A stretch of DNA of 64,000 nt, taken from contig LCKO01000001.1 in the NCBI GenBank assembly GCA_001001485.1, positions 76,517-140,516 on the forward strand. Reading direction: 5' to 3'. A program made the position numbers and the translations under genes. The notes beneath the pieces are model-generated. The model saw only the letters and a program-made list of their open reading frames with translations, made no database searches and was not told the origin of the DNA. Positions 1 through 64,000 of this stretch are shown in pieces (the stretch's first letter is position 1; each line of letters begins with the position of its first letter). This stretch comes from Candidatus Collierbacteria bacterium GW2011_GWB2_45_17 (lineage in GTDB: Bacteria > Patescibacteriota > Microgenomatia > UBA1400 > MFAQ01).

Positions 1-1
1 C

Positions 2-1003
2 GTCCGTCAGTCCGCCGAGGATCGAGTCACCGGTTTCCTTCTAAATATCGATAAATATTTCGCCGACAAACCCAGGCCAAAAATAATTCTCACCGGCTGT
101 ATGCTCCATTTTAAGGAAAAGGAAATCATGGCTCTTCTTCCTCAAATAGATGAAATTCTCCCCATTGGTGAAGTAGGTTTCAATCAAAAAGCCATCAGAA
201 AAGATAAAGACAAAGCTTTTATTCCTATTTCCTCCGGCTGCAACTCTTTCTGTACTTTTTGTATCGTGCCTTTTTCCCGCGGACGGGAAAGATCCAGACC
301 ATTGGTAGATATTGTTAAAGAGGTTGAAGACTTGGCGTCTGAAGGTTACACAGAAGTTACCCTCCTAGGCCAAAACGTCAATTCTTGGGGTCTGGAAAAA
401 GTTGGTGTGGCTTTGCGCAAACTCTTTATGGACAAGGAAAACTTTAATGGTGAAACTATTCCTTCAAATCAATCGCAATACTTTAAGCCGCAGGACACTC
501 CACCCTTCGTCACTCTTCTCCGTGCCGTGAGCAAAATTAATGGAATCAAAAAAATCAGCTTTTTCACCAGTAATCCTTGGGACTTTTGGGACGAATTAAT
601 CGATGAAATTGCTGTCAACTCAAAAATTGATCGCTTTATTCATTTACCGGTTCAGTCTGGTAGCAACCGGATATTAAAATTGATGAATCGAGGATACACT
701 CGGGAGTCATATCTCTCTTTAATTAATCAAATTAAAACCAAAATTCCGGACGCGATCTTTGGTACCGACATCATTGTCGGCTTCCCGGGAGAAACGGACG
801 ACGATTTTAACGACTCTCTGTCTTTAATCAAAGACGTCGGCTTCAAGGTGGCTTTTATCGCCAGATACTCTCCCCGCCCCGGTACTGCGTCAGACCGCCT
901 ATTCCCCGATGATGTTTCCGCCAAAGTCAAGAAAGAGCGTTGGGAAATTCTTGATCAAATCGCCAACAAAGACAACCTTAAAACTCGCCCCATCGTCCCC
1001 TAA
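2..1003 (+). CDS. miaB: MiaB-family radical SAM tRNA methylthiotransferase (5'-partial, frame open to window edge)
   Basis: Radical-SAM CxxxCxxC motif 'CNSFCTFCIVP' and 'LLGQNVNSW'. No stop codon lies between nt 2 and the ATG at 101 in this frame. The gene is immediately followed by miaA. Confidence 0.85.
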   Translation, partial: VRQSAEDRVTGFLLNIDKYFADKPRPKIILTGCMLHFKEKEIMALLPQIDEILPIGEVGFNQKAIRKDKDKAFIPISSGCNSFCTFCIVPFSRGRERSRPLVDIVKEVEDLASEGYTEVTLLGQNVNSWGLEKVGVALRKLFMDKENFNGETIPSNQSQYFKPQDTPPFVTLLRAVSKINGIKKISFFTSNPWDFWDELIDEIAVNSKIDRFIHLPVQSGSNRILKLMNRGYTRESYLSLINQIKTKIPDAIFGTDIIVGFPGETDDDFNDSLSLIKDVGFKVAFIARYSPRPGTASDRLFPDDVSAKVKKERWEILDQIANKDNLKTRPIVP

Positions 1004-1004
1004 T

Positions 1005-2015
1005 ATGCCCAAAAAACCAGCAATCCTTGTCATCTGCGGTGCCACAGCCACCGGCAAAACCTCCTTAGCTCTCAAAGTAGCAACGGAAATTATTTCACTT
1101 TCGTCATTGCGAGGAGCGAAGCGACGTGGCTCTCCTGGATACCCCTTGCGGGTAAATCTCACTCCATCAACATCTGTGAACATCCTTTCCGCCGACTCCC
1201 GTCAAATTTATCGTGGTTTGGATATCGTCACCGGCAAAGATCTTCCTCGCGATCTTCCACCGATGATTCGGTTTTTTGGTCTCGACTTGGTCGAACCCAA
1301 TCAGCCCTTCAGCCTTTTAGATTATGTCCGGTATGCCAAAAAAGTTATTCAGGAATCACTAGATAAAGATATTCCCCTCATTATTGTCGGAGGCACCGGT
1401 CTGTATTTAAAAGCCATCACCTCTGATTTGTTAAACGTTCAAGTTCCTCCGAACCAAAGTCTTCGGTTAGAGCTTGAGAAGCTAACACTGGTAGAGCTTC
1501 AAAACCAACTTCAAGAAGTAAATTTCGAAAAATATAAATCATTAAACAATTCCGATATTCACAACCCACGGCGCCTCATCCGCGCTATCGAAATCTCCTC
1601 CGCCAATCCGTCATTGCGAGGAGGTATTCCGACGTGGCAATCTCACTCCACCCCCACATTCCTCTGGGTCGGTCTCCGCCAAGATAAAGAAGCTCAGAGC
1701 GCCAGCATCCGCCAAAGAGTTCTCAAGCGCCTAAACGCTGGAGCGATTGATGAAGTCAAGCAGTTAATCAAGAAATATCCCGAGAGAGACATGGCTCTTT
1801 TTACCAGTCTTGGAGTCAGAGAAATAATTGAATTTCTAAATAAAAAAATCTCACGGGAAGAATTAATTAACCTATGGACCGCCACCGAAAATGACTACGT
1901 TCGGAGACAAATGGTTTGGTTCAAGAAACAACCTGGCATAATTTGGTATGATAGAAACAAGATAAATAAAGATCTGGCCATCAAGCTGGCAGAATTATTC
2001 AAACAAAATGATTAA
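1005..2015 (+). CDS. miaA: tRNA dimethylallyltransferase
   Basis: P-loop 'ICGATATGKTSLA' and 'ILSADSRQIYRGLDIVTGK'. The ATG at 1005 follows the miaB stop (1001-1003). The 909 start in the ORF track overlaps miaB and is unlikely. The gene carries two in-frame repeat insertions. Confidence 0.9.
   Translation: MPKKPAILVICGATATGKTSLALKVATEIISLSSLRGAKRRGSPGYPLRVNLTPSTSVNILSADSRQIYRGLDIVTGKDLPRDLPPMIRFFGLDLVEPNQPFSLLDYVRYAKKVIQESLDKDIPLIIVGGTGLYLKAITSDLLNVQVPPNQSLRLELEKLTLVELQNQLQEVNFEKYKSLNNSDIHNPRRLIRAIEISSANPSLRGGIPTWQSHSTPTFLWVGLRQDKEAQSASIRQRVLKRLNAGAIDEVKQLIKKYPERDMALFTSLGVREIIEFLNKKISREELINLWTATENDYVRRQMVWFKKQPGIIWYDRNKINKDLAIKLAELFKQND
1102..1165 (+). repeat. R1 hairpin repeat, long variant (CGTCATTGCGAGG...GGTAAATCTCACTCC), in-frame inside miaA
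   Basis: Same termini as the copies at 1609, 8720, 15422 and 58688. The internal part matches 58715-58755 (GCTCTCCT[G/A]GATACCC[C]TTGCGGGTAAATCTCACTCC). It translates as 'SLRGAKRRGSPGYPLRVNLTP', lying between the MiaA P-loop helix and the 'SADS' motif. Confidence 0.8.
1609..1649 (+). repeat. R1 hairpin repeat, short variant, in-frame inside miaA
   Basis: Sequence CGTCATTGCGAGGAGGTATTCCGACGTGGCAATCTCACTCC, translating as 'PSLRGGIPTWQSHST'. Confidence 0.8.
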
Positions 2016-3003
2016 AAGAAGACACATAACTTTCGATATCTCCATTGGTAGTATCTTTTGGGTCTTACTTTCTCTGGCGGCAGTCTATGTCTTAGTTCAG
2101 TTGTCGGGGATCATCGTTCTTCTTCTCTGTGCAGCCTTGATTACCTTGGCGGTCTGCCCTTTAGTCGATTGGTTGGATAAGTTCAAAATAAAACGTGGTC
2201 TGTCCGCAATCGTCATTTTATTGTTAATTTTCGGCACAGTTGTCTCTATCGCCATTTATATCGCTACTCCTCTGTTGGAACAAACCCAACTTTTTATCCA
2301 AAAGCTTCCAGGCATCATCGATTCAGTGAGCCCGATCAAGTTTGTTGATGGCTCTTTCAACACCCAGTTTGCAGCCGTTCCCGGTAAAGTTTTAAATTTT
2401 GCCCTGGATACCTTCACTGGATTTATCACCGCCTTCACCGTGATCGTCCTAAGCTATTACATGATTCAAGAGATGCATAATCTTAAAACTTATTTAACCT
2501 TCTGGTTTGGAGAAAAGGGAGACGTTTACAACGCTATCGCTGAAAAACTTGAATTCCAGATTGGTAACTGGGTCAGAGGTCAACTGCTTCTCATGCTTAT
2601 TGTGGGTGTTCTGAGCTATATTGGCTATCTCATAATTGGGCTACCATTTGCCTTACCACTTGCTTTCTTTGCCGGCTTCTTAGAACTCATCCCGAACATT
2701 GGACCCACGATTGCGACCATTCCGGCTGTCTTGGTTGGGTTTTCCATTTCTCCCAATCATGGCATCGCCGCTCTCATCATTTCTCTGATTGTGCAACAGC
2801 TGGAAAATAACTTAATCGTTCCAAAAATCATGCAACAGGTCACCGGACTAAACCCAATTATTACTATTGTCGCTATCATGATCGGTTTTAACCTGGGAGG
2901 CCCCTTGCTCGCCATCCTGGCCTTACCCACAGTCCTCTCTGCTAGGGTTATTCTCAGTCATGTCAGACTCAATAAAGAAACCACCATCCCCGAAATCGAC
3001 TAA
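2008..3003 (+). CDS. AI-2E family transporter (PerM/UPF0118-like permease)
   Basis: Multi-pass membrane protein with 'FLELIPNIGPTIATIPAVL', which is typical of the AI-2E family. Confidence 0.75.
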   Translation: MIKRRHITFDISIGSIFWVLLSLAAVYVLVQLSGIIVLLLCAALITLAVCPLVDWLDKFKIKRGLSAIVILLLIFGTVVSIAIYIATPLLEQTQLFIQKLPGIIDSVSPIKFVDGSFNTQFAAVPGKVLNFALDTFTGFITAFTVIVLSYYMIQEMHNLKTYLTFWFGEKGDVYNAIAEKLEFQIGNWVRGQLLLMLIVGVLSYIGYLIIGLPFALPLAFFAGFLELIPNIGPTIATIPAVLVGFSISPNHGIAALIISLIVQQLENNLIVPKIMQQVTGLNPIITIVAIMIGFNLGGPLLAILALPTVLSARVILSHVRLNKETTIPEID

Positions 3004-3025
3004 ATGGTTAAATTGATTTACAGAG

Positions 3026-3967
3026 ATGGATACTGATTATCGGGAAGTTTCAGATACGATACTCAGAGAATATCCTAATATCCGACCAAAATATTTAATC
3101 ATCTCTAAACAATTCTTTTCTCCAACTGGTCGAGAATATAACACTTTCTTACTTCAAACTACGGATGGTCTATTAGTCGCTAAGGGCATAACCAAACACA
3201 CTAATAGTGTTTCCAAACTGGATACAGAGTGGGTAGCCCTAAAAATACTTAACGGCAAAAACGTTCCCAAATTGATATTTAAAGATCATCGACCGGAGCA
3301 GTATTTACTAATTGAGTTTTTAGAAGGTTTTGGTGCAGCCGATTTATTGACAGAAAACACTAAAATAGAAATTGTTTTTAATTTGATCGGCGATGCACTG
3401 GGAAAGATCCATGGTGTTCCTGTTAATAACTTTGGCAGTCTAGTTGATATACAGCCAGTGATCTGGTCAGAATATATCAAATCAAAATTCTCTGAAAGGA
3501 TGAGTGGTATCAAAAACCTTGTCGACAAAGATCTATTCAAAAAAACGATTTCCATTTTTCACAATCTTGAAGGTTTGTTAGAAAGGGAAAACCACCAACC
3601 ACCGGTAGTTATTCATCGTGACGCCTATTCCGAAAACTTTATTATCGCGAAGGACTTTAGTAAAGCCCTAATGATAGATTTTGCTATGGCGATGGGTGGA
3701 CGGCCCCTTTTTGATGTCGCCAAGTTTTTTACGACAGAGCTGTTTAGGAGGCCTCAGTACCGTGATGACTTCTTAAACTCCTATCAGAGACATATTCCTC
3801 TCGGTACCGACTTTTTCCAAGAATTGACTCTCTACATTCTATTAGAATGCGCCGGTTTCATCGCTTTTAATCATGCTACCAACAACTTCTCGAGCAGAGA
3901 TAGCTGTATCACCACACTCAAAGAAACGGTGGGGAACTTTGGAGTAATGAAATCTTTATTGGAATAA
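3026..3967 (+). CDS. Phosphotransferase-family kinase (APH/choline-kinase fold)
   Basis: Catalytic-loop-like 'VVIHRDAYSENFII' followed by 'MIDF' (HxD...N...D(F) pattern). Confidence 0.6.
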   Translation: MDTDYREVSDTILREYPNIRPKYLIISKQFFSPTGREYNTFLLQTTDGLLVAKGITKHTNSVSKLDTEWVALKILNGKNVPKLIFKDHRPEQYLLIEFLEGFGAADLLTENTKIEIVFNLIGDALGKIHGVPVNNFGSLVDIQPVIWSEYIKSKFSERMSGIKNLVDKDLFKKTISIFHNLEGLLERENHQPPVVIHRDAYSENFIIAKDFSKALMIDFAMAMGGRPLFDVAKFFTTELFRRPQYRDDFLNSYQRHIPLGTDFFQELTLYILLECAGFIAFNHATNNFSSRDSCITTLKETVGNFGVMKSLLE

Positions 3968-3976
3968 CACCTACCT

Positions 3977-4011
3977 GACCCCTTTCGGGGGCCTGCCCCG
4001 ACCCTTTCGGG
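3977..4011. terminator. Two short GC hairpins between convergent genes
   Basis: CCCC-TTTC-GGGG (3979-3990) and GCCCC-N9-GGGGC (3995-4013). They lie between the 3' end of the + strand CDS (stop at 3967) and the 3' end of the - strand rnpB. Confidence 0.45.
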
Positions 4012-4320
4012 GCCTCCAGGTCATAGTAAGCCGGATTCTGTCTAGGAGGAATATCTGTCTATGCTCGAGACTTTAGGGGCGGAAAAAGCACCTTAATCCC
4101 AGATCGTCGATTGCAGCGGGGCGGGTTACCACCCCTATACCGTTACTGGTATAGGGTCCCCGACTAATGCCGGGACGTTTCACCTTTAATCGTCTCTGTG
4201 GCCCTATCGTGCCTCACGAGTTGCCTCGTGAAGAGCCGAGTTTCCCCGGCCACCCTGCTTTTTAGCTGTCCGGACTTTCCTGTCGCCTAAGGCGACCATT
4301 CCCCACCAGATCCTGGAGGC
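4012..4320 (-). ncRNA. rnpB: RNase P RNA, bacterial type A, compact (about 309 nt)
   Basis: The reverse complement contains AGGAAAGTCCGGAC (CR-I), GCAGGGTG, CACAGAGA, AAAGGTGAAACG, GGTAACCCGCC and GACAGAATCCGGCTTA (CR-V). P1 closes the molecule as 5' GCCTCCAGG / 3' CCTGGAGGC. Confidence 0.9.
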
Positions 4321-4376
4321 AAGCTAATTTTACCAGAAATTTGACTTATAGATTAAAGGTATTATGATAAAAGTAT

Positions 4377-5066
4377 ATGCAAACAAATGTCGTTTCTTCC
4401 TTAGAAAACTCCCTCACTTTCGCCGGCAATCAGTTCCTCGTCGGCATCATTAGTATTCTTCCTAGTATCTTTGGTGCCTTGATTTTATTCCTTTTGGGCT
4501 GGATTCTGGCCGATTGGCTTAAGATTCTCACCACCAAAATCGTCAACATCACCAAGCTTGGTTCTCTTTTCAAAAATCCTGCCGTCACCGACTTTCTAAA
4601 AAATGCCCAGGTTTCTCAAAAAATCGAAGTCATCATTGGTGAAGTTGTTAAATGGTTGGTCGTTGCCCTCTTCTTTGTCGCCAGTATCAACATTCTCGGC
4701 ATTACCTCTATCAGCTTTTTCCTAAACAGTATCATCGCCGGTATTCCCACTCTCATCGCCGCCATTATTACTCTAGCTATCGGTGTCGTCGTCGCCGGTT
4801 TTCTGGAAAAAATAATGAAAGGCTCTCTTGGATCATCAGATCCATCTACCTCACGCTTGGTGAGCAAGGTGGTCAGCTATGCCGTCATGACTTTCTTTGT
4901 CTTGTCAGCCCTCTCTCAGCTAGGCATAGCCAGCTTCTTCATTAATACCGTCTTTATTGGCTTTATTTTCGCTCTAGCCCTCGCCCTCGGCATCGGTCTC
5001 GGTCTTGGATCAAAGGATCTCATCAAGACTCTCCTGGAAACCTGGTACAAAAAAATCGAAAAATAA
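4377..5066 (+). CDS. Membrane protein with repeated TM-helix modules (MscS-N-terminal-like 'TM helix' repeats)
   Basis: Four to five hydrophobic helices, repeated 'I..IL..I.GA.I.F..GW' type segments. No catalytic motif was seen. Confidence 0.5.
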   Translation: MQTNVVSSLENSLTFAGNQFLVGIISILPSIFGALILFLLGWILADWLKILTTKIVNITKLGSLFKNPAVTDFLKNAQVSQKIEVIIGEVVKWLVVALFFVASINILGITSISFFLNSIIAGIPTLIAAIITLAIGVVVAGFLEKIMKGSLGSSDPSTSRLVSKVVSYAVMTFFVLSALSQLGIASFFINTVFIGFIFALALALGIGLGLGSKDLIKTLLETWYKKIEK

Positions 5067-5103
5067 TTCGAAAATCTTCCCATCGAGCGAGACGTTGCAA
5101 ACT

Positions 5104-5730
5104 ATGATAGAAAAGAAAGATTCAGCCAGCCAGCTCGAGACATCTCCCGAAAAAAAAGAATTCAGTGGATCCTATGGTTTTGTAATTAAACCAGATTCTA
5201 AAACTCAAAAAAAGGCACAGGCTATAGCTATAAAATTGGCTCCGGGGGCAGAATTCCAAACAACAATTCCTCACATCACTCTTTATCATGGACGAATTGA
5301 ACATCTACCCCTCAGGGTGGTAAAAGAGATTCTCGCAGAATTAAAAGAGCATCGAGGAGAAAGTTTGACGCTTGATTCATTTGAGGTTTATGGAGGCAAC
5401 TTCTTATTTTGGGATATCAAAATGACTAACATTCTTCCCCCTATGCACAAAAAAGCTCTATCGATATCAGCATACCTCGAGAAGGATGGAATCGCGATGG
5501 CACATGATGAGGGATTAAAAATGACGTCAAAAGAATTAGATAACATAATGAGATATGGTCACCCTTTGGTTTTAGAGAGGTACATTCCTCACATTACCTT
5601 GGCTTACGACAGTCATGGTTTAACTCTATCTCCACAACTCCCCTTGGCACCCTGGGGGATAGAAATTGATGACGTGCTTTTCGCTGAAATGGGTAAATAT
5701 GGTGCTGTCGCTCGAATCGTCGATATATAA
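5104..5730 (+). CDS. 2H phosphoesterase superfamily protein (LigT / 2'-5' RNA ligase-like)
   Basis: Two HxT motifs, 'PHITLYH' and 'PHITLAY'. I chose the ATG at 5104 because the 5005 start overlaps the upstream gene. Confidence 0.65.
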   Translation: MIEKKDSASQLETSPEKKEFSGSYGFVIKPDSKTQKKAQAIAIKLAPGAEFQTTIPHITLYHGRIEHLPLRVVKEILAELKEHRGESLTLDSFEVYGGNFLFWDIKMTNILPPMHKKALSISAYLEKDGIAMAHDEGLKMTSKELDNIMRYGHPLVLERYIPHITLAYDSHGLTLSPQLPLAPWGIEIDDVLFAEMGKYGAVARIVDI

Positions 5731-5750
5731 AAATCGAGCGAGATTTTACC

Positions 5751-5790
5751 ACCAAAAAACCCGAGGTCGATTTCTCTAGTCGGGTTTTTT
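5751..5790. terminator. Possible bidirectional terminator
   Basis: An A-run, then CCCGA...TCGGG, then a T-run, lying between convergent genes (5730 and 5804). The stem is short and the loop long. Confidence 0.4.
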
Positions 5791-5803
5791 TGGATCGAAC
5801 CAA

Positions 5804-5944
5804 TTACTTGGCGCCGATTTTAAACATCTTGGTTCCGCATGTTGGACAAACGGATTTAACGGCTGGTTTACCATTTTTCATGGTCACTCTCTCAAATTCA
5901 CTAACTTCTTTTTTGGCTCTACATTTTACACAATAGATCTGCAT
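5804..5944 (-). CDS. Small zinc-ribbon protein (DUF5679-like), 46 aa
   Basis: Hand translation gives MQIYCVKCRAKKEVSEFERVTMKNGKPAVKSVCPTCGTKMFKIGAK, with a CxxC...CxxC pattern. A GAAAGGGGG Shine-Dalgarno-like sequence lies 8-10 nt upstream. The ORF is below the ORF-track length cutoff. Confidence 0.7.
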   Translation of the reverse strand: MQIYCVKCRAKKEVSEFERVTMKNGKPAVKSVCPTCGTKMFKIGAK

Positions 5945-5971
5945 TTACTTGGTTCACCCCCTTTCTTTTGT

Positions 5972-6211
5972 TTAGTGCCTGGACAAATAATTCCAAATAG
6001 CTAACTCCAAGGCTAGCACAAGCATAGTCAGGAGTAAGGTCTTTGTCAAGTCTGCCTTAAAATATTTTTTGTCTGTAGGTGAAGACTCTACCGTTTTAGC
6101 TTTAGATAGCCTTGTCTTTAGTAAGGCTTTATCGATTGTGAATCCCTGTGAAGCCAGCTTCCTCTCGGACGATCTTACCTTAGTTTTCTTTGTTTTTCTT
6201 TGTTTAGCCAT
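5972..6211 (-). CDS. Hypothetical small protein with basic N-terminus and one C-terminal TM helix
   Basis: ORF only; lies upstream of and on the same strand as the DUF5679 gene. Confidence 0.4.
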   Translation of the reverse strand: MAKQRKTKKTKVRSSERKLASQGFTIDKALLKTRLSKAKTVESSPTDKKYFKADLTKTLLLTMLVLALELAIWNYLSRH

Positions 6212-6236
6212 TTTTTATAGTAAAATTAATTAAACT

Positions 6237-6689
6237 ATGGATCCTACCTATTTATTTTATGCCATTTCTGGTCTGTGGCTACTTATTATAACTATTTTGC
6301 TGATTCGTACCATGGTTCATTACAACTCGTTAACCTCAAATGTTTCCAAAAAAGACCTGGTTACTGCCCTAAACCATCTTATTTCCGTCTCTAGTCAAAA
6401 CACGGACGACATCAAGTCTGTTTCGGAAAAATTCCTTAAAGAAACCGTAGAGAATCGGAAACATCTTCAAAGACTCGGTTTTCGTCGCTACAATCCTTTT
6501 ACCGACACCGGAGGCGATCAGAGTTTTTCGGCAGCCTTTCTTGATGATAATGGCGACGGCCTTATGATAAGCTCATTACACAGTCGGGAAAATACTCGGC
6601 TCTACGCTAAACAAGTCGAAAAAGGTCAGGTTACCAGTCAGGCACTTAGTAAAGAAGAACAGGAAGTCATCAAAGAGGCCCTAAAATAA
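6237..6689 (+). CDS. DUF4446 family protein
   Basis: N-terminal TM helix plus 'RLGFRRYNPFTDTGGDQSFSAAFLDDNGDGLMISSLHSRE..RLYAK'. Confidence 0.65.
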   Translation: MDPTYLFYAISGLWLLIITILLIRTMVHYNSLTSNVSKKDLVTALNHLISVSSQNTDDIKSVSEKFLKETVENRKHLQRLGFRRYNPFTDTGGDQSFSAAFLDDNGDGLMISSLHSRENTRLYAKQVEKGQVTSQALSKEEQEVIKEALK

Positions 6690-6704
6690 AATATAATAAA
6701 TTCC

Positions 6705-7904
6705 ATGAAACTAACCCCCAAACTAATCATTTCCCTGGTCATCACCTTTTTTCTTTCTGCCAGCCTGGCTTACGCCATTGTCCCCACGGGAGGTTCCTTA
6801 ATTTCTCCTAAATCCGATACTGCTACGACCAAAAAATCAGCCGGTTTTAGTCAGTTTGCCGGCGAACCAAGCACCGAAGCCTGTCCTTTAAACGGCAAGC
6901 TTTACACCAAATCCGAAAAAATTCTTTGGGAATCCCGTCGACCTATCCTCACCATGATTGAAAATCATGTCGACGCCCGTCCTCAGTCCGGTCTCTCCTA
7001 CGCCGATATCGTTTACGAAGCCGTCGCCGAGGGAGGTATCACCAGATTTATGGGAGTATTTTACTGTGGTGCCCAAGGAGACACTGCCAAAGTCGGACCT
7101 GTTCGGAGCGCCCGAATATACTTTGTGAATCTTGCGGCCGAGTACAACAATCCTATTTATATGCACGTCGGCGGGGGTAACTGTAGTGCTGAACAAGTTG
7201 GCGGACCATGTACTTCAAATAAAAAGGCTTTGGCTTTGGAAGAGCTGGCCAAGATGGGCTGGAGAAAGGCTGGAGGAAATGACTTTGATACTATCTCCGA
7301 TATCGGCTACCCCGTTCTCTTCAGGGACTACAATCGCCTAGGTGATGGTAAAACACTCGCTACCGAACATACCATGGTCGGTTCTCTTCCGGCGGCCTGG
7401 AAAGCAGCTCTTAAACGCGGTTACACCGGCACAGATGACAAAGGCAAGACCTGGTTTTCAGGGTTTAAGCTCTGGAAAATTAGCTCGGAGGGTCTAGTCG
7501 GTCAGCCGGCGACAGACATCAAATACGAGTTTTGGAAAAACTATGCCGACTTTGCTGTTGAATGGAAGTTTGACCAAACTACCAAAGAGTATCTCAGAAA
7601 TCAGGGTGGGGCGCCTCAGATAGACTTGGAAACTTCCAAACAAATTACCACTTCCAATGTCATAGTTCAGTTTACCAAGGAGGAAGGCCCGTTAGATGAT
7701 CACAAGCACATGTTCTACGCCGTCATCGGTGAGGGTACCGGTCTATTCTTCAGCCAGGGTCAGGCAACCGAAATAAAGTGGAAAAAAACCAAACAAACAG
7801 AACGGACTATTTTCATGGATAAATCCGGAAAAGAAATAAGCTTCACTCCAGGCTCAATTTGGATAAGTATTTTACCCATTGGGAACAAAGTGGACTATAA
7901 TTAG
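6705..7904 (+). CDS. DUF3048 domain protein (YerB-like secreted protein or lipoprotein)
   Basis: Signal/TM segment plus 'RPILTMIENHVDARPQSGLSYADIVYEAVAEGGITRFMGVFY'. Confidence 0.7.
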   Translation: MKLTPKLIISLVITFFLSASLAYAIVPTGGSLISPKSDTATTKKSAGFSQFAGEPSTEACPLNGKLYTKSEKILWESRRPILTMIENHVDARPQSGLSYADIVYEAVAEGGITRFMGVFYCGAQGDTAKVGPVRSARIYFVNLAAEYNNPIYMHVGGGNCSAEQVGGPCTSNKKALALEELAKMGWRKAGGNDFDTISDIGYPVLFRDYNRLGDGKTLATEHTMVGSLPAAWKAALKRGYTGTDDKGKTWFSGFKLWKISSEGLVGQPATDIKYEFWKNYADFAVEWKFDQTTKEYLRNQGGAPQIDLETSKQITTSNVIVQFTKEEGPLDDHKHMFYAVIGEGTGLFFSQGQATEIKWKKTKQTERTIFMDKSGKEISFTPGSIWISILPIGNKVDYN

Positions 7905-7907
7905 TCT

Positions 7908-8489
7908 GTGGCGAAACTATCGGACTTAATTATCTCCAAAGTCAGGGTCAAACTCTTGAAAATATTTCTTTCTCAAACGAAAGAAATGTATTATGTTAGA
8001 CAGTTAACCAGAATCACCAAGGAAGAAATCAATGCGGTTCGTCGTGAGCTGGATCATCTTCAAAAGGCCGGTCTTCTCTCCAGTGAAAAGAGAGGCAATC
8101 GTCTTTACTATTCAGTCAAAACCAATTTTCCTCTCTATCCGGAGCTTACCAATCTAGTTATCAAATCTACCGGCTTCGGACGTTTAATCACCAAAAACCG
8201 CAGTAAATTAGGTTTTGTAAAATTTGCCTTCGTCTCTCAAAAACTGGCTCGAGGCTTAAAAAGAGATTCGGAGGAAGTTGATTTAATGATCGTTGGCAAG
8301 ACCATCATGCCTCAGGTTGCTCTTCTGGTCAAGCAGTTAGAAAAAATGCTCGCTACAGAGTTAAACTACTCTTGCATGACGGAAGAGGAGTTCAGCTATC
8401 GCAAGACGCACAAAGATCCATTTATAGTGAAAGTCTTGCTCCAATCCCGCCTCACTTTAATCGGAGACGAAATTCAATTATTAAGTTGA
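7908..8489 (+). CDS. Putative winged-helix transcriptional regulator
   Basis: GTG start. The N-terminal wHTH-like segment is 'YVRQLTRITKEEINAVRRELDHLQKAGLL'. The C-terminal domain is unassigned. Confidence 0.45.
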   Translation: MAKLSDLIISKVRVKLLKIFLSQTKEMYYVRQLTRITKEEINAVRRELDHLQKAGLLSSEKRGNRLYYSVKTNFPLYPELTNLVIKSTGFGRLITKNRSKLGFVKFAFVSQKLARGLKRDSEEVDLMIVGKTIMPQVALLVKQLEKMLATELNYSCMTEEEFSYRKTHKDPFIVKVLLQSRLTLIGDEIQLLS

Positions 8490-8713
8490 TGCCAATTCAA
8501 AAAATTCTCAAAGTTGGAAATTCACTAGGGGTTACTCTTCCTTCAAACTTCGTCAAAAATTTATCTCTCAAGCCTGGAGATTCGGTCGAAGTCACTCAAG
8601 ACATTGGCAACTCTTTAACCTTCTTCTTTATCGACAGTCACCAGCTCAGTTTAGGTCTTAATCAGCCTGTCCGCCATGGAGGGCCTAAAAAAAATACCAA
8701 AAAGCAGATATAA
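8489..8713 (+). CDS. AbrB/MazE/SpoVT-type DNA-binding domain protein
   Basis: 'KVGNSLGVTLPSNFVKNLSLKPGDSVEV' is a swapped-hairpin motif. The ATG overlaps the upstream stop (TGATG). Confidence 0.6.
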   Translation: MPIQKILKVGNSLGVTLPSNFVKNLSLKPGDSVEVTQDIGNSLTFFFIDSHQLSLGLNQPVRHGGPKKNTKKQI

Positions 8714-8719
8714 TTTACA

Positions 8720-8763
8720 CGTCATTGCGAGGTCGCCTCAGGCGACCGTGGCAATCTCACTCC
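8720..8763 (+). repeat. R1 hairpin repeat, intergenic copy
   Basis: Sequence CGTCATTGCGAGGTCGCCTCAGGCGACCGTGGCAATCTCACTCC, with an internal GTCGCC-TCA-GGCGAC hairpin. Confidence 0.8.
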
Positions 8764-8780
8764 ATCAAGTAAAATAATCT

Positions 8781-10115
8781 ATGACTTTTTCCAAGCCACA
8801 AAAAACTTCTCTAGGTGTTTTGATTCTTGTCATCATCTCTCTTTATATTATCTTGCCTGCCAAAATTGGTAACTTTTCTATTCCCAGAATAAACTACAAA
8901 TGGGGTAGTCTGGATCTCTCAAAAGAGATAGAACTCAAGCAGGGTCTGGACATCAAAGGCGGTCTTCAGGTAGTTCTTAAAGCCGAAATGAAAGACATCT
9001 CGTTAGCGGACCGGACTTCTGCTCTAGAATCGCTCAAAAACGTCATCGGCCGTCGAGTTGACCTGTTTGGTGTTTCGGAATCAGGCATAAAAACTGCCGT
9101 CAGTGGCAACGACTTTCGTCTTATTCTCGAGCTTCCCGGTGTTACGGATTCTCAACAAGCACTTTCTTTAATTGGTCAAACTGCTCAAATGGTTTTTGCT
9201 CTCCCTGTTTACACCCCTGGCAAAACCGCCTCTGAATCTGCGACCTTAACTGACTTCCGGTCAACCGACCTGACTGGCGCCGATCTCCAGAGAGCTACCG
9301 TCACCTTTGAGTCTCAGGACCGCTCTCCTGCAGTTTCACTCACCTTTAAAGATAGTGGCAAGATCAAATTTGCTAAACTTACCAAAGACAACATCGGCAA
9401 GCCAATCGCCATTTTGCTCGACGGATATCCTCTTACTATGCCCACGGTCCAGACAGAAATCATCGATGGCAATGCCATCATCACCGGCCAGTTTACGACC
9501 GACGAAGCCAAAGCCCTCTCCGTTCAGCTCAACGCCGGTGCTCTACCGGTACCGGTTTCGATACTGAGCCAAAAAAACATCCCCGCTACTTTAGGTGCCG
9601 ATTCCATCAAGAAAAGTATTACTGCCGGAGCCATTGGTTTATCTATGGTTATTTTCTTTATGATTGTCTACTACGGCCGGCTCGGCTTTATTGCTTCCAT
9701 CGGCTTGGTTCTTTATGGCATTTTTACTTTAGCTCTCTACAAATTGATTCCGGTTGTTTTAAGTCTTCCAGGCATTGCCGGCTTTCTTCTTTCTGTTGGT
9801 ATGGCGGTCGATAGTAATATTCTGGTCTTTGAACGCTATAAAGAAGAAATTCGTGCCGGCCGTGACTGGCAGGTGGGCTTGGAACTGGCTTTTGGCCGTG
9901 CCTGGGACTCGATTAAAGATGCCAATACGGCCACCGTCATCACCGGTTTGATTTTATTTAATCCTTTGGAGTGGAGTTTCCTAAACACCTCAGGTTCTGT
10001 TAGAGGTTTTGCTCTCACCCTTATTCTTGGCATATTTATTTCTCTCTTCACCGGCATCATCGTCACCCGCAATCTTCTTAGATTATTTTTCAAAGGTACA
10101 ACCAAAAAAACATGA
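8781..10115 (+). CDS. secD: Protein translocase subunit SecD
   Basis: 'LKQGLDIKGG', a periplasmic domain, six C-terminal TM helices and 'AVDSNILVFERYKEE'. Followed by an overlapping secF. Confidence 0.9.
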   Translation: MTFSKPQKTSLGVLILVIISLYIILPAKIGNFSIPRINYKWGSLDLSKEIELKQGLDIKGGLQVVLKAEMKDISLADRTSALESLKNVIGRRVDLFGVSESGIKTAVSGNDFRLILELPGVTDSQQALSLIGQTAQMVFALPVYTPGKTASESATLTDFRSTDLTGADLQRATVTFESQDRSPAVSLTFKDSGKIKFAKLTKDNIGKPIAILLDGYPLTMPTVQTEIIDGNAIITGQFTTDEAKALSVQLNAGALPVPVSILSQKNIPATLGADSIKKSITAGAIGLSMVIFFMIVYYGRLGFIASIGLVLYGIFTLALYKLIPVVLSLPGIAGFLLSVGMAVDSNILVFERYKEEIRAGRDWQVGLELAFGRAWDSIKDANTATVITGLILFNPLEWSFLNTSGSVRGFALTLILGIFISLFTGIIVTRNLLRLFFKGTTKKT

Positions 10116-10966
10116 ACTGGATGAAGCACCTCTCTCTCTATTTTGTTATTTCTGCTCTGGTTATTGTCCCGGGCATTTACTCGCTGATCCGTTACGGCCT
10201 CAAACCATCCATTGAATTCACCGGTGGCTCCCGCCTCACCTTAGTTTCAGTCACGTCATCTCCGGATACAGTTCTTCAGTCATTTAAAGACTATACTCCT
10301 CAGTTAGAAATCTCTGACGATACAAGTCTCTCTATCAAATCAAAGGAAATCTCTCAGGAAAACACCCAGAAGATTATTGACGGTCTCAAAAAAGAAAATC
10401 CGGATATCAAATTAACCGACTTCGAAACCATCGGACCTTCCCTAGGCCAAGAAACTATCAAAAAAACCACCAACGCCTTAACCATCGCCTCCCTTCTCCT
10501 TCTGGCCTACATTAGCTTCGCTTTCAAACAGCTTAAATACGGCATTTGCGCCATACTGGCCATGTTCCACGACACTGCTGTTCTTTTAGGCATATTTTCC
10601 CTTCTGGGTCATTTCTGGGGGGTGGAAATAGATCTGCTCTTTGTTACCGCAGTTCTAACAATTCTTTCTTTTTCTGTTCACGACACTATCGTCGTTTACG
10701 ATCGAATCCGCGAACTGTCCCACAAAATCAAAAATGTAGACTACGTTACTCTGGTAAACCAAGCAGTGACCGAGACAATGACCAGGTCACTCAACAACTC
10801 TTTAACGATTATCTTTATGCTTCTTGCCATGTTCCTCATGGGTGGGGAGACTACCAAATATTTCTCTCTGGCCCTCCTCATCGGCACCGTCACCGGCACT
10901 TATTCCAGTACCTTCACCGCCGCCCCCTTGCTCATCCTCTGGGATCGCTTCTCAAAAAAGAAATAA
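10112..10966 (+). CDS. secF: Protein translocase subunit SecF
   Basis: 'GLKPSIEFTGGSRL' and 'HDTIVVYDRIRE'. A 4-nt overlap with secD. Confidence 0.9.
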   Translation: MNWMKHLSLYFVISALVIVPGIYSLIRYGLKPSIEFTGGSRLTLVSVTSSPDTVLQSFKDYTPQLEISDDTSLSIKSKEISQENTQKIIDGLKKENPDIKLTDFETIGPSLGQETIKKTTNALTIASLLLLAYISFAFKQLKYGICAILAMFHDTAVLLGIFSLLGHFWGVEIDLLFVTAVLTILSFSVHDTIVVYDRIRELSHKIKNVDYVTLVNQAVTETMTRSLNNSLTIIFMLLAMFLMGGETTKYFSLALLIGTVTGTYSSTFTAAPLLILWDRFSKKK

Positions 10967-10989
10967 CCAACAAGGTTTATAATCTTTCC

Positions 10990-11745
10990 ATGTTAGTAGG
11001 CGAGTCCGATACCAACAAAATTTTAGATTTCCTTAGACTTGCTCGTCGGATGGAAACAACCTATCGTTTCACCCCTAAGCCGGATGGTAGTTTCGAAAAC
11101 GATGCTGAGCATTCTTGGTCAGTCTCTTTAATTTGTATCCTAGTCGCGAGCCGAATAGAAGAAGAACTAGGAGTAAAGATAGACCAGCTAAAAATGCTCA
11201 AAATGGCCATCATCCACGACATAGCGGAAATTGTCACCGGCGATACTAAAACCTGGGACAACGTCAGTCGAGTCGACAAAGAGGAAAAGGAAAGAACAGC
11301 CATTAAAGATTCGTTGGGCAGACTCCCAAACGACCTGATGGAGGAATTAGTAAATATTTGGGAAGAATGTGAGAAGAGAGAATCTATTGAAGCCATGATC
11401 GTCAAGTCTGTCGATAGATTTGACCCGGTAATCCATCGCACGGTTTTTGATTTAGGTTGGGACAATGTTGAAGATGACCACGCTACTTCAGAGGCATTAG
11501 ATGAGAGACAGCTCCCCAGACACTCATTTTCCAAAACCTTAACCGGGCTTTACACTACTATCCGCGATGAAGCCATTTCAAAAGGGATGTTCAAGGTAGC
11601 GAAGCCTCAATCAGACACGGACGTAGAGGATGAACTCGATCAAGAGCGGGCAGACTCGGAAGGCATGATTCAAAAAGAGTGGATCGATGAGGAATTGATG
11701 AATGAATTAGCTGAAGACCTACATAACGGCAGCACCCCTGGCTAA
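10990..11745 (+). CDS. HD-domain phosphohydrolase (YfbR-like)
   Basis: 'AEHSWSV' and 'IIHDIAEIVTGD' (H...HD...D). I chose the ATG at 10990. The long 10546 start in the ORF track is an out-of-frame run through secF. Confidence 0.7.
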   Translation: MLVGESDTNKILDFLRLARRMETTYRFTPKPDGSFENDAEHSWSVSLICILVASRIEEELGVKIDQLKMLKMAIIHDIAEIVTGDTKTWDNVSRVDKEEKERTAIKDSLGRLPNDLMEELVNIWEECEKRESIEAMIVKSVDRFDPVIHRTVFDLGWDNVEDDHATSEALDERQLPRHSFSKTLTGLYTTIRDEAISKGMFKVAKPQSDTDVEDELDQERADSEGMIQKEWIDEELMNELAEDLHNGSTPG

Positions 11746-11774
11746 TAATTCCTCAACAGATGTAAAATTATTTT

Positions 11775-12329
11775 GTGCCCAATATTTTTCCAAGTAGAAA
11801 ATCTATAAGATTACCAGGATATGACTATTCACAATCTGGAACATATTTTGTAACGATTTGTTCGTACAAACACGAACGCATCTTTGGGGAAATTGTTAAC
11901 AGGGAAATGAAGTTAAACGAATTGGGGTATATTTTGGAAAAAGAATGGATCGGTTTACCTCAAAGATTTACCAATGTTGATCTGAATTCATTTGTCATTA
12001 TGCCAAATCACATACACATGATTATCAAAATTGTAGGGGTTTCATTTATGAAACCCTATCAAAACATGAAACCCGAAACAAGTATCGCCAAATCAAAATC
12101 CAATTGTCACATGGGTTTGATAAATCAAACCCCTACGATTGGAATGATGGTTCGACATTTCAAATCCAAATGTTCATATGAAATTCACCACAATGGATTA
12201 AATCAAATCGTCTGGCAACGTAATTATTTCGAACACATCATTCGGGATGATTCTGATTTGATTCGAATTGTTGAATATATCCAAACTAATCCATCAAATT
12301 GGGAAAAAGACAAATTATATATTCCGTAG
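11775..12329 (+). CDS. REP-associated tyrosine transposase (RAYT, IS200/IS605 Y1 family)
   Basis: 'IRLPGYDYSQSGTYFVTICSYKHERIFG', an HUH motif 'MPNHIHMII' and C-terminal 'WQRNYFEHIIRDD..L.RI.EYI..NP'. Flanked by its own hairpin repeats. Confidence 0.8.
   Translation: MPNIFPSRKSIRLPGYDYSQSGTYFVTICSYKHERIFGEIVNREMKLNELGYILEKEWIGLPQRFTNVDLNSFVIMPNHIHMIIKIVGVSFMKPYQNMKPETSIAKSKSNCHMGLINQTPTIGMMVRHFKSKCSYEIHHNGLNQIVWQRNYFEHIIRDDSDLIRIVEYIQTNPSNWEKDKLYIP
12033..12056 (+). repeat. REP-like hairpin, copy inside the RAYT gene
   Basis: GTAGGGGTTTCATTTATGAAACCC, a GGGTTTCAT/ATGAAACCC palindrome. It translates in-frame as 'VGVSFMKP', just after the HUH motif. Confidence 0.75.
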
Positions 12330-12354
12330 GGGTTTCATTTATGAAACCCGTCAC
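12321..12354 (+). repeat. REP-like hairpin, copy overlapping the RAYT stop codon
   Basis: ATTCCGTAGGGGTTTCATTTATGAAACCCGTCAC, identical over 34 nt to the copy at 12387. Confidence 0.8.
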
Positions 12355-12386
12355 ATCCTCCCGATAAATAACCAACCAAAAACATC

Positions 12387-12420
12387 ATTCCGTAGGGGTT
12401 TCATTTATGAAACCCGTCAC
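12387..12420 (+). repeat. REP-like hairpin, copy supplying the 3' end of cca
   Basis: A 34-nt sequence identical to 12321-12354. Its reverse complement encodes the last residues '..GDGFHK*' and the stop codon of the - strand cca gene. Confidence 0.8.
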
Positions 12421-13858
12421 CCAACTCCTTAATCTTTTTCAGTAAATATTCTCTATTATTTTTACTCGTATCTTCCAGCACTTCTTTAAATAATTCTTTC
12501 AGAACTTTTCCAATGATTGGCCCAGGGGTCACTTTCAGCACCTCCATCACATCCAGACCATTCACCGCCATATCATTTATCTCCATCGGCTCAAACAGTT
12601 GTTCGCCAATTCTTTTTTGTAGTTCCATGAATCTCCAGCTAGTGGTCTTAGCTCCACTGCCCTTACGATCGGCGATTCTCAACATCACCATGTCGCTAAT
12701 ATTCTCTTTCCCCACTTTTCTAATTAGTCTCCGAATAGCCGCATCGGTCATTTCCGGTTGGTAGGCAAACATATGCCACCTGACCAAGGTAATAATTTTA
12801 TCTATTTGTTTACGATTAAACTTTAGTCTTTCAATTATTTCCTTCGCCATCCTCGCCCCCACCACCTCATGTCCGTAAAAAGTGACCATTCCTCTGGTTG
12901 GCTGAGTGGAGCCACAGCTGGGACAAGTGGTCATTTCTTCCGCCAAATCGCGAAACATTTTGCCACACTTCCGGCATTTAAATCTCTGGGATCTGGGTTT
13001 CCCGATGTCATGAATTAAAGTGGCAAACCGCACAATTGGATCCGGTGAAGGACACTCCTTCAATGCTTCAATCATATGATCCAAGGTTGATAGAGTATGG
13101 TGCCCTCCCTGAACCACTCCTTTTCCTTCCAACATCTCCGGCATAAACTGATTCATGAGTCCGGTCGAAATTAACATCTTTACTCCATCCGCCGGATAAG
13201 GAGATTCCAGTATTCTTAAAAATTCATCTCGCACTCTCTCCTTACTAATTTTTGACAACAACTCCGACTTCTCTTGGATGGCCAGGAGAGTTTTTTCTTC
13301 AATCGAAAACCCGAGTTTCGCCGCAAATCTTATGGCTCGCATCATTCGTAGAGCATCTTCACCAAAACGCGATCTTGGGTCACCCACCGCTCGAATAAGC
13401 CCTTTATCAAAGTCAGCCAGTCCATCCACCAAATCTATTAACTCCGTTCGGCTAACTACCATGGCGTTTACAGTAAAATCTCTTCGGGTAACGTCTTCTT
13501 CCAGTGTCTTTCCCCACGAGACATTGTCAGGTCTTCTAAAGTCGGAGTACTCTTTCTCCGATCTATACGTTGTAATCTCGTAAAGTTCCTCTTTTCCATT
13601 CAAGGTCACGTTATATGAAACCGTGCCAAAATCATTATTATAAAAAGGACTTCTAGATTTTAGTACTTCCAGACTTTGTTCCGGTGTCGCGTTGGTCGTC
13701 AGATCGCAATTTTCCGGCACTTTACCGAGCACTAAGTTTCTTACTCCACCACCCACTAGATAGATTTCAAAGCCAGCCTTTTCATAGTCCTTCATCACCT
13801 TTTTTAAAGGTTCCGGCATGAGCATCAATTCGTCAGGCAAAAGAAGTCTTCTGTACAC
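12401..13858 (-). CDS. cca: CCA-adding enzyme / poly(A) polymerase-family nucleotidyltransferase with HD domain
   Basis: 'YLVGGGVRNLVLG' and 'RRDFTVNAM' plus an HD domain ('IHDIGKP...FYGHE'). The start is uncertain (several Met in the first 15 codons). An extra CxxC...CxxC insert lies in the HD region. Confidence 0.8.
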   Translation of the reverse strand: MYRRLLLPDELMLMPEPLKKVMKDYEKAGFEIYLVGGGVRNLVLGKVPENCDLTTNATPEQSLEVLKSRSPFYNNDFGTVSYNVTLNGKEELYEITTYRSEKEYSDFRRPDNVSWGKTLEEDVTRRDFTVNAMVVSRTELIDLVDGLADFDKGLIRAVGDPRSRFGEDALRMMRAIRFAAKLGFSIEEKTLLAIQEKSELLSKISKERVRDEFLRILESPYPADGVKMLISTGLMNQFMPEMLEGKGVVQGGHHTLSTLDHMIEALKECPSPDPIVRFATLIHDIGKPRSQRFKCRKCGKMFRDLAEEMTTCPSCGSTQPTRGMVTFYGHEVVGARMAKEIIERLKFNRKQIDKIITLVRWHMFAYQPEMTDAAIRRLIRKVGKENISDMVMLRIADRKGSGAKTTSWRFMELQKRIGEQLFEPMEINDMAVNGLDVMEVLKVTPGPIIGKVLKELFKEVLEDTSKNNREYLLKKIKELGDGFHK

Positions 13859-13892
13859 GTATAAATTTTATCACTTCGAGTACAATTGCCTC

Positions 13893-15380
13893 ATGGAGAT
13901 CGGTCTAAAAAATATTATTTCCGAACTGAAAAAAGGCGGCAACCTGAGTGATGGTGATCGCCTTACCCAAATTTTTACGTTTGCAAAAGAGAAACACACC
14001 GGTCAAATTCGCCAAACAGGGGACTCTCTTTTTACTCACCCCGTTTCCATTGCCTTCTCATTGGCGTGTTGGGGTTTGGATCAGACGACTGTCGAAGCCG
14101 CTCTTCTTCATGAGGTTCCGGAAATGTCTGGAGTCACCATTGATGAAATCGCGAGCCTTTTTGGAGAAGAATGTGCCAGGCTAGTTGATGGCGTCATCCG
14201 TGTCGGCCAGGTAAAACTCCGTGGCAGTCAGAACGAAGAGTTTCTCGAAAATCTCCGTAAAATGTTCGTCGCTATGGCTCAAGACGTTAGAGTGGTAATT
14301 ATTCGCTTAGCGGACAGACTCCACAACATCACCACTCTGGAGGCTGTTCCTTTATCGAAACAAAAAAGAATCGCTCTGGAAACTCTTGAAATTTACGCGC
14401 CTCTAGCGGACAGACTGGGTATGGGTAAATTAAAAGGGGATCTGGAAGATCTTGCTTTCCCCTTTGTTTACCCGGACGAATATACCTGGGTGTCGACCAT
14501 TGCCAAGCCTCATTTCAAGCACTCGGAGGACAACATTGTCGAAGTTCTCCATCGGATTAGACAACAATTGGCCAAAAATAATGTCAACGCTCGGACAGAG
14601 TCTCGCCTGAAACGAAAATACAGTTTGTTCAGAAAACTCATGCGGCCGGAAATAAATCGAGACATCAGCCAGATACACGATCTAATGGCCGTCAGAATCA
14701 TCACCGGGGACACCGCTTCTTGTTACTCGACTCTTGGAATTATTCATGAATACTGGAAACCGGTTCCCTTTTTAGGCATCTCCGATTTTATTTCTCAGCC
14801 CAAACCAAATGGTTATCAATCAATCCACACCAAAGTATTTGATAACCGAGGAAACATCGTCGAGATTCAAATTAGATCCGAAGAGATGCATTCCCATGCT
14901 GAGTTCGGAGCCGCAGCTCACTTTGCTTATGCCCACGCCAAGCACCAAGGGGCCACCGACGAAAAGTTAGAGAAAGGAACCGCCTTCAGCATTACCCAGA
15001 AAATGGCTTGGGTCAAACAATTAGCCGGTTGGCAACAGCAAATAGTGGGGGTCAAAGAAAGTTTATCCGATTTTCGCTTAGACGCCCTTTCTCATCACAT
15101 CTATGTTTTTTCTCCCAAAGGAGATGTTTACGATCTTCCGGAAAACTCCACTCCGGTTGACTACGCTTTTAACGTACACTCCAATTTAGGATTTTACATT
15201 CAGTCGGCCAAAATTAATGGGAAAATGGCTTCTATCGACTCGAAATTAAAAAGTGGCGATCTTGTCGAAATCATCAAGACTAAGTCTCAAAAAACTCCCA
15301 ATCGAAACTGGCTCCGTTTCGTAAAAACCCACAAAGCTAAAACCGAAATTAGAAAAGCTCTCGGAGAGAAAAAGGGTTAG
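13893..15380 (+). CDS. RelA/SpoT-family (p)ppGpp synthetase/hydrolase (HD + synthetase + TGS, no ACT domain)
   Basis: HD region 'THPVSIA...LLHEV', synthetase region 'YSLFRKLMR...IHDLMAVRII..GYQSIHT' and TGS 'IYVFSPKGDVYDLPENSTPVDYAF'. I chose the ATG at 13893 to avoid overlap with cca. Confidence 0.85.
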   Translation: MEIGLKNIISELKKGGNLSDGDRLTQIFTFAKEKHTGQIRQTGDSLFTHPVSIAFSLACWGLDQTTVEAALLHEVPEMSGVTIDEIASLFGEECARLVDGVIRVGQVKLRGSQNEEFLENLRKMFVAMAQDVRVVIIRLADRLHNITTLEAVPLSKQKRIALETLEIYAPLADRLGMGKLKGDLEDLAFPFVYPDEYTWVSTIAKPHFKHSEDNIVEVLHRIRQQLAKNNVNARTESRLKRKYSLFRKLMRPEINRDISQIHDLMAVRIITGDTASCYSTLGIIHEYWKPVPFLGISDFISQPKPNGYQSIHTKVFDNRGNIVEIQIRSEEMHSHAEFGAAAHFAYAHAKHQGATDEKLEKGTAFSITQKMAWVKQLAGWQQQIVGVKESLSDFRLDALSHHIYVFSPKGDVYDLPENSTPVDYAFNVHSNLGFYIQSAKINGKMASIDSKLKSGDLVEIIKTKSQKTPNRNWLRFVKTHKAKTEIRKALGEKKG

Positions 15381-15397
15381 TATAAACTGTGACCGAC

Positions 15398-16351
15398 ATG
15401 AAAAAATCCAAACCACACCACCGTCATTGCGAGGAACGAAGTGACGTGGCAATCTCACTCCACCCCTCACTCAGATTTTTTTTCAATATCTCAGCCTTAT
15501 TTTCTATCTGCCTCTTCTTTATTTTTTCTCCGGTTATGGGCAGGTTGCCTGGTCCCGTCAAACCCTCCGTCAAAGCCGCCTACACCAGCGAACCCAAGTC
15601 TCCGGTTTCCCAAAAATTATCCCCTCCCAGTTTTACCACCACCGGTATCTTCGTCATGGATCTGGATACTGGCATCGTTCTGTTGGATAAAAATCCTCCC
15701 CTCCGTCTCAAGCCTGCCTCTCTGACCAAAATTATGACTTCTCTGGTGGCGCTTGATTATTATTCCGAGGGCTCCGTCTTAAAAGTCATCAATGGTCAAA
15801 AATCTCTTGGTAACACGGTCAAGCTGGTGAAAGGCGACGAACTTACTGCTAGTGAAGTGATCTACGCCTTACTCGTTCCCTCCGGAAACGATGCCGCCGT
15901 TACTTTAGCCGAAAACTACCCGGGGGGTTATCAGCAGTTTGTCAAAAAAATGAATCAAAAAATTACCGAACTGGGCCTATCTAACACCAACTTCACCAAT
16001 GTCAGTGGAGTAGAAAGTCCCAATCACTACACTTCCGCTTACGACATTGCTATGATAGCTAGAACTGCCCTAAGAAGACCCGCTTTCTCCACCATCGTTT
16101 CTACAAAAAACATCACCATCACTAGCTTAAAAGGCCATACCTATCCCTTGGAATCTACCAATATTCTTCTGGGAAAACCGGGCATTGTGGGCGTTAAAAC
16201 CGGCTGGACTCCTGAAGCCGGCGAGTGCCTCGTTATCTTGGTCACGAAGGACAATCACCCTGTTCTCATTAGCCTACTAAATAGTAATGATCGCTTCGGC
16301 GAAGCCCAAAAAATCATCAATTGGGTCTACTCCAACTACCTTTGGCAATAA
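15398..16351 (+). CDS. D-alanyl-D-alanine carboxypeptidase (S11, PBP5/DacB-like)
   Basis: SxxK 'ASLTKIM', SxN 'PSGND' and KTG 'VKTGWT', with an N-terminal TM anchor. The start is either 15389 (GTG) or 15398 (ATG). Confidence 0.85.
   Translation: MKKSKPHHRHCEERSDVAISLHPSLRFFFNISALFSICLFFIFSPVMGRLPGPVKPSVKAAYTSEPKSPVSQKLSPPSFTTTGIFVMDLDTGIVLLDKNPPLRLKPASLTKIMTSLVALDYYSEGSVLKVINGQKSLGNTVKLVKGDELTASEVIYALLVPSGNDAAVTLAENYPGGYQQFVKKMNQKITELGLSNTNFTNVSGVESPNHYTSAYDIAMIARTALRRPAFSTIVSTKNITITSLKGHTYPLESTNILLGKPGIVGVKTGWTPEAGECLVILVTKDNHPVLISLLNSNDRFGEAQKIINWVYSNYLWQ
15422..15461 (+). repeat. R1 hairpin repeat inside the 5' end of the carboxypeptidase ORF
   Basis: CGTCATTGCGAGGAACGAAGTGACGTGGCAATCTCACTCC, translating as 'HCEERSDVAISLH' ahead of the TM anchor. 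Confidence 0.8.
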
Positions 16352-16354
16352 CAT

Positions 16355-17437
16355 CTACTTCGTGATCCAATCGTCCATTACCGCCGAGACGTAAGCAGTA
16401 AATCCTTGATCTCCCAAGAATACATAAATAGGCATGGCAAATTTTTGATTTTCATTTGAATCATAGTATCCTAGAAAAACCCTTCGGATCTTTATCTCAT
16501 CCGTCTTTGGTCCTCCCGTGCTTACAAATCCCCCCCCTGTAGAAAGTTCTTCCCAAGCTTTCTCTCCAGTTTTTATTGGGTAAGTACCGCTTTTGGCATA
16601 GTCAATATCGGTGTACTCGTAATCCATGGTAATAATCTTTTCACTTTGTATCTTCGATCCGGAAATAACGGTTCTGATGAGTCCCTTTGTCGGGTCTGTT
16701 CGGTAAAAAGGATAGCTGGCTACTACTTCTTTGGTCTTACTACCGGGGTCTATTTCATCCATGTTTTTTCTAAAAAAATCAATCTGTACAAAGTCGGCAT
16801 CAGACAAAGAAAGGGCATTCACCAGTTTACCGATATCATTTTTTAAATAAGTTATTTTTTCCACCCCAATGACATCCTCGTTTAGTAAACCAATTCTTTT
16901 GAGATAGTTTTCCGTCTCGGTAATTACCGCTTTGTCGGAGGTAAAGTCTCCCATGGTGGCTAAGGTGGGATTATTCTGCCACAGTCGTGACAGTTTGAAG
17001 TGTCCGGAGATAATGTTCATGTCTAGTCTGGAGTTCAGCTGATCTTGATTCGTCCAAATATAATTCGTCTCGGTTGGCTGTTGCGGTTTAAATAGAAATC
17101 CGAGCGCCGTCGCCGTATCAATCGCGTTAGCGGAATCGGCGAAGCCACTTCGCCTAGTTGGTGCCCAGTAAACCCTCATTCTATCCGGAAAGGCCGGAAT
17201 TTTTCCTGTTGGGAGCTCGAGCAGTATTTTGGGTCTATTTTTACTCATCGAAAAATTTACCCCCTGCAGTTTATTAAACTCCACTGAGGCCGGAGGTAGG
17301 GGGGGAGGATATAAGAATTTGTAATAATTTACCGCCGCGATACCGATATACCACATGACTGTAATTACCACAAATCCAATACCACCCCATCTTATTGTTT
17401 TTCGGGCAGAAACGGATGCTTCGGTTAGTGTAGCCAT
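16355..17437 (-). CDS. Hypothetical membrane-anchored extracytoplasmic protein
   Basis: Long ORF with an N-terminal TM helix ('IGFVVITVMWYIGIAAV'). No recognisable motif. Confidence 0.5.
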   Translation of the reverse strand: MATLTEASVSARKTIRWGGIGFVVITVMWYIGIAAVNYYKFLYPPPLPPASVEFNKLQGVNFSMSKNRPKILLELPTGKIPAFPDRMRVYWAPTRRSGFADSANAIDTATALGFLFKPQQPTETNYIWTNQDQLNSRLDMNIISGHFKLSRLWQNNPTLATMGDFTSDKAVITETENYLKRIGLLNEDVIGVEKITYLKNDIGKLVNALSLSDADFVQIDFFRKNMDEIDPGSKTKEVVASYPFYRTDPTKGLIRTVISGSKIQSEKIITMDYEYTDIDYAKSGTYPIKTGEKAWEELSTGGGFVSTGGPKTDEIKIRRVFLGYYDSNENQKFAMPIYVFLGDQGFTAYVSAVMDDWITK

Positions 17438-17461
17438 ATCTTAATAAAGTATACTATTCAT

Positions 17462-18883
17462 ATGGCCGATACGCACGTCAGAACCAGAAATGCTCCTTCT
17501 CCTACCGGAATTCCTCATGTAGGGAATACCCGTACGGCGCTTTACGACTATCTTCTTGCCAAAAAATATGGTGGAGAATTTATTTTACGTATCGAAGATA
17601 CCGATCAAGATCGTTTTGTTGAAGGCTCTATCGAAAAGATTTATGAGATCCACGATTTTTTAGGACTAGTTCGAGATGAAGATCCCGTTGTGGGTGGTCC
17701 GTACGGTCCATATATCCAAACCCAGCGCCTAGAACTCTATCAGCAATATGCTCAGCTTCTCATCGATTCCGGCACCGCTTATTACTGCTTTTGTTCCGAA
17801 GACCGCCTCAAATCGCTTCATGAAAAAAATCAATTCGCTAAATACGACCGTCATTGCCGTCATTTACCTCAAGAAGAAGTTAAAAAACAGTTGGGCTCCG
17901 GTACTCCTTACGTTATCCGGGCCAAAATGCCGGAAACTGGATTTACTACGTGGCACGATCTTGTTCAGGGCAAGTTAAGTTTGCCCAATACTGAGTGTGA
18001 TGACAAAGTCCTAATGAAGACCAATGGCATTCCCACCTATCATCTGGCCGTGGTCGTTGATGATCATCTAATGAAAATTAGTCATGTCCTCCGTGGTGTG
18101 GAATGGATGGCCTCTACCCCCATTCACCTGTTTTTATATGAGGCTCTAGGTTGGGAACCCCCAATCTTTGCTCACGTTCCCTTACTCTTAGGTCCGGATA
18201 AGACCAAGTTATCCAAGCGACATGGTGCCAAGTCAGTTTTAGAATACGCTGAAGATGGTTATCTCCCAGAAGCCATCAATAACTTCCTTTTCTATCTCGG
18301 TTTTTCTTACAAAGACAACTCTGATCTGCTGACTCTAGGGGAGATGGTCGAAATCTTCGACGAAAAGAAGATCCAAAGACAAAATGCCATCTTTGATATT
18401 CAGCGCCTTAACTATCTAAATAGCCAATGGATAAAAAAATTACCCGAAATCGATCTCTTTGATAGATTAAAGTCCTTTATTCCCGCTGATTGGCCCAAAG
18501 AAAAAGTTCTGGAAATTATATCTCTAGTCAAAGACCGTTTGTTCACTCTAAAAGAATTTTCTCCGGCAGTAGATTATTTCTTTAATCTCCCCGAGGTCAA
18601 TTTACAGTCGGTTCTGGAACAATCCGGTCACTCCGAACCGGAAACCAAAGCCTGGTTCGCTATCGCCTCCAACACCATCAGTAGTCTTACTGATTTTACT
18701 TCCGCCAATCTTCACGACGAACTAGCCAAAGCTCAGCAAGCGTCTGGCTTTTCACCCAGGGAAGCTTTTATGTCTCTCCGGGTCGCCATTTCCGGCCGTT
18801 TGGTAACACCACCACTTTTCGACTGTTTGGTAATTTTGGGTAAAGAAGAAACCCTCAGACGGCTTTCCGCTGTTTTTGCATAA
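17462..18883 (+). CDS. gltX: Glutamyl-tRNA synthetase
   Basis: HIGH-type motif 'PSPTGIPHVGNTRTALY' and KMSKS-type motif 'KLSKRHG'. Confidence 0.9.
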   Translation: MADTHVRTRNAPSPTGIPHVGNTRTALYDYLLAKKYGGEFILRIEDTDQDRFVEGSIEKIYEIHDFLGLVRDEDPVVGGPYGPYIQTQRLELYQQYAQLLIDSGTAYYCFCSEDRLKSLHEKNQFAKYDRHCRHLPQEEVKKQLGSGTPYVIRAKMPETGFTTWHDLVQGKLSLPNTECDDKVLMKTNGIPTYHLAVVVDDHLMKISHVLRGVEWMASTPIHLFLYEALGWEPPIFAHVPLLLGPDKTKLSKRHGAKSVLEYAEDGYLPEAINNFLFYLGFSYKDNSDLLTLGEMVEIFDEKKIQRQNAIFDIQRLNYLNSQWIKKLPEIDLFDRLKSFIPADWPKEKVLEIISLVKDRLFTLKEFSPAVDYFFNLPEVNLQSVLEQSGHSEPETKAWFAIASNTISSLTDFTSANLHDELAKAQQASGFSPREAFMSLRVAISGRLVTPPLFDCLVILGKEETLRRLSAVFA

Positions 18884-18885
18884 AT

Positions 18886-19761
18886 ATGGCCATCAGCAAT
18901 CTGTCAAGATCGATTCAAAGACTGGAAAAAAGATCCGGAATTCTTCGAAATCGTCTCCTGTTTCACAAAGCCGCCAAAAAATTCTTCTCCAAATCTTCAC
19001 TTATTGCCTACGATCTTCGTCAAAGATCCAGTCATCTTCTGGCCGGTGCCGGACTGATCGGCGCTTTAATTACTATGCCGGCACCTTCCGGTCTTGTCCG
19101 GCCCGCCACTTCCACTCACTCCTCACAGCCTTTGGAAAACGAATTAACGGTCAGACAGAAACTAATGTCTTCTCTCCAAGAAATTCTTCCTCACCAACCA
19201 ACTTGGTTAACGCCGGAAACCGCCCAAAAAATTGAGCAAATTATCTACGAAAATACCAATATCTCTACCAAAGCGGTTTTGGAGGATCAAACCCTAAAGC
19301 ATCAACTGGGCTATATCGGTTTCGAGCAACACCTCAGTCGTTTCCCCGGAGACTCTTTGGCCGAACACGACGACGTCCAGGAAGCCGGTCTGGCTCCCGG
19401 CCGTGGCGCTTTTGGTTACTTTGCCAAAGACAGAGGTGTATTTACCACCAGAGAATTTATGAGGGAAAAATACTACTGTGTGGTACAGACTCTTTATCTG
19501 GATAACTGGAACCAAGACCACCGCTTCTTAAAAGATTGGTATGCTTTTAGAAAAATGATCGTTATCAATCCGGTCAATGGCCTGGCTGTAGTCTGTGATA
19601 TTGGCGATGCCGGCCCGGCAGACTGGACTGGCAAACAGTTCGGTGGCTCTCCCGAAATCATGCAAATTCTTGATTTAAACAAGGGTCCGCGCAAAGGCCT
19701 GGTTTTGATGCTTTTCGTCGACGACCCAGACAATACAATTCCCCTAGGACCCATAAACTAA
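18886..19761 (+). CDS. Hypothetical protein
   Basis: ORF only, 2 nt after the gltX stop; hydrophobic segment 'LLAGAGLIGALITMPAP'. Confidence 0.5.
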   Translation: MAISNLSRSIQRLEKRSGILRNRLLFHKAAKKFFSKSSLIAYDLRQRSSHLLAGAGLIGALITMPAPSGLVRPATSTHSSQPLENELTVRQKLMSSLQEILPHQPTWLTPETAQKIEQIIYENTNISTKAVLEDQTLKHQLGYIGFEQHLSRFPGDSLAEHDDVQEAGLAPGRGAFGYFAKDRGVFTTREFMREKYYCVVQTLYLDNWNQDHRFLKDWYAFRKMIVINPVNGLAVVCDIGDAGPADWTGKQFGGSPEIMQILDLNKGPRKGLVLMLFVDDPDNTIPLGPIN

Positions 19762-19797
19762 CAACCAATAACTAACAACCAATAACTCCCAACACCC

Positions 19798-20118
19798 ATG
19801 GCCATCCTCTTCTACGATCATCTCATCATCAAATCAGAAATTGAAGAAGCTATCAGCGCTTCCCCCGAAGCCGAAAATCAAAAAGGCAAGGCTCTTCAGC
19901 TTATCGATGACATCATCTTTCAAGGCATTGTCAGTTTTCTTCTCGAAAAATTAGAGCCACATCATCACCGCACCTTTCTTACCCATGTCCACGAAAGACC
20001 ATACGATCCGGAAATTATTGCTTATCTTAGAGATCACGTCGGTCCCAACATCGAAGAAGACCTCCGTGCCGAGGCGGACAAGTTGATCAAAATGATACTA
20101 CAAGATTTGCAGAAATAG
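19798..20118 (+). CDS. Hypothetical protein
   Basis: ORF only. Confidence 0.4.
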   Translation: MAILFYDHLIIKSEIEEAISASPEAENQKGKALQLIDDIIFQGIVSFLLEKLEPHHHRTFLTHVHERPYDPEIIAYLRDHVGPNIEEDLRAEADKLIKMILQDLQK

Positions 20119-20134
20119 TGTTATTCTAATATCT

Positions 20135-20662
20135 ATGAACGAAGAAAAATGTCCAAAATGTAGCTCTCCGCTTGGAGAAATAGTCGAAACCGCCACCGGC
20201 CGGAAACTTCAGCGTTGTTCTACGGGTAGCTGGAATCGAGAAACCAAAACTTCAGACGGTTGTGATTATGTTAAGTGGCTGGAGGTACAGCCTCAACAGC
20301 TGGATGAAAAATGTCCCAAGTGTAGTTCTCCTTTGGTTCTTCAGGTCACTCGTTTTGGTAAAAAAATGAAAAAATGCAGCACTAATATCTGGAACAAAGA
20401 AACCAAAACTTCAGAAGGTTGCGACTACGTCGAATGGATAAACGGCACCACCGAGAAACTGGATGAAAAATGTCCTCAATGCAGTGAACCTTTGGTATTA
20501 TTTACCACGGCCAATGGCAAGAGACTAAAAAAGTGTTCTACCTCCGGCTGGGATAGAGATGCCAAAAGAGCCACTGGTTGCGACTATGTTCAGTGGCTTA
20601 AAGGCAATTTCAATCCTCCCGCCAACGGCGAGGAGTTTCTCCCACCGGAAGACATTTTCTAA
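20135..20662 (+). CDS. Protein made of three tandem zinc-ribbon modules (topoisomerase C4 zinc-finger-like)
   Basis: Three repeats of 'EKCPKCSSPL...KKCST..WN.ETKTS.GCDYV.W'. The DNA period is 159 bp (GAAAAATGTCC at 20147, 20306 and 20465). Confidence 0.6.
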   Translation: MNEEKCPKCSSPLGEIVETATGRKLQRCSTGSWNRETKTSDGCDYVKWLEVQPQQLDEKCPKCSSPLVLQVTRFGKKMKKCSTNIWNKETKTSEGCDYVEWINGTTEKLDEKCPQCSEPLVLFTTANGKRLKKCSTSGWDRDAKRATGCDYVQWLKGNFNPPANGEEFLPPEDIF

Positions 20663-21111
20663 TGAAGAAAAATATCCATTCAACTCTCGACACCATCTCT
20701 CGAAAGATGACCTACTATATTGGCACCAGTGCCTCTATCGTTATTCACACTCTGCTTTTTATCGGAATCTTTGCTCTGAAATTGTTTAAAGTTCCCACCG
20801 AAGAGATTCTCCTTGTCCTTACCACTGCCGTCTCTCTTGAAGCCATTTATTTAGCCATTTTTATCCAAATGACCGTCAATCGAACCACTCTGAGTCTTGC
20901 CGGAGTTGAGGAGGATATCGATGACATTCAGGAAGATGTGGATGATATTCAAGAAGATGTCGATAGTCTGGAAACCAACATCAAAGAGATTTCTGAGGAT
21001 TATATCGATGATTCAGGGGAGATCAGCATGGTCAATGTTCTGAAAGACATGGAGCTTCGACTCAAGGATCTCCAAAAAGACATCTCCGTCTTGAAAAAAA
21101 GAGAAACATAA
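20662..21111 (+). CDS. Membrane protein (DUF1003 / low-affinity iron permease-like) with acidic coiled-coil tail
   Basis: Two TM helices with 'SLEAIYLAIFIQMTVNR'. The start overlaps the upstream stop (TAATGA). The family assignment is tentative. Confidence 0.45.
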   Translation: MKKNIHSTLDTISRKMTYYIGTSASIVIHTLLFIGIFALKLFKVPTEEILLVLTTAVSLEAIYLAIFIQMTVNRTTLSLAGVEEDIDDIQEDVDDIQEDVDSLETNIKEISEDYIDDSGEISMVNVLKDMELRLKDLQKDISVLKKRET

Positions 21112-21115
21112 CGTT

Positions 21116-21367
21116 CTATTCTTCCTTTATCAAGGCCTCCTTTTTTGTTTTCGTCAGTTTTTTCAACTCCATCTCTCTTTTTATCGCTTCGGTTCTGGTT
21201 GGGAATTTTTCCGAATACACGAGTCTTACACTGTCAAAGTATCGAATATATTTTGCTCCCTTTCCAGATTTATCCCGATGTTCCTTGAGCCTTCGTTCCA
21301 GATTATTAGTCTGTCCGATATACAAAGTATCCGAAGATGTTCGCAGGATATAAACAAAAAAGGTCAT
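21116..21367 (-). CDS. GIY-YIG nuclease family protein
   Basis: 'FFVYILRTSSDTLYIGQTNNLERRLKEH'. Confidence 0.8.
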   Translation of the reverse strand: MTFFVYILRTSSDTLYIGQTNNLERRLKEHRDKSGKGAKYIRYFDSVRLVYSEKFPTRTEAIKREMELKKLTKTKKEALIKEE

Positions 21368-21370
21368 ACT

Positions 21371-22045
21371 CTAAAACGATTTCACCATCACCTCGGAAAA
21401 GAAAGACTCAACGATAAATTTTTTCATTTCTCTATTCAGTTTACCAGGAATCTCCGGCAGTAAATATTCCTCCGCAATGTGCCTATTTAATACCCAAGCC
21501 GAAATAGTTCCATCATCGTGATAATTCTCTGGGTGTATCAGTTTCCGGTACCCCTCTTTGAAGTCATACCCCAAATGAGGATCTTCAGCATCATCCACTC
21601 CGTTTAATAGCTTTACTCCTCGGTCTTTTAGCAAACGATTATGTTTTAATACAAATTCATTATTTATTTTTTTATAACCCACGTCGTAAAGGTAATAGTT
21701 TGTTTCTAGGGGATCTTCGTGAAATGATACAAACAGCTCAAAATCCTTATCCTTAATTGTCTCAATATTTATCTGTACTTCCGGGTCATCCGAGTCGGAG
21801 AAAAATTCTCTGTTCATATCGCTCCCGGCATTATTTTTCCTCGTCTTATTCTCCACCGCCGAAGGAGAAACACAGGGAACGAAAACAAAAGCTGGTAGGA
21901 TTTTTTCATATTTGATCAGTGCCTCCGTTACAAAGTCAGTCACTTCGTACTCATCTCCGTGAGTTCCAGAGTGAATTAGTAACTTTGGATTTTCTCCGGA
22001 AACAAAATAATGAAACTTTGAATTTTTCGTCTCTACCTTACGCAT
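21371..22045 (-). CDS. M14-like zinc carboxypeptidase / succinylglutamate desuccinylase-aspartoacylase family protein
   Basis: 'LLIHSGTHGDEYE' (HxxE zinc ligands) and 'FVSFHED'. Confidence 0.55.
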   Translation of the reverse strand: MRKVETKNSKFHYFVSGENPKLLIHSGTHGDEYEVTDFVTEALIKYEKILPAFVFVPCVSPSAVENKTRKNNAGSDMNREFFSDSDDPEVQINIETIKDKDFELFVSFHEDPLETNYYLYDVGYKKINNEFVLKHNRLLKDRGVKLLNGVDDAEDPHLGYDFKEGYRKLIHPENYHDDGTISAWVLNRHIAEEYLLPEIPGKLNREMKKFIVESFFSEVMVKSF

Positions 22046-22049
22046 ACCG

Positions 22050-22481
22050 CTAGTATTTAACCTTATACTTTTTGGTCACACTTTGGCCACTAGTCGTCTG
22101 ATAAGTAATTGTAAGCCGCACATTGCTAATGTTTTTATGAGCAGTACATACTCTATAGGAACATGTTCCCAAAAAAAGCGATTTTGATACACTATTTTCA
22201 CTAGCTTCTACCCGCCCGCCGGCTCCCTGGTCGATGCCATTACTGTTGTAAATCAATTCGTAATTTACTCCCTTGGTGTTTCCCAATCCCTTAAAACTGA
22301 CGTTCAAATACTGTTTCCATCCAGTCAGCTTTGCGGATACAGAGAACTGACTACTCCGAACGGTCGAGGTTGCCATGGTTTTGCTCCAAACTCGCTTTTT
22401 GGCTGCCAAGGCTGGAGTTGCCATCGAAAATAACAAAGCAGTGGCCAAAGCCAAAATCAAGAGGTAATTCCTTTTTTTCAT
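22050..22481 (-). CDS. Hypothetical secreted protein
   Basis: Signal peptide 'LLILALATALLFSMATPALA'; ORF only. Confidence 0.5.
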   Translation of the reverse strand: MKKRNYLLILALATALLFSMATPALAAKKRVWSKTMATSTVRSSQFSVSAKLTGWKQYLNVSFKGLGNTKGVNYELIYNSNGIDQGAGGRVEASENSVSKSLFLGTCSYRVCTAHKNISNVRLTITYQTTSGQSVTKKYKVKY

Positions 22482-22507
22482 CTTAGTCCATTATAATAAA
22501 GTTTAAT

Positions 22508-23074
22508 ATGTTTTCAAAACGAATTTTCATCACTGTAGCCTTCCTTCTTTTAATTGGTGGTTTGGCAACCTTCATTTATTCAAAAAACAAACCAACTTCG
22601 AAAAAAATCACGGAAGTACCATCAATTTCCCCAACACCGTCACCCGTTACCTTATTAACTTGGACCGATGAAGCTGGTTTTTCCTTTCAGTATCCCGAAG
22701 GCACCGTTATCGACAAACACCCGGAAGACATCAAAAATTATGCTAATCTAACCCTCACACTTCCATCACGGGAGACGGTCAACGTTTTAGTATCAGACAA
22801 TCAGTACAAAAATTTAGATGCCTGGGTGGGTCAAAATTCTGCCTTCGACACAACCTTAGATGGCCGACCGGCTAAAAAAATTCTCGAGAATGACTTGGAA
22901 ACAATCGCTTGTATCGATAATGAGGTGATTGTCAAAATTACTGGCAAGGATATATCTGAAATCGTTAAATCTTGGACTTTTATCTACCCAACACCAACCG
23001 CACCCAAAAATTCTACTAAGACCACTGCACCAACTTCTCCCTCCTCAGACGAAGACGTTTTGATAGAAGAATAA
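22508..23074 (+). CDS. Hypothetical membrane-anchored protein
   Basis: N-terminal TM helix and a Pro/Thr/Ser-rich linker; ORF only. Confidence 0.5.
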   Translation: MFSKRIFITVAFLLLIGGLATFIYSKNKPTSKKITEVPSISPTPSPVTLLTWTDEAGFSFQYPEGTVIDKHPEDIKNYANLTLTLPSRETVNVLVSDNQYKNLDAWVGQNSAFDTTLDGRPAKKILENDLETIACIDNEVIVKITGKDISEIVKSWTFIYPTPTAPKNSTKTTAPTSPSSDEDVLIEE

Positions 23075-23077
23075 GGA

Positions 23078-23165
23078 TTGTATCCCGACCTGCTCCGATT
23101 CGAGTCCTCGGGACTCTTATCGAGAGTCTCGGGACGGTCGGGATGATTTGCCTTCGGCAAAGCGG
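23078..23165 (+). repeat. R3 hairpin repeat (ATTGTATCCCGAC...GTCGGGATGATTTGCC)
   Basis: Shares its termini with 27567-27614 and carries nested hairpins (GAGTCC-TCG-GGACTC; TTGCC-TTCG-GGCAA). Confidence 0.7.
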
Positions 23166-23194
23166 TACATGGTTTTGCAAAATACAAGTATATT

Positions 23195-23647
23195 TTACGA
23201 ATTGATTAAAACCTGTTCCTCTAGCAACAAACGTAGTGACATAGTTATTTCTGGGTCATTATTGTGAATTAAGTTAGACTTTTCGTCACTGAGTTTTAAT
23301 ATACCCTCCTGACTTGTACTGTTTGATTCTTCATTGTCAATTGTGTTAAATTGGGTCTCAACTGCATAATAATAGTTAGGTCTACCTTGGTATAACTTTA
23401 ATCTTCTGTAGCATTGAGGTGGCCCCTCCTGAGTATCACTTACTAATATCGGTTTCGTTTTTAGATCTACTCCAAAAGCCTTAGCAACCGAACCCTTGTT
23501 AATTACGCGATCTTCACCCAAACGTCGTGTCCAAAGAATAGAGCCTTGATTTTCAACAAGTTTTATCGACTTCAGTCTGAATATCTCCTTTTTTATGGCT
23601 AGTGGGATTTCCGTGTCTAAAAGAGATAAAAGCGTCTCACTATACAT
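23195..23647 (-). CDS. Hypothetical protein
   Basis: AT-rich ORF between the R3 repeat and the first att-like remnant. Confidence 0.45.
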   Translation of the reverse strand: MYSETLLSLLDTEIPLAIKKEIFRLKSIKLVENQGSILWTRRLGEDRVINKGSVAKAFGVDLKTKPILVSDTQEGPPQCYRRLKLYQGRPNYYYAVETQFNTIDNEESNSTSQEGILKLSDEKSNLIHNNDPEITMSLRLLLEEQVLINS

Positions 23648-23667
23648 ATAGGAAATTATACATTGTG

Positions 23668-23745
23668 CCTCCGCGCGGGCGACCTCCCCAAAAACGGGCA
23701 GAGATTCCCAGAGTGTTGTCTGTTATAACGATATTCGAACTTGGT
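23668..23745 (+). repeat. att-like remnant A (decayed copy of the tRNA-Gln 3' flank and 3' end)
   Basis: CCTCCGCGCGGGCGACCTCCCCAAAAACGGGCAGAGATTCCCAGAGTGTTGTCTGTTATAACGATATTCGAACTTGG aligns by eye with 27361-27432 and 31905-31975. It aligns more loosely with 37060-37125, which contains the real tRNA T-arm (TTCGAA core). Confidence 0.65.
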
Positions 23746-23786
23746 TCCAACATTATAGCCATAAATAATATTGATATACTTCAGGT

Positions 23787-24413
23787 ATGAAACCATATTC
23801 CGACATGACCAAAAACAACACGGTACTGCTTGTAATCGACCCGGTAAATTCCTGTGCCCACGAAAAATGCGAAACCCCAGAAATAAATATTTATTTTTCC
23901 AAAATTAGAGCCATGCTTCCCAAACTAGCAAATTTTATTAAAGAATATAAGAAAAAGACAAACGGTTTAGTTATCTATACCACCATTACTCCTTGGAACA
24001 AAGAACACCTTGCTGAAAATCTAAACGAGCTTTATACCGATCCTCGAGCCCGTTACTACTCAGATGACACCACCGGGTTTGATGAAGAATTTCACACTGT
24101 AAATCCATCTCCGGAGGACTTGGTTTTTGATAAAAACACTTATGACGTTTTTACTAATGAAAAATTACTTCAAGAACTAAAGGATAGAAAAATTCACTAT
24201 ATCATTGTCACGGGGATATTTTCAGATGGCTGTGTCCTTTCTTCTGTCATAAGCGGATTTTCCAAAGGTTTCAATTTTGTCATTCTCAAGGATCTTATCG
24301 AGACAACGGATGACGAAAAGAGACAAAGACTCCAAGAGTTGTTAGTCAGTTTTACTTTCCCAAGATTGTATGGCAAAACCATCACCTCCAGTGAGTTATT
24401 GGAAATCTTGTAA
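23787..24413 (+). CDS. Isochorismatase-family cysteine hydrolase
   Basis: 'VLLVIDPVNSC' and 'IIVTGIFSDGCVLSSV' (catalytic Cys context). Confidence 0.75.
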   Translation: MKPYSDMTKNNTVLLVIDPVNSCAHEKCETPEINIYFSKIRAMLPKLANFIKEYKKKTNGLVIYTTITPWNKEHLAENLNELYTDPRARYYSDDTTGFDEEFHTVNPSPEDLVFDKNTYDVFTNEKLLQELKDRKIHYIIVTGIFSDGCVLSSVISGFSKGFNFVILKDLIETTDDEKRQRLQELLVSFTFPRLYGKTITSSELLEIL

Positions 24414-24422
24414 AGATTCTTT

Positions 24423-24719
24423 ATGAACAAAGTTCTTCGACTGTTTTTTATCGCCATAGTGATATTCTCCACATATCATCTGATTCGTGATTTACTCACA
24501 AACTTTGGAATTCATAACTACATTGTAGATTTTGCACATCGTTCTCACTTATGGTGTGGAAAATTTTATCCTTGGGTTTGTCATTGGATAACAGTTCCGT
24601 CAGAAATTTTTACTTTAGTCGTGTCGTTAATAATACTAAGACGAAATAGACCAGGAACACTTGGAGTTTTAGTTTTGATTCAAGTACCACTATGGTTATT
24701 ATTAGTTTTATTGCCTTAG
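24423..24719 (+). CDS. Small 3-TM membrane protein, island paralog 1
   Basis: 98 aa; 'YHLIRDLLTNFGIHNYIVDFAHRSHLWCGKFYPWVCHWITVP'. A near-identical paralog lies at 28848-29144. Confidence 0.6.
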   Translation: MNKVLRLFFIAIVIFSTYHLIRDLLTNFGIHNYIVDFAHRSHLWCGKFYPWVCHWITVPSEIFTLVVSLIILRRNRPGTLGVLVLIQVPLWLLLVLLP

Positions 24720-24721
24720 AT

Positions 24722-25504
24722 CTACTGACTTCCAAATTTTCTCCAGTTTCTATCGGTTCTGGTTCGATGAATCTTTTCGAGTTTACTTTGCTCTTTTTGC
24801 CATTTTAAAAAAGATCCGCGACAACGGACATCTTTTGTATATGCGATCAGCCATTGGGTTAGTGGCCATTCACCAACTGCCCTACATTTTGTAAATTTGA
24901 AAACTACAAAGTCACGATATTTACTCATGTCGTTATTAGAGATTAGTGGTGTTAGTCTCTTAATAATTTGCAAGAAGCATAAATCGACCTCAGGAGTAGG
25001 TGTGAAATCAGTTCTTTTGAAAACGTGACTGATTTTAATTTCAAACCAAGGATAAAAGAGAATTGAAAGCATACTATTCTTTCTCTGATTAACCATGAAT
25101 TTTTCAGCCGCCTCTTTTTGGACAATCAGACTACAAGAATCCGGTGGATTATCAGAAAACAACAGCTTTTTGACAATCTCCCCGGTTATAGAAAATGGAA
25201 TATTCGAAAAGACTTTGTATGGTTCTCTTGGAAGATCAAGGGCTAAAATATCACTACAAACAAGTTCCAAAGCTATATTGTTCCCCAGACGACTAGACAG
25301 ATGGGCAAATAAACCCTTGTCAATTTCGACTGCAATCACCTTCTTGGAAACAGATAGCAAGCCTTCAGTGAGTATGCCACTGCCGGCACCAATTTCCAAA
25401 ACCGTATTTTTCCACGAAATACCAGAGGCGGCAATGAGCCGCTTTACAAGGTCGCGTCCCCTAAGAAAGTTCTGCGATAGTAGTTTCCGCCGTGTTTTGA
25501 ACAT
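24722..25504 (-). CDS. rRNA adenine N6-methyltransferase family protein, Erm-like
   Basis: 'LSQNFL', SAM motif 'LEIGAGSGILT', 'VIAVEID' and 'YKVFSNIPFSITGEIVKKLL'. The C-terminal half runs parallel to ErmC as I remember it ('ISNNDMSKYRDFVVFKFT' versus 'ISHKDKQKYNYFVMKWV'). Confidence 0.7.
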   Translation of the reverse strand: MFKTRRKLLSQNFLRGRDLVKRLIAASGISWKNTVLEIGAGSGILTEGLLSVSKKVIAVEIDKGLFAHLSSRLGNNIALELVCSDILALDLPREPYKVFSNIPFSITGEIVKKLLFSDNPPDSCSLIVQKEAAEKFMVNQRKNSMLSILFYPWFEIKISHVFKRTDFTPTPEVDLCFLQIIKRLTPLISNNDMSKYRDFVVFKFTKCRAVGEWPLTQWLIAYTKDVRCRGSFLKWQKEQSKLEKIHRTRTDRNWRKFGSQ

Positions 25505-25537
25505 GGCAGAGGATTCTGCAAGTAATCATAATAGCCT

Positions 25538-25565
25538 CATTATATCAGAACCTAGTTGGTTGTCA
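25538..25565 (-). promoter_or_regulatory. Putative sigma70-type promoter of the Erm-like gene
   Basis: The minus strand reads TTGACA-16 nt-TATAAT, ending about 33 nt upstream of the ATG at 25504. Confidence 0.5.
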
Positions 25566-25672
25566 ACTGTTATAGGCTGATTAACTTGCCTGTTTTGCAG
25601 GCATACTTATAGTATCCTCACTGAAATATAATTAGCCTATGAATCGATATTTATCAATCATTCTAACATTCA

Positions 25673-25698
25673 ACAAAAAAACCCGCCATTCGGCGGGG
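25673..25698 (-). terminator. Rho-independent terminator downstream of the CBS gene
   Basis: The minus strand reads CCCCGCCGAATGGCGGG followed by TTTTTTT. Confidence 0.75.
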
Positions 25699-25708
25699 TC
25701 ATCTTTAT

Positions 25709-26164
25709 TTATCTGGCACCGAGAATGTAAGACTCAAACTGCTGTGCCACTAATTCCTGGTTTTTTAATAGAGCGTAGAGCACATCCCTTATTGAAACTA
25801 TCCCCACCAGCTTTTTCTTATCAATCACCGGCACGTGCCTGATTTTCTTATCTTTCATTAAGTTCAGACAGTCCATAATGTTGGTGAAAGGAGAAACGTA
25901 GGCCGGGTCAGCCGTCATATACTCGGCCACAAACACTTTTTTTGGATCTACTCTGTCTAGCAATACTTTAAAGGCCAGGTCGCGCTCTGTAATAATCCCG
26001 ACCATCTTCCCTTCATCAAGCACCGGCAAGGCTCCAAAACCTTTATCTCGCAGAATCTTGCCTGCCTCATAGACTGTGAACCGGGGACTGACAGCGAAGA
26101 CCTTTTCCGTATCCAAATGAGATACTTTCAGAACATCTAACACTCTCGACATTAATACCTCCAA
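25709..26164 (-). CDS. CBS domain pair protein
   Basis: Two CBS repeats: 'ALPVLDEGKMVGIITERDL' and 'IRHVPVIDKKKLVGIVSIRDV'. Confidence 0.8.
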   Translation of the reverse strand: MEVLMSRVLDVLKVSHLDTEKVFAVSPRFTVYEAGKILRDKGFGALPVLDEGKMVGIITERDLAFKVLLDRVDPKKVFVAEYMTADPAYVSPFTNIMDCLNLMKDKKIRHVPVIDKKKLVGIVSIRDVLYALLKNQELVAQQFESYILGAR

Positions 26165-26337
26165 TTTTGATAAGGTGCAGAACTCGGTGATTATACAACA
26201 AAGTCCCAGTCCAGGCTCGAGCCCGACCTATTCGTATCATTTTGATACGATTAAGGTATATGAATGATACGAAGAAGTGCGGTACGAAGCCATAAAACCA
26301 TTCGACACAATCCTAAATTATGCGAATAGTCAAAGTT

Positions 26338-26423
26338 GTTTCGCCACCCCCGTCAGCCTCAGGCAGAGTGGCAATCCAGAATCTTGTCATTCCGGTCCGC
26401 CAGTTGGCGGATGACCCGGAATC
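26338..26423 (+). repeat. R4 repeat (GTTTCGCCACCCCCGTCAGCCTC[A/T]GGC[A/T]GAG...CCGGTCCGCC..GGCGGA)
   Basis: The first 32 nt are nearly identical to 27481-27512. Both copies end in a CCGCC-N4-GGCGG hairpin. Confidence 0.7.
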
Positions 26424-26436
26424 TATACAAATTTCC

Positions 26437-26499
26437 ATCTGATATTTATGGATTGAGCCAGCCTTGGCCTAACGGCCAAAGTGCCTGCTTCGCAGGCAC
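26437..26499 (+). repeat. R2 twin-hairpin module, copy 1
   Basis: ATCTGATATTTATGGATTGAGCCAGCCTTGGCCTAACGGCCAAAGTGCCTGCTTCGCAGGCAC. It has two adjacent stem-loops; the second is GTGCCTGC-TTCG-GCAGGCAC. It ends 47 nt upstream of the ATG at 26547. Confidence 0.75.
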
Positions 26500-26546
26500 A
26501 AGAAACACTCTAACTTTATAGTAATCAAGAAGTGTAAAATTCACCT

Positions 26547-27266
26547 ATGGCGATAGAAGAAATTGCAGCTGAAACAGATGTACTCAAAAAACCAGAAGTA
26601 AAAGTTGAGACAGATAGAATAGTGTCGGAAAGCCAAGAGGCTATAACAACTGCGATACTTAAATACGGCTCCTTGTTAGATGAGTCTACTTTGCTTGGCA
26701 TGATTCAAGGAGCTGCTTTTGAAAGAATTGCTCTTGATTTTATTGAGTTACACAGAATTGGTTATGACTCTCTTGACGACAAGCGTCAAAAACTAATTCT
26801 TGAAAACATTAGAGCCAAGTCAATTCGTAACCCTGACGGAATAATTGCAAGGTCTGGTATAGAAATATATGGAGTATTTGAAGTTAAGTTAGACCCAATT
26901 AGAGATACAAATTATCGAGTATCGGATCAGATAAAACACTTTGGAGAAAACATCTGGGATGCGGTTCAAGAGTTAAGACAGCAGGGCAAACTGGATGAGA
27001 TTACCGTTGTCAACCCTGAAGAAATAAAAATAGTAGTTATTCACCCAAGAAGTGCTAAAAACGAATATGTCGAAATGGAAATCGAAGAGTTATCCTCAGG
27101 AGTTCTAAAAGGAACAAAGAAGGGTCGTTCTGATATTGAATATATTTTTATTCCTATTACAAAACAAGAAATAGTAGCTTTCGCAAAAACCATAAAGGAT
27201 AGAGTGGTAGATGGGCTTACTGATGATGTGAAATGTTGGATTGTTCCAGATGAATGGGTTGATTAA
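26547..27266 (+). CDS. Hypothetical protein, possible PD-(D/E)xK nuclease fold
   Basis: 'NPDGIIARSGIEIYGVFEVKLD' fits a D...E.K pattern. The fold call is weak. Confidence 0.45.
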   Translation: MAIEEIAAETDVLKKPEVKVETDRIVSESQEAITTAILKYGSLLDESTLLGMIQGAAFERIALDFIELHRIGYDSLDDKRQKLILENIRAKSIRNPDGIIARSGIEIYGVFEVKLDPIRDTNYRVSDQIKHFGENIWDAVQELRQQGKLDEITVVNPEEIKIVVIHPRSAKNEYVEMEIEELSSGVLKGTKKGRSDIEYIFIPITKQEIVAFAKTIKDRVVDGLTDDVKCWIVPDEWVD

Positions 27267-27312
27267 CATACTCTTTGGTGCACACATAGCCAAATCTCTA
27301 CCATTTTTAGAT

Positions 27313-27434
27313 CTGGTGGGCGGGCGCGCGTCCTCCAGAGGCGGATCAGCCTATGGCTGAGGCGACCTCCCCGAAAACGGGCGGGAAATCCCAGAGTGTT
27401 GCCTGTTATAACGAAATTCGAACTTATTTTCGGG
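27313..27434 (+). repeat. att-like remnant B (with a 31-nt internal insertion)
   Basis: CTGGTGGGCGGGCGCGCG...GCGACCTCCCCGAAAACGGGCGGGAAATCCCAGAGTGTTGCCTGTTATAACGAAATTCGAACTTATTTTCGGG. Collinear with remnants A and C and with the tRNA flank. Confidence 0.65.
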
Positions 27435-27480
27435 ACCATTACTAATCTATTGGCTCACCGCTCCACACTCCGTGTCTCGC

Positions 27481-27550
27481 GTTTCGCCACCCCCGTCAGC
27501 CTCTGGCTGAGCCTCCCCTGCCGGTCCGCCTTTGGCGGAGGCGGAACCAC
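27481..27550 (+). repeat. R4 repeat, copy 2
   Basis: GTTTCGCCACCCCCGTCAGCCTCTGGCTGAG...CCGGTCCGCCTTTGGCGGAGGCGGAACC. Confidence 0.7.
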
Positions 27551-27566
27551 TTGCGCGCGATTTAAT

Positions 27567-27614
27567 ATTGTATCCCGACTGCGGTCGGGATGAATTGCTC
27601 TGCGAGCAAGCGCC
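27567..27614 (+). repeat. R3 hairpin repeat, short copy
   Basis: ATTGTATCCCGAC-TGCG-GTCGGGATGAATTGCTC-TGCG-AGCAAGCGCC. Confidence 0.7.
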
Positions 27615-27688
27615 AGCTATCGCTGTCGCATCTTTATGTTCGCCCGCCTTAGGCGGACGAAGCTCTCTCAATATATGGCTCAGAACAT

Positions 27689-27734
27689 CGTCATTGCGAG
27701 GAGTGCAATGACGAAGCAATCTATATAGATTGCT
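27689..27734 (+). repeat. R1-related repeat variant
   Basis: CGTCATTGCGAGGAGTGCAATGACGAAGCAATCTATATAGATTGCT, with hairpins GTCATTGC/GCAATGAC and AGCAATCTAT/ATAGATTGCT. Confidence 0.65.
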
Positions 27735-27777
27735 CTTCCTCGCCATAAAATATCAGATAGTTAGGAGAAATTTTACT

Positions 27778-27840
27778 ATCTGATATTTAAGGGTTGAGAC
27801 AGCATTGGCCTTCGGCCAAAGTGCCTGCTTCGCAGGCACA
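27778..27840 (+). repeat. R2 twin-hairpin module, copy 2
   Basis: ATCTGATATTTAAGGGTTGAGACAGCATTGGCCTTCGGCCAAAGTGCCTGCTTCGCAGGCACA. Both loops are TTCG. It ends 20 nt upstream of the ATG at 27861. Confidence 0.75.
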
Positions 27841-27860
27841 GTAGATGGTAGAATTCAATT

Positions 27861-28418
27861 ATGAATGAAAAATTACTCGAAAGAGTTAAAGGATTTGAAG
27901 AAACGCTAGAGAAATTTCCAGAAGTTCGATATGCAGGAGATCCTGTACTTAGACAATCAGCATTAGAGGTAACTGTGGAAGAAGGGATTCAGTTAGGAAT
28001 ACTTCTTGGCGAAGTGTTATTGCGTTATCGAGAGGCTGTTGGATATGGTAGGGGATTTGCAGCTCCGCAGATAGGAGAAAACAAGGCTGTCTTTGTCACA
28101 TTTGTGGAAAATAAATTACAGACATTTATTAACCCAAAGATAGTTGAGAAATCAAAGGAAACAAATTTCTATAAGGAACTTTGTTTAAGTTCTGGAATTA
28201 TGTCCGCAGATGTCGAGAGATCTGTTTGGATAGTAATGGAATGGACTGATACAGAAGGTCATAATCATAGCGAAAGATTTGATGGTTTTCTCGCTAGGCT
28301 ATATCAACACGAGGAGGCACATTTAAGAGGAAAACTAAACTTAGATGAGGCAGTAGATGGTGGAATAGAATTTATGCTTTTTGACCCGCTGAAAGAACAA
28401 CTTAGGGACAAAAGATAA
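27861..28418 (+). CDS. def: Peptide deformylase homolog (island-borne)
   Basis: The three PDF motifs are recognisable: 'GRGFAAPQIG', 'KELCLSSG' (an EGCLS variant with the Cys retained) and 'QHEEAHLRG' (HExxH). Confidence 0.7.
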   Translation: MNEKLLERVKGFEETLEKFPEVRYAGDPVLRQSALEVTVEEGIQLGILLGEVLLRYREAVGYGRGFAAPQIGENKAVFVTFVENKLQTFINPKIVEKSKETNFYKELCLSSGIMSADVERSVWIVMEWTDTEGHNHSERFDGFLARLYQHEEAHLRGKLNLDEAVDGGIEFMLFDPLKEQLRDKR

Positions 28419-28419
28419 A

Positions 28420-28794
28420 ATGAGTGGTTTCTCTGGGCAATCAATTATTGACGAAAAAAGTCATAAAGTACGTCAGTATATTTTTGCGCTGATTTGGATT
28501 GTTATTCTGATTCACTTTCTTAAAGACATCACGCAAGATATTCTAAATATACCCACCTTCCTTGATGCCTTTGGAAATATTCAAGAAGATGTTAGCTGGT
28601 TACCCATCTGGGCACAATCTTTGGTATATGGGACAGGAGTAAGTTCATTTCTGGCGGAAATATTTTTATTGATATCGATTCCTATTATAAAAAAACGAGA
28701 AAAGGGATCAAATTTGGAAAAATGGGTCATTGGAGTCGTTATTTTTATGCTGATATATTTTCCAGTTGTCATATTTCTCGATCCGCGCTACTGA
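28420..28794 (+). CDS. Hypothetical 3-4 TM membrane protein
   Basis: ORF with hydrophobic helices. N-terminal 'LIHFLKDITQDIL' resembles 'YHLIRDLLTNF' of the small paralog pair. Confidence 0.5.
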   Translation: MSGFSGQSIIDEKSHKVRQYIFALIWIVILIHFLKDITQDILNIPTFLDAFGNIQEDVSWLPIWAQSLVYGTGVSSFLAEIFLLISIPIIKKREKGSNLEKWVIGVVIFMLIYFPVVIFLDPRY

Positions 28795-28847
28795 ACCAGA
28801 CTCTCCTGGAAGAAAAATGTAAAAATACTAATAGCTACAATACAAAT

Positions 28848-29144
28848 ATGAACAAAGTACTACGACTACTTTTTACTACAATACTAGTATTCTCTGTATA
28901 TCATCTGGTTCGTGATTTACTCACAAATTTTGGAATTCATAACTATATTGTAGATTTTGCACATCGTCCTCACTTGTGGTGTGGAAAATTTTATCCTTGG
29001 GTTTGTCATTGGATTACAGTTCCTCCTGAGATTTTTACGTTAATAGTGTCACTAATCGTATTAAAGCGAAACAGAGTAGGAGTACTTGGGTTTTTAGTTT
29101 TATTACAAGTACCACTGTGGTTATTATTAGTCTTATTACCTTAG
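28848..29144 (+). CDS. Small 3-TM membrane protein, island paralog 2
   Basis: 98 aa, collinear with 24423-24719 with few substitutions. 'HLWCGKFYPWVCHWITVP' is conserved. Confidence 0.6.
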   Translation: MNKVLRLLFTTILVFSVYHLVRDLLTNFGIHNYIVDFAHRPHLWCGKFYPWVCHWITVPPEIFTLIVSLIVLKRNRVGVLGFLVLLQVPLWLLLVLLP

Positions 29145-29147
29145 CAA

Positions 29148-29522
29148 ATGATGTTTCGATCACTTTTTCAAAAAATTGTAAGACAAAGATCTGAAGTTGT
29201 TATTAGTCGCATCTTTCCATTTCTCAAAGACTCAAAAAAGATTTTAGATATTGGTTCTGGGACTGGTGATGTAGCATTTCTGCTAGGGGAACATGGAAAA
29301 GACGTAACGCCTGTTGATGTTAGCGATTTTCATGGTCCTAGACTTGTAAAAACCACGATCTACGACGGACGAAAACTACCATTTCCGAATAACTCATTTG
29401 ATACTGCCATGCTACTTATGGTTATGCACCACACCTCTAACCCAGAAATTGTCTTTGATGAAGCATCAAGGGTAGCCAAAGAATTAGTGGTTATTGAAAC
29501 GTCTGGGGTAGAAAGGTTGTAG
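29148..29522 (+). CDS. Class I SAM-dependent methyltransferase, probably C-terminally truncated
   Basis: 'ILDIGSGTGDVAFLL'. At only 124 aa it ends soon after motif post-II. Confidence 0.5.
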   Translation: MMFRSLFQKIVRQRSEVVISRIFPFLKDSKKILDIGSGTGDVAFLLGEHGKDVTPVDVSDFHGPRLVKTTIYDGRKLPFPNNSFDTAMLLMVMHHTSNPEIVFDEASRVAKELVVIETSGVERL

Positions 29523-29582
29523 AAAAACTAGCCGGTCTAGGGTAATTGTTATAGTGAAGAATCTAAAAACGAACTAACGAAA

Positions 29583-30005
29583 ATGATTCTAGGTAAAGAA
29601 GTCCGCTTAACCGGTTTACAAGCAGATCACTACGGAAGAGTGGTGGCGGATGTTTTCCTTAAAGACGGAACATATATAAATCTGCACATGGTCAAGAGTG
29701 GTTTTACTGCATATATTAGAGCTTACGACCAAAATCTCACCCATATGAAAGAAGCGGGAGATTATGCTCGGCAAAATAAACTAGGTGTATTTAGTCCTGC
29801 CTGTTTCCAGACAGTGCCGGAAAATCCAAAGTGCAAAATCAAAGGAAATCTGGACGAGAAAAACCCCGACAGAAAATTTTACTTAAAGCCAAGTTGTGCC
29901 TATTACGATTCAGTAGTTGTAGAAAAATATTTAGGTGAGCAATGGTTCTGTACGGAGCAAGAAGCAATTCAAGCAGGTTATGTAAAATCCCCGAATTGTA
30001 AATAA
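29583..30005 (+). pseudogene. Thermonuclease (SNase)-like fragment lacking the N-terminal half
   Basis: The ORF begins inside the SNase fold ('EVRLTGLQADHYGRVVADVFLKDG..NLHMVKSGFTAY'). The usual N-terminal 'DGDT...RL.GID.PE' part is absent. The C-terminal 'WFCTEQEAIQAGY' tail is present. Confidence 0.5.
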
Positions 30006-30087
30006 ATATAGAAAATAATCAATCGTTATTTTGAGATGTAGCGGGATTTGGCCTATTGGCCAGAGTGAGTGCTACGCAGATACACTA

Positions 30088-31071
30088 TTATTCACGATCT
30101 TGATCAAAAATATGATCAATATCACTCCATCGATTTGCTTTTCCTGTTTTAAAAAAGCTTTTTGGATTCTCTTGTATATATCTAATCTCATCGTCCTGCA
30201 GCTCTAGTCCACACATTGGACACTTCATATACCTATATGGAAATTGTAGGGTTCCGTCTGGATTCCAGTCATAATCGATACCAATAATCAACCACAACGT
30301 ATCATTCTTACATGACGGACACTGACAATCTTCTATAAATGCATCTACATCATCAGGACCAAGCACGACATTTGTCTTTGAGAACTCTTTGATTTGCCCA
30401 GGAGTAAGTCTTTCATATTTGTCCTCAAAAAAAGTTATCTTTTTCATTAAATTTCCTTCAAATAGGTCTATCATGCTTTTGGTGACCTTCTCGAGTCTTT
30501 TCCAGAGAGATACATCAAGTGAAACAATCTTTGGTGAGGCAATGTGTACAGGTCTTTGGGCTAATGGTTCTAAAAACGAATACATAAACGGAAAAATATC
30601 CTTCGCCAGCAACAGATTAATATCGTCTAAATTGATATTTATCTCGTGATGTACAACTTCATTCCGCAGTTTAGATAATTCTAATAGTTTATCCATAATT
30701 GCAGATAAATCTACAAATTGGTTCAATCTTTTTAAGATAATTACAAAATTGGCTGTTCTCAACTCTTGTTTATTATTTTTTGTTCTATTAGTTGTTTTTC
30801 CCTCTAGTGAAAAAATTTTGATAACTTGTATACCTTCGTCATCAATTCGTTCCAAAATTAAAGCAGGGCAGATTCCCTTTAAGTATTCCTTAAATATTAA
30901 TTCAATAGAAATTTGAGTTTTGATCAAACAACTAACTATTCTTCGAGCATCGTTCCCAGATTCTAAAAATTCTTTTAAGCCTTCCTCTAGCAAATCAACA
31001 GAATCATACCCATATGATGTGTGAGTTTCGTCTCCGAACCTAGTTTTTTTGTGTCGATATACGCCTCCCAT
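30088..31071 (-). CDS. Hypothetical protein: N-terminal HEPN-like helical domain plus C-terminal zinc ribbon
   Basis: An Rx4H motif 'LSKLRNEVVHHE' sits at the end of an approximately 150-aa helical region. The C-terminus has 'CQCPSCKND...KCPMCG'. Confidence 0.45.
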   Translation of the reverse strand: MGGVYRHKKTRFGDETHTSYGYDSVDLLEEGLKEFLESGNDARRIVSCLIKTQISIELIFKEYLKGICPALILERIDDEGIQVIKIFSLEGKTTNRTKNNKQELRTANFVIILKRLNQFVDLSAIMDKLLELSKLRNEVVHHEININLDDINLLLAKDIFPFMYSFLEPLAQRPVHIASPKIVSLDVSLWKRLEKVTKSMIDLFEGNLMKKITFFEDKYERLTPGQIKEFSKTNVVLGPDDVDAFIEDCQCPSCKNDTLWLIIGIDYDWNPDGTLQFPYRYMKCPMCGLELQDDEIRYIQENPKSFFKTGKANRWSDIDHIFDQDRE

Positions 31072-31140
31072 TAAAGTAATATAACATCCCCGGTCGCTTG
31101 AAGTACGGAGTAAATAAAATCCACTTATTCAGCGACTTTT

Positions 31141-31728
31141 CTAGATTTCTTCACTCATATCAAGAATATCAACGGGCAAGTCATCCTCAACTCCTTCATC
31201 AAGCATTTTTATTGCTTTCCAAAACTCATCAGGAATTTCGAGACTCCCTATCTTTGTTGTACCTTCTGGAACTGTAACTAATTTAGCAAGACTGAATCCT
31301 GGTTGTTCACACTCAACTATTTCTCCTGGTTTGTCATTTTCTTTCAGAACGTAGAGACACATTAATTCTCCCTGGTGAACTTGCAGGGAAAAACTAACTT
31401 CCTCAATCAAAGAATCATATTTATATACTGCTAGACCATCGGGGGTAATGTGGAACAATAAAAATTTTCCTTGTTGGATGTTTTCGTCAAAAACATGATC
31501 TGTCTCTACATATTGAACGGGTGTTCTGTGTCCTGGCATTACTTCAACTAAGGCCCCATCAACTATTTCATCAGAGACATCTTCATATTTCCAAGTTTTG
31601 AATCTAACTCCTTTAATTTCTTCCAAAACCGTCCACTCACTCGCAACTATTGGTCCAGAAAATTCCTCATTGGCAATAATGCCTCCATTTGGACTCTCAA
31701 AATCAATTCCGTGTTCTTTGGTTGTCAT
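31141..31728 (-). CDS. Hypothetical acidic protein (possibly cupin-like)
   Basis: ORF only; 'VEVMPGHRTPVQYVETDHVF' is weakly cupin-like. Confidence 0.4.
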   Translation of the reverse strand: MTTKEHGIDFESPNGGIIANEEFSGPIVASEWTVLEEIKGVRFKTWKYEDVSDEIVDGALVEVMPGHRTPVQYVETDHVFDENIQQGKFLLFHITPDGLAVYKYDSLIEEVSFSLQVHQGELMCLYVLKENDKPGEIVECEQPGFSLAKLVTVPEGTTKIGSLEIPDEFWKAIKMLDEGVEDDLPVDILDMSEEI

Positions 31729-31828
31729 GGCACAAATTATACTTCAATTGGGATACTCAACAACAATTTGGGAATAATTGTTCTATATCCGATAATATAT
31801 TTATATTAAATTTTTGCGTTTTCTGTCG

Positions 31829-31909
31829 CTTTTTGAAAGATAAACAGATTATTGTGGAATGGGAAAAGCCCTTCGCATCGCTCCGCGCGTGGGCGGGCGC
31901 GCGGGCGAC
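31829..31909 (+). repeat. 81-bp direct repeat, left copy (orphan recombinase 3' end)
   Basis: CTTTTTGAAAGATAAACAGATTATTGTGGAATGGGAAAAGCCCTTCGCATCGCTCCGCGCGTGGGCGGGCGCGCGGGCGAC, identical to 36984-37064. It would encode '..LKDKQIIVEWEKPFASLRAWAGARA', but no recombinase gene lies upstream of it. Confidence 0.9.
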
Positions 31910-31942
31910 CTCCCCGAATGTGGGCGAGATTTCCCAGAGTGT

Positions 31943-32035
31943 TGGCGGTTTACGAAAAATGTCGAACTTCATTTGATTAGCTCGGCCTTCGGCCTCGCTT
32001 GCTCCGGCGCGGCGCCCCCACCCGCCGCGCCTCCG
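31943..32035 (+). repeat. 93-bp perfect inverted repeat, left arm
   Basis: TGGCGGTTTACGAAAAATGTCGAACTTCATTTGATTAGCTCGGCCTTCGGCCTCGCTTGCTCCGGCGCGGCGCCCCCACCCGCCGCGCCTCCG is the exact reverse complement of 35304-35396. Confidence 0.9.
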
Positions 32036-32167
32036 CTATTTTTTGAGCGCGCGATTTTCTCGCCCTTCGGGCGAGCGAGGAAGAAATTTTTAGTTTTCCT
32101 TGCCCCGTCCGCCCACGCGCGGAAATAATTTTAGCTCCCACAATAATATCAGAATTAAATTACAAAT

Positions 32168-32893
32168 TTAATTCGAATTCATAATTTCTGATACCTTGTT
32201 ATTTTCTTCTATTAAAAAGATCCTAGTAAAATTATGATTAATTCCATTAATAGCTGTTTTAAAGATATTAGCGTCAGCCAAAGGATAATTGTTTATAACA
32301 CCTAGCCATTTTTCACCATTATTGCTATTTATTTCTTTGAGCTTTGACTCTTTTTCTTTAATTATTTTGTCTAGTATTAATTGCGTTTGCTCTTGAATGA
32401 CAATAATGGGGTTTTTGTCTGTTATTGCTCCTATAATTGCTTTACGCCTGTTGTCACCATGACTAATTTCATGAACTTCAACGATTTCTCCATAAATTTT
32501 CAAGTTTCTATTTCCAGGTGGCTTATTTTTTCTTATTAACTTATCCAAAGTTCTCACGAGACCTTTTTTGAATTTATTGAAATTTTTTACAGGCACTTTG
32601 AAAACCAACATTATAGATTTTCCTTTAGGAACCAGATTTTTGTATTTATTATCTAGTTGATTGCAAAATTTAATAAGGGTTTCCGTAGAAGTTCTTTTCT
32701 TGCTTTTCTCGTTTTCATCTTTATAAATAGATTCTGCCGTGGTAATTTCTAATGGGGTTTTATTACCACTACTATCGACACAATAGTAATCTGGAGGATC
32801 TCCACCCGGTACTATTTCAAAAGGTGGATATGAGATTGATTCAAGATAAACCTTTATCGACTTTTTCGCGTATTCTTCATCAACTCGCATCAT
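32168..32893 (-). CDS. Hypothetical protein (possible PD-(D/E)xK-like N-terminus)
   Basis: 'GGDPPDYYCVDSSGNKTPLEITTAE'. The assignment is weak. Lies inside the inverted-repeat-bounded segment. Confidence 0.4.
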   Translation of the reverse strand: MMRVDEEYAKKSIKVYLESISYPPFEIVPGGDPPDYYCVDSSGNKTPLEITTAESIYKDENEKSKKRTSTETLIKFCNQLDNKYKNLVPKGKSIMLVFKVPVKNFNKFKKGLVRTLDKLIRKNKPPGNRNLKIYGEIVEVHEISHGDNRRKAIIGAITDKNPIIVIQEQTQLILDKIIKEKESKLKEINSNNGEKWLGVINNYPLADANIFKTAINGINHNFTRIFLIEENNKVSEIMNSN

Positions 32894-33036
32894 AAATAAT
32901 GATTCGTCCTTAAACTGAAGACATTGTGTATAAAAATCATAATCATAAGTAGTTTATCATATAGAAGTATATCTGTTTGCACTATCACAATCCCCATTGA
33001 GTTTTTTATGATAAAGATTTACAATTGGAGTAGCTT

Positions 33037-34338
33037 ATGAAGACAATAATTATCTGGCTTTTTGGTTTGGGTTTTCTTTTAGGCCTTCTTATTACATTAC
33101 TTTTAAGAATGTGGTTGATCGTACCAATTTATTTGATACTGACTTTAGTAACTATTCCTCCTCTACATAATTTTTTATCAAAACGAGTTAATTTAAAACT
33201 AAATAGAGTGAGTCGTTTAATTTTAATTTTTTTACTTGTTCCATTGTCTATGCTAATCGCCACTCTTTACGGATTCGTTGATGGAACAACTACACTTAAA
33301 AAAACAGCTCAATTTTTTGCTGATGACGGTTCCTCTTTATATATGTATCCCAGCTTATACTGGCCCACTGATAAAGGCGGTTATGATGACGCTTCTAAAA
33401 ATCCAGCTATTGCAAGTGACAAGATGATATTTAATGTGTTTGATTTAAGAGAAGGATATAATGCTGGATTCGGAACGATAATGGCTCCTTTTAAGCCAAA
33501 CTTGAGACATGAAATTGAAAAAATATTGAAATATAAACCAAGTAAAATATTCAATTATTCGGATATCGTTGTATTCAATAAAGAAGTACAAAAAGACGAT
33601 AAGAGAGTTTTCATCCAACGAGTCATTGCTAAAGGTGGTGATAAAGTTCGTTTTGAAAATGGATATGTATATGTTAACGGAAAAAAGATTGATGAACCAT
33701 ATTTAGCAAAAGACCAATCAACCTATGCAGGTATTTTTTACAATCAAGAAAAGTTTATCAAAAATTGTGAGGAAATAATCGTACCTGCAAATCAATTGTT
33801 TGTTCTAGGTGACAATAGGATGCTTTCCGATGGTGATAGTAGAAATTTTGGCACAATTTCAGAAGATGAAATACTTGGATATTTACCAAAGGATTATCAA
33901 ACAACATTTTCAAAATATTGGTTAAAGAATAATCAAATGAAGGTTGTAAGTGATGGGGATAGTAACGAATTATTAACTTATTTTAATCAAATAAGGCAAA
34001 AAAAAGGAATGTCTAACTTAACCACATCAAATGATTTAAACATAATAATAAAAAATTATCTTAAAAGTGCTATTGAAAATAATGACTTCTCTAATATCCC
34101 AAAAAAATTAGCCACTCAAAAGGCATTACAGGAAATTATAAACAGAAATCCAATAGGAGTGACAATAATAGAAGGGGTGTATGATCTGGATACTTATAAG
34201 GGATATTTATATTTGGTTGCAGGCGACGCGAATTCCCAAGAGGCACAGAAAAATAGTTCAAAATTTGCTTTTTCAAGCTTTAGGACAGAAATCGATGGTT
34301 GTATGAAGTCTGGAACAATTATTGCTACTTTTAAATGA
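33037..34338 (+). CDS. Signal peptidase I (S26)-like membrane protein with a C-terminal extra domain; catalytic residues look substituted
   Basis: S26 boxes 'IQRVIAKGGDKVRFENGYVYVNGKKIDEPY' and 'VLGDNRMLSDGDSRNFGTISEDEILG'. The expected 'SM.P' nucleophile box reads 'YMYPSL', and the 'KR' general-base position reads 'QR'. Confidence 0.55.
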   Translation: MKTIIIWLFGLGFLLGLLITLLLRMWLIVPIYLILTLVTIPPLHNFLSKRVNLKLNRVSRLILIFLLVPLSMLIATLYGFVDGTTTLKKTAQFFADDGSSLYMYPSLYWPTDKGGYDDASKNPAIASDKMIFNVFDLREGYNAGFGTIMAPFKPNLRHEIEKILKYKPSKIFNYSDIVVFNKEVQKDDKRVFIQRVIAKGGDKVRFENGYVYVNGKKIDEPYLAKDQSTYAGIFYNQEKFIKNCEEIIVPANQLFVLGDNRMLSDGDSRNFGTISEDEILGYLPKDYQTTFSKYWLKNNQMKVVSDGDSNELLTYFNQIRQKKGMSNLTTSNDLNIIIKNYLKSAIENNDFSNIPKKLATQKALQEIINRNPIGVTIIEGVYDLDTYKGYLYLVAGDANSQEAQKNSSKFAFSSFRTEIDGCMKSGTIIATFK

Positions 34339-34355
34339 AACTTTGTGACACCTAA

Positions 34356-35102
34356 TTAAATAGCTGACTGATTTAGTTCTTCAACTAACTTTTGCGATTT
34401 CTCCATTAGTCGTTTTTCGTTATAATCTGGGGATATATTCAAAGATGCTCCTAATACTACCAAAGAAAACAGTAAGGTATTAAATAATCTTTTGAGTCCC
34501 ATTTTAAGTATGTCATCAGAATATAATTGCGGGCCCATAATAAGCTCGTGGTTATTTTGGGAAGTACGAATATTATTTTTTGTGATATCGTAAATTACAT
34601 TCGGATTATTGTGTAAAAAACGAGAAGACTCTTTGAATAAATTTAGAAAAACGATTTTGTGCCATTTGACTTGTTTTGCCTTTTGTTTGTCAGAAATAAA
34701 AACTTTTCCATCCTCTTCAACTCGTTTTAACATAGCCTCAATTTTATGATTTCTGAAAAAATTTCGGTAGTTCGTAGTGCGATATTCAATTTCTGTATCT
34801 GGAAATTCCTTAAAATAAGCAGAAAGTATAACTGCCTCCGCCACTACTCTTATCATGATTTCTGATGATCGGATATATCCGGAACTCAACAAATAAAAGG
34901 CGTTATCCATCAATGGTAAGGTTTGAGAGAGTAGAATTAGCAATGTCCAATTAGGATATTCGTTATCCTTTACTTTTCCTGATGTTGCCTGTAGAAATGA
35001 AGTGTAAACTTCAAGTAATTGATTAAACAAAATTTCTTCGTTTTGAAACTTTGTTTTGAATGCAGATAAAATAGTTTTTTCTTCTTTATCAAAAATTCCC
35101 AT
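34356..35102 (-). CDS. Hypothetical all-helical protein
   Basis: ORF only; lies inside the inverted-repeat-bounded segment. Confidence 0.45.
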   Translation of the reverse strand: MGIFDKEEKTILSAFKTKFQNEEILFNQLLEVYTSFLQATSGKVKDNEYPNWTLLILLSQTLPLMDNAFYLLSSGYIRSSEIMIRVVAEAVILSAYFKEFPDTEIEYRTTNYRNFFRNHKIEAMLKRVEEDGKVFISDKQKAKQVKWHKIVFLNLFKESSRFLHNNPNVIYDITKNNIRTSQNNHELIMGPQLYSDDILKMGLKRLFNTLLFSLVVLGASLNISPDYNEKRLMEKSQKLVEELNQSAI

Positions 35103-35162
35103 ATCTTATTTTATCATTTTTGTTCGCTTGTAGTTTTATTTGAAAAAGTTTATATTAAATTC

Positions 35163-35248
35163 GGAACCAGTAGTTTACAGATTGTCTTTTTTAATGGCGC
35201 ACTCGTCAGCAAGGAGACAGTCTAAGCTGGTTCCAACGGTGCGCCATT
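35163..35248 (+). ncRNA. Candidate structured RNA or DNA element with pseudoknot-type interleaved complementarity
   Basis: Three pairings: GGAACCAG (35163-70) with CTGGTTCC (35227-34); AGATTGTCT (35179-87) with AGACAGTCT (35215-23; one G-T pair that is a wobble only on the + strand); AATGGCGCAC (35193-202) with GTGCGCCATT (35239-48). Confidence 0.3.
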
Positions 35249-35303
35249 TAAAATTTTTGCGTTTTTTTAGTCGCTTTCAGTGACTTTTACGAGCCGACAG
35301 TTT

Positions 35304-35396
35304 CGGAGGCGCGGCGGGTGGGGGCGCCGCGCCGGAGCAAGCGAGGCCGAAGGCCGAGCTAATCAAATGAAGTTCGACATTTTTCGTAAACCGCCA
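35304..35396 (-). repeat. 93-bp perfect inverted repeat, right arm
   Basis: Exact reverse complement of 31943-32035. Its outer flank (35397-35470) is a degenerate inverted copy of the GGGCGGGCGCG..ACCTCCC att-like flank. Confidence 0.9.
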
Positions 35397-35601
35397 GCCA
35401 GTAAAGAGAAGAAAGAGATTGGGAGGTAGCGCTTTCCGCGCCCGCCTCCGCGGAAAGCGCGTCAAATCCGCCTTTTTTGAAACTTGCGGACAGGCGCCGA
35501 AAAAAGAAGGAAGAAAAAACGCAAAAATTGGGCTTCTTGAAAGAAGCCCTGCTCACTATCGTTCGCTTAAAGAACTTTTAGGAGATAAGATATAAAACGA
35601 C

Positions 35602-37158
35602 ATGATTAAATACATCGCCTATTGCAGGAAATCTACAGACGAACCAGACAGACAAATTTTGTCTATTGAGGCGCAAGTTGCCGAACTTGAGGAATTCGCC
35701 GCAAAGGAGAATTTAAAAATAGTTTCTTTCATTACTGAGAGTAAAACTGCCAAAGAGCCGGGAAGACAGAAATTTGCGGAGGTTTTGGAAAAGATTGAAA
35801 ACGGCGGAGCCGCCGGTATCATCTCGTGGCATCCAGACAGACTTGCAAGAAATTCTGTTGATGGCGGAAAGATTATCTATTTATTGGATACAGGAAAATT
35901 GCTTGATTTAAAATTTCCGTCTTTTTGGTTTGAAAATACACCGCAAGGCAAGTTTATGTTAGGAATGGCCTTTAATCAGTCTAAGTATTATGTGGATAAT
36001 CTTTCCGAAAATGTTAAACGAGGTAACCGCCAAAAACTCCGCCGTGGCGAGTGGCCGAATCAAGCAACTTTTGGTTACTTAAATATCAACAAAAAGATCG
36101 AAGTTGATAAGAAACGAGCCAAGTATGTGCAAAAAGCTTTTCAGCTTTTTGCTTCCGGCGGCTACGGATATGCGGACATCCGAAAATTTTTCAACCAAAA
36201 CAAAATTTTCAACAAGTCCGGTCATGAACTCCACCTTGATAAAGTCAAAAGAATTTTGACCGATCCGTTCTACTATGGAGTGATGAGATTTTGCGGCGAA
36301 CTTTATGAAGGAAAACACCAGCCCTTAATTAGCAAGAAGCTTTTTGATAAATGTCAAGAAGTTGTGAAACTCAAAAGCAGAAAGGTTAAAAACAACAAAC
36401 ATCTTTTTGATTTTCTGGGACTTGTAAAGTGCGGCGAATGTGGCGGCGCAATCACCGCTGAAATGCATACAAAGAATTACAAACGAACTAATAGAACGGT
36501 TGAGTATGTATATTACCGTTGTTCAAAAAAGAAAGGTGCTTGCTCGCAAAAATATATTGATAAAGAGGAAATTCAGAAACAACTAAAAGAGATTGTTTTG
36601 CGAGCATCTCTGCCGCCGCACGCCGCCAAAAAATTTCTTGAGTGGGCGGATAAAGACGTAAGTCAAGAAAAGGATAAATCATCGAGAATTATTTCGACTT
36701 ATCAACTGCAACTCAAGGAAACTGAGGAGAAAACTGATCGTTTGCTTGAAGGATATTTAGACAAGATAATTTCTCCTGAAGATTACCAAAAGAAAAAGAA
36801 CGAACTGGTTGAAACAAAATCGCTTCTAAGTTCCAAAATTAAGGAGATTTCTACAAACGGCGTTGAATGGCTCGAACCTTTCCAGGAATTCGTAAATAGT
36901 GCGCTTTCAGCGCAAAAAATCGCGCGCAAGGGTTCCGCGGACTCAGAACTGCGGTTCTTCGTCCAAAACATCGGTTCGAACTTCTTTTTGAAAGATAAAC
37001 AGATTATTGTGGAATGGGAAAAGCCCTTCGCATCGCTCCGCGCGTGGGCGGGCGCGCGGGCGACTGACCCCGTTCCTACCGAAATGTCCCGAAGTGTTGC
37101 CGGACTAGGACTCGAACCTAGAATATTCGCCTTCAGAGGGCGACGTCCTACCAATTAG
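35602..37158 (+). CDS. Large serine recombinase (resolvase/invertase N-domain + recombinase domain + zinc ribbon + coiled coil)
   Basis: 'IAYCRKSTDEPDRQILSIEAQ' (Ser nucleophile context), 'SWHPDRLARN' and zinc ribbon 'CGECGG...YYRCSKKKGACSQ'. The ORF tail reads through the att repeat into the antisense of tRNA-Gln, so the last 40 aa or so are probably fortuitous. Confidence 0.85.
   Translation: MIKYIAYCRKSTDEPDRQILSIEAQVAELEEFAAKENLKIVSFITESKTAKEPGRQKFAEVLEKIENGGAAGIISWHPDRLARNSVDGGKIIYLLDTGKLLDLKFPSFWFENTPQGKFMLGMAFNQSKYYVDNLSENVKRGNRQKLRRGEWPNQATFGYLNINKKIEVDKKRAKYVQKAFQLFASGGYGYADIRKFFNQNKIFNKSGHELHLDKVKRILTDPFYYGVMRFCGELYEGKHQPLISKKLFDKCQEVVKLKSRKVKNNKHLFDFLGLVKCGECGGAITAEMHTKNYKRTNRTVEYVYYRCSKKKGACSQKYIDKEEIQKQLKEIVLRASLPPHAAKKFLEWADKDVSQEKDKSSRIISTYQLQLKETEEKTDRLLEGYLDKIISPEDYQKKKNELVETKSLLSSKIKEISTNGVEWLEPFQEFVNSALSAQKIARKGSADSELRFFVQNIGSNFFLKDKQIIVEWEKPFASLRAWAGARATDPVPTEMSRSVAGLGLEPRIFAFRGRRPTN
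36984..37064 (+). repeat. 81-bp direct repeat, right copy (true recombinase 3' end plus att flank)
   Basis: Identical to 31829-31909. Confidence 0.9.
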
Positions 37159-37169
37159 ACGATCCGGCA
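37097..37169 (-). tRNA. tRNA-Gln (anticodon CUG), no encoded CCA
   Basis: Hand-folded from the reverse complement: TGCCGGA TC GTCT AATTGGTA GGAC G TCGCC CTCTGAA GGCGA ATATT CTAGG TTCGAGT CCTAG TCCGGCA A. It has a 7-bp acceptor stem, a GTTCGAGTC T-loop and a CU-CUG-AA anticodon loop. Confidence 0.85.
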
Positions 37170-37228
37170 ATATGAGCTTATTTTACCTTATTTGGCCATA
37201 AAAACTTCACTATTTTTCTTTCGTAAAC

Positions 37229-37969
37229 TTATTCATCAAAGGTATAAACATGGGCAAACTGATCTAGATATCCGGACTTTTTAGTATCCGGATCGATGTC
37301 AATCGTCATTAGAGAAATAATGGCTTGGGGGTTCATTTCTTTAATTTTTGCAATCATTACTCTGGATGTGTAGGTTTCCATGACAGCATCATCGGCAATC
37401 AGAATATGTTCTCCGGAGAGGGAAAGATTTTCGGGGAGGTAGCCATTAACCGGCTGAATTCCACTGCGGGAAAAAACCATATGATCTACCGGCAAGGGGT
37501 GTTGAAATTTCTTGGACATTATTAGACCCAAATATTCTCCTATTATGCAACCGGACACCGCCGCTGTAATAATATGTGTCACCCTATCTTTAATGGCCGC
37601 CTCCGCGACATCACCAAACTGTCCTATGACTCGGCGCATTTCCCAAAAACCACTGTTTCGGTAACGCTGCTGTTCACTCGCCCTGGTGATATCCTCTTGG
37701 GTTATTCCGAGAATGTTGTTCACCGAAAAAAGTGAACTATGAAACCGTCCAAGAGCATCAGAAGAAATATGACCATTGTCCACAATCTCGGACGCAAAGT
37801 CTTGTGAATAGAATTTAATAAGCTCAAATACATACTCTGTCGGTTGGGGTAAAGAGGAAATTGGTGGATCTCTCTTGTAAAGAGTGATCCACAAAGCCAA
37901 AGCCCTCAGCTGATCCATGTCTCGCTCATAGCGAAGCATTTCGTTGTAGTTACTCAAAAAAATCTCCAC
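37229..37969 (-). CDS. Phosphoribosyltransferase-fold protein with a unique N-terminal domain
   Basis: PRPP-loop-like 'HILIADDAVMETYTS' in the C-terminal half. The N-terminal 110 aa or so are unassigned. Confidence 0.55.
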   Translation of the reverse strand: MEIFLSNYNEMLRYERDMDQLRALALWITLYKRDPPISSLPQPTEYVFELIKFYSQDFASEIVDNGHISSDALGRFHSSLFSVNNILGITQEDITRASEQQRYRNSGFWEMRRVIGQFGDVAEAAIKDRVTHIITAAVSGCIIGEYLGLIMSKKFQHPLPVDHMVFSRSGIQPVNGYLPENLSLSGEHILIADDAVMETYTSRVMIAKIKEMNPQAIISLMTIDIDPDTKKSGYLDQFAHVYTFDE

Positions 37970-37974
37970 GAATC

Positions 37975-38778
37975 CTACTTCCTCGCCACAATTATTCCCG
38001 TCGAACGGAAGCTTTCCAGCTCGCCATCTGAGAAGCCAAAGTCATCCTTCCACTTGTTTTTGAGATAGGGGATAGTCGAAGATCGCTGGAAAAGAACCGA
38101 CATCCCCAGAAGCCTAAATATCTGGTCGTATTCTTCAAAACTTACCGGTACATAATTTTCCTTTCCCTCTCTTTCCCAGTTATCATCATACATATATTTC
38201 AGCAAAAAGTGATTTAATTGTTTGACACTATTCATCACCCCAAAAATATTTTCAAAGTCGGCCAGCAGGGGAGCTATTTCCGCCTTAGCTTTTACTTTTT
38301 CTTTCATTTCCTTTACCCAAAGTTGAGATTTACCGGCATAGTCATAGAGAATCATGTCGCGGATAATCAAAGTTCCTTGGGGATTCAAAATCTCATGAGC
38401 ATCGGCCAGGGCTTTGACGACAGTGGAGATACCCTCACCGTAAGAAAAAAATTCATGCAATACCGAGCAAAATAAAGCCACGTCAAATCTTTCCGGATTA
38501 ACAAGTCTTTCTCTCAAAAAGCCGCATTCGAACTTTACATTTTTCCTCTCTCCAACACACTCTTGAGCTTTCTTAACAAACTCTTCATCCAAGTCGATCC
38601 CCACAAAGCTAATAGTAGGGTACATATCAGCCAAAGCCAGAGTTACCGTTCCATCGGCACAGCCCACATCCAGAATCGACCGTGTGTCTTGGGGGATAAA
38701 ACGGGCAATTTTCAGTTTTTCCTGAAGTGGTTTGCTCATACGCTCAAGGTAGAGTTTTGGGTTGGCGATTTCCTCCAT
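37975..38778 (-). CDS. Class I SAM-dependent methyltransferase
   Basis: 'ILDVGCADGTVT', 'GIDLDEEFV' and 'LFCSVLHE'. Lies upstream of, and 5 nt from, the PRTase-like gene. Confidence 0.7.
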   Translation of the reverse strand: MEEIANPKLYLERMSKPLQEKLKIARFIPQDTRSILDVGCADGTVTLALADMYPTISFVGIDLDEEFVKKAQECVGERKNVKFECGFLRERLVNPERFDVALFCSVLHEFFSYGEGISTVVKALADAHEILNPQGTLIIRDMILYDYAGKSQLWVKEMKEKVKAKAEIAPLLADFENIFGVMNSVKQLNHFLLKYMYDDNWEREGKENYVPVSFEEYDQIFRLLGMSVLFQRSSTIPYLKNKWKDDFGFSDGELESFRSTGIIVARK

Positions 38779-38837
38779 TCGTCTATTTTATGCTACAATC
38801 GGCCAGTTGGAAACAGAACCCTAAAAAGGAGCCTAGC

Positions 38838-39239
38838 ATGACCCAAAGTTGGATATTTGATGCCAAAATTAAAGTCTTGATGGAAAATGAAGCCAAATGG
38901 GCAGAACATCAGGATAAAAGGCGTGAGCGCGCCCAAACAATTCGTACTTTTGAAGAAAAAATAGCCCAAACCAGGTACGAAATAGAAATGGTGCTGGAGG
39001 AAGCACGAAGGCAAGGACTGGGAGTGGAGGGTCCCGACATTAACTATTCACAAAATTTCAGGGACACTTCCCCGCTCTATTTATGGAAGGTGACCGATTA
39101 CGCCCAAAACCAGTCGTATCTTATCCTTCTCTACTTGATTACCTGGCAGGGAAACTTAGTTCCCTCAACCAACGCTCAAGAAATCGAGCGGGATATAAAG
39201 GAATGGTTGTTCCGGATATACTCCAAAAATTATAAGTAG
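38838..39239 (+). CDS. Hypothetical protein
   Basis: ATG at 38838 preceded by AAAGGAG. The 38727 start in the ORF track overlaps the divergent gene. Confidence 0.45.
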   Translation: MTQSWIFDAKIKVLMENEAKWAEHQDKRRERAQTIRTFEEKIAQTRYEIEMVLEEARRQGLGVEGPDINYSQNFRDTSPLYLWKVTDYAQNQSYLILLYLITWQGNLVPSTNAQEIERDIKEWLFRIYSKNYK

Positions 39240-39250
39240 CAATCTCACCA

Positions 39251-39276
39251 GGTGCCCTCACGGGCACCATTTTTTT
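39251..39276 (+). terminator. Rho-independent terminator
   Basis: GGTGCCC-TCAC-GGGCACC followed by ATTTTTTT. Confidence 0.75.
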
Positions 39277-39308
39277 GATACCATTGACGTAAACTAACAT
39301 ATCTCTAT

Positions 39309-40463
39309 ATGAAAAATCTGGCCGAACCATTGGCTTCCAAGATCCGCCCAAAATCCCTAGACGAGTTTATCGGTCAGGATCACTTAGTGGGTGTTGGTAA
39401 ACCTCTCCGGCTAGCCATCAAAAACAAATTGATTTTTTCCTATCTCCTTTGGGGTTCCCCGGGTACCGGTAAAACCACTATCGCCAGAATTTATGCCGAC
39501 GCTATCGATGCTGATTTCCATGAACTTTCGGCTGTCTCCGCCGGCAAAGACGATATTCGTCAGATTGCTAGCGAAAAAAACCAAAGCACCAAACCAATTG
39601 TTATATTTTTAGATGAAATTCATCGTTTCAACAAAGCCCAGCAAGATTATCTCCTGCCTTTTGTTGAGTCGGGCAAGATCACTCTCATCGGCGCCACCAC
39701 CGAAAACCCCAGTTTCGAAATTATTCCCCCGCTTCTCTCCCGTTGTCGAGTATTTGTGCTTAAAGAACACACTCCGGAAGACATCGGCAAAATTATCGAC
39801 CGCGCCATCAAATCCCTCAAAACCAAAATGGACAACGACGTCCGAGATTGGCTTTCGGAATTTGCCAATGGAGATGCTCGTCAAGCCATCGGTCTTATCG
39901 AGTCCACCTTTAATCTATATAAGTCTCTCACTATAGACAACTTCAAAAACGCCATCCAAAATAAATTTTTAAGATTCGATAAAAAAGGCGAAGAGCACTA
40001 CAACATTATTTCTGCTTTTATCAAGTCCATGAGAGCCAGCAATCCGGACGCCGCCATTTACTACTTGGCTCGTATGGTAGATAGCGGTGAGGATCCTCTT
40101 TTTATCGCCCGCCGTATGGTCATCTTTGCCAGTGAGGATATTGGACTTGCCCAGCCTACAGCTCTGGTAGTTGCCAATGCTGTTTTTGCCGCCTGTCAGC
40201 AAATAGGTTATCCCGAATGCGCTATCAATCTGGCCCACGGTGTTGCTTATCTAGCCGGCTGTGCCAAAAACAGATCCGCTTACGATGCTCTCAGATCTGC
40301 CCAAGCAGATGTTAGTCAGCACGGTAATTTACCTATTCCTCTGAATCTTAGAAACGCCCCCACCAAATTAATGAAAAGTCTGGGTTACGGCAAAGATTAC
40401 GAACAGTACACCGACGCTGATCTTCTTCCGGAAAAACTCAAAGGCAAAAAATACCTTAAATAA
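39309..40463 (+). CDS. rarA: Replication-associated recombination protein A (AAA+ ATPase)
   Basis: 'RPKSLDEFIGQDHLVG', Walker A 'GSPGTGKTT', Walker B 'LDEIHRFNK' and the MgsA C-terminal 'DPLFIARRMVIFASEDIG'. Confidence 0.85.
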   Translation: MKNLAEPLASKIRPKSLDEFIGQDHLVGVGKPLRLAIKNKLIFSYLLWGSPGTGKTTIARIYADAIDADFHELSAVSAGKDDIRQIASEKNQSTKPIVIFLDEIHRFNKAQQDYLLPFVESGKITLIGATTENPSFEIIPPLLSRCRVFVLKEHTPEDIGKIIDRAIKSLKTKMDNDVRDWLSEFANGDARQAIGLIESTFNLYKSLTIDNFKNAIQNKFLRFDKKGEEHYNIISAFIKSMRASNPDAAIYYLARMVDSGEDPLFIARRMVIFASEDIGLAQPTALVVANAVFAACQQIGYPECAINLAHGVAYLAGCAKNRSAYDALRSAQADVSQHGNLPIPLNLRNAPTKLMKSLGYGKDYEQYTDADLLPEKLKGKKYLK

Positions 40464-40494
40464 AAAAAGCTCTGGGTCTTATCCAGAGCTTTTA
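40464..40494. terminator. Bidirectional hairpin between convergent genes
   Basis: AAAAGCTCTGG-N7-CCAGAGCTTTT. It overlaps the last codons of the - strand protease gene. Confidence 0.65.
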
Positions 40495-41171
40495 ATAATC
40501 CAGTCTAGTGTATCTTTATTCATTAAGTTGATGTAAAACGAACTTGGTCGCAGTTTTCCAATAAAACTATGATTTCCACCAGAAACCAACCCAATCAATC
40601 TGCAGTTCTTGTCCAAAAGTGATCCTCCGGAATCACCTGCCGAAGTAGCTCCGTTGTGAAACACAATCATCGTCTTTGGTTCATGTTGAGATAAGAGTTC
40701 ATCCATATTCACCACTTCAAAACGGCTACCAACATATTTTACTGAGTTTAGACCGTTTCTAAGACCGGAAACAACATATGGAGGTTGGTTATTCTCTAAC
40801 CTACCCTCACTCAGAATAGCCACTGGCAAGGGGAGAGGTTTGCTTAATATTAATATCGCCAAGTCCAAGTCGGGGTGGATGATAACTTTCAAGACCTTCA
40901 CGTCACTTACAAATCCCAAAATAGTCTTGAAAGAAACATCCTTGTCTGCCAAATGTTTGTTGGTCAGCACCACCGAGTTTCCGATATAAACCCCATTTCC
41001 CAGCACATACAATCCATCCTCTTGTTGTCTCCACGTCGCTACCGAAGAAGCAAAGTCCTCGCAGGGGTTGGAAAATCGCGCACTCTCGAACCAATAAACG
41101 ACATTATCATTAATTACCACCCAGAGAACAGCCAAAATAGCACTTATTACTAAAAGGTTGGTTTTTTTCAT
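40479..41171 (-). CDS. Trypsin-like (S1) serine protease, membrane-anchored or secreted
   Basis: 'GDSGGSL' around the catalytic Ser, 'TNKHLAD' (His context) and an N-terminal TM helix. Confidence 0.7.
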   Translation of the reverse strand: MKKTNLLVISAILAVLWVVINDNVVYWFESARFSNPCEDFASSVATWRQQEDGLYVLGNGVYIGNSVVLTNKHLADKDVSFKTILGFVSDVKVLKVIIHPDLDLAILILSKPLPLPVAILSEGRLENNQPPYVVSGLRNGLNSVKYVGSRFEVVNMDELLSQHEPKTMIVFHNGATSAGDSGGSLLDKNCRLIGLVSGGNHSFIGKLRPSSFYINLMNKDTLDWIIKSSG

Positions 41172-41241
41172 TTCTCCTCCGAAGGGACAGTTTTAAGGTT
41201 CTGTACCCGATATTTTAACCTAATACCTCTATAATAGAAAC

Positions 41242-41694
41242 ATGAAGCGTGGCTTTGTCCTGATAATCATTGGTTTTGCTATTTTTTCTTCCCTGGTTCT
41301 TTACAACTACCTCCAGGCTCAGTCAGCCATAAAAGACACCCGCCCCTCGCCCCTCACGATCGATCTGGTTTCTTATCCGGAAGTGGTTAAAGCTGGTCAC
41401 ACCGGTACTTTTATCTGGAGAATCGAGGCTTCCCCAGACCTTTCTACTCCTTCCACCACTATTTACTGGGGGTACGAGGCTTCCCCCGGTGCCCTAACCA
41501 AACAAGACTCGCCCCAAGCCGTTGGTTATCCGAGTTCTCAGCCGGACTATCTGAGTGGTAATTTCAGTCTTCCAAGTAGTTTTGATCTCAATATCAAGCT
41601 TACCCAGCCCGGCCAAGTTTTCTTCCGTGCCTATGCCAAGGTTAAAGGGGATCATCTTTGGTCGGAAGAAATGTCTCTTAATGTGGAAAAATAA
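41242..41694 (+). CDS. Hypothetical secreted protein
   Basis: N-terminal TM/signal 'FVLIIIGFAIFSSLVLY'; ORF only. Confidence 0.5.
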   Translation: MKRGFVLIIIGFAIFSSLVLYNYLQAQSAIKDTRPSPLTIDLVSYPEVVKAGHTGTFIWRIEASPDLSTPSTTIYWGYEASPGALTKQDSPQAVGYPSSQPDYLSGNFSLPSSFDLNIKLTQPGQVFFRAYAKVKGDHLWSEEMSLNVEK

Positions 41695-41840
41695 CATGCC
41701 TGAAACTACTAAATTTTCCAAATCTTTTTTTACCATCATTACCATTCTTACCGTGATCGCAACCATACTTATCGGACTAAGATTTCTCACCAATTAACTT
41801 AATTAGCAATTTATGGCTTGTTCTGCTAAAATCTAAAACT

Positions 41841-44204
41841 ATGGCAGGAAACGAAGCTAAAAAAGATATCTCTCAGACAAGTTTGATCCCCTTCATTGGT
41901 CTAAAGGAGGGTGTTATTTTTCCCGATACCGAAGCCGTCTTAACCTTCGGTAGACCAACTTCCATTACCGGTATACTCGAAGCCTTGACGAATGATCAAG
42001 TGGTTTGTTTTGTTTCTCAAATCGACCCCAAACTAGTTCCATCGAGTCTGTCTAACTACTATACGGTGGGTACCGTTTGTAAAATAATCAAAACTTTACC
42101 CGTTAACGAGGAGCTACACGCCATCGTCAGAGGTTTGTTTAGAGTCAAAATTAGGCAACTGGATCAACGGGACGATCGTACCTGGGCTGTGGTGGAAGTC
42201 ATCGATGAACCTCAGGACTCTTCCAACGAAATTCAAGCTTTGGCCAATCGTACTGTCGCTGAGATAAAAAGAGCTGCCGAACTTGGAAAAACCAACATCG
42301 AGCCAGGAGTCTTGACCAAAATAATTAGTTCTTTCGATCCCCTTTTGATCGCCAATCAAATTTCCGCCGTTATCAATATCAAAAATGAAGAAAAACAAAA
42401 ACTTTTGGAAGAAAATTCTCTTGAAATTAGGTTGAGATTTATTGAAAATCACCTAAATGAAGAGATAAAAATACTCGAGTTGGAAAAGAAGATTGAAAAT
42501 AAAACTCAGAAACGTTTTGACGAAAATATGAAAGAGGCTGTTCTTCGTGAGAGAATGCGCGCCATTCAAAAAGAGCTCGGAGAAGGCTCAGAAGAAGAGG
42601 AAATTTCAGAGTTGAAAAAGAAACTAAAAAAAACCAATTTACCTAAAGATATTCACACTAAAGTGGTCAAAGAAGTGGACAGACTAGCCAAGCTCTCCAT
42701 CCACAATCCGGAGGCATCATATCTTCGTGCTTGGATTGAGATCGTTCTGGAACTTCCCTGGGGGTTGTTCACCAAAAGTAGGTACTCTTTATCGAAAGCT
42801 GAAAAAATTCTGGATCGGGATCACTATGGTCTGGAAAAAGTTAAAGAAAGAATTCTGGAATACATCGCGGTTCTAAAACTGAAATCAGATCAAGTCAAGA
42901 ATACCAAGAAACGCATCGTCAACCCACCCACCATTCTTTGCTTTGTCGGCCCCCCTGGTGTTGGAAAAACTTCGGTTGGCCGGTCCATCGCCAAAGCCAT
43001 TGGTCGTAAATTTGTCAAAATGTCTCTTGGAGGAGTCAAAGACGAGGCTGAAATTCGTGGCCATCGTCGCACCTATGTTGGAGCCATGCCGGGTAGAGTA
43101 ATTCAGTCTATTAAAGACAGTGGTGTAAACAATCCGATTTTTATGTTGGATGAAATAGACAAAATCGGCGCTGATTTCCGAGGAGATCCCAGCTCGGCCC
43201 TTCTCGAAGCCTTGGATCCGGAACAAAACTACGCTTTTCAAGATCACTATCTTGACATTCCTTACGATCTTTCTCAAGTACTGTTTATTACTACAGCCAA
43301 CGTTCTCGATACTATCCCGTCGGCTTTGAGAGATCGTCTGGAAATTATCGAGTTCTCCGGTTACACCGAAGAAGAAAAGTTCAACATTGCCAAAAAATAT
43401 CTCATCAAAAAACAAGCAGAAATAAATGCCCTAAACCTTAAAGACATCCAGCTAAGTTCTCCCATGCTCCGTTATCTGGTAAGGTACTATACTCGAGAAG
43501 CCGGTGTTCGTAATTTGGAACGCCAAATTGCCTCTCTTATGCGCAAGGTCGCTAGGGTAAAAGCTTCAGGTAAAGAGCTTCCTATCACTATCAGCAAAGA
43601 AAAAATCCATAAGTATCTTGGCCCCATTATTTATAGCCACACTCTGGCCGAAGAAACTGACCAGATCGGTCTGGTTACCGGTATGGCTTACACCAAAGTC
43701 GGCGGCGACATTCTCTTTATCGAGGTGGCCATCATGCCCGGACAGGGGAAAATTACTCTTACCGGCCAACTTGGAGATGTCATGAAGGAGTCGGCCAAAG
43801 CGGCCTACTCTTATGTGCGTTCACACTGTGTCCAGCTGGGGATAAAACAAGAAAAAATCGCCAAATCGGATATTCATGTCCACGTTCCGGAAGGAGCTGT
43901 TCCCAAAGACGGTCCCAGTGCCGGTTTGGCCATAACTACTGCTATAATCTCCGCCTTTACTCACAGACCGGTCAAGAGAGACCTCTCCATGACCGGAGAA
44001 GTCACTCTTCGCGGTCGTGCTTTGGAGATTGGCGGAGTTAGAGAAAAGGTCGTTGCCGCTCATCGAGCCGGAATCAAACAAGTCATTCTTCCAAAAGATA
44101 ATGAAAGGAACCTGGTTGATCTTCCGGAGAAGGTGAAGCAGGATCTCAAGTTCCATTTTGTGAGAAACATGGACGAAGTTGTCAAGATCGTCTTCGGAAA
44201 ATAA
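41841..44204 (+). CDS. lon: ATP-dependent Lon protease
   Basis: Walker A 'GPPGVGKTS', 'LDEIDK' and protease motif 'PKDGPSAGLA'. Confidence 0.95.
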   Translation: MAGNEAKKDISQTSLIPFIGLKEGVIFPDTEAVLTFGRPTSITGILEALTNDQVVCFVSQIDPKLVPSSLSNYYTVGTVCKIIKTLPVNEELHAIVRGLFRVKIRQLDQRDDRTWAVVEVIDEPQDSSNEIQALANRTVAEIKRAAELGKTNIEPGVLTKIISSFDPLLIANQISAVINIKNEEKQKLLEENSLEIRLRFIENHLNEEIKILELEKKIENKTQKRFDENMKEAVLRERMRAIQKELGEGSEEEEISELKKKLKKTNLPKDIHTKVVKEVDRLAKLSIHNPEASYLRAWIEIVLELPWGLFTKSRYSLSKAEKILDRDHYGLEKVKERILEYIAVLKLKSDQVKNTKKRIVNPPTILCFVGPPGVGKTSVGRSIAKAIGRKFVKMSLGGVKDEAEIRGHRRTYVGAMPGRVIQSIKDSGVNNPIFMLDEIDKIGADFRGDPSSALLEALDPEQNYAFQDHYLDIPYDLSQVLFITTANVLDTIPSALRDRLEIIEFSGYTEEEKFNIAKKYLIKKQAEINALNLKDIQLSSPMLRYLVRYYTREAGVRNLERQIASLMRKVARVKASGKELPITISKEKIHKYLGPIIYSHTLAEETDQIGLVTGMAYTKVGGDILFIEVAIMPGQGKITLTGQLGDVMKESAKAAYSYVRSHCVQLGIKQEKIAKSDIHVHVPEGAVPKDGPSAGLAITTAIISAFTHRPVKRDLSMTGEVTLRGRALEIGGVREKVVAAHRAGIKQVILPKDNERNLVDLPEKVKQDLKFHFVRNMDEVVKIVFGK

Positions 44205-44856
44205 TCCAAATTCCAACACCTACGGCCGCCACTCCGAAAATAATCGCCATTGGCACACCGCCTACTCGCCAGATTATTTCCCCAGGTCTTATCCCCTCCA
44301 GAAAAATTCTTATTACTCCATAGCCGATTAGGTAGACTCCTGCAAGATAACCGGATCTTGACTTTTTTTTGGCGCTTTTCCACAGTAATCCAAACAAAAT
44401 TAAATTCAAGACCGCTTCATAAGCAAAAAGTGGTTCGCCATTTTTTCCAAAAAGTTCTCCATTCACTCGGTTCCCCACTCGGCCTATTGCCTGCGCCAAG
44501 GGTACTCCTACTATCAGATCATCTAGAGTTTTCAAAAAATTCAGTTTCTTAGTTAAGCCATAAATATAAAGGGCCATCACTCCTCCTACTATCGCTCCCC
44601 AAATCCCCAAACCACCCTCCCAGACATAAAAAATCTTTAGTGGATTATAGGTGTAATATCTAGACCAAAAATCGATGACATGATACAGTCTGGCGCCCAC
44701 GATCCCTCCAAGCACCACCCAAGGAAAAGCTTTTTCTAAAAGTTTCTTTTCAGCCTGAGTCTTTTTGCGCGCCAGAGCTATTTCAATTGCCGCCCAAACC
44801 CCAACACCAATCAGGAGTCCATAGAGATATATCTTGAGTCCAAAAATCTCAAACAC
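44182..44856 (-). CDS. lgt: Prolipoprotein diacylglyceryl transferase
   Basis: 'GARLYHV', 'GGLGIWGAI' and 'GRVGNRVNGELFG'. Confidence 0.85.
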   Translation of the reverse strand: MFEIFGLKIYLYGLLIGVGVWAAIEIALARKKTQAEKKLLEKAFPWVVLGGIVGARLYHVIDFWSRYYTYNPLKIFYVWEGGLGIWGAIVGGVMALYIYGLTKKLNFLKTLDDLIVGVPLAQAIGRVGNRVNGELFGKNGEPLFAYEAVLNLILFGLLWKSAKKKSRSGYLAGVYLIGYGVIRIFLEGIRPGEIIWRVGGVPMAIIFGVAAVGVGIWIIFRRRS

Positions 44857-46087
44857 TTTGTAGATTTTTTACAAACTGTTCCACGCTCATCATCTTTGGC
44901 TCATCACTTTGTCTGGCTTTCACTTCGATTTCGTTGGTGGCCAAACTTCTTTCCGATACCACTACTCTCCATGGACAACCAATCAAGTCGGCAGAGGTGA
45001 ACTTTCCTCCGACATTGATATCACGATCATCCCATAAAACTTCAATACCTTTGGCTTTCAGAACTTCGTATATTTCTTGAGCCTTTTCGTTTTGTTGGAT
45101 ATCGATTAGGTGGACATCGAAAGGAGCTACGCCCAAAGGCCAAATAATTCCCTTATCATCATGAAATTTTTCCACAATTACCCCCATAGTCCTACTAATA
45201 CCAATGCCATAACAGCCCATTATCGGATATACCTGTTCTCCGGTATTGGTTGCCACTTTAAGATCAAAGGCCTTTGAGTATTTTTGGCCCAAGTCAAACA
45301 CATTTCCCACTTCCGCCGCCACCGAAGGTTTTAGGGTAGATTCTCCACATTTGGAGCATTTATCTCCTTGTTTGATAGTACTAAAATCGTCAACGTTTAC
45401 ACAAAACTCACAAGAGTCACAGTACAAGATGTTTACCTCACCGGCCTCCGTCAACACTTCAAATTCATAAGAAACCTTTTCGGTAAATGCTCCACCGGAA
45501 GCCTCCGTTACTTTTGCCTCAAGTCCCATCCGCGCAAAAACTTTGAGATACGCCTTTTTAGCTATTTCATAAAACTTATCAAAATCAGCTTGGTCAAGGT
45601 GAAAAGAATACATGTCTTTCATCAAAAATTCTCTACCTCTTAGTATTCCCGACCTCGATCTAAGTTCGTCTCGAAACTTCCATTGAATGTGGTACGGCAT
45701 TCTGGGCAGATCTCGATAAGACTTGACAAATTCGCGCATCAGAGGTGTTACCACTTCTTCCTGAGACTGTCCCAAAGCATAGTCTCTATCGGTTCGACTT
45801 TTTAATTTAAACAAAACTCCAATGTTGTCCCATCCTCCTGATTTTTTCCAAATCTCGGCCGGGTGGAGCATGGGCATGAGAACTTCTTCTCCGCCAATAG
45901 CATCCATTTCTTCACGCACAATTTTTTCAATCTTTCTCAGCACTCTTAAACCGAAAGGTAAATAGGTGTAAACTCCCGCCATTAGTTGTCTAACAAAGCC
46001 TGCCTGAACCAATAATTTGTGGTTAATTGTTTCGGCATCTTTAGGGGCTTGTTTTTCTGGCTTCACGCTCATCTTGCTCATCTTCAT
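44849..46087 (-). CDS. proS: Prolyl-tRNA synthetase (short form without the large editing insertion)
   Basis: 'AGFVRQLMAGVYTYLPFGLRVLRKIEKIVREEM' and class II motifs. I chose the start at the Met cluster 'MKMSKMS' (46087) to avoid overlap with the divergent gene. Confidence 0.85.
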   Translation of the reverse strand: MKMSKMSVKPEKQAPKDAETINHKLLVQAGFVRQLMAGVYTYLPFGLRVLRKIEKIVREEMDAIGGEEVLMPMLHPAEIWKKSGGWDNIGVLFKLKSRTDRDYALGQSQEEVVTPLMREFVKSYRDLPRMPYHIQWKFRDELRSRSGILRGREFLMKDMYSFHLDQADFDKFYEIAKKAYLKVFARMGLEAKVTEASGGAFTEKVSYEFEVLTEAGEVNILYCDSCEFCVNVDDFSTIKQGDKCSKCGESTLKPSVAAEVGNVFDLGQKYSKAFDLKVATNTGEQVYPIMGCYGIGISRTMGVIVEKFHDDKGIIWPLGVAPFDVHLIDIQQNEKAQEIYEVLKAKGIEVLWDDRDINVGGKFTSADLIGCPWRVVVSERSLATNEIEVKARQSDEPKMMSVEQFVKNLQSV

Positions 46088-46118
46088 ACCGTTATTATAC
46101 CTGCTAATATTATGAGTA

Positions 46119-46967
46119 GTGATTACTCTCAGTCCCCTTACTATTACCAAGGCATCGGGTGAATCAGAACATTTCGACGAGTCAAAACTGATCAAGTCTC
46201 TAACCGCTTCAGGTATTTCTGCGGCAGTCTCTACACATACGGTCGATTATCTAAAAGATCATCTCAGAACCGGCATCACCACCAAAGACATTCACGAACA
46301 TGTTTCGACCTATCTAAAGGAAAATGCTCCTATAACCAGCTACTACAACTACGGTCTCAAACGGGCCATTATGGAACTCGGGCCATCAGGCCACCCCTTC
46401 GAAATTATTGTCTCAGATATCTTAAACGGTTACGATTACAAAACCGAAGTTGGTGTTATAGTCCTCGGTAAATGCGTCACTCATGAGGTAGATGTGGTAG
46501 CCAAAAAAGGCCACAAACAATTTTTTATCGAGTGTAAGTTTCATAACGGCTCTGGAGTCAAAACCGATATTCAAGTAGCTCTCTATACCTACGCCAGATA
46601 CTTGGATATAAACTCGGCTATGCAACAAAGTCATGGGACAGATATTTCCTACTATCCGTGGTTAGTTACCAATACCAAAGTCACCTCCGAAGTCTTTGAC
46701 TATGCCACCTGTGTCGGTTTAGAGCTCACCTCCTGGCTTCACCCTCAAGGTCACGGTTTGGCTGATCTTATCGTGGCCACCGGTCTACACCCCGTTACCT
46801 TGATTTACCATCTTCCCAGATTCAAACTTCATCGACTTTTCGAGCGTAAAATAGTTTCTTGTGCCAGACTAAAAACAGCTATTGAAACCGATTCGGTTTC
46901 GGACATACTCACTCGTGAAGAAATATCTAGATCTCTGGAAGATATAAAAGTTATTTGCAAAGTATAG
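46119..46967 (+). CDS. ATP-cone domain protein fused to a PD-(D/E)xK nuclease-like domain
   Basis: The N-terminal 'ITKASGESEHFDESKLIKSL..SG' is ATP-cone-like. 'HEVDVVAKKGHKQFFIECKFH' fits a D..E.K pattern. GTG start. Confidence 0.55.
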   Translation: MITLSPLTITKASGESEHFDESKLIKSLTASGISAAVSTHTVDYLKDHLRTGITTKDIHEHVSTYLKENAPITSYYNYGLKRAIMELGPSGHPFEIIVSDILNGYDYKTEVGVIVLGKCVTHEVDVVAKKGHKQFFIECKFHNGSGVKTDIQVALYTYARYLDINSAMQQSHGTDISYYPWLVTNTKVTSEVFDYATCVGLELTSWLHPQGHGLADLIVATGLHPVTLIYHLPRFKLHRLFERKIVSCARLKTAIETDSVSDILTREEISRSLEDIKVICKV

Positions 46968-46974
46968 TAATATT

Positions 46975-47343
46975 ATGAACAATATTTTTATACGTATACT
47001 CCTTATTAGTCTCGCCTTGTTTGGGGTGTACAAAATATTTCCTCAAATTTCCGAACCGGTTGATTATTATTTAAAGAATCCTCAATTTCAAGCCTCGGTC
47101 GTCGTTCCGGTCATCAAAGGCGCCAACAAAATACTTCCAGACAAGCTACAACTGCCTTCCATAAAAGTCATGGGGGTAAACACCGGGTACACAGATGAGC
47201 CACCCCTGAAAACCTTGACCGATGAGATCAGCAAGCAAGCCGCCAGTGTAGCCGCCGGTCTAGTGGAGAAATCATCAAAAGCCGTTTCGGATCAGTTTTG
47301 TAACGCTCTCCTGGAAAAAATCAAGACCGAGTGCGGCCAATAA
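46975..47343 (+). CDS. Hypothetical secreted protein
   Basis: N-terminal TM helix; ORF only. Confidence 0.45.
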   Translation: MNNIFIRILLISLALFGVYKIFPQISEPVDYYLKNPQFQASVVVPVIKGANKILPDKLQLPSIKVMGVNTGYTDEPPLKTLTDEISKQAASVAAGLVEKSSKAVSDQFCNALLEKIKTECGQ

Positions 47344-47392
47344 AATTTTACACCTCATCTTGAGTTCTTGATTCCTTGAGTTCTGGAGTTCT

Positions 47393-47689
47393 TTATCCTA
47401 TCGTCACCCCAATCATATCCAACTTTGGTAGGTATCTTTTAATTTCCCCCCTAAATTTTTCTGCCAAATTTGCCGAATAAGTTGCGTTCTGAGTGTTTTC
47501 CATGTGTCCACACAGTCTATTTTCATACTCGTGGACAATCTCCATAATCTTTACTCCTTCAGCGTTAAAATCGTTCTGAAACTTTCTTGGATCAGTTTCG
47601 TACTTATCATGAAGTTCTTGAAAAGCATCAAACTCCTTCTCATACTTGCTCACCATTTCGTCAAACATTTCTTTGAATTTTGCCGCCAT
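47393..47689 (-). CDS. Hypothetical helical protein
   Basis: Start taken at the internal Met 'MAAKFKEMF'. The longer 47797 start would overlap the divergent kinase gene. Confidence 0.4.
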   Translation of the reverse strand: MAAKFKEMFDEMVSKYEKEFDAFQELHDKYETDPRKFQNDFNAEGVKIMEIVHEYENRLCGHMENTQNATYSANLAEKFRGEIKRYLPKLDMIGVTIG

Positions 47690-47735
47690 GAAAACAATAG
47701 TACCAAAAATGTTCCAAAAAATGTACACTTGATTT

Positions 47736-48344
47736 ATGAAAAGGACAGTCATTTGTTTAGTCGGTTCCATGGTTTCCGGAAAAGGTGATGTTGGCAAACA
47801 CCTAGAAAGGGAACTTGGTTTTACTTACGAAAGTCTTTCTGATCGAGTAAGGGAAGAAGTTGATGCCAGGGGAGTGGAGAGACTTAGGGAGAACCTCATG
47901 GATATTGGAAACGATCTCCGTGAAACTAACGGTAATGCTGTCTTAGCCGAAAGAACCTTTGAGTTACTAAGAAATACCACTGGAGATATTGTTATTGACG
48001 CCGTGAGGAATCCCGGAGAAATCGAATTTTTAAGACGGGAGTTGGGAGCTCTAGTCTTTGGCATAGACGCCCCACAAGGAAAAAGACTCGAATGGTACTT
48101 AGCTAGAGCAGAGGTAAGAGGTGAAGATAGAGCCACTCCGGAAGATTTTTATAGAGCTGACAGTCGGGACTACGGCGTGGGCGAAGCAGACTCTGGTCAA
48201 CAAGTTGGCCGTTGTTTGGAGTTGGCCGATTGCATCATCTTCAACGACGGTTCAAAGAAACAACTTTTCGAAAAGGCTGAGTACTATCTGATTTTGAATG
48301 GTTTTAGTCCTGAGGGTGCTAGAAGATCCCAAGAAATAAAATAA
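47736..48344 (+). CDS. P-loop nucleotide kinase-like protein (CoaE/dNMP-kinase-like)
   Basis: Variant Walker A 'LVGSMVSGKGDV'. The size and layout match small nucleotide kinases. Confidence 0.5.
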   Translation: MKRTVICLVGSMVSGKGDVGKHLERELGFTYESLSDRVREEVDARGVERLRENLMDIGNDLRETNGNAVLAERTFELLRNTTGDIVIDAVRNPGEIEFLRRELGALVFGIDAPQGKRLEWYLARAEVRGEDRATPEDFYRADSRDYGVGEADSGQQVGRCLELADCIIFNDGSKKQLFEKAEYYLILNGFSPEGARRSQEIK

Positions 48345-48347
48345 AAT

Positions 48348-48363
48348 CCCCGCCTAAGCGGGG
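48348..48363. terminator. Hairpin between convergent genes
   Basis: CCCCGC-CTAA-GCGGGG, with A-rich sequence upstream and T-rich sequence downstream. Confidence 0.6.
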
Positions 48364-48369
48364 TTTCTG

Positions 48370-48687
48370 TTACAAGATTTCAGTTTCTACTTCTTCAAAA
48401 ATGGTACAGGTAATAGCCGTGGCAACGGATACACCCTTGAGGGAATCTCCGAAATGAAATGCCACCGCAACGACGATGTTATTCCGGATTACTTCCACGT
48501 CGTCCGTTTCTATATACCCGGCCAAGGTTAAGTTCAGACACACCTTATTTGAAGTCATCTTACTTACTCTGACCTCAACTTTTGGTTTGAAAACTTTTTG
48601 TATTGCCCGGCACAGTTTGAACTCCAGATCATCGTTATTGGTTTTTGCCAATAAAGCCTTCGGCAAAATCACCGTCAAATCGTTCAT
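48370..48687 (-). CDS. Hypothetical protein
   Basis: ORF only. Confidence 0.4.
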   Translation of the reverse strand: MNDLTVILPKALLAKTNNDDLEFKLCRAIQKVFKPKVEVRVSKMTSNKVCLNLTLAGYIETDDVEVIRNNIVVAVAFHFGDSLKGVSVATAITCTIFEEVETEIL

Positions 48688-48710
48688 TTATACCTCCGAT
48701 TTAGATTTTT

Positions 48711-49481
48711 TCAAGAACTCCTGTATTCTACACCCTTATTAGGGGTCTTTTCTTGCCTAACCTTCTCAAACAGCACCAAAGCCGTGGCTACACTCACGTT
48801 CAGCGAGGCTACTTCCTGGTTCATAGGGATATGGACAAACAAGTCGCACTCAGCCTGTAGAGGCTTGGAGATTCCCTCAGCCTCACCGCCCATCAAAAAA
48901 GCCATCGGCCCTACGAGTTTAGTCTCATATATCGGTTTACCCATGCCTACCTCTACCCCTATAACCGGTACGGCATATTTATGAAGCAGATTCATGGCTT
49001 GAAAAAGACTCATGGGGATCAGTGGTACATAGGCCGCCGCTCCCATCGAGATCTTGGCTACCACCGGTGTTATTTGATGAACACCGTTGGGTGAGGCTAC
49101 CACCGCGTCCACTCCAGCCGCCCAAGTGGTTCTCATAATGGCGCCCAGATTTTGCTCGTAGTCTATGTGATTAAGCAGTAGTATAAAGACGTCTCTTTTG
49201 AGCCTAAGAATTTGTTCGAGGGACTTTGTCTCTGGCGCCTCCATCATGGCGATTATTCCTTGGGCATTTTTTGACTCAGACATCTTTTCTAGTTCTTCTG
49301 ATCTAATTATTTGAACTTTTATACCTTTATTTCTAGCCAGCTTCTCAATCTCATTTATTTTTAAGTCCTTCAGCGACCCTGAACCGATCATGAGAGCCGT
49401 AATTCTTTGGTCGGAAGTCAGGGCATCCCGCACCATATTTCTGCCCTCCAGTGTAATAAAATCAGCTTGTTTCGCCATCAT
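48711..49481 (-). CDS. TrmH/SpoU-family RNA 2'-O-methyltransferase (RlmB-like)
   Basis: 'NLGAIMRT', 'FLMGGEAEGIS' and 'IPM...VASLNVSVA'. Confidence 0.8.
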   Translation of the reverse strand: MMAKQADFITLEGRNMVRDALTSDQRITALMIGSGSLKDLKINEIEKLARNKGIKVQIIRSEELEKMSESKNAQGIIAMMEAPETKSLEQILRLKRDVFILLLNHIDYEQNLGAIMRTTWAAGVDAVVASPNGVHQITPVVAKISMGAAAYVPLIPMSLFQAMNLLHKYAVPVIGVEVGMGKPIYETKLVGPMAFLMGGEAEGISKPLQAECDLFVHIPMNQEVASLNVSVATALVLFEKVRQEKTPNKGVEYRSS

Positions 49482-49659
49482 CCAATTTTACCTCATCTAA
49501 AAAACCCACCTCTGTGACGGGTTCGGAAAAATACTTGTCGACCACAAAAGCTACTTGCTTTCCCACTTTGGGAATATATGCCGATATTTGCACCAGAGCT
49601 TCGATCATGTCGGAAACACCAAAATCGGAAGCCAACTCGGCTATCTCTATAATCAAGTT

Positions 49660-50205
49660 ATGGAAAAAGAATTAACCCAAAAAACCTACTACGTTTTTCT
49701 AGGACGTTTTTGCCCTTTTCATCTAGGTCATCAGAAAACTATCAATGCCATGATTGTGAGACATGGAATAGACAATATTATCGTTATGATCGGTTCTTCA
49801 AATGCCTATAATTCAAGAACCCCATATACTTATGAAGATAGAAAAGCCATGATAAAAGCCGTCTATCCAGGTATCTTAGTAATTCCAATTCCGGACTCCA
49901 ACCCTTCTTTGATCCATTTCGACGGCACAGGCAACAGCCTTTGGCTAGCAGGTATCAAAAAGATTGAGTCTGAAATGAAAGCCCACTTCATTTTTTATGG
50001 TGGTTCAGTGGAGGATCTTGAAGTTCTTTCTCAAAGCTTTGAAACAGCCATTCTAGTCGAGCGAGATCAGCCTGAAAACGGGATTTCCGCCACTCGTGTT
50101 CGCCAAGCACTGGATACAGGAGACGAGGTCACTCTTGGATTGCTACTCGACCCCAAAGTCCTACCACTTACCATTTCTGGCTTCACCAGGTTCAAAAGCA
50201 CCTAG
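49660..50205 (+). CDS. Nicotinamide/nicotinate mononucleotide adenylyltransferase (NadM-like cytidylyltransferase fold)
   Basis: 'GRFCPFHLGHQ' ((H/T)xGH motif) and 'ISATRVR' (ISxTxxR). I chose the ATG at 49660. Lies upstream of nadE. Confidence 0.7.
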   Translation: MEKELTQKTYYVFLGRFCPFHLGHQKTINAMIVRHGIDNIIVMIGSSNAYNSRTPYTYEDRKAMIKAVYPGILVIPIPDSNPSLIHFDGTGNSLWLAGIKKIESEMKAHFIFYGGSVEDLEVLSQSFETAILVERDQPENGISATRVRQALDTGDEVTLGLLLDPKVLPLTISGFTRFKST

Positions 50206-50237
50206 CTAGTTAGTGTACTTTATACTATAATTAAATT

Positions 50238-52091
50238 ATGAAAACAAAACTTAAAGTTGCTCTAGCTCAATTAGATGTTCAAGCTGGGCACCCGGATATA
50301 AATGTTCGCAAAATTCTCTCAGAGATCAGTAAGGCTAAAGATAGAGGTGTCGACATCGTTATCTTCTCTGAACTGGTCGTTTCCGGTTATCTTCTGTGCG
50401 ACGAATGGGAAAACGACAGCTTCATAAAAGATCTCACCGATTACAACGAAGATATCAGAAAAGCTAGTCAAGGCATCGCCGTAATTTGGGGAAATGTCTA
50501 CGCCGACTGGGACAAAAAAGGTGAAGATGGTAGAACCAGAAAATACAACGCAGCCTTTATTGCCCAGAATGGGCAGTGGGTCAGTAATGGATTGTTTAGT
50601 GGTCACACCTTTAAGACTTTAATGCCTAAGTATCGTGAGTTCGATGATGAAAGACATTTTTATTCTTTAACTAAATTATCTATTGAAAAAGGTGTTCCCC
50701 TAGAAAGTCTCCTCCAGCCATTTCCTCTGGATATTAAAGGTGAGACAGTCAAGCTCGGTGCCATCATGTGCGAGGACATGTGGTCTGATGACTACTTAGT
50801 CAGCCCAACACACTTTCTAGTGAACAACGGCGCCGAAATTATTGCCAATCTTTCTTGTTCTCCCTGGACTTGGAGAAAAAATGACAAACGCCATCGGGTC
50901 GTAAGGTCATTACTCAAAAAAGATCCGGTACCTTTTATCTACTGCAACAACGTCGGTACTCAAAATAACGGCAAAACTATTTTTCTCTTCGATGGTAACT
51001 CAACTATTTACAATTCCGAAGGTACTTTACAAGCCGTCGCCACAGACTATTTGGAGGAAACACTCGATGTCGTCATCGATGAAAAGAACCCTTCTTCGAT
51101 TAGTCCGATAATTCTCTCAGACAAACAGGACATTACCGAGCTATATAACGGTTTAGTCTACGGTCTTTCTCACTTCTTTTCTTCACTTTCCCAAAAAAAA
51201 GTGGTCATTGGTCTCAGTGGAGGAGTGGATAGTGCTGTTGTCGCCTACCTTTTAGCCGACTCACTTGGAAAAGAAAATGTTTACGGCATCAACATGCCCT
51301 CAAAGTTCAACTCAGCTCTTACCAAAAACTCCGCCGAACTCTTAGCCAAAAATTTGGGGATTCATTATCTTATTTTTCCCATTCAGTCTTCAGTCGATCT
51401 TACCGTCAAACAGCTTCTGGAAAAATCATTACCGGTAACTACTCTGACTATCGAAAATATTCAGGCTCGAGATCGTAGCAGTCGACTTTTGGCAGCCATA
51501 TCAAGTAGTCTCGAAGCAGTTTTCGTCAATAATGGTAACAAGACTGAGACAGCGCTAGGTTACTGTACTTTGTACGGAGATGTCGACGGCGCTATCGCTC
51601 CAATAGCCGATATTTACAAGAGTGAGATTTATCAATTAGCTAGCTTCATTAATGAGAAGGAAAGCAAGGAAATCATTCCCCAGTCGATTCTGGATGTCGT
51701 TCCTTCAGCCGAGCTAAGCGCCGATCAGGATGTAACTAAGGGAAAGGGAGATCCAATTCTCTATCCCTATCATGACAAACTTCTCCGTTCGTTTATTGAA
51801 TTTCGCTTCGATCCTGAGCACGTTCTAGAGTTATACCTCAACGGCACTCTGGAAAAGGAGCTAAAAATTGAACAGGGATTGGTCAAGAAGTACTTTCCTT
51901 CAGACCAAGGGTTTATTGCCGATCTGGAACACAAGTGGGAACTTTTTAAATCCAATATTTTTAAAAGGATCCAAGCTCCGCCCATTATTGCCGTCAGCCG
52001 CCGGGCTTTTGGCTTTGATCTGCGCGAAGCCCAAAATGGAGTTAACTTCACCCGAGGCTACCAAAAACTCAAAATAAGTATCCTGTCTTGA
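50238..52091 (+). CDS. nadE: Glutamine-dependent NAD+ synthetase (CN-hydrolase + PP-loop synthetase)
   Basis: N-terminal nitrilase-like domain ('FSELVVSGY', 'CEDMW') and PP-loop 'GLSGGVDSAV'. Confidence 0.85.
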   Translation: MKTKLKVALAQLDVQAGHPDINVRKILSEISKAKDRGVDIVIFSELVVSGYLLCDEWENDSFIKDLTDYNEDIRKASQGIAVIWGNVYADWDKKGEDGRTRKYNAAFIAQNGQWVSNGLFSGHTFKTLMPKYREFDDERHFYSLTKLSIEKGVPLESLLQPFPLDIKGETVKLGAIMCEDMWSDDYLVSPTHFLVNNGAEIIANLSCSPWTWRKNDKRHRVVRSLLKKDPVPFIYCNNVGTQNNGKTIFLFDGNSTIYNSEGTLQAVATDYLEETLDVVIDEKNPSSISPIILSDKQDITELYNGLVYGLSHFFSSLSQKKVVIGLSGGVDSAVVAYLLADSLGKENVYGINMPSKFNSALTKNSAELLAKNLGIHYLIFPIQSSVDLTVKQLLEKSLPVTTLTIENIQARDRSSRLLAAISSSLEAVFVNNGNKTETALGYCTLYGDVDGAIAPIADIYKSEIYQLASFINEKESKEIIPQSILDVVPSAELSADQDVTKGKGDPILYPYHDKLLRSFIEFRFDPEHVLELYLNGTLEKELKIEQGLVKKYFPSDQGFIADLEHKWELFKSNIFKRIQAPPIIAVSRRAFGFDLREAQNGVNFTRGYQKLKISILS

Positions 52092-52121
52092 CAAACCCTA
52101 TAATATTATGGTATCTTACTC

Positions 52122-52136
52122 TTGCCAATTTGGCAA
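52122..52136. promoter_or_regulatory. 15-bp palindrome, possible operator
   Basis: TTGCCAA-T-TTGGCAA, lying between a TTGACA box (52088-52093) and the small ORF at 52142. Confidence 0.35.
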
Positions 52137-52141
52137 ACAAC

Positions 52142-52243
52142 ATGAGAAATATAAACCTAAATATTAAACTTGACCTTCCACAAATCCTTGCGGGAGGCTC
52201 TCAAGGCCTTAACTGTGCCTCGGCATTTGCGTATATTATGTAA
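52142..52243 (+). CDS. Candidate 33-aa peptide with a double-glycine-type leader
   Basis: Hand translation gives MRNINLNIKLDLPQILAGG|SQGLNCASAFAYIM. No clear Shine-Dalgarno sequence. Followed by a strong terminator and then an ABC exporter gene. Confidence 0.3.
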   Translation: MRNINLNIKLDLPQILAGGSQGLNCASAFAYIM

Positions 52244-52270
52244 TTAAATTAATTAAAATAGATTTACTCA

Positions 52271-52297
52271 AACGCCGCGGCATACGCGGCGTTTTTG
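52271..52297 (+). terminator. Rho-independent terminator
   Basis: ACGCCGCG-GCATA-CGCGGCGT followed by TTTT. Confidence 0.8.
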
Positions 52298-52327
52298 TGC
52301 GTACTTTAAAATTCTAAAGGAGGTAGT

Positions 52328-54001
52328 GTGTTTAAGAAACTTTGGTCACTTTTGGCCCCATTTCATCGTACTTTTTATGTCTTTATTCTTTTGGCATTTC
52401 TCTATGAGACGGTTCAGTTGGGTGCCAGCTACGTCATCAGTTTGGTGGTGACTCTCTTTGGGACAGGTGTCGCCCCTTGGGCCTTTGACTGGCACATCAT
52501 TTCGAAGCAAAGCCATCCCATATTCCGCCACCTAAAGCTCTCGGCCATTACCAAGTTTCTGAAGATGAACATCCCTTGGCACCACCAGCACAACTCAGGC
52601 ACTCTGGTCGGCAAGGTAGGTGATGGCGTCTGGAAAACTCTGGACATTATCGATGTCATGAGCTGGGAATTTGTGCCCACCGTGGTTCAAACCGTCATTA
52701 GCTTGATCCCGCTTTTTATCATCAGTCCCTGGGTGGCTCTGGTGGCTATCATTACCTTCGTTCTCTTTGCCTGGCTCACTCTTAAGGGGAACCGTGAAAA
52801 ACAGCCTTTTAGGTCAAAGCGACAAGATTACTACGAAGAGGAATGGAACAAGTCCATTGCTTCGGTTCAATCAGTCGAAACCAATTTGATGTTTGGTCAA
52901 CAGCCTCGCCTCTTAAACGATCAGGCAGTTATTCATAACGGCATTATCTCTGAAGCTCTCAAAGAGCACCGTTTGGGTATCTTTAAGTACAACCGTTGGC
53001 GAATTAGAGTCCTCACCATTGCCCGCAGGATCATCTTGGTTGTTTGGATCCTTCAACTGATTCAGGGCAGTCTCACAATCGCCGGCTTGATCTTCGTCAG
53101 TGTCCTGGTCGAGCGTCTATTTAATAGCTGTTGGCGTTTTGCCAGGCTCCTCGATCGTGCGGCCGAAAACAGTGAAGGAGCAGAGAGACTAGCCAATCTA
53201 CTGCTGGAACCTGAACCTATCGAAACCGGCTCCATCCAATCCGTCCCAGCAGGACCCATCGGTGTTAGTCTTTCTGACGTTTGTTTTGCCTATGAAGGAG
53301 ATTACTCAGAAGCAGATGGAGCTCTCCACGACTTTAGTCTGGAGATAGAACCAGGCCAGATCGTTGCTTTGGTCGGTCAATCCGGAGCCGGTAAAACTAC
53401 CATTCGTAAAGTCATCACCAGGCTTGCTCCTTGTCAGATGGGTACCATCACTGTTGCCGGTATCGATATCAATGATTGGAACGGTTCTCAGCTCCTGGAG
53501 CAGTTTAGTTACGTCCCCCAAGGTGACGATGTCTACATCTTCGACGAAAGCATCCGCTACAACATCGCCTTTCCTCGTCCGGAAGCTACCGAAGAAGAGG
53601 TTGAAAAAGCGGCCCACCTAGCCGGTATTCACGAGTTTGTCATTGGTCTAAAGGATGGTTATGACACTCAGGTTGGGGAGCGCGGCATTCGTCTGTCCGG
53701 TGGCCAAAAACAACGAGTGGCTCTAGCTCGCGCGGTGCTAGCCGATCGTCCGATTCTTATTCTCGACGAAGCTACCAGTTCGGTCGACGCTATTACCGAG
53801 AAAGAGATTCAAACCAACATGCGCGCTATCCTCACCGGTAAGACGGCCATCATCATCGCTCATCGCCTTTCCACGATCTGGGGACTGGCTGACAAAATTG
53901 TCGTCATGGATCAAGGAAAGAAAGTTGAAGAGGGGACACATGAAGAGCTTATAAAAAGCCACGGAATTTATGCTCAAATGGTCTCTCTCCAAACAAATTA
54001 A
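52328..54001 (+). CDS. ABC transporter, fused permease/ATPase (exporter type)
   Basis: GTG start after AAGGAGG. Walker A 'GQSGAGKTT', signature 'LSGGQKQRVALARA' and Walker B 'ILILDEATS'. There is no N-terminal C39 peptidase domain. Confidence 0.85.
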   Translation: MFKKLWSLLAPFHRTFYVFILLAFLYETVQLGASYVISLVVTLFGTGVAPWAFDWHIISKQSHPIFRHLKLSAITKFLKMNIPWHHQHNSGTLVGKVGDGVWKTLDIIDVMSWEFVPTVVQTVISLIPLFIISPWVALVAIITFVLFAWLTLKGNREKQPFRSKRQDYYEEEWNKSIASVQSVETNLMFGQQPRLLNDQAVIHNGIISEALKEHRLGIFKYNRWRIRVLTIARRIILVVWILQLIQGSLTIAGLIFVSVLVERLFNSCWRFARLLDRAAENSEGAERLANLLLEPEPIETGSIQSVPAGPIGVSLSDVCFAYEGDYSEADGALHDFSLEIEPGQIVALVGQSGAGKTTIRKVITRLAPCQMGTITVAGIDINDWNGSQLLEQFSYVPQGDDVYIFDESIRYNIAFPRPEATEEEVEKAAHLAGIHEFVIGLKDGYDTQVGERGIRLSGGQKQRVALARAVLADRPILILDEATSSVDAITEKEIQTNMRAILTGKTAIIIAHRLSTIWGLADKIVVMDQGKKVEEGTHEELIKSHGIYAQMVSLQTN

Positions 54002-54005
54002 CTCC

Positions 54006-54030
54006 AACGCCCCTTAATCGGGGCGTTTTC
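54006..54030 (+). terminator. Rho-independent terminator
   Basis: ACGCCCC-TTAATC-GGGGCGT followed by TTTTC. Confidence 0.8.
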
Positions 54031-54065
54031 TTGTCTTATTTTTCTTATTGTCCTATGATACGCGC

Positions 54066-54629
54066 ATGACAGAATTAGGGAAACAATTTCCTTATGACGC
54101 TTTAAAAGCCTCAGGGGAAACAGCAGTTCATCGCTACGGTCCTTCTTTTTCAGCCCGGATTTTAGTCGAAAGAGATTTATTGGAAGGTAATATTTTTGAT
54201 TGGGGTTGTGGTCGTGGTTACGATTTAAATTATTTCAGAAGTAAAGGTTTTTCGGCCGAAGGCTGGGACCCTGTTCATTTACCGGAAAATCCGCCAGAAA
54301 AATATTCGGCCGGTTCTTTCGACTTGGTTCACTGCGCTTTCGTTTTAAATACCCTTCCCGATTCGGAGGAAAGACTAAAAATTCTTCGAGCTATTCATGA
54401 TTTTCTCCCTGCTTCAGGAGAAATTTCCTTGACCGTTCGATCTCAAAGTAACATTAAAACTAATCTAAAACCGACCTGGAAAAGATTCGGCGATGGCTGG
54501 CTCACTCCCAAAGGAACTTTCCAAAGAGGTTACACCGCCGAAGAGCTGGTAGAAATAATAACACCACTTTTTAAAGACATAATCGTTTTCTCAAGAGATC
54601 CAGTATTTATTATCGCCTCTCCCGTCTAA
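54066..54629 (+). CDS. SAM-dependent methyltransferase
   Basis: 'IFDWGCGRGYD' and 'LVHCAFVLNTL'. Start is ATG 54066 (or TTG 54048). Confidence 0.65.
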   Translation: MTELGKQFPYDALKASGETAVHRYGPSFSARILVERDLLEGNIFDWGCGRGYDLNYFRSKGFSAEGWDPVHLPENPPEKYSAGSFDLVHCAFVLNTLPDSEERLKILRAIHDFLPASGEISLTVRSQSNIKTNLKPTWKRFGDGWLTPKGTFQRGYTAEELVEIITPLFKDIIVFSRDPVFIIASPV

Positions 54630-54673
54630 AGGATTTGTTATAATCCCAGTGAACCTTGACAAACAGGAGAAAT

Positions 54674-55816
54674 ATGTCGAAACGTAAAAGTAAAAACTCA
54701 TGGATTTACACTCTACTCGTTATCGCCTTGGTTGGCATTTATCTACTCGCTGGACCAGATCAATTTTTTATACAAGACCAACCAGTATTTAGCCCCCCAA
54801 CTCAAGAGGTAAAAGGCATCACGGCAACAGTGGCCACGGAGAAGACTTGGTACGAGGTTTACTTCACCTCTCCCAAGATTCCCTTTGACGAGGTAATTAC
54901 CGGAGGAATTGAGAACAACTTAATCGACAAAATAAACGCGGCTCAAATTTCCATCGATCTAGCGGTCTATGAGTTTGATCTGGAAAATGTTGCCCTAGCC
55001 TTAATCGCCGCCGATAACCGAGGTGTTCTGGTTCGGGTGGTTTACGACAACGAATTTTCAGACCCAGATCCTCAAATGCAGGAACTAAAACAAGCGGGGA
55101 TTCAGACCATTCCGGACGAACGCTCCGCTTTTATGCACAATAAATTTTTCGTTTTTGATAACCGGTGTGTCTGGACCGGTTCATTCAATCTCAGCCTTAA
55201 TGCCGCTTACCGCAACAACGAAAACGCCCTGTACTTTTGTTCGACCGAAGCCGCTCAGAACTACACGACGGAATTTGAAGAAATGTTCGCTGGTCAATTT
55301 GGGGTTACTTCGCCATCAGACACCCCTTTTCCAAACTTCACCATTGGGGAGTTTGCTATCGAAAGCTATTTCGCCCCTGAGGACGAAGTCATGAATCAAG
55401 TTGTTTCGGAAGTGCTGAGTTCCAACACATCTATTCATTTTATGGCCTTTTCTTTCACGAATGATCCACTGGGAGAAGCCATGCGTAGTATGTTGGAGCA
55501 GGGGATTGATATTTCTGGAATCTTCGAAACTAGAGGCGCCGATAGCCAATACTCAGAGTGTTTGCCCCTTCTCAAGTCTGGGGCCGATATCACTCTAGAC
55601 GGAAACCCTCGAACCTTTCACCATAAAGTCATCGTCATTGATGGTCAGACGGTCATTCTTGGTTCGTTTAACTTTAGCGCAAGTGCCGATGAGGAAAATG
55701 ATGAAAATTTACTCATCATTCACGATCCTGCTCTTGCCCAAGTCTACGAGCAAGAGTTTCAGCGCATGAAGGCACAGTCTCTTCTACCGGTAAATGGCAC
55801 CTGCAAAACCAAATGA
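54674..55816 (+). CDS. Phospholipase D-family protein (two HKD motifs), membrane-anchored
   Basis: 'FMHNKFFVFDNRCVWTGSFN' and 'FHHKVIVIDGQTVILGSFN', with an N-terminal TM helix. Confidence 0.8.
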   Translation: MSKRKSKNSWIYTLLVIALVGIYLLAGPDQFFIQDQPVFSPPTQEVKGITATVATEKTWYEVYFTSPKIPFDEVITGGIENNLIDKINAAQISIDLAVYEFDLENVALALIAADNRGVLVRVVYDNEFSDPDPQMQELKQAGIQTIPDERSAFMHNKFFVFDNRCVWTGSFNLSLNAAYRNNENALYFCSTEAAQNYTTEFEEMFAGQFGVTSPSDTPFPNFTIGEFAIESYFAPEDEVMNQVVSEVLSSNTSIHFMAFSFTNDPLGEAMRSMLEQGIDISGIFETRGADSQYSECLPLLKSGADITLDGNPRTFHHKVIVIDGQTVILGSFNFSASADEENDENLLIIHDPALAQVYEQEFQRMKAQSLLPVNGTCKTK

Positions 55817-55823
55817 CCCATTC

Positions 55824-55848
55824 GTCCCGCTACCAAGCGGGGCTTTTT
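55824..55848 (+). terminator. Rho-independent terminator
   Basis: GTCCCGC-TACCAA-GCGGGGC followed by TTTTT. Confidence 0.75.
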
Positions 55849-55903
55849 CAATTCACTAAACTGCCACTATACAAATAATACAACTAGTTGTAACATATGA
55901 ATA

Positions 55904-56086
55904 ATGACAACTACATCTACATCAGCTAAGAACACTCAGCGGGTAACCTTATTTATCAAGCCGGAAATTCTCAAACATTCCCGTGCCCAAGCAATTGTGG
56001 AAGATATCACTCTCACCAAACTAGTTACAAACGCTTTGATTGCTTATTTACCTGTTGTTACGGTTATTAAAAAAGCAGAGTTATAA
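55904..56086 (+). CDS. Small ribbon-helix-helix-like protein
   Basis: 'QRVTLFIKPEILKHSRAQAIVEDITLTKLVTNALIAYL' has a beta-alpha-alpha pattern. Confidence 0.4.
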   Translation: MTTTSTSAKNTQRVTLFIKPEILKHSRAQAIVEDITLTKLVTNALIAYLPVVTVIKKAEL

Positions 56087-56098
56087 ATAATAAAAAAT

Positions 56099-56446
56099 AT
56101 GACAAACTTAGTCTCCGAAACAAAAGTTGAAGCTTCAAATACCCAAACCGCCGAGTATTTGATTTATTACGTTCTTGGTACACTCGAGATTCTTTTGGCT
56201 TTTCGCCTTCTTTTAAAACTTGCCGGAGCCAGTCTGTCTAGTGGTTTCGTCAGAATGATATATGGTTTGACCAGTATTTTCGTTTGGCCATTTGAGGGAA
56301 TTTTTCGCAAAGGTTTTGCTCAAGGTGTAGAGACCACCTCAGTCCTGGAGCCCGCCACCATCGTCGCTCTTATCGTCTACGCCATTTTGGCCTGGGGGAT
56401 CGTCAAGCTGGTCCGCATATCATCCGGAGAGAAACAAATTAATTAA
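56099..56446 (+). CDS. YggT family membrane protein
   Basis: 'YLIYYVLGTLEILLAFRLLLKLAGAS..SGFVRMIYGLTSIFVWPFEGIF'. Confidence 0.65.
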   Translation: MTNLVSETKVEASNTQTAEYLIYYVLGTLEILLAFRLLLKLAGASLSSGFVRMIYGLTSIFVWPFEGIFRKGFAQGVETTSVLEPATIVALIVYAILAWGIVKLVRISSGEKQIN

Positions 56447-56463
56447 TAAAAATATAAAAAAAT

Positions 56464-56715
56464 ATGGGAATAATACTTTGGATAATTTTTGGAGCTATCG
56501 CAGGATGGCTTGCTTCAATGCTAATGGATACAAATTCCAGTCAGGGCACTACAGGTGACATCATCATGGGCATCGTCGGTTCAGTTGTTGGCGGATTTAT
56601 TATGAATCTAATTGGTAAGTCTGGGGTAAACGGTTTTAACCTCTATAGTATGTTTGTCGCTGTAGTTGGTGCGATTATAGTTATCTACATCGGACGAAAG
56701 CTCAGAAAGGCGTAA
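56464..56715 (+). CDS. GlsB/YeaQ/YmgE (transglycosylase-associated) family membrane protein
   Basis: 'IILWIIFGAIAGWLASMLM' and 'GIVGSVVGGFI'. Confidence 0.75.
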   Translation: MGIILWIIFGAIAGWLASMLMDTNSSQGTTGDIIMGIVGSVVGGFIMNLIGKSGVNGFNLYSMFVAVVGAIIVIYIGRKLRKA

Positions 56716-56726
56716 ATCCTAATCTA

Positions 56727-57068
56727 ATGCTCAACTTAATTTTTTTACTTTTGATGGGCTCCGCGTTAGCTTATATTTCCAAATTTAACCTGGCACCCAT
56801 ATCGGTCAATCTTGGTTATTATGTTATTTCTAATGTTCCTCTCTTTTATGTCATTGTAGGATCACTCCTGATTGGTTTAGTGATTTCTTTTCTCATGCAA
56901 CTTTTGAAAAACATATCCAATGCCTTTATCTTAAGAAGTAAAAAGAAGGAAATAAAAACTAGCCAAGAAGAAATTCTAGAGCTTACCAAACGGGTACACC
57001 AACTTGAGCTAGAAAACGAAAAACTCAAGCACACCGATGCCGAGATTTCTGACCCCAATGCTTTATGA
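56727..57068 (+). CDS. LapA/DUF1049-like membrane protein with coiled-coil tail
   Basis: Two TM helices and then 'EILELTKRVHQLELENEKLK'. Confidence 0.5.
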   Translation: MLNLIFLLLMGSALAYISKFNLAPISVNLGYYVISNVPLFYVIVGSLLIGLVISFLMQLLKNISNAFILRSKKKEIKTSQEEILELTKRVHQLELENEKLKHTDAEISDPNAL

Positions 57069-57562
57069 AATCTCTCTTTGCCAGGCTTTGGAAAGTTCTC
57101 AATTTTTCAAAAAAGATACAGATAGCAATTATGCATCTGTTCCAAGACAAATTTCTGGTTGGGGTAACCGGAATTATTTTTAACGATCAGAACGAAGTTC
57201 TCCTTTTTAAACATCTCTATCGCGCACACGCTTGGAGCTTACCCGGGGGATATTTGAAGGGTGGAGAACACCCCAAGGAGGGATTAGAGAGAGAAATAAA
57301 AGAAGAGTCGGGTTTGGTTGTCAGTGCCGACTCACCTCTCAAAACCCGCACCGACAGAGATGCGGCCAGACTTGACATGTGTTACACCGGGATCTTAATT
57401 GGCGGCGAGTTCACACCTTCTCACGAAGTGTCTGAGTTTGGTTTTTTTGCCCAAGATAAATTACCTCTTTTACGTAGCAACCAAGTTTTCCTTATCGACA
57501 CCGCTCTCCAAGAGCGCCGTCCAAAATTTATCTCCCATGAACTACTCTCAAATATCGAATGA
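57065..57562 (+). CDS. NUDIX hydrolase
   Basis: Nudix box 'GGYLKGGEHPKEGLEREIKEESGL'. Confidence 0.85.
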   Translation: MKSLFARLWKVLNFSKKIQIAIMHLFQDKFLVGVTGIIFNDQNEVLLFKHLYRAHAWSLPGGYLKGGEHPKEGLEREIKEESGLVVSADSPLKTRTDRDAARLDMCYTGILIGGEFTPSHEVSEFGFFAQDKLPLLRSNQVFLIDTALQERRPKFISHELLSNIE

Positions 57563-58581
57563 ATTTTCATCCAAATTTTTCGAGTTAGTTGAAAAGGCAA
57601 ACAAGATTGTAATCACCGCCCACGAATCTCCAGATGATGACTCCATAGGATCGGTACTGTCTATTTATGAGATTCTTATCACTAAATATCCAAGGAAAAA
57701 TATAAGAATCATCTATTCCAGCGAACCGGAACCTAGATTCAGCGTCTTCAAAAACTACAGCAAAATTGAGTTCGTCCCAGATTTAGCCGATGAAATTGGG
57801 AATACAGATTTGCTAGTTGTACTCGATGGAAGTCAATTTAGTCGATTTTCGAAGCAGCCCGAAAAACTAAAGATAATTCCCAAAAATATCTGTATTGATC
57901 ACCACGCATCACCAATTAATGAATTTTCATTGAGTCTGGTATCTCCAGACTATCCCTCTTGCACAGAAATAATTTATCTTGCTTTATGTCGCGACTTTGT
58001 AGTTAGTAGAGAACTTGCCGAAATTTTTCTTTTGGGAATACTTGGAGATACGGGTAACTTTACTTATTTAAAGCCTCATCAGACCGAAACACTAGCAACA
58101 GCCAAAAAGTTACTAGAGATTAGTAAAATCGAAATTCAAGAATTCCAGTCCAGATATAGAACAATCTCCAAGCGATCATTTGCCGTTATACAAGAGTTAA
58201 TGAAGAACACTTGTTATTTCTTCCGTGATTGGTTGGCCTGATTTTCAATATACTTATATCGAGAGGAAATTTGCGGAAGATGATAAATATACGGATAGTG
58301 AAATTAGTGAGGGGAATCACCTCTACATGTCAAACTATTTAAGAATGATTGAAGGACATACTTGGGGTTTTGTAATAACACCAAAAAATAACGGTGAATG
58401 TGGTATATCTGGAAGATCGTTACCAAAGAGTGTTAGTATAAGAGATTTAATGGAAAGAATGAAAATCGGAGGGGGACATGATAGGGCGGCTGGAGGAACG
58501 TTTAAAAACGAGAAAGATGTAAAAAACTGTATCAATGAAGTCATAGAATGGACCAAAAATAATAAACCTATAATACTATAA
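57537..58581 (+). pseudogene. DHH/DHHA1 phosphoesterase (NrnA-like) split by a +1 frame change near 58225-58241
   Basis: The DHH half ('ITAHESPDDDSIGS', 'CIDHHAS') ends at the stop at 58241. The DHHA1 half ('GGGHDRAAGG') continues in the next frame from about 58225. This could be a real frameshift or an assembly error. Confidence 0.6.
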
Positions 58582-58687
58582 GTTTTGCTTTGAGGCTTAT
58601 GCCTCTGCGAAATCTCGTGTACCCCAACGGGAGCTCTGCGCGGCCTGTCCCTGTACTTCTGGAGCCACACTCGGCTCCCGCCCTTAT

Positions 58688-58755
58688 CGTCATTGCGAGT
58701 TTCGGTACTCCGAACCGTAGCTCTCCTAGATACCCTTGCGGGTAAATCTCACTCC
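58688..58755 (+). repeat. R1 hairpin repeat, long variant
   Basis: CGTCATTGCGAG...GTAGCTCTCCTAGATACCCTTGCGGGTAAATCTCACTCC. Its 3' part matches 1127-1165. Confidence 0.8.
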
Positions 58756-58780
58756 ACCCTGTCATTCAGGGCTTGACATA

Positions 58781-58808
58781 TCGGTCAAAGTGCCTGCTTC
58801 GCAGGCAC
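58781..58808 (+). repeat. R2 module, partial copy (second hairpin only)
   Basis: TCGGTCAAAGTGCCTGCTTCGCAGGCAC. Confidence 0.7.
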
Positions 58809-58822
58809 AAAAGTGGAAACTA

Positions 58823-58851
58823 TTGACAAGTTATCCATATGGGAGTATATT
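58823..58851 (+). promoter_or_regulatory. Putative sigma70-type promoter of the nucleotide-modification-like operon
   Basis: TTGACA (58823-58828), a 17-nt spacer, then TATATT (58846-58851); about 29 nt upstream of the ATG at 58880. Confidence 0.5.
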
Positions 58852-58858
58852 CCCATCT

Positions 58859-58876
58859 ATTGCGCCATGGCGCAAT
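58859..58876. promoter_or_regulatory. 18-bp perfect palindrome between the -10 box and the start codon (operator or 5'-UTR hairpin)
   Basis: ATTGCGCCA|TGGCGCAAT. Confidence 0.45.
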
Positions 58877-58879
58877 GCT

Positions 58880-59461
58880 ATGAACAAATTAATTTTTGCG
58901 ACGGGGAACCGGGCAAAGTTATTAGACGCTTCAAAAGCTCTATCTGAATTAGGGATAGAAATTATTGGGCAAAAAATAGAAATAGAGGAGATTCAAAGTT
59001 TAGATCAGGAAGAAATTATTATGAAAAAGGCCAAAAAAGCCTTTGAGATGGTCAACTTACCTCTTTTTGTAGACGACACGGGTTTTTATCTAGATTCGTA
59101 TCCACAGTTTCCAGGAACTCTCACCAAATACGTAAATAAGACTTTGGGAATAAATGGTCTTTCAAAGCTTTTTGAGGAGGGTCAGACAGCCCATTTCAAA
59201 ACCCTTCTTTGCTTGATAACTTCTGACACAGTAGTTATTGCTGAGGGGAAACTATCAGGTAAACTCACAAAAAAGATGTCTTCCAACTTCAATCCCGATA
59301 CTCCCATAAATAGTATTTTTGTTCCCGAAGGATACAACAAACCACTAATAGATCTCATCGAGAATTCCAACATAGGTAACCTCCATCGTACAAGGGCATT
59401 CGTCGATTTGGGTACAAAAATCAAAACATTACAAATTAATTTAATAAATGACTCCATCTGA
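58880..59461 (+). CDS. rdgB: HAM1/RdgB-family non-canonical NTP pyrophosphatase
   Basis: 'LIFATGNRAKLLDASKAL', 'IEEIQS' and 'LFVDDTGFYLDSYPQFPGTLTKY'. The ATG at 58880 follows the promoter; the 58736 start in the ORF track runs through repeats. Confidence 0.8.
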   Translation: MNKLIFATGNRAKLLDASKALSELGIEIIGQKIEIEEIQSLDQEEIIMKKAKKAFEMVNLPLFVDDTGFYLDSYPQFPGTLTKYVNKTLGINGLSKLFEEGQTAHFKTLLCLITSDTVVIAEGKLSGKLTKKMSSNFNPDTPINSIFVPEGYNKPLIDLIENSNIGNLHRTRAFVDLGTKIKTLQINLINDSI

Positions 59462-60224
59462 AAAAGTTCTTAAAGACAACAGAGGCTATGTTAGTCAGTA
59501 TCCAAAAAACAAAAAGGTTGTCATGATTGTCTCTGGCGGTCTTGACTCAATAGCGACATCGGCAAGGCTAATGGAAGAATTTGATCTGGAAATCTTTCCT
59601 CTACATATACACAGGGGACAAACTAACACAAATGCTGAAAATAATGCTGTCAATTTTTTTACTGATTATTTTCAAAACAGGTATGGTAAAAATAAATTCC
59701 ATACTCCTCAGATGATATCTGTCAACGTGCCTCCTGTAGAATTTAAAAAGGATTTATTACCCTACACAAAGGTAAAAGGACATCCAATGAGAGATCCCAT
59801 AATGCACCTATTGGGAGTCGAATACGCCGTTGCAGTATCTCAGGCATCAGATGAGCCAGTAAAAACAATCTATTGTGCTATTGTTCCAGAAGATTATTTT
59901 CCTCATAGCTCTTTAGATGGTTTAAGAGCCAATACGGTGAATACCTGTATCAATATGGGTGATTGGGACTGGCAAATTTCTTCACCCAACATAGATCCTT
60001 TTCTCTCTACTCCATTTGGCAAAAAAGAAGAAATCGCCTGGTGTATGGAAAGACAGATTTCGATAGGAAAAACGATTTCTTGTAACGAAGCTAGCGAAAA
60101 AACAAACCACCTTGCTTGTGGATTATGTAAATCTTGTTTCAGAAGACATACTGCTTTCACCAATCTTGGGTTTGAAGACCCTACAGAATATTATGAAAAA
60201 CCCCACTTTGAACAATTCATCTAA
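59448..60224 (+). CDS. QueC-like PP-loop ATPase, paralog 1
   Basis: 'VVMIVSGGLDSIATS' and a C-terminal Cys cluster 'SCNE...ACGLCKSCFRRHTAF'. 'FPHSSL' replaces QueC's 'YPDCR'. Overlaps rdgB by 14 nt. Confidence 0.7.
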   Translation: MTPSEKVLKDNRGYVSQYPKNKKVVMIVSGGLDSIATSARLMEEFDLEIFPLHIHRGQTNTNAENNAVNFFTDYFQNRYGKNKFHTPQMISVNVPPVEFKKDLLPYTKVKGHPMRDPIMHLLGVEYAVAVSQASDEPVKTIYCAIVPEDYFPHSSLDGLRANTVNTCINMGDWDWQISSPNIDPFLSTPFGKKEEIAWCMERQISIGKTISCNEASEKTNHLACGLCKSCFRRHTAFTNLGFEDPTEYYEKPHFEQFI

Positions 60225-61266
60225 AACATACTTAGAAGAAAAAAGGGGTTCTTCAAAAATTTCACCTTCCAAAGAAGGAAAAATTAGATTTGATTTAGCT
60301 GAGGGTCTCTGGGAAAAATCTGACTTGGCATCCCTACCTGACAGAACATCTTCAAAACTAAAAGATAAATTATCTAATTTTTTAAACCTCGATAGCTCTA
60401 ACTTATCGATTCATGCTGGAGCGGATGAAATAATCGAAATAATTCCCAGAATGTATCTAGATCGTGATGACAGGGTTATTGTTATCGTTCCCACTTTCGA
60501 TAGATTGCTTGCGACAAATAAAAAAGTAGGGGCAGAAGTAATTAACTTTGAACTCTCAGCTACCAAGAATTTTCGCTTTGAAGATGAAGAATACCAAAAT
60601 CTTGAAGTTGCGATAAAAAGCAAGAAACCAAAGATTATCTGGATGTGTACTCCGAATAACCCCACAGGACAGATAATTGATCTCCAGTTTATTGATAAGA
60701 TCGCAGGTGAATCCCCCGACATTTTGATAGTGGTTGATGAGGCGTATCAGGAATATAGTAGTTTGAATCCGAAAGAGTCGGCAGTAAGTTTGCTAAGTAA
60801 ACATAATAACTTACTTGTAATAAGATCTTTTTCCAAAGCGTTTGCTCTTGCAGGTGCAAGGGTGGGTTGTGCGATCTCAAACCCTGAAATGATTTCAAAA
60901 ATTGAAAACTTCAGAACCATGTTTAATGTGTCGACTTCAGCCCAAAGAATGGGAATAAAATCATTAACTCAATCAAAGATAAATTATGTGGAGGATAAAA
61001 TTTCAAAGATACATAATCAAATGATTAGGTTTGTTTCAAAGATCAAGTCTTTATCAAATTATGAACTAATAGAAGACTCAAAGACAAATTTCATCTTTAT
61101 TAGACACAAATCCAAAGATCTTTTTGAGGAGCTATACAAAAGAGGACTTGCTGTAAGTGACTGGAGATTTGCTCCTGGAGTTATTGGGAAAGGTTATGTG
61201 AGGATTTCGATTAACACGCCATCATTGAATACAAAGATATTAGATATCTTAGAAAAAATTAATTAG
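60193..61266 (+). CDS. Fold-type I PLP enzyme, HisC/CobD-like aminotransferase or decarboxylase
   Basis: 'CTPNNPTGQ', 'VVDEAYQEY' and 'SFSKAFALAGARVGC' (PLP lysine context). The start at ATG 60193 is tentative. Confidence 0.75.
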   Translation: MKNPTLNNSSKTYLEEKRGSSKISPSKEGKIRFDLAEGLWEKSDLASLPDRTSSKLKDKLSNFLNLDSSNLSIHAGADEIIEIIPRMYLDRDDRVIVIVPTFDRLLATNKKVGAEVINFELSATKNFRFEDEEYQNLEVAIKSKKPKIIWMCTPNNPTGQIIDLQFIDKIAGESPDILIVVDEAYQEYSSLNPKESAVSLLSKHNNLLVIRSFSKAFALAGARVGCAISNPEMISKIENFRTMFNVSTSAQRMGIKSLTQSKINYVEDKISKIHNQMIRFVSKIKSLSNYELIEDSKTNFIFIRHKSKDLFEELYKRGLAVSDWRFAPGVIGKGYVRISINTPSLNTKILDILEKIN

Positions 61267-61294
61267 CATCTTTTAAAAATTATTAACAAAAATA

Positions 61295-61912
61295 ATGAAA
61301 CAAATAATCGCAAAAACTGCAGGTCTTGCTTGGCAAAGTGCGCTCAAATACGTATCTACTGAAGGACACGATATCAAAGATGGAGAGAAAGATCTAAAGG
61401 AGGTAATGAATGTTTTTCTAACCGTTGAAAGTCCTAGTGGATCAGATCCAATACTAGAGAAATTTGCAGATCAGGCAATGATCGATTGGATGAGAAAAAA
61501 CTTTCTATCATTAGATCCAGTGGCAAATTGGAGATACAGTTATGGCCAAAGGTTTACAGATTACTATGGTATTGATCAGATAAAGGGAATCATCGAGAAA
61601 CTAAAGAAAAATCCAGAATCGAAGTCAGCAACAATCACACTTATGGATCCGAAAGGAGATGGAGGACATATACCCTGTATAGTCGCCCTTGATTTTAAGA
61701 TTCGTGACGGCAAACTCATGACCACAGCATTTTTCAGAAGCCAAGACGTTGGAAAGAAAATTTATGCTGACATAATCTGTTTGGGTGAAATTGCCCAAAA
61801 AATAGCTAATGAGGTTAACGCTCAAAATGGGGAATTAAATATTTTAATCGTCTCACTTCACTTATACGAAGAAGATCGAGACAAGATTAACCAATTACTT
61901 AATGCATCATGA
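61295..61912 (+). CDS. Short thymidylate-synthase-fold protein (ThyA / pyrimidine hydroxymethylase superfamily, methanogen-type length)
   Basis: 'IDQIKGIIEKLKKNPESKSATITLMDPKGDGGHIPCIVALDFKIRDGKLMTTAFFRSQDVGKK' runs parallel to the ThyA core ('DQ...l..nP.SRR......P.....PC......f.....L.....RS.D...G'). The protein is only 205 aa. Confidence 0.65.
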   Translation: MKQIIAKTAGLAWQSALKYVSTEGHDIKDGEKDLKEVMNVFLTVESPSGSDPILEKFADQAMIDWMRKNFLSLDPVANWRYSYGQRFTDYYGIDQIKGIIEKLKKNPESKSATITLMDPKGDGGHIPCIVALDFKIRDGKLMTTAFFRSQDVGKKIYADIICLGEIAQKIANEVNAQNGELNILIVSLHLYEEDRDKINQLLNAS

Positions 61913-62715
61913 AAAAATCAACTTTTCCTATTAGGGTTTTCAGTAACCGTGATGAGGATTCAAAAATTTTAGAAATGATGAATAACATATTCCTCTATCG
62001 TCGAGGGTATATTTCTAAAGTACCAAAAAATGAAGATGTTGTCTTTATCTTTTCTGGTGGTCTAGATTCTAGTATCACTTTGGACATGATCATTAATGAG
62101 TGGGGAGTGAATGTCTTCCCTCTATTTGTAAGAAGGAGTGCTAGAGCCACGAAGTTTGAAGAGGAGTCGGTACGGTTCTTTGTTGATTTTTACCAAAAAA
62201 AATATCCCGGTCGCATGCAAAATCTAGAAGTAGTTGAAATCGAAGTACCACCACTACCATTCAAGAAGTATCCGGAAGTAGATAGATTGAAGAAACTTGG
62301 ACATCCGATGAGGAATGCGGTTTTGCAATCATTAGGAGTTCAGTATGCACAGAAACTAAGGGCCACCGTGTCGCCAAAACTAAACACAGTACTAACTGCT
62401 ACAGTGGGAGACGATAGCTTCCCCCACTCTTCTCTTCAGGCGCTAAGGAGTGTTAATCTGGGAGTCTGCATCGATACGGGAGATTGGGGATGGCAAGTTA
62501 CTTCTCCTCTGGTAGATGTTGTATATGAGGGGAGACCTCTATTCAAAAAAGATCTAATTGGATATGCCATAAAGCACAATCTCCCTTTAGACAAAACCAG
62601 AACTTGTATTGAAGGTGGTGAGAAACCAGATGGTACATGCCCTGAGTGCTTATGTAGACTTCGGGCTTTTGAGGCGGCAGGAGTTATTGATCCATTAGAT
62701 TATCAAAATCAATAG
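61909..62715 (+). CDS. QueC-like PP-loop ATPase, paralog 2
   Basis: 'VVFIFSGGLDSSITL', 'FPHSSLQALR' and 'CIEGG..PDGTCPECLCRLRAF'. Collinear with paralog 1 along its full length. A 4-nt overlap with the upstream gene. Confidence 0.7.
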   Translation: MKKSTFPIRVFSNRDEDSKILEMMNNIFLYRRGYISKVPKNEDVVFIFSGGLDSSITLDMIINEWGVNVFPLFVRRSARATKFEEESVRFFVDFYQKKYPGRMQNLEVVEIEVPPLPFKKYPEVDRLKKLGHPMRNAVLQSLGVQYAQKLRATVSPKLNTVLTATVGDDSFPHSSLQALRSVNLGVCIDTGDWGWQVTSPLVDVVYEGRPLFKKDLIGYAIKHNLPLDKTRTCIEGGEKPDGTCPECLCRLRAFEAAGVIDPLDYQNQ

Positions 62716-62717
62716 AC

Positions 62718-63356
62718 ATGTTTATTAGAATTGGTGGAATTCCAGGAGTCGGAAAATCAACGGTTATAGATAAGTTATCGAAAGTTGGGAAAATGTATGG
62801 GTTGCCGATTGAAAAAGTCAAAGGTGGAGATGTTTTGCTAAAACTCGCTGGCGTTTCTACTTATGACGAGCTTAGGAAGCTTCCAGAAAGTTTTCGAGCC
62901 TCACTCCGCCCAGAAATGTTTCGCATTATGTATGAGGAAGATAGGCAGAACCCTCAAGTAATTCGACTTCGAGATGCTCATTTCAGCCTTATTGATCCAG
63001 AAACAGGTCAGATCGTTACATTCCCTCTTCAGCATGAAGATAGTGAGCAGATGTTGGCAATGATAGTTCTAACTGCCGATCCTGAAATCATTCTTACCAG
63101 AAGACTCGGGGACAAAAGTAGATCTGATCGATTTATGGACTTGGATGTTATCATTGAAGAACAAAGGATAGAGATCGAAACTGCAGAAGCCCAATCAAAA
63201 CAGCTCGACAGAGAACTAGTTATTGTAGACAATTCTCCAGAGGGACTATCTGTATACAAAGAAATCATCAACAAGGCATTTCCTGAAGGTAATCTTTCCT
63301 CTACTTTGGAAGCTGCTATCTTTGGATCGGGTGGAAAATTAGAAACAAACAGATAA
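62718..63356 (+). CDS. P-loop kinase (archaeal adenylate-kinase / NMP-kinase-like)
   Basis: Walker A 'IGGIPGVGKSTVIDKL'. The size and layout match small nucleotide kinases. Confidence 0.6.
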   Translation: MFIRIGGIPGVGKSTVIDKLSKVGKMYGLPIEKVKGGDVLLKLAGVSTYDELRKLPESFRASLRPEMFRIMYEEDRQNPQVIRLRDAHFSLIDPETGQIVTFPLQHEDSEQMLAMIVLTADPEIILTRRLGDKSRSDRFMDLDVIIEEQRIEIETAEAQSKQLDRELVIVDNSPEGLSVYKEIINKAFPEGNLSSTLEAAIFGSGGKLETNR

Positions 63357-63360
63357 ACAT

Positions 63361-64000
63361 ATGTCAATTCTTGCAGATAACCAAGTCAAAGAGATGATCT
63401 CAGCAAAAATGCTGAATATTGATCCATTTTTTTCAGATTTCTTAGGACCTAACCTCTATTATTGCCATTTGGGAAATAAGTTTCTTGTACCAAAGAATGA
63501 AGTCAGGACTTTTGACCCTCTAACTATGGAGTCCAAAGACATTTTCGAATCAGTTGAGACTAACCTGCCTATCACCATAAAAACCCAAGGCTTTCTACTA
63601 GCTGAAACATTTGAATATTTTGGCGTAGATGACAAGCATGTTGTAAAACTCATGAACTCAAGTTCTTTGGCTCGTTGCGGAATTTCCCATGCTGCCATAG
63701 GGATGATTAACGCTGGTTGTGGTATGGAGAAGCCCGTTAAGTTAACTCTTGAACTCGTTAATAACGCACCTTTTGATGTTATCCTTACACCCACCTCAAT
63801 TGACGAAAATAAAAAAATTATCTGGGGAACTGAAGTCTTGAAAATTGCTGTTGAAACAATGAGTTTTAAACCTGATTCCTCTTATGATAAGTGGAGATTC
63901 GCTGCGTACAACAAAGACCAAAAACCCAGTGGTTCGAAAATGAAAAATCGCTTTGAATCGGGAAAGGAATTTATTGTTCCAACAAACTCCCTATACAACA
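63361..64000 (+). CDS. dCTP deaminase / dUTPase-superfamily protein (3'-partial, runs off the window)
   Basis: Hand translation from the ATG at 63361 gives 'MSILADNQVKEMISAKMLNIDPFFSDFLGPNLYYCHLGNKFLV...LLAETFEYFGVDDKHVVKLMNSSSLARCGISHAAIGMINAGCGMEKPVKLTLELVNNAPFDV', which runs parallel to Dcd ('GRSSl.R.G......g.idpGf.g..tLEl.N'). No stop occurs before nt 64000. The ORF is not in the ORF track. Confidence 0.7.
   Translation, partial: MSILADNQVKEMISAKMLNIDPFFSDFLGPNLYYCHLGNKFLVPKNEVRTFDPLTMESKDIFESVETNLPITIKTQGFLLAETFEYFGVDDKHVVKLMNSSSLARCGISHAAIGMINAGCGMEKPVKLTLELVNNAPFDVILTPTSIDENKKIIWGTEVLKIAVETMSFKPDSSYDKWRFAAYNKDQKPSGSKMKNRFESGKEFIVPTNSLYN

What the first reader, a model, noticed from the sequence alone, without database searches (positions are those of the whole stretch)
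24722..25565. Erm-like rRNA adenine methyltransferase carried on the island with its own canonical promoter
Seen in sequence: a 260-aa protein carries 'SQNFL', 'LEIGAGSGILT' and 'YKVFSNIPFSITGEIVKKLL'. Its C-terminal half runs parallel to ErmC as I recall it, rather than to KsgA. The gene sits in the first island unit, downstream of a terminator. A TTGACA-16-TATAAT promoter lies about 33 nt from its ATG. Established knowledge: Erm enzymes methylate A2058 of 23S rRNA and confer MLS-B resistance, while KsgA/RsmA is the housekeeping 16S paralog. Inference: this is a mobile ribosome-protection (resistance or self-immunity) gene in a lineage not usually considered a resistance reservoir. I could not find a convincing leader-peptide attenuator.
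Basis: partly seen in the sequence, partly recalled or inferred. Interest (0 to 1): 0.5.

Follow-up and report, generated by a model that had tools for sequence, protein, structure and literature searches.

The report
Inherited Erm-like rRNA methylase in Collierbacteria

Summary
**Observation: confirmed.**
- A 260-aa ORF lies at 24722-25504 (- strand) and carries the quoted motifs.
- A perfect TTGACA-16-TATAAT promoter sits 34 nt before its ATG, downstream of the terminator of the neighbouring CBS gene.

**Identity.**
- The window comes from Candidatus Collierbacteria (CPR/Microgenomates).
- The protein falls in the Erm clade. It separates from 13 KsgA references with 100% bootstrap and is sister to Erm(42) and two plasmid Erms.
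- It shares a C-terminal tail motif (…EQSKLEKIHRTR…) with only that group.
- The Erm adenine-pocket and basic-ridge residues are kept, and the KsgA QRRK motif is absent.
- It scores 193.5 bits on NCBI's Erm model, just under the 212-bit cut-off. Function is untested.

**Mobility: not supported as recent.**
- Orthologues (62-83% identity) sit in related neighbourhoods in other Collierbacteria, and an Amesbacteria homologue (~50%) also has a TspO gene nearby.
- They have diverged about as much as the flanking genes.
- The gene does lie in a cassette-rich zone beside a tRNA-Gln integration hotspot, between degenerate att-like repeats.

**New here.**
- In 16 of 17 family loci a near-leaderless, out-of-frame uORF starts 25-34 nt upstream of the erm ATG.
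- In 15 of 16 loci a stable hairpin buries that start codon.
- This points to leader-dependent translational control.

**Prior work.** Erm-like genes in candidate phyla have been reported in bulk, so this is a new member of a known kind.

The parts
24722..25504 (-). Erm-family rRNA adenine N6-methyltransferase gene (260 aa)
   Evidence: - ORF; Pfam RrnaAD, E = 1.6e-39.
- NCBIfam Erm 193.5 bits against ksgA 134.1 bits.
- Placed in the Erm clade in the NJ tree.
- AlphaFold model with pLDDT 89.7.
25539..25566 (-). Sigma-70-type promoter: TTGACA, 16-nt spacer, TG-n-TATAAT
   Evidence: 12/12 consensus match. Both hexamers and their position are conserved in L001, L004/L100, L096 and L099.
25461..25529 (-). 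Out-of-frame upstream ORF (22 codons, MITCRILCHVQNTAETTIAELS plus TAG). It starts 9 nt after the -10 box and 25 nt before the erm ATG, and runs across it.
   Evidence: An equivalent uORF is present in 16 of 17 family loci. In this genome a -10 box close to an ATG is the usual (leaderless) gene layout.
25486..25510 (-). Hairpin that buries the erm start codon. The 5' arm UCUGCC lies directly before the AUG; the 3' arm GGCGGA lies in codons 5-7.
   Evidence: - Predicted in 15 of 16 family loci, with dG from -11.7 to -21.2 kcal/mol.
- 49 control genes of the window average -4.5 +/- 3.2 kcal/mol.
- A few compensatory changes are seen.
25682..25697 (-). Terminator-like hairpin of the upstream CBS-domain gene (25709-26164)
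   Evidence: CBS domain assignment.
23678..23742 (+). Degenerate att-like GC-rich repeat, on the downstream (3') side of the erm gene
   Evidence: It is 89% identical to the copy at 27361.
27361..27425 (+). Degenerate att-like GC-rich repeat, on the upstream (5') side of the erm gene
   Evidence: The same element brackets a strain-variable cassette in L004/L005.
31829..37169 (.). Context only: a recent low-GC island. It is bounded by an 81-nt perfect direct repeat (31829-31909 / 36984-37064), carries a large serine recombinase (35602-37158, +), and abuts tRNA-Gln (37096-37169, -).

Best explanation
**What it is.** The gene encodes a member of the Erm branch of the rRNA adenine N6-methyltransferases. 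It belongs to a compact subfamily found in Candidatus Collierbacteria, Amesbacteria and uncultured relatives. Its nearest characterised relative is Erm(42).

**What it most likely does (inferred).** It most likely uses S-adenosylmethionine to methylate A2058 of the organism's own 23S rRNA during 50S assembly. That would make the ribosome intrinsically less sensitive to macrolides, lincosamides and streptogramin B.

**How it got here.** It is a long-standing chromosomal gene of this lineage, inherited vertically. It happens to sit in a cassette-rich zone next to a tRNA-Gln integration hotspot.

**How it is expressed.**
- Transcription starts from a conserved consensus promoter.
- Unlike most genes of this genome, which appear to be leaderless, the mRNA has a short leader.
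- A near-leaderless, out-of-frame upstream ORF begins 2-4 nt from the predicted 5' end.
- The erm start codon lies 8-11 codons further on, inside a stable hairpin.
- Erm synthesis therefore probably depends on ribosomes translating or stalling on the upstream ORF. This would be a minimal form of the leader-peptide control known for other erm genes.

**Shown versus inferred.**
- Shown here: gene, promoter, family placement, conservation, upstream ORF, hairpin.
- Inferred: the A2058 target, the resistance phenotype, and how the leader works.
For: **Family placement**
- Pfam RrnaAD. The NCBIfam Erm model is the best hit for all 94 aligned family members, and the best member reaches E = 7e-70, which I convert to about 235 bits, above the 212-bit cut-off.
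- PDB sequence search: top matches are ErmE and Erm(38).
- Plasmid search: 35.8% identity over residues 10-256 to a Psychrobacter plasmid gene annotated erm. That gene lies about 2.3 kb from an mph(E)/(G) gene, with an IS91 transposase on its other side. Identity to Erm(42) is 31% over 94% of the length.
- NJ tree: the KsgA versus Erm+family split has 100% support. The family is sister to the Erm(42) group at 78% support, with ErmE/Erm(38) outside at 83%.
- The C-terminal tail motif G(S/A)(F/Y)..K.Q.EQSKLEK(I/V)HR(T/S)R is shared only with the Erm(42) group.

**Catalytic and RNA-binding residues**
- Conserved in the family: SQNFL, EIGAGxG, E60, NIPF (F104), K135, F167-x-P169.
[quoted passage not shown] PMC8906542 shows the ErmE residues to be needed for function.

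**Vertical inheritance**.

**Leader**
- Promoter, leader and the first 16 codons are about 95-100% identical in species whose erm genes are otherwise 75-82% identical in DNA.
- The uORF is present in 16/17 loci.
- The hairpin is present in 15/16 loci and is far more stable than in 49 control genes.
- The genome is largely leaderless: 12 genes have their -10 box exactly 6 nt before the ATG, and only 6/56 have a Shine-Dalgarno-like motif.

**Literature**: an erm clade in 'Candidatus phyla' that also holds some known mobile erm genes (PMC8914350).
Against: - There is no functional test of any member of this subfamily. The CPR preprint explicitly did not test MLS genes.
- This protein scores below the NCBIfam Erm cut-off (193.5 < 212).
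- The C-terminal domain lacks about 40 residues present in Erm(42), ErmC and ErmB. That domain is the locator that docks Erm on the 50S precursor (PMC12652253). CPR 23S rRNAs are themselves reduced (PMC12641178). The target therefore cannot be taken for granted.
- Fold comparison does not separate Erm from KsgA; TM is about 0.62-0.70 for both.
- The tree is neighbour-joining and contains no CPR KsgA sequences.
- I could not check whether the same genome has a separate ksgA. rsmA is detected in only 82% of CPR genomes.
- Covariation within the core hairpin is modest because the stem hardly varies.
- All three substitutions seen in the Collierbacteria uORF change its peptide, so selection on the peptide sequence itself is not shown.
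Confidence: 0.6

Rival explanations
1. One reading: a mobile resistance or self-immunity gene carried as cargo of an integrative island and recently acquired by this genome.
For: - The gene lies between two degenerate att-like repeats (23678 and 27361).
- It sits in a tandem array that ends at tRNA-Gln with a serine recombinase.
- Its GC content (0.392) is somewhat below that of the core genes (about 0.43-0.47).
- A neighbouring cassette (28836-29503) is 96% identical to one in another species, so transfer does occur here.
- The adjacent 98-aa membrane gene has a paralogue in that cassette.
Against: - Orthologues in four other Collierbacteria-type loci are only 62-79% identical, like the flanking genes. 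There is no near-identical copy elsewhere.
- Neighbours and orientation are partly shared across species.
- In L004/L005 the gene is outside the strain-variable cassette and identical in both strains.
- No transposase or integrase lies next to the gene in L001, L004, L096, L097 or L098.
- In L004 and L097 the gene's GC content equals that of its locus.
Confidence: 0.15
2. A divergent housekeeping KsgA/RsmA that dimethylates A1518/A1519 of 16S rRNA, possibly the only RrnaAD enzyme of the genome.
For: - It still matches the ksgA model at 134 bits, and one family member reaches E = 1.5e-54.
- The fold is equally close to KsgA.
- rsmA is missing from about 18% of high-quality CPR genomes.
- No second RrnaAD gene is present in the 64-kb window.
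Against: - Below the ksgA cut-off (134 < 171), and the Erm model scores higher in every member.
- 100% bootstrap separation from KsgA.
- The KsgA C-terminal F.QRRK motif is absent, and the tail is of the Erm(42) type.
- A start-codon hairpin with an upstream ORF is typical of regulated erm genes, not of ksgA.
Confidence: 0.07
3. An Erm-derived enzyme whose role is an intrinsic, constitutive modification of the reduced CPR ribosome, at A2058 or at another adenine. Any drug resistance would be a side effect.
For: - The gene has been retained across Collierbacteria and an Amesbacteria relative over long divergence.
- The C-terminal locator domain is remodelled.
- CPR have shortened 23S rRNA and unusual sets of biogenesis factors.
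- The 'headless' Erm(37) is described as promiscuous in its targeting.
Against: - The catalytic and RNA-contact residues match those of resistance Erms.
- The closest characterised relatives are resistance genes.
- The leader architecture suggests conditional rather than constitutive expression.
Confidence: 0.18

Closest known systems
Erm(42) and related plasmid Erm proteins (Pasteurellaceae/Enterobacteriaceae IncC plasmids; Psychrobacter pVan23-1; Phytobacter pTMTA98322)
   Same: - Sister group in the tree (78% support).
- 31-36% identity over 93-95% of the length.
- Same SQNFL and (F/Y)KVFSNIPF motifs, and the same basic C-terminal tail ...EQSKLEK(I/V)HR.R.
- Erm(42) is the Erm monomethyltransferase of Desmolaize et al. 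2011. The reference is seen; its identity with erm(42) is from memory.
   Different: - The window protein lacks about 40 residues in the middle of the C-terminal domain (260 aa against 289-301 aa).
- It is chromosomal and lineage-inherited, with no IS91/ISCR-type element beside it as.
- Its leader has a different layout.
Classical Erm enzymes: ErmC', ErmB/ErmAM, ErmE, Erm(38) (solved structures 1qam, 1yub, 6nvm, 7f8a)
   Same: - Rossmann-fold catalytic domain.
- Motif IV N-I-P-(Y/F).
- Adenine-pocket F-x-P and the basic-ridge lysine.
- Foldseek top hits with TM about 0.69.
   Different: - Only 27-31% identity, ending at about residue 185-225 depending on the reference.
- The C-terminal domain diverges.
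- There is no four-segment attenuator of the ermC type.
KsgA/RsmA/Dim1 16S/18S rRNA dimethyltransferases
   Same: Same Pfam family and the same fold.
   Different: - Separate clade with 100% support.
- GQNFL becomes SQNFL.
- No QRRK motif.
- Below the TIGR00755 cut-off.
Leader-peptide translational attenuation of erm genes (ermCL/ermC, ermBL/ermB)
   Same: A short upstream ORF, plus a hairpin that sequesters the erm initiation region. Leader peptides are annotated beside ermC, ermB and ermT; the family layout is.
   Different: - The upstream ORF is near-leaderless and out of frame, and it runs across the erm start codon.
- There is only one hairpin, with the AUG in its 5' arm or loop.
- No alternative pairing was found.
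- The mechanism is unknown.

Membership tests
Erm 23S rRNA (adenine-2058-N6) methyltransferases | RrnaAD Rossmann fold with SAM-binding motif I and catalytic motif IV N-(L/I)-P-(Y/F) | tested here: met
   - Pfam PF00398, E = 1.6e-39.
- EIGAGSG and NIPF are present and more than 90% conserved in the family.
- AlphaFold model with pLDDT 89.7.
Erm 23S rRNA (adenine-2058-N6) methyltransferases | Score above the curated cut-off of NCBIfam NF000499 (Erm23S_rRNA_broad, 212 bits) | tested here: not met
   193.5 bits for this protein. Some members of the same subfamily do pass: the best E-value is 7e-70, which I convert to about 235 bits.
Erm 23S rRNA (adenine-2058-N6) methyltransferases | Phylogenetic placement inside the Erm clade, apart from KsgA | tested here: met
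   NJ tree with 200 bootstraps: 100% split from 13 KsgA sequences, and nested among Erm(42), ErmA/B/C/T, ErmF and ErmE/Erm(38). Caveats: the method is NJ only, and no CPR KsgA sequences were included.
Erm 23S rRNA (adenine-2058-N6) methyltransferases | Residues shown necessary in ErmE: Y134 (Y/F), F196, P198, K164 | tested here: met
   F104, F167, P169 and K135 are each conserved or invariant in 94 family members. The mapping comes from the alignment and from PMC8906542.
Erm 23S rRNA (adenine-2058-N6) methyltransferases | Complete C-terminal helical 'locator' domain as in ErmC' | tested here: inconclusive
   A helical C-terminal domain is predicted (helices at 190-258). It is about 40 residues shorter than in Erm(42)/ErmC and carries an extra basic tail. 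The role of this domain is described in PMC12652253.
Erm 23S rRNA (adenine-2058-N6) methyltransferases | Methylates A2058 and confers MLS-B resistance | not testable with these tools
   This needs expression, MIC testing and rRNA mapping. CPR MLS-type candidates were not tested in the 2026 preprint.
KsgA/RsmA 16S rRNA dimethyltransferases | Score above the TIGR00755 cut-off (171 bits) | tested here: not met
   134.1 bits.
KsgA/RsmA 16S rRNA dimethyltransferases | C-terminal F.QRRK motif and clustering with KsgA | tested here: not met
   The motif is absent in the alignment with E. coli and Bacillus KsgA, and the family forms a separate clade.
KsgA/RsmA 16S rRNA dimethyltransferases | Single, universal copy in the genome | not tested
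   - Only the 64-kb window could be scanned, and it holds no second RrnaAD gene.
- The genome-collection scan returned only Firmicutes and Nitrospirota KsgA.
- rsmA is present in 82% of CPR genomes.
Cargo of a tRNA-linked integrative island | Flanked by att repeats, with a recombinase | tested here: inconclusive
   Degenerate repeats lie at 23678 and 27361 (89% identical over 65 nt). The recombinase lies 10 kb away, in a younger unit bounded by an 81-nt perfect repeat.
Cargo of a tRNA-linked integrative island | Patchy distribution or near-identical copies in unrelated genomes (recent transfer) | tested here: not met
   Orthologues have diverged like their neighbours and sit in related contexts. 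By contrast, the cassette at 28836-29503 is 96% identical across species.
Leader-peptide translational attenuators of erm genes | Short upstream ORF conserved in position | tested here: met
   Present in 16 of 17 family loci. The ATG lies 8-11 nt after the -10 box and 25-34 nt before the erm ATG.
Leader-peptide translational attenuators of erm genes | Secondary structure that sequesters the erm initiation region | tested here: met
   15 of 16 loci have dG from -11.7 to -21.2 kcal/mol, against a control mean of -4.5. In L097, L098, L103, L104 and L152 the Shine-Dalgarno sequence is paired as well.
Leader-peptide translational attenuators of erm genes | Alternative pairing, or drug-dependent stalling, that frees the start site | tested here: inconclusive
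   By inspection of the leader sequences and the MFE folds, no second complementary segment was seen; this was not searched for systematically. Only 3 of the 13 distinct uORF peptides in 16 loci carry a strict R-x-R motif. Stalling itself cannot be tested here.

The most novel reading that the evidence does not exclude
The compact CPR Erm subfamily may be controlled by a previously undescribed, minimal drug sensor.
- In a genome that mostly uses leaderless mRNAs, ribosomes would load on a near-leaderless upstream ORF.
- The erm AUG lies 8-11 codons downstream, out of frame and inside a hairpin.
- This is about the nascent-chain length at which macrolide-bound ribosomes stall or release peptidyl-tRNA (from memory of the macrolide literature).
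- An arrested or vacated 70S that has melted the hairpin would then sit on the erm start codon and start Erm synthesis only when the drug is present.

If this is true, these ultra-small episymbionts actively sense ribosome-targeting antibiotics.
Probability: 0.25. Interest if true: 0.65.

Novelty: new member of a known kind. Interest (0 to 1): 0.4.

Why it matters
**Sorting earlier bulk counts.** Bulk screens report 'erm' hits in most CPR genomes (PMC8651080 and the 2026 preprint) without mentioning the housekeeping paralogue KsgA. This case shows there is a genuine Erm-clade lineage that is vertically kept in Collierbacteria and related Microgenomates. It also gives sequence markers that define it:
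- SQNFL;
- NIPF;
- a compact C-terminal domain;
- the ...EQSKLEKIHRTR... tail shared with Erm(42).

**Origin of mobile genes.** The shared tail links the mobile erm(42)-type genes of animal pathogens to a large environmental clade.

**A testable regulatory system.** The conserved leader offers a simple, testable case of translational control in organisms that cannot yet be grown alone. That leader is a near-leaderless upstream ORF plus a start-codon hairpin, in an otherwise leaderless genome.

**Limit.** None of this changes the basic picture of Erm enzymes, and the function remains to be shown.

Tried and rejected
- **Separate ksgA in Collierbacteria.** The single genome-collection scan, run with a KsgA alignment, returned only the 80 best matches to Bacillus KsgA: Firmicutes plus two Nitrospirota. 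It was useful for reference sequences but not for co-occurrence. The supplements of PMC12641178 and PMC8651080 hold no per-genome table for Collierbacteria. I ran no further search on a low-odds attempt.
- **Fold comparison.** Foldseek against the PDB cannot tell Erm from KsgA.
- **Rfam.** The non-coding repeats around the gene gave only a sub-threshold palindrome match. No known RNA family is present there.
- **Leader structure by RNAalifold.** On a plain MAFFT alignment it gave a weak consensus, because two subgroups form the hairpin in registers shifted by 2 nt. Per-sequence folding with controls was used instead.
- **Classical four-segment attenuator.** Inspection of the leader sequences and the folds showed no alternative pairing between the uORF region and the 5' arm of the hairpin. 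The GAGG/CCUC pairing seen in L001 is not kept in L099.
- **Programmed frameshift joining the uORF to erm.** Rejected as a general mechanism, because the uORF is in frame +1 in 13 loci and +2 in 3 loci.
Full report
**1. What is there**

The region holds one clear gene: 24722..25504 on the minus strand, 260 aa, ATG start.

The overlapping plus-strand ORF 25095..25580 is a shadow of this gene. It is 'conserved' in orthologous loci only because it overlaps them.

Upstream on the coding strand lies TTGACA (25566..25561), a 16-nt spacer, TG-A and TATAAT (25544..25539).
- This is the only 12-of-12 promoter match in 24000-26600.
- The -10 box ends 34 nt before the ATG.
- A terminator-like hairpin at 25697..25682 closes the upstream CBS-domain gene 25709..26164.

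**2. Whose genome it is**

The identical protein is on record from Candidatus Collierbacteria bacterium GW2011_GWB1_4… (the source name is cut off in the output), on a 170-kb contig. This is a CPR/Microgenomates organism.
- The window also carries RNase P RNA and one tRNA-Gln(CUG).
- Only 6 of 56 larger ORFs have a Shine-Dalgarno-like motif.
- 23 of 56 have a good -10 box 5-11 nt before the ATG, with a sharp peak at 6 nt.
- Most mRNAs of this genome therefore look leaderless.

**3. Erm or KsgA?**

*Profile and sequence searches*
- Pfam places the protein in RrnaAD.
- In NCBIfam the broad Erm model scores 193.5 bits (cut-off 212), and the ksgA model scores 134.1 bits (cut-off 171).
- All 94 aligned family members hit the Erm model best. 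The best E-value is 7e-70, which I convert to a score above the cut-off.
- Against solved structures, ErmE and Erm(38) come first by sequence.
- Against plasmids, the best matches run almost full length:
  - 35.8% identity to a Psychrobacter plasmid gene annotated erm, which lies about 2.3 kb from an mph(E)/(G) gene with an IS91 transposase on its other side;
  - 34% to a Phytobacter IncC plasmid gene;
  - 31% to erm(42).
- E. coli KsgA is 23% identical.

*Tree*

I built a neighbour-joining tree from 224 columns with 200 bootstraps. It held 23 family members, 10 Erm references and 13 KsgA references (E. coli, Firmicutes, Nitrospirota).
- KsgA separates from everything else at 100%.
- The family is sister to the Erm(42) group at 78%.
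- ErmA/B/C/T, ErmF and ErmE/Erm(38) branch outside it.

*C-terminus*
- A direct alignment shows the extreme C-terminus GSFLKWQKEQSKLEKIHRTRTDRNW. Its only counterparts are in Erm(42) and the two plasmid proteins.
- The KsgA F.QRRK motif is absent.

*Conserved residues*

Family-wide invariant or near-invariant residues are SQNFL, EIGAGxG, E60, NIPF (F104), K135 and F167-x-P169. [quoted passage not shown]

*Structure*

The AlphaFold model is confident (pLDDT 89.7). Foldseek scores Erm and KsgA structures alike, so it does not discriminate.

*Caveats*
- The protein misses the curated Erm cut-off.
- Its C-terminal domain lacks about 40 residues found in other Erms. That domain is the part that docks ErmC' on the 50S precursor (PMC12652253).
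- The tree contains no CPR KsgA.
- I could not test whether the genome has a separate ksgA. rsmA is found in 82% of CPR genomes (PMC12641178 supplement).

**4. Mobile or inherited?**

*The neighbourhood is plastic*
- A large serine recombinase (35602-37158) abuts tRNA-Gln.
- An 81-nt perfect direct repeat (31829-31909 / 36984-37064) bounds a low-GC unit (0.31-0.34).
- Degenerate copies of a GC-rich att-like element lie at 31904, 27361 and 23678.
- The erm gene therefore lies in the outermost of three 'units'.
- One cassette (28836-29503) is 96% identical to a cassette in a different species (L005), so transfer does happen here.

*The erm gene itself behaves differently*
- Orthologues at 79% (L001), 73% (L099), 68% (L004/L005/L100) and 62% (L096) identity exist in other Collierbacteria-type contigs. 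Homologues at about 50% occur in another Collierbacteria bacterium and in Amesbacteria.
- L001 shares tRNA-Gln (3.1 kb from erm) and the 121/131-aa membrane genes.
- L004 shares the CBS and AstE-like genes and the same orientation relative to the att-like element.
- L001, L004 and the Amesbacteria locus L097 all have TspO nearby.
- Erm divergence matches that of flanking genes. Against L001: RarA 88%, methyltransferase 76%, Lon 71%. Against L004: AstE-like 66%, CBS 58%.
- In L004 and L005, the strain-variable cassette lies between two att-like elements. The erm gene lies 3.5 kb outside it and is identical in both strains.
- No transposase or integrase flanks the gene in the five other contexts examined.

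My reading is long vertical residence at the edge of an integration hotspot. An ancient cassette origin cannot be excluded.

**5. The leader**

*Sequence conservation*
- From the -35 box to codon 16, the sequence is about 95-100% identical in the window, L001, L004/L100, L096 and L099. The rest of the gene is 75-82% identical.
- In all but L099 the conserved block ends at the stop codon of a 22-codon out-of-frame ORF; in L099 that stop is lost and the ORF runs 24 codons. This ORF starts 9 nt after the -10 box and 25 nt before the erm ATG (25529..25461).

*The upstream ORF across the family*
- Across 17 family loci (39-100% protein identity), 16 share the same layout.
- The layout is: a -10 box (often with TG), then 8-11 nt with a purine at the expected start site, then an ATG. 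That ATG opens an out-of-frame ORF of 22-39 codons starting 25-34 nt before the erm start.
- The peptides begin hydrophobic and reach an Arg near the erm AUG. Examples: MITCIILRH, MCITCRRLL, MITFMIRRFRY, MNCIITRGRH.

*The hairpin*
- Fifteen of 16 loci fold the region -16..+36 into a hairpin of -11.7 to -21.2 kcal/mol.
- It pairs the six bases before the AUG, and the Shine-Dalgarno sequence where there is one, with codons 5-8.
- 49 control genes of the window average -4.5 +/- 3.2 kcal/mol, and none reaches the family median.
- Within the main subgroup the stem barely varies: there are two compensatory pairs, and the shuffle control is only modestly exceeded.
- A second subgroup builds the hairpin from different sequence in a shifted register.

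*Interpretation*

In a genome where ribosomes mostly start at 5'-terminal AUGs, this is a leadered gene whose own AUG is hidden and whose 5'-proximal AUG belongs to another frame. This points to leader-dependent translational control, as in other erm genes. Leader peptides are annotated next to ermC, ermB and ermT.

*How it works is not shown.* The options are:
- drug-dependent stalling or peptidyl-tRNA drop-off placing a ribosome on the erm AUG;
- plain translational coupling;
- autoregulation by Erm binding a hairpin whose 3' arm ends ...CGG|AAA, like helix 73/A2058 (ermC autoregulation: Breidt & Dubnau 1990, cited in PMC11721399).

All three substitutions in the Collierbacteria uORF change its peptide. 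Only three of the 13 distinct uORF peptides carry a strict R-x-R motif.

**6. What is already known**
- Lund et al. (PMC8914350) describe a clade of predicted erm genes from 'Candidatus phyla' and metagenomes that also contains a few known mobile erm genes.
- Maatouk et al. (PMC8651080) counted 3,077 erm-like hits in 4,062 CPR genomes.
- Razzouk et al. (bioRxiv 2026) counted 13,375 erm hits in 12,552 CPR genomes, but did not test MLS genes.
- The library of cluster representatives holds 251 clusters with E <= 1e-30 to this protein. Only about 15 of the 150 listed align end to end like the compact form.

**7. Verdict**
- Real gene and real promoter.
- It sits on the Erm branch (Erm(42)-related, compact C-terminal domain), not the KsgA branch.
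- It is an inherited chromosomal gene in a cassette-rich zone, not recent island cargo.
- It probably confers intrinsic MLS-type ribosome protection, which is unproven.
- It carries a conserved uORF-plus-hairpin leader that deserves testing.
- Classification: new member of a known kind. Interest: moderate.

Noticed in passing
window 31829-37169: A recent integrated element at tRNA-Gln(CUG).
- An 81-nt perfect direct repeat (31829-31909 / 36984-37064).
- A 518-aa large serine recombinase (35602-37158) overlapping the tRNA on the other strand.
- A 93-nt perfect inverted repeat (31943-32035 / 35304-35396).
- Genes with GC content 0.31-0.34, against about 0.44 in the core genome.
   Followed up: partly
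window 28836-29503; L005 3493-4160: A 668-bp cassette (a small membrane protein plus a truncated SAM-methyltransferase) is 96% identical between this genome and a Collierbacteria species whose other shared genes are about 68-76% identical in DNA. This implies recent transfer between CPR lineages.
   Followed up: partly
window 23678-23742, 27361-27579, 31904-31968; also 26338-26500 vs 27481-27840; L004 184-282 and 6356-6465: A GC-rich non-coding repeat family (GGCGACCTCCCC...CCCAGAGTGTTG...TCGAAC) is 83-93% identical between species, which is more conserved than the coding DNA. It brackets variable cassettes and has weak likeness to the 3' half of tRNA-Gln. It has no Rfam match. It may be the recombinase att site or a small RNA.
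   Followed up: partly
whole window (e.g. genes at 10990, 17462, 23787, 26547, 27861, 41242, 44849, 49660, 50238): Twelve of 56 larger genes have a -10 box exactly 6 nt before the ATG, and only 6 of 56 have a Shine-Dalgarno-like motif. Leaderless mRNAs appear to be the main gene layout in this Collierbacteria genome.
   Followed up: partly
window 24422-24719 and 28847-29144: A 298-nt duplication (84% identity) of a small membrane-protein gene. One copy is convergent with erm, as in L001. The other follows its 124-aa partner gene, also as in L001. The ancestral block erm / 121-aa gene / 131-aa gene seems to have been split here.
   Followed up: partly
L096 8693-9895; L001 11967-13151; L004 17857-20681; L096 16397-19704: Transporter genes recur near erm orthologues. 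An MFS_1 gene lies directly upstream of erm in L096 and close by in L001. MacB-type ABC/FtsX systems lie 6-10 kb away in L004 and L096. A link to drug efflux is possible but untested.
   Followed up: no
window 20135-20662: The 175-aa ORF contains three tandem copies of a 159-nt unit (repeat families D3 and D6) with CxxC-type motifs. It is a repeat protein of unknown role.
   Followed up: no
window 27730-27805: A palindromic, hairpin-forming element that scores on both strands against a MITE-derived miRNA model, far below threshold. It may be a miniature inverted-repeat element in the intergenic region before the deformylase gene.
   Followed up: no
L008 about 2958-2993 and L009 about 2900-2977 (upstream of the plasmid erm genes): The Psychrobacter and Phytobacter plasmid erm genes also have short upstream ORFs of 11 and 25 codons, by my reading of the sequences printed. 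These overlap or end at the erm ribosome-binding site. For erm(42), an in-frame ATG lies 8 nt after a TATAAT box, which is a leaderless-like layout.
   Followed up: no

Follow-up and report, generated by a model that had tools for sequence, protein, structure and literature searches.

Perfect 93-bp inverted repeats beside a large serine recombinase of Candidatus Collierbacteria: probable attachment half-sites of a small integrative element at tRNA-Gln

Integrative elements and prophages driven by a large serine recombinase (LSR), such as phiC31, Bxb1, A118, SPbeta, Tn4451 and Tn5397, encode an enzyme with a resolvase catalytic domain, a recombinase domain and a zinc ribbon, have short and precise junctions with an attP-like site directly beside the recombinase gene, and carry a motif common to element-side and target-side half-sites with a 5-bp offset. 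The locus described here, part of a 64,000-nt stretch of a Candidatus Collierbacteria genome (the window), shares these traits. It differs in several respects. Integration is targeted to the very 3' terminus of a tRNA gene; the recombinase ORF itself contains the P half, and the P' half forms part of a conserved 93-bp tRNA-mimicking module. Once integrated, the element still carries another complete attP-like site, which is inverted. In addition, the elements of the family are tiny (3.4-5.2 kb, with one to a few accessory genes) and the host is a CPR bacterium.

In the switches operated by serine invertases (Hin/hix, Gin/gix, Cin, Min and Pin) the recombinase gene also adjoins a segment lying between inverted site copies. 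Those enzymes are small (~190 aa), act on 26-bp sites, require a Fis-bound enhancer and leave both orientations coexisting in a population, whereas here the enzyme is an LSR of 518 aa, the repeats measure 93 bp, the cargo is unrelated between elements and one orientation is all that has ever been seen. An integrase gene containing attP is known from Myxococcus phage Mx8 (intP), whose Int is a tyrosine recombinase. As in our locus, the crossover falls inside the recombinase ORF or at its end, giving different C-terminal tails in the integrated and excised states, although here only the non-conserved tail past about residue 500 is affected. Finally, in the tandem accretion of CIMEs and ICEs (ICESt1/ICESt3 of Streptococcus thermophilus), as here, recombinase-less modules keep both att-derived ends and use the same tRNA or gene target, and tandem arrays with internal att sites are formed in which the composite moves as a unit (PMC5704250). 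The known cases rely on tyrosine integrases and have the internal site in direct orientation; in contrast, the present family uses an LSR, and its dominant architecture places the internal attP-like site in an orientation opposite to that of the outer junctions.

Our analysis points, with a probability of roughly 0.6, to the two arms of the inverted repeat being copies of an element-borne P' attachment half-site, belonging to a small LSR-driven integrative element at the 3' end of tRNA-Gln. The locus comprises:

27310-27440, plus strand: decayed att module (module D), a P2-type hairpin like that of the recombinase 3' end, then a degenerate pseudo-tRNA/arm
31809-31822, plus strand: 14-nt copy of the M motif (AATTTTTGCGTTTT), the start of a right-end module resembling the recombinase 3' end
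31829-31909, plus strand: 81-bp block, direct repeat D1, 100% identical to 36984-37064
31910-31942, plus strand: Xa, a 33-bp P-type half-site variant, junction-proximal, ending ...GTGT at the junction
31943-32035, plus strand: left arm, matching the right arm at 93/93 positions; in the family the outer flank of such arms is usually host DNA
32036-32167, plus strand: left-arm inner flank (Ainner), in which a T-run completes a terminator-like hairpin, with a second hairpin and a degenerate inverted P2 fragment
32168-32893, minus strand: cargo gene 1, 241 aa, sole match DUF6175, sub-threshold
33037-34338, plus strand: cargo gene 2, a 433-aa membrane-anchored signal-peptidase-like protein (Peptidase_S26, E=3.4e-24)
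34356-35102, minus strand: cargo gene 3, 248 aa, weak DUF5677 match under the family cut-off
35247-35303, minus strand: inner flank of the right arm (Binner), with AAACTGTCGGCTCGTAA, a hairpin and the M motif (35252-35265, plus strand)
35304-35396, minus strand: right arm, P' half-site and hairpins, 93/93 with the left arm
35397-35529, minus strand: P1 module, which repeats the typical LSR 3' end, with an inverted M motif at 35516-35529 as its boundary
35530-35601, plus strand: recombinase upstream region, with hairpin GGGCTTCTTGAAAGAAGCCC and RBS, conserved with related elements
35602-37158, plus strand: LSR, 518 aa, with Resolvase, Recombinase and Zn_ribbon_recom domains
36984-37097, plus strand: P-side half of attR, made up of the second 81-bp block and Xc, a 33-bp variant whose junction end reads ...GTGT
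37096-37169, minus strand: tRNA-Gln(CTG), called by ARAGORN (Rfam tRNA, 65 bits), overlapping the end of the recombinase ORF

The earlier note described 31943-32035 as the exact reverse complement of 35304-35396, and a repeat search gave the same result (93/93, 100%, spacer of 3268 nt). Alignment showed that identity breaks off sharply at each end of both arms, and that the outer flanks have, as had been stated, only a degenerate likeness. The 51-nt arm core occurs exactly twice in the window and in none of 100 shuffles, and an nhmmer profile from 62 related arms found these two sites only (each E=2.3e-30). Recovery of the same sequence in at least 12 independent assemblies implies that the structure is not an assembly artefact. 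Positions 1-39 of the left arm form a P'-type half-site resembling the tRNA-Gln 3' end (TGGCGGTTTACGAAAAATGTCGAAC...), followed at positions 40-93 by two GC-rich hairpins; across the family the first ~39 nt of the arm are near-invariant and the hairpins bear lineage-specific insertions.

The LSR matches a PHROG integrase (E=2e-76), is named at NCBI as a recombinase of Candidatus Collierbacteria, and has relatives at 81-94% identity located in the same architecture. Its ORF extends across the att junction and ends on the strand antisense to tRNA-Gln(CTG), which is the chromosomal target and whose 3' end is the B' half of attR. The P half is the LSR gene's own 3' end, abutting the tRNA to form attR; at 28 related junctions the P module also abuts the tRNA-Gln 3' end, with a host-specific acceptor stem. 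The P' half of the left junction is the left arm, and the element extends from the outer end of this arm (31943) to the tRNA-Gln junction (~37097). The assignment of the left arm to the element side follows from its tRNA mimicry and from the position of the CGAAC motif, which has an offset of 20 in 47/47 sites joining P to an arm and of 15 in 28 sites joining P to the tRNA, that is, it lies exactly 5 bp farther from the junction in the arms than in the tRNA. [quoted passage not shown] The base adjoining the junction is T in the left arm and C in the right arm (the left arm and attR read GT at the junction, the right arm GC), and since attL and attR agree at this position in 15/16 elements across the family, it probably lies within the crossover overlap.

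Together with P1, the right arm makes up an intact, complete attP-like site, of which it is the right half. This site sits shortly before the LSR gene, inverted and head-to-head with the LSR promoter region. The earlier view of the right arm as an inverted att-like module with a functional link to the neighbouring LSR stands, and the distance from the arm to the start codon is 205 nt (~200 nt had been given). P1 contains the hairpin CGCTTTCCGCG/CGCGGAAAGCG, ends ...CTTTACTGGC at the junction and abuts every right-type arm in the family; its counterparts in related elements (92-98% identity) make up the 3' end of the LSR gene and abut tRNA-Gln. The recombinase upstream region has a predicted terminator-like hairpin on its minus strand. 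As for the inner flanks, Ainner is kept beside host-flanked arms (48 occurrences) and begins with 23 nt that recur, reverse-complemented, inside LSR genes, while homology to at least 20 related elements begins at 35247, the first 14 nt of Binner corresponding to the ...KTVGS codons of LSR genes.

To the left of the element, the "orphan recombinase 3' end" proved to be real, as 31829-31909 perfectly repeats 36984-37064; the 81-bp block is the 3' end of the recombinase ORF, a P-side module including the GC hairpin. The M motif occurs in three exact copies in the window versus 0.2 expected, and in LSR-less relatives (L094, L108 and L022) it precedes TTCTTTTT...P1 joined to tRNA-Gln. Xa shares only ~60% identity with 37065-37097 and aligns more closely with module D; in P0007, a close relative of the recombinase, an Xa-like stretch directly adjoins tRNA-Gln. 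Module D was not detected by the arm profile search of the window. It has GGGCGGGCGCGCG...GCGACCTCCCCGAA..CCCAGAGTGT, then TG across the junction, in common with the left junction, and the orthologous site in L063/L090 lies between the same host flanks and has a better preserved short arm; module D is a relic of an earlier integration near the locus.

The three ORFs reported between the arms were borne out, including the signal-peptidase-like label of the second. The first had no match in PADLOC or PHROG, and a protein identical to the third is encoded on contigs listed under 37 collection blocks, 24 of these contigs having been examined. Across 26 elements the cargo ORFs are almost all singletons, and the assorted accessory functions they encode include an ABC transporter, a beta-lactamase-like protein, a deformylase, an HNH endonuclease, a glycosylase and a dehydrogenase. 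The arms thereby bound a cargo module that varies from element to element.

Near-identical arms are present in ~125 contigs from Microgenomates (Patescibacteria) MAGs and groundwater metagenomes; exact matches of 30 or 22 nt to the arm core were found in 87 stretches of metagenomes and in 40 from species-representative genomes. The named hosts are mostly Microgenomates (Levy-, Roizman-, Woese-, Ames-, Curtiss-, Gottesman- and Shapirobacteria), many records bearing generic MAG labels only. The order is fixed: flank and arm, variable cargo, inverted arm with the recombinase 3'-end copy, LSR, and the LSR 3' end joined to the tRNA-Gln 3' end. Neighbouring arm pairs are convergent in 31 cases, direct in 10 and divergent in none, and the succession of inverted arm, P1 and LSR recurs with a constant inner flank at 25 loci. 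At the target, P1 as LSR 3' end adjoins the TG... of tRNA-Gln(CTG or TTG) with host-specific acceptor stems. Left-arm-type outer flanks are usually variable host DNA ending in GC or GT; the outer flanks of arms other than those joined to P1 are unrelated sequences, ending in GC in 97 and in GT in 8. Cargo modules lacking an LSR, with arm...P1 joined to tRNA-Gln (L094, L073, the L022 group, L018 and L013), are analogous to cis-mobilizable elements and accretion (PMC5704250). Rearranged states, in which the LSR promoter side adjoins tRNA-Gln (L108, L094 and L022) or an internal unit is in the opposite orientation (L107 and L103), imply that inversions have occurred during evolution.

The homogenisation of the arms claimed by the earlier note holds across the family: arm pairs within an element differ by a median of 1.1%, versus 3.75% between elements, 9/20 pairs are perfect, and the two arms of an element carry private SNPs in common. 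This closer likeness of same-element arms indicates gene conversion between them. Strand exchange by LSRs is not known to produce a heteroduplex longer than 2 bp, and would therefore not homogenise 93 bp.

These data bear on the proposal that the 3.3-kb segment flips, that is, that the LSR recombines the inverted arms as a programmed switch, changing the neighbours of outward-reading sequences or switching cargo or recombinase expression. In its support, perfect inverted repeats adjoin a serine recombinase, the arms are homogenised within elements, convergent arms are kept in 31 pairs, neighbouring units became inverted in relatives (L108, L094, L022 and L107), and inverted attP/attB sites allow LSR inversion in reporter assays (PMC11722253). 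Nevertheless, we consider it unlikely. All inspectable assemblies of the element, at least 12 (L001-L004, L132-L134, L136-L141 and L142-L143), share one cargo orientation, and so give no indication of a flipping switch. The orientation is also the same in 25/25 related loci that combine an LSR with an inverted arm upstream of it; there the LSR-side arm is always followed by one inner flank (AAACTGTC...) and the far arm by the other (CTATTTTTTGCGCG...), and the swapped combination expected from inversion was never found beside an LSR. Searches of low power revealed neither an inverted-junction contig nor a protein from the chimeric ORF expected after inversion. Moreover, the junction bases differ (T versus C), conversion over 93 bp exceeds LSR strand exchange, and a promoter logic is not evident, the cargo genes lying on the minus, plus and minus strands and promoter-like matches being no more than shuffled sequence gives. 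Each arm is a P'-type half-site; the two sites are attP-like, or attL-like and attP-like, and neither attP x attP nor attL x attP pairs are synapsed by canonical large serine integrases (PMC11722253). Cargo inversion, through RecA acting on the repeats or an off-pathway LSR reaction, would at most be a rare side reaction.

It is similarly improbable that the inverted P' arms serve as a landing pad for gene capture, with whole cargo modules swapped between elements, whether through a double recombination event at the arms or through homologous recombination within the conserved 93 bp. If true, this would account for the differing cargo between almost identical arms in nearly every element. In its favour, cargo is unrelated even where arms are 95-100% and LSRs 81-94% identical, 98% identical cargo occupies two different frameworks (L027 versus the L022 group), L135 joins the cargo of this window (99.9% identical) through a truncated, diverged arm to unrelated genes, and L049 has a chimeric arm that combines both arms of L036. 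However, a donor-recipient pair with a clean swap at both arms was not found, L049 is a 1-kb contig that may reflect assembly collapse across the repeat, and the inverted orientation need play no special part if related elements exchange cargo by ordinary homologous recombination.

We regard as very unlikely that the arms are mainly structured nucleic acid, that is, terminators, insulators or a small tRNA-like RNA at the cargo borders, from which role their inverted orientation would follow. The second hairpin of the left arm followed by CTATTTTTTG does resemble an intrinsic terminator, the distal hairpins persist despite replaced or inserted sequence (L064, L029 and L007), and the arm end is tRNA-3'-like (...CCGCCA). 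But folding energies are no better than those of shuffles (z -1.0 to -0.1), the arms have no Rfam family or ARAGORN call and were missed by a terminator scan, the T-run follows the left arm only, and conservation peaks in the 39-nt non-hairpin segment at the junction. A chimeric or mis-joined contig is hardly conceivable, for although arms shared by many genomes of one community do break assemblies (L003 stops at 35391 and many contigs stop inside arms), the identical structure comes from different assemblers, many samples and contigs of 30-170 kb, and dozens of other genomes show the same architecture.

The reading of the arms as P' half-sites of an integrative element has its own difficulties. 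The left junction joins P2, and not host DNA, to the arm and is attP-like, so easy excision is not predicted by canonical LSR rules either. Recombinase binding accounts for only ~39 of the 93 bp and not for the two distal hairpins, the strong identity within elements shows that the arms interact physically, which could include crossovers, and the rearranged family members (L108, L094, L022, L107 and L103) also have to be accommodated. As the LSR gene has a P2-type 3' end and the internal site retains the P1 type, this copy may be a hybrid or immobile. Neither an empty tRNA-Gln site nor a circular form of this element was found, and its mobility is deduced from the family.

Under this preferred reading, the LSR would bind the first ~30-39 bp of each arm, a stretch predicted to imitate the acceptor and T-arm of tRNA-Gln, except that its outer motif is displaced by 5 bp. 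Recombination of the left junction with attR, in direct orientation, would mobilise the whole 5.15-kb unit. The composite may have arisen when a cargo module and an LSR module accreted in tandem and the junction between them ended up inverted, so that it would not be resolvable by deletion; what keeps the arms identical would be gene conversion, together with shared selection by one recombinase, and not regular flipping. The LSR integrative element resides in a Candidatus Collierbacteria genome, and its arrangement is a new architecture among LSR integrative elements.

The exact inverted repeat described in the earlier note was confirmed: the two arms are 100% complementary over 93 nt with 3268 nt between them, and ORF and domain searches agreed with what had been claimed for the enclosed genes and the adjoining recombinase. 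The 51-nt core of the arm occurred in two copies in the window and in none in shuffled sequence. The DNA comes from Rifle groundwater, where its host is a population of Candidatus Collierbacteria (Microgenomates), and the locus comprises the following features.

31829-31909: perfect direct repeat of 81 bp, identical to 36984-37064; a copy of the LSR ORF's 3' end placed immediately to the left of the left arm
31943-32035 (+): left arm
35304-35396 (-): right arm
35602-37158 (+): large serine recombinase (LSR), 518 aa
37096-37169 (-): tRNA-Gln(CTG), overlapping the end of the LSR ORF

The identical 81-bp block adjoins a diverged stretch of 33 bp. The neighbouring protein of 518 aa carried the Resolvase (PF00239, 4e-21), Recombinase (PF07508, 6e-15) and zinc-ribbon (PF13408, 2e-11) domains and matched a PHROG integrase (2e-76); it is a bona fide large serine recombinase. 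The cargo between the arms consists of one Peptidase_S26 protein and two proteins without known function.

A search with a 30-nt arm core gave exact matches in 87 stretches of JGI/ENA metagenome contigs, and a 22-nt core matched 40 stretches in GTDB species-representative genomes, whose named hosts were mostly Microgenomates lineages, many records carrying generic MAG labels only. No arm was present in IMG/VR, and a phage origin was discarded on this ground. When all arm occurrences were aligned in register, and arms, flanks, LSR genes and tRNAs were mapped, a dominant order was recovered. Its left part consists of a variable flank abutting arm(+), the inner flank Ainner (CTATTTTTTGCGCGCGCGATTTT...) and 1.2-3.3 kb of cargo; its right part consists of the inner flank Binner (AAACTGTCGGCTCG...AAAAACGCAAAAATT), arm(-) abutting P1(-), the LSR gene (+), and P1(+) abutting tRNA-Gln(-). 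P1 is a module of about 100 bp that contains a GC hairpin, ends in ...CTTTACTGGC at the junction and supplies the final codons of a typical LSR ORF; its inverted copy lies upstream of the LSR gene, adjoining the arm. Adjacent arm pairs were convergent in 31 cases, direct in 10 and divergent in 0, and direct pairs stood beside an LSR gene only where that gene was truncated or frameshifted. As a side observation, Ainner and Binner share homology with two neighbouring segments of LSR 3'-coding sequence (...AAAATCGCGCGCGCAAAAAATAG and AAACTGTCGGCTCG...; for example in the arm-bearing contig stretches L032, L041 and L089, and at 36900-36990 in the window), which in the LSR gene are separated only by a 25-nt hairpin.

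In the window, the homology of the LSR to the main clade ends at 36927, where the 3' end changes to a second type, P2, found beside the left arm as well; otherwise the window has the dominant architecture of the family. Its left junction, P2 against arm, is a tandem junction whose flank is itself of P type, with the 14-nt motif M ahead of it at 31809-31822, and it looks like the internal junction of a tandem array. An Xa-like stretch was found directly at tRNA-Gln in P0007, a close relative of this LSR.

The comparison allowed us to define probable attachment sites. At the 3' end of the LSR gene, P1 abuts the TG... end of tRNA-Gln (anticodon CTG or TTG), a side that is chromosomal because its acceptor and T stems vary from host to host. 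At the internal site P1 abuts TGGCGGTTTACGAAAAATGTCGAAC..., which is the arm, and the sequences bordering the arm at the element's far end are unrelated. Accordingly, the junction of P with the tRNA corresponds to attR, that of flank with arm to attL, and that of P1 with arm to an uncut attP-like site. The right junction, P against the tRNA-Gln 3' end, was observed both in the window and at 28 related junctions, and the flanks of the left junction were unrelated in at least 48 occurrences; precise junctions to target DNA bound the element on both the attL and the attR side. Variants of the recombinase from two older assemblies (P0003 and P0005, Collierbacteria/Microgenomates GW2011 MAGs) have C-termini that imply deletions of about 84-95 nt, at about 37046-37147, which would remove the att junction together with the tRNA-Gln 3' half; either the deletions are real, or the GC-rich hairpin was locally mis-assembled.

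The arm mimics a tRNA 3' end, as it starts with TGGCGG, the reverse complement of ...CCGCCA, and a T-loop-like CGAAC is located at offset 20 in 47/47 arm sites as opposed to offset 15 in 28 tRNA-Gln junctions. In large serine integrases the outer motif, that of the zinc-ribbon domain, sits 5 bp further inward in attB than in attP half-sites (PMC11722253), and because the two offsets match this rule we infer, with good support, that the arm is a P' half-site. Only the first ~39 nt of the arm are near-invariant; positions 40-93 form two GC hairpins, a form kept despite insertions and replacements, and in the left arm a T-run follows the second hairpin, giving it a terminator-like look. A GC-rich insert of about 30 nt (TTTACACTGAGCTTGCCGAATGTGCC), which may be a tiny mobile hairpin sequence, was seen repeatedly in the loop of the second hairpin (L007, L014, L016, L033, L040, L042, L078 and other arm-bearing stretches), and strings resembling CTGAGCG...GTCGAAGG occurred in the host flanks of several arms. 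The tetranucleotide spanning the junction, G(C/T) followed by TG, is the reverse complement of the last acceptor bases of the tRNA, discriminator plus C74. Since its position -1 was the same in attL and attR in 15/16 elements and tracks the discriminator base, this position probably lies within the 2-bp crossover overlap; in the window, the left arm and attR have T here, and the right arm C.

Together, these results led us to favor, with a probability of about 0.6, an LSR element, or an accreted composite of cargo plus LSR, of ~5.15 kb at the 3' end of tRNA-Gln. The mobile unit would extend from 31943 to about 37097, bounded by the outer junction and attR in direct orientation, with the LSR binding P and P'. 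The right arm would belong to an attP-like site of the recombinase module itself, retained upstream of the LSR gene; because it is inverted relative to the outer sites, this internal site would be unable to split the composite by deletion and, speculatively, it might titrate or regulate the recombinase. The arms would be kept identical by gene conversion and shared selection. No circular contig of the element was found, nor was an empty tRNA-Gln site among the contigs carrying the identical neighbouring 246-aa protein, where all sites were occupied.

The ORFs between the arms were nearly all singletons across 26 elements. Their functions included an ABC transporter, a beta-lactamase-like protein, a peptide deformylase, an HNH endonuclease, an HhH-GPD glycosylase, a 2-hydroxyacid dehydrogenase, a SAM hydroxide adenosyltransferase and an EEP nuclease. 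Peptide deformylase genes recurred as cargo (L089, L017 and L110), and another one lies in a low-GC stretch left of the element, at 27861-28418 in the window. LSR-less modules running from the arm through cargo and the motif AATTTTTGCGTTTT to P1 abutting tRNA-Gln were found in L094, L073, the L022 group, L018, L013 and L028, and tandem arrangements with internal junctions of P1 with arm in L036/L016/L068/L122, L020 and L116. An IS or MITE was discarded, as the cargo lacks a transposase and the body consists of 1.2-3.3 kb of unrelated, variable genes; the sole flank shared at the element ends was the G(C/T) of the att junction. An integron was also set aside, the recombinase being of the serine type, not a tyrosine IntI, and the cargo genes lying in mixed orientations. 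The reading of the cargo as a defence system was dropped because PADLOC gave 0 matches for the three cargo proteins; the one PHROG match, that of the peptidase, was to a family without known function.

As to the surroundings of the element, a decayed attachment module was noticed at 27310-27440, inside a GC-rich non-coding stretch of 600 bp (27270-27860), orthologous to a short-arm site in the contig stretches L063 and L090. A reading of the interval 27.4-31.9 kb, from this relic to the left junction, as a single cargo element was not supported, the relic being solo and common to L063/L090, where the SNase gene is syntenic. The near-perfect hairpin at 27730-27805 matched a plant miRNA model on both strands through symmetry only. 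Just left of the element, a 327-aa protein (30088-31071, -) has weak HEPN/Csm6-like similarity (Pfam HEPN_RiboL-PSP below cut-off; PADLOC PDC-S64, 1.3e-7) and may be a defence gene. Two paralogous segments of about 300 bp (28847-29144 and 24422-24719, 84.6% identity) lie within a small membrane-protein ORF, and a fragment homologous to that protein was found in L040/L080, in the interval from the recombinase start to the internal att site. The window also contains an RNase P RNA of bacterial class A at 4012-4316 (-), with 105.5 bits against a gathering score of 100.

A further reading, to which we give a low probability, is that the outer junction, the inverted attP-like site and attR make up a functional three-site LSR system with rare flips, of the cargo or the LSR gene, or cargo swaps. 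If so, occasional flips or swaps would be driven by the recombinase itself or by RecA through the homogenised arms, and the tRNA-Gln locus would be an integron-like platform for gene capture and shuffling built on a serine recombinase. Speaking for invertibility, neighbouring units have been inverted in the course of evolution: in L108, L094 and L022 it is the promoter side of the LSR, not its 3' end, that adjoins tRNA-Gln. In L107 and L103 the internal unit lying between 16-bp inverted copies of AATTTTTGCGTTTTTT is reversed relative to a truncated LSR gene, and this ~280-bp att unit may itself have been inverted during evolution. In the window the same motif forms a perfect inverted pair around the unit, at 35252-35267 (+) and 35514-35529 (-), and is also present at 31809-31822 (+).

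The earlier note had proposed that the LSR flips the 3.3-kb segment between the arms. Inverted recombination sites do flank this segment, the arms being identical at 93/93 positions and their outer ~39 bp being a recombinase half-site. However, one orientation was found throughout the contigs bearing the element (L001-L004, L132-L134, L136-L141 and L142-L143), from varied samples and assemblers, and the same orientation was shared by the 25/25 related loci in which an inverted arm precedes an LSR, the swapped pattern being absent. The inverted arm on the LSR side was followed by Binner in these 25/25 loci, and host-flanked arms by Ainner in 48; none of the related loci had beside the LSR the swapped inner flank expected from a flip, and no pair of loci shared a cargo in opposite orientation. 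An inverted left junction (outer flank, 93 nt and the right inner flank in reverse complement) was absent from metagenome contigs and from viral contigs (0 hits each), scans that are of little weight as the arm loci of the metagenome collection are without the cargo of this element (L005-L091, p241/p248 absent). Among 5.8 billion proteins, a search of low power for the chimeric ORF expected from an inversion yielded only the 89-aa ORF of the standard state, itself called in a single assembly. For a phase-variable switch, the outcome is negative so far.

The note had also taken the perfect arms as a sign of recombination or conversion, and this part stood for homogenisation within the element, the single orientation speaking against flipping. 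The arms of one element differed by a median of 1.1% (9/20 pairs perfect), compared with 3.75% between elements, and private substitutions, including those in the hairpins, were common to both arms of one element; the arms therefore exchange information, a point in favor of invertibility. Serine recombination produces no heteroduplex able to homogenise 93 bp. Furthermore, an LSR exchange between the arms would leave mismatched ends, because position -1, probably in the overlap, is T in one and C in the other. In serine integrases, pairs of two attP-like sites, or of an attL-like with an attP-like site, are not productively synapsed (PMC11722253), and since both arms are P' half-sites no productive synapsis of the two by the LSR is expected. 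We consider a true invertible switch unlikely, and a cassette-exchange platform trading the mostly singleton cargo improbable as well.

The only variant of the element was L135 (ERZ27254729 k141_69171, 1-1300), where unrelated genes (a DUF5680 protein and others) adjoin a cargo of 99.9% identity, the link being only the inner 34 nt of an arm with 3 substitutions; this is a rearrangement, not an inversion. The same sample holds L003, whose recombinase contig ends 6 nt inside the arm (35391), an end for which structural heterogeneity at the right arm is a poorer explanation than the arms being repeats common to the community genomes. The pair L049 and L036, the single exchange mapped at the population level, was rejected as proof of site-specific insertion or excision, given that the L049 arm is chimeric with a crossover within the arm; either homologous recombination or assembly collapse accounts for it.

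A mainly structural or RNA role of the arms, with their conserved hairpin form, has little chance of being correct, as fold energies were no better than those of shuffles and alifold on 59 distinct arms gave no consistent structure; Rfam detected nothing at the arms at gathering and E<=1 thresholds, and ARAGORN no pseudo-tRNA. An assembly artefact is hardly credible for an arrangement seen across varied samples and assemblers.

In its recombinase and its junction geometry, the element fits the definition of LSR integrative elements. In contrast, Hin/Gin invertase switches employ a small enzyme of ~190 aa with a C-terminal helix-turn-helix, and not 518 aa with LSR domains, and they show two orientations, whereas only one was found here in at least 12 assemblies of the element and 25/25 related loci. 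Such switches also use a recombinational enhancer with Fis sites, and Fis may be missing from CPR genomes. For tyrosine-integrase islands, cis-mobilizable elements and tandem accretion have been described (PMC5704250). Like the family described here, CIME-ICE arrays contain recombinase-less modules keeping both att-derived ends at the same target; they differ in using a tyrosine integrase and in that their internal att site is direct, so that modules excise separately, whereas here, in the window as in 25 loci bearing an LSR, the junction of P1 with arm is inverted. A retained inverted attP-like site was not found described for serine integrases in the literature searched, nor was this family, which is best called an architectural variant of the LSR element with accretion logic.

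In summary, the analysis places an isolated repeat in a defined family: very small mobile elements of Microgenomates that depend on a serine recombinase. Little is known of how these tiny, uncultured bacteria exchange genes. Because probable attachment sites can now be given for the LSR, namely the P module plus the 39-bp arm in the element and the tRNA-Gln 3' end in the host, the enzyme is testable as an integration tool. The inverted attP-like site could be a lock, a regulator or a site of rare inversion or exchange. Furthermore, accessory cargo (transporters, deformylase, beta-lactamase-like enzymes and nucleases) and many recombinase-less modules share one site, which suggests that single-gene cargo flows steadily into a single hot spot of the chromosome.
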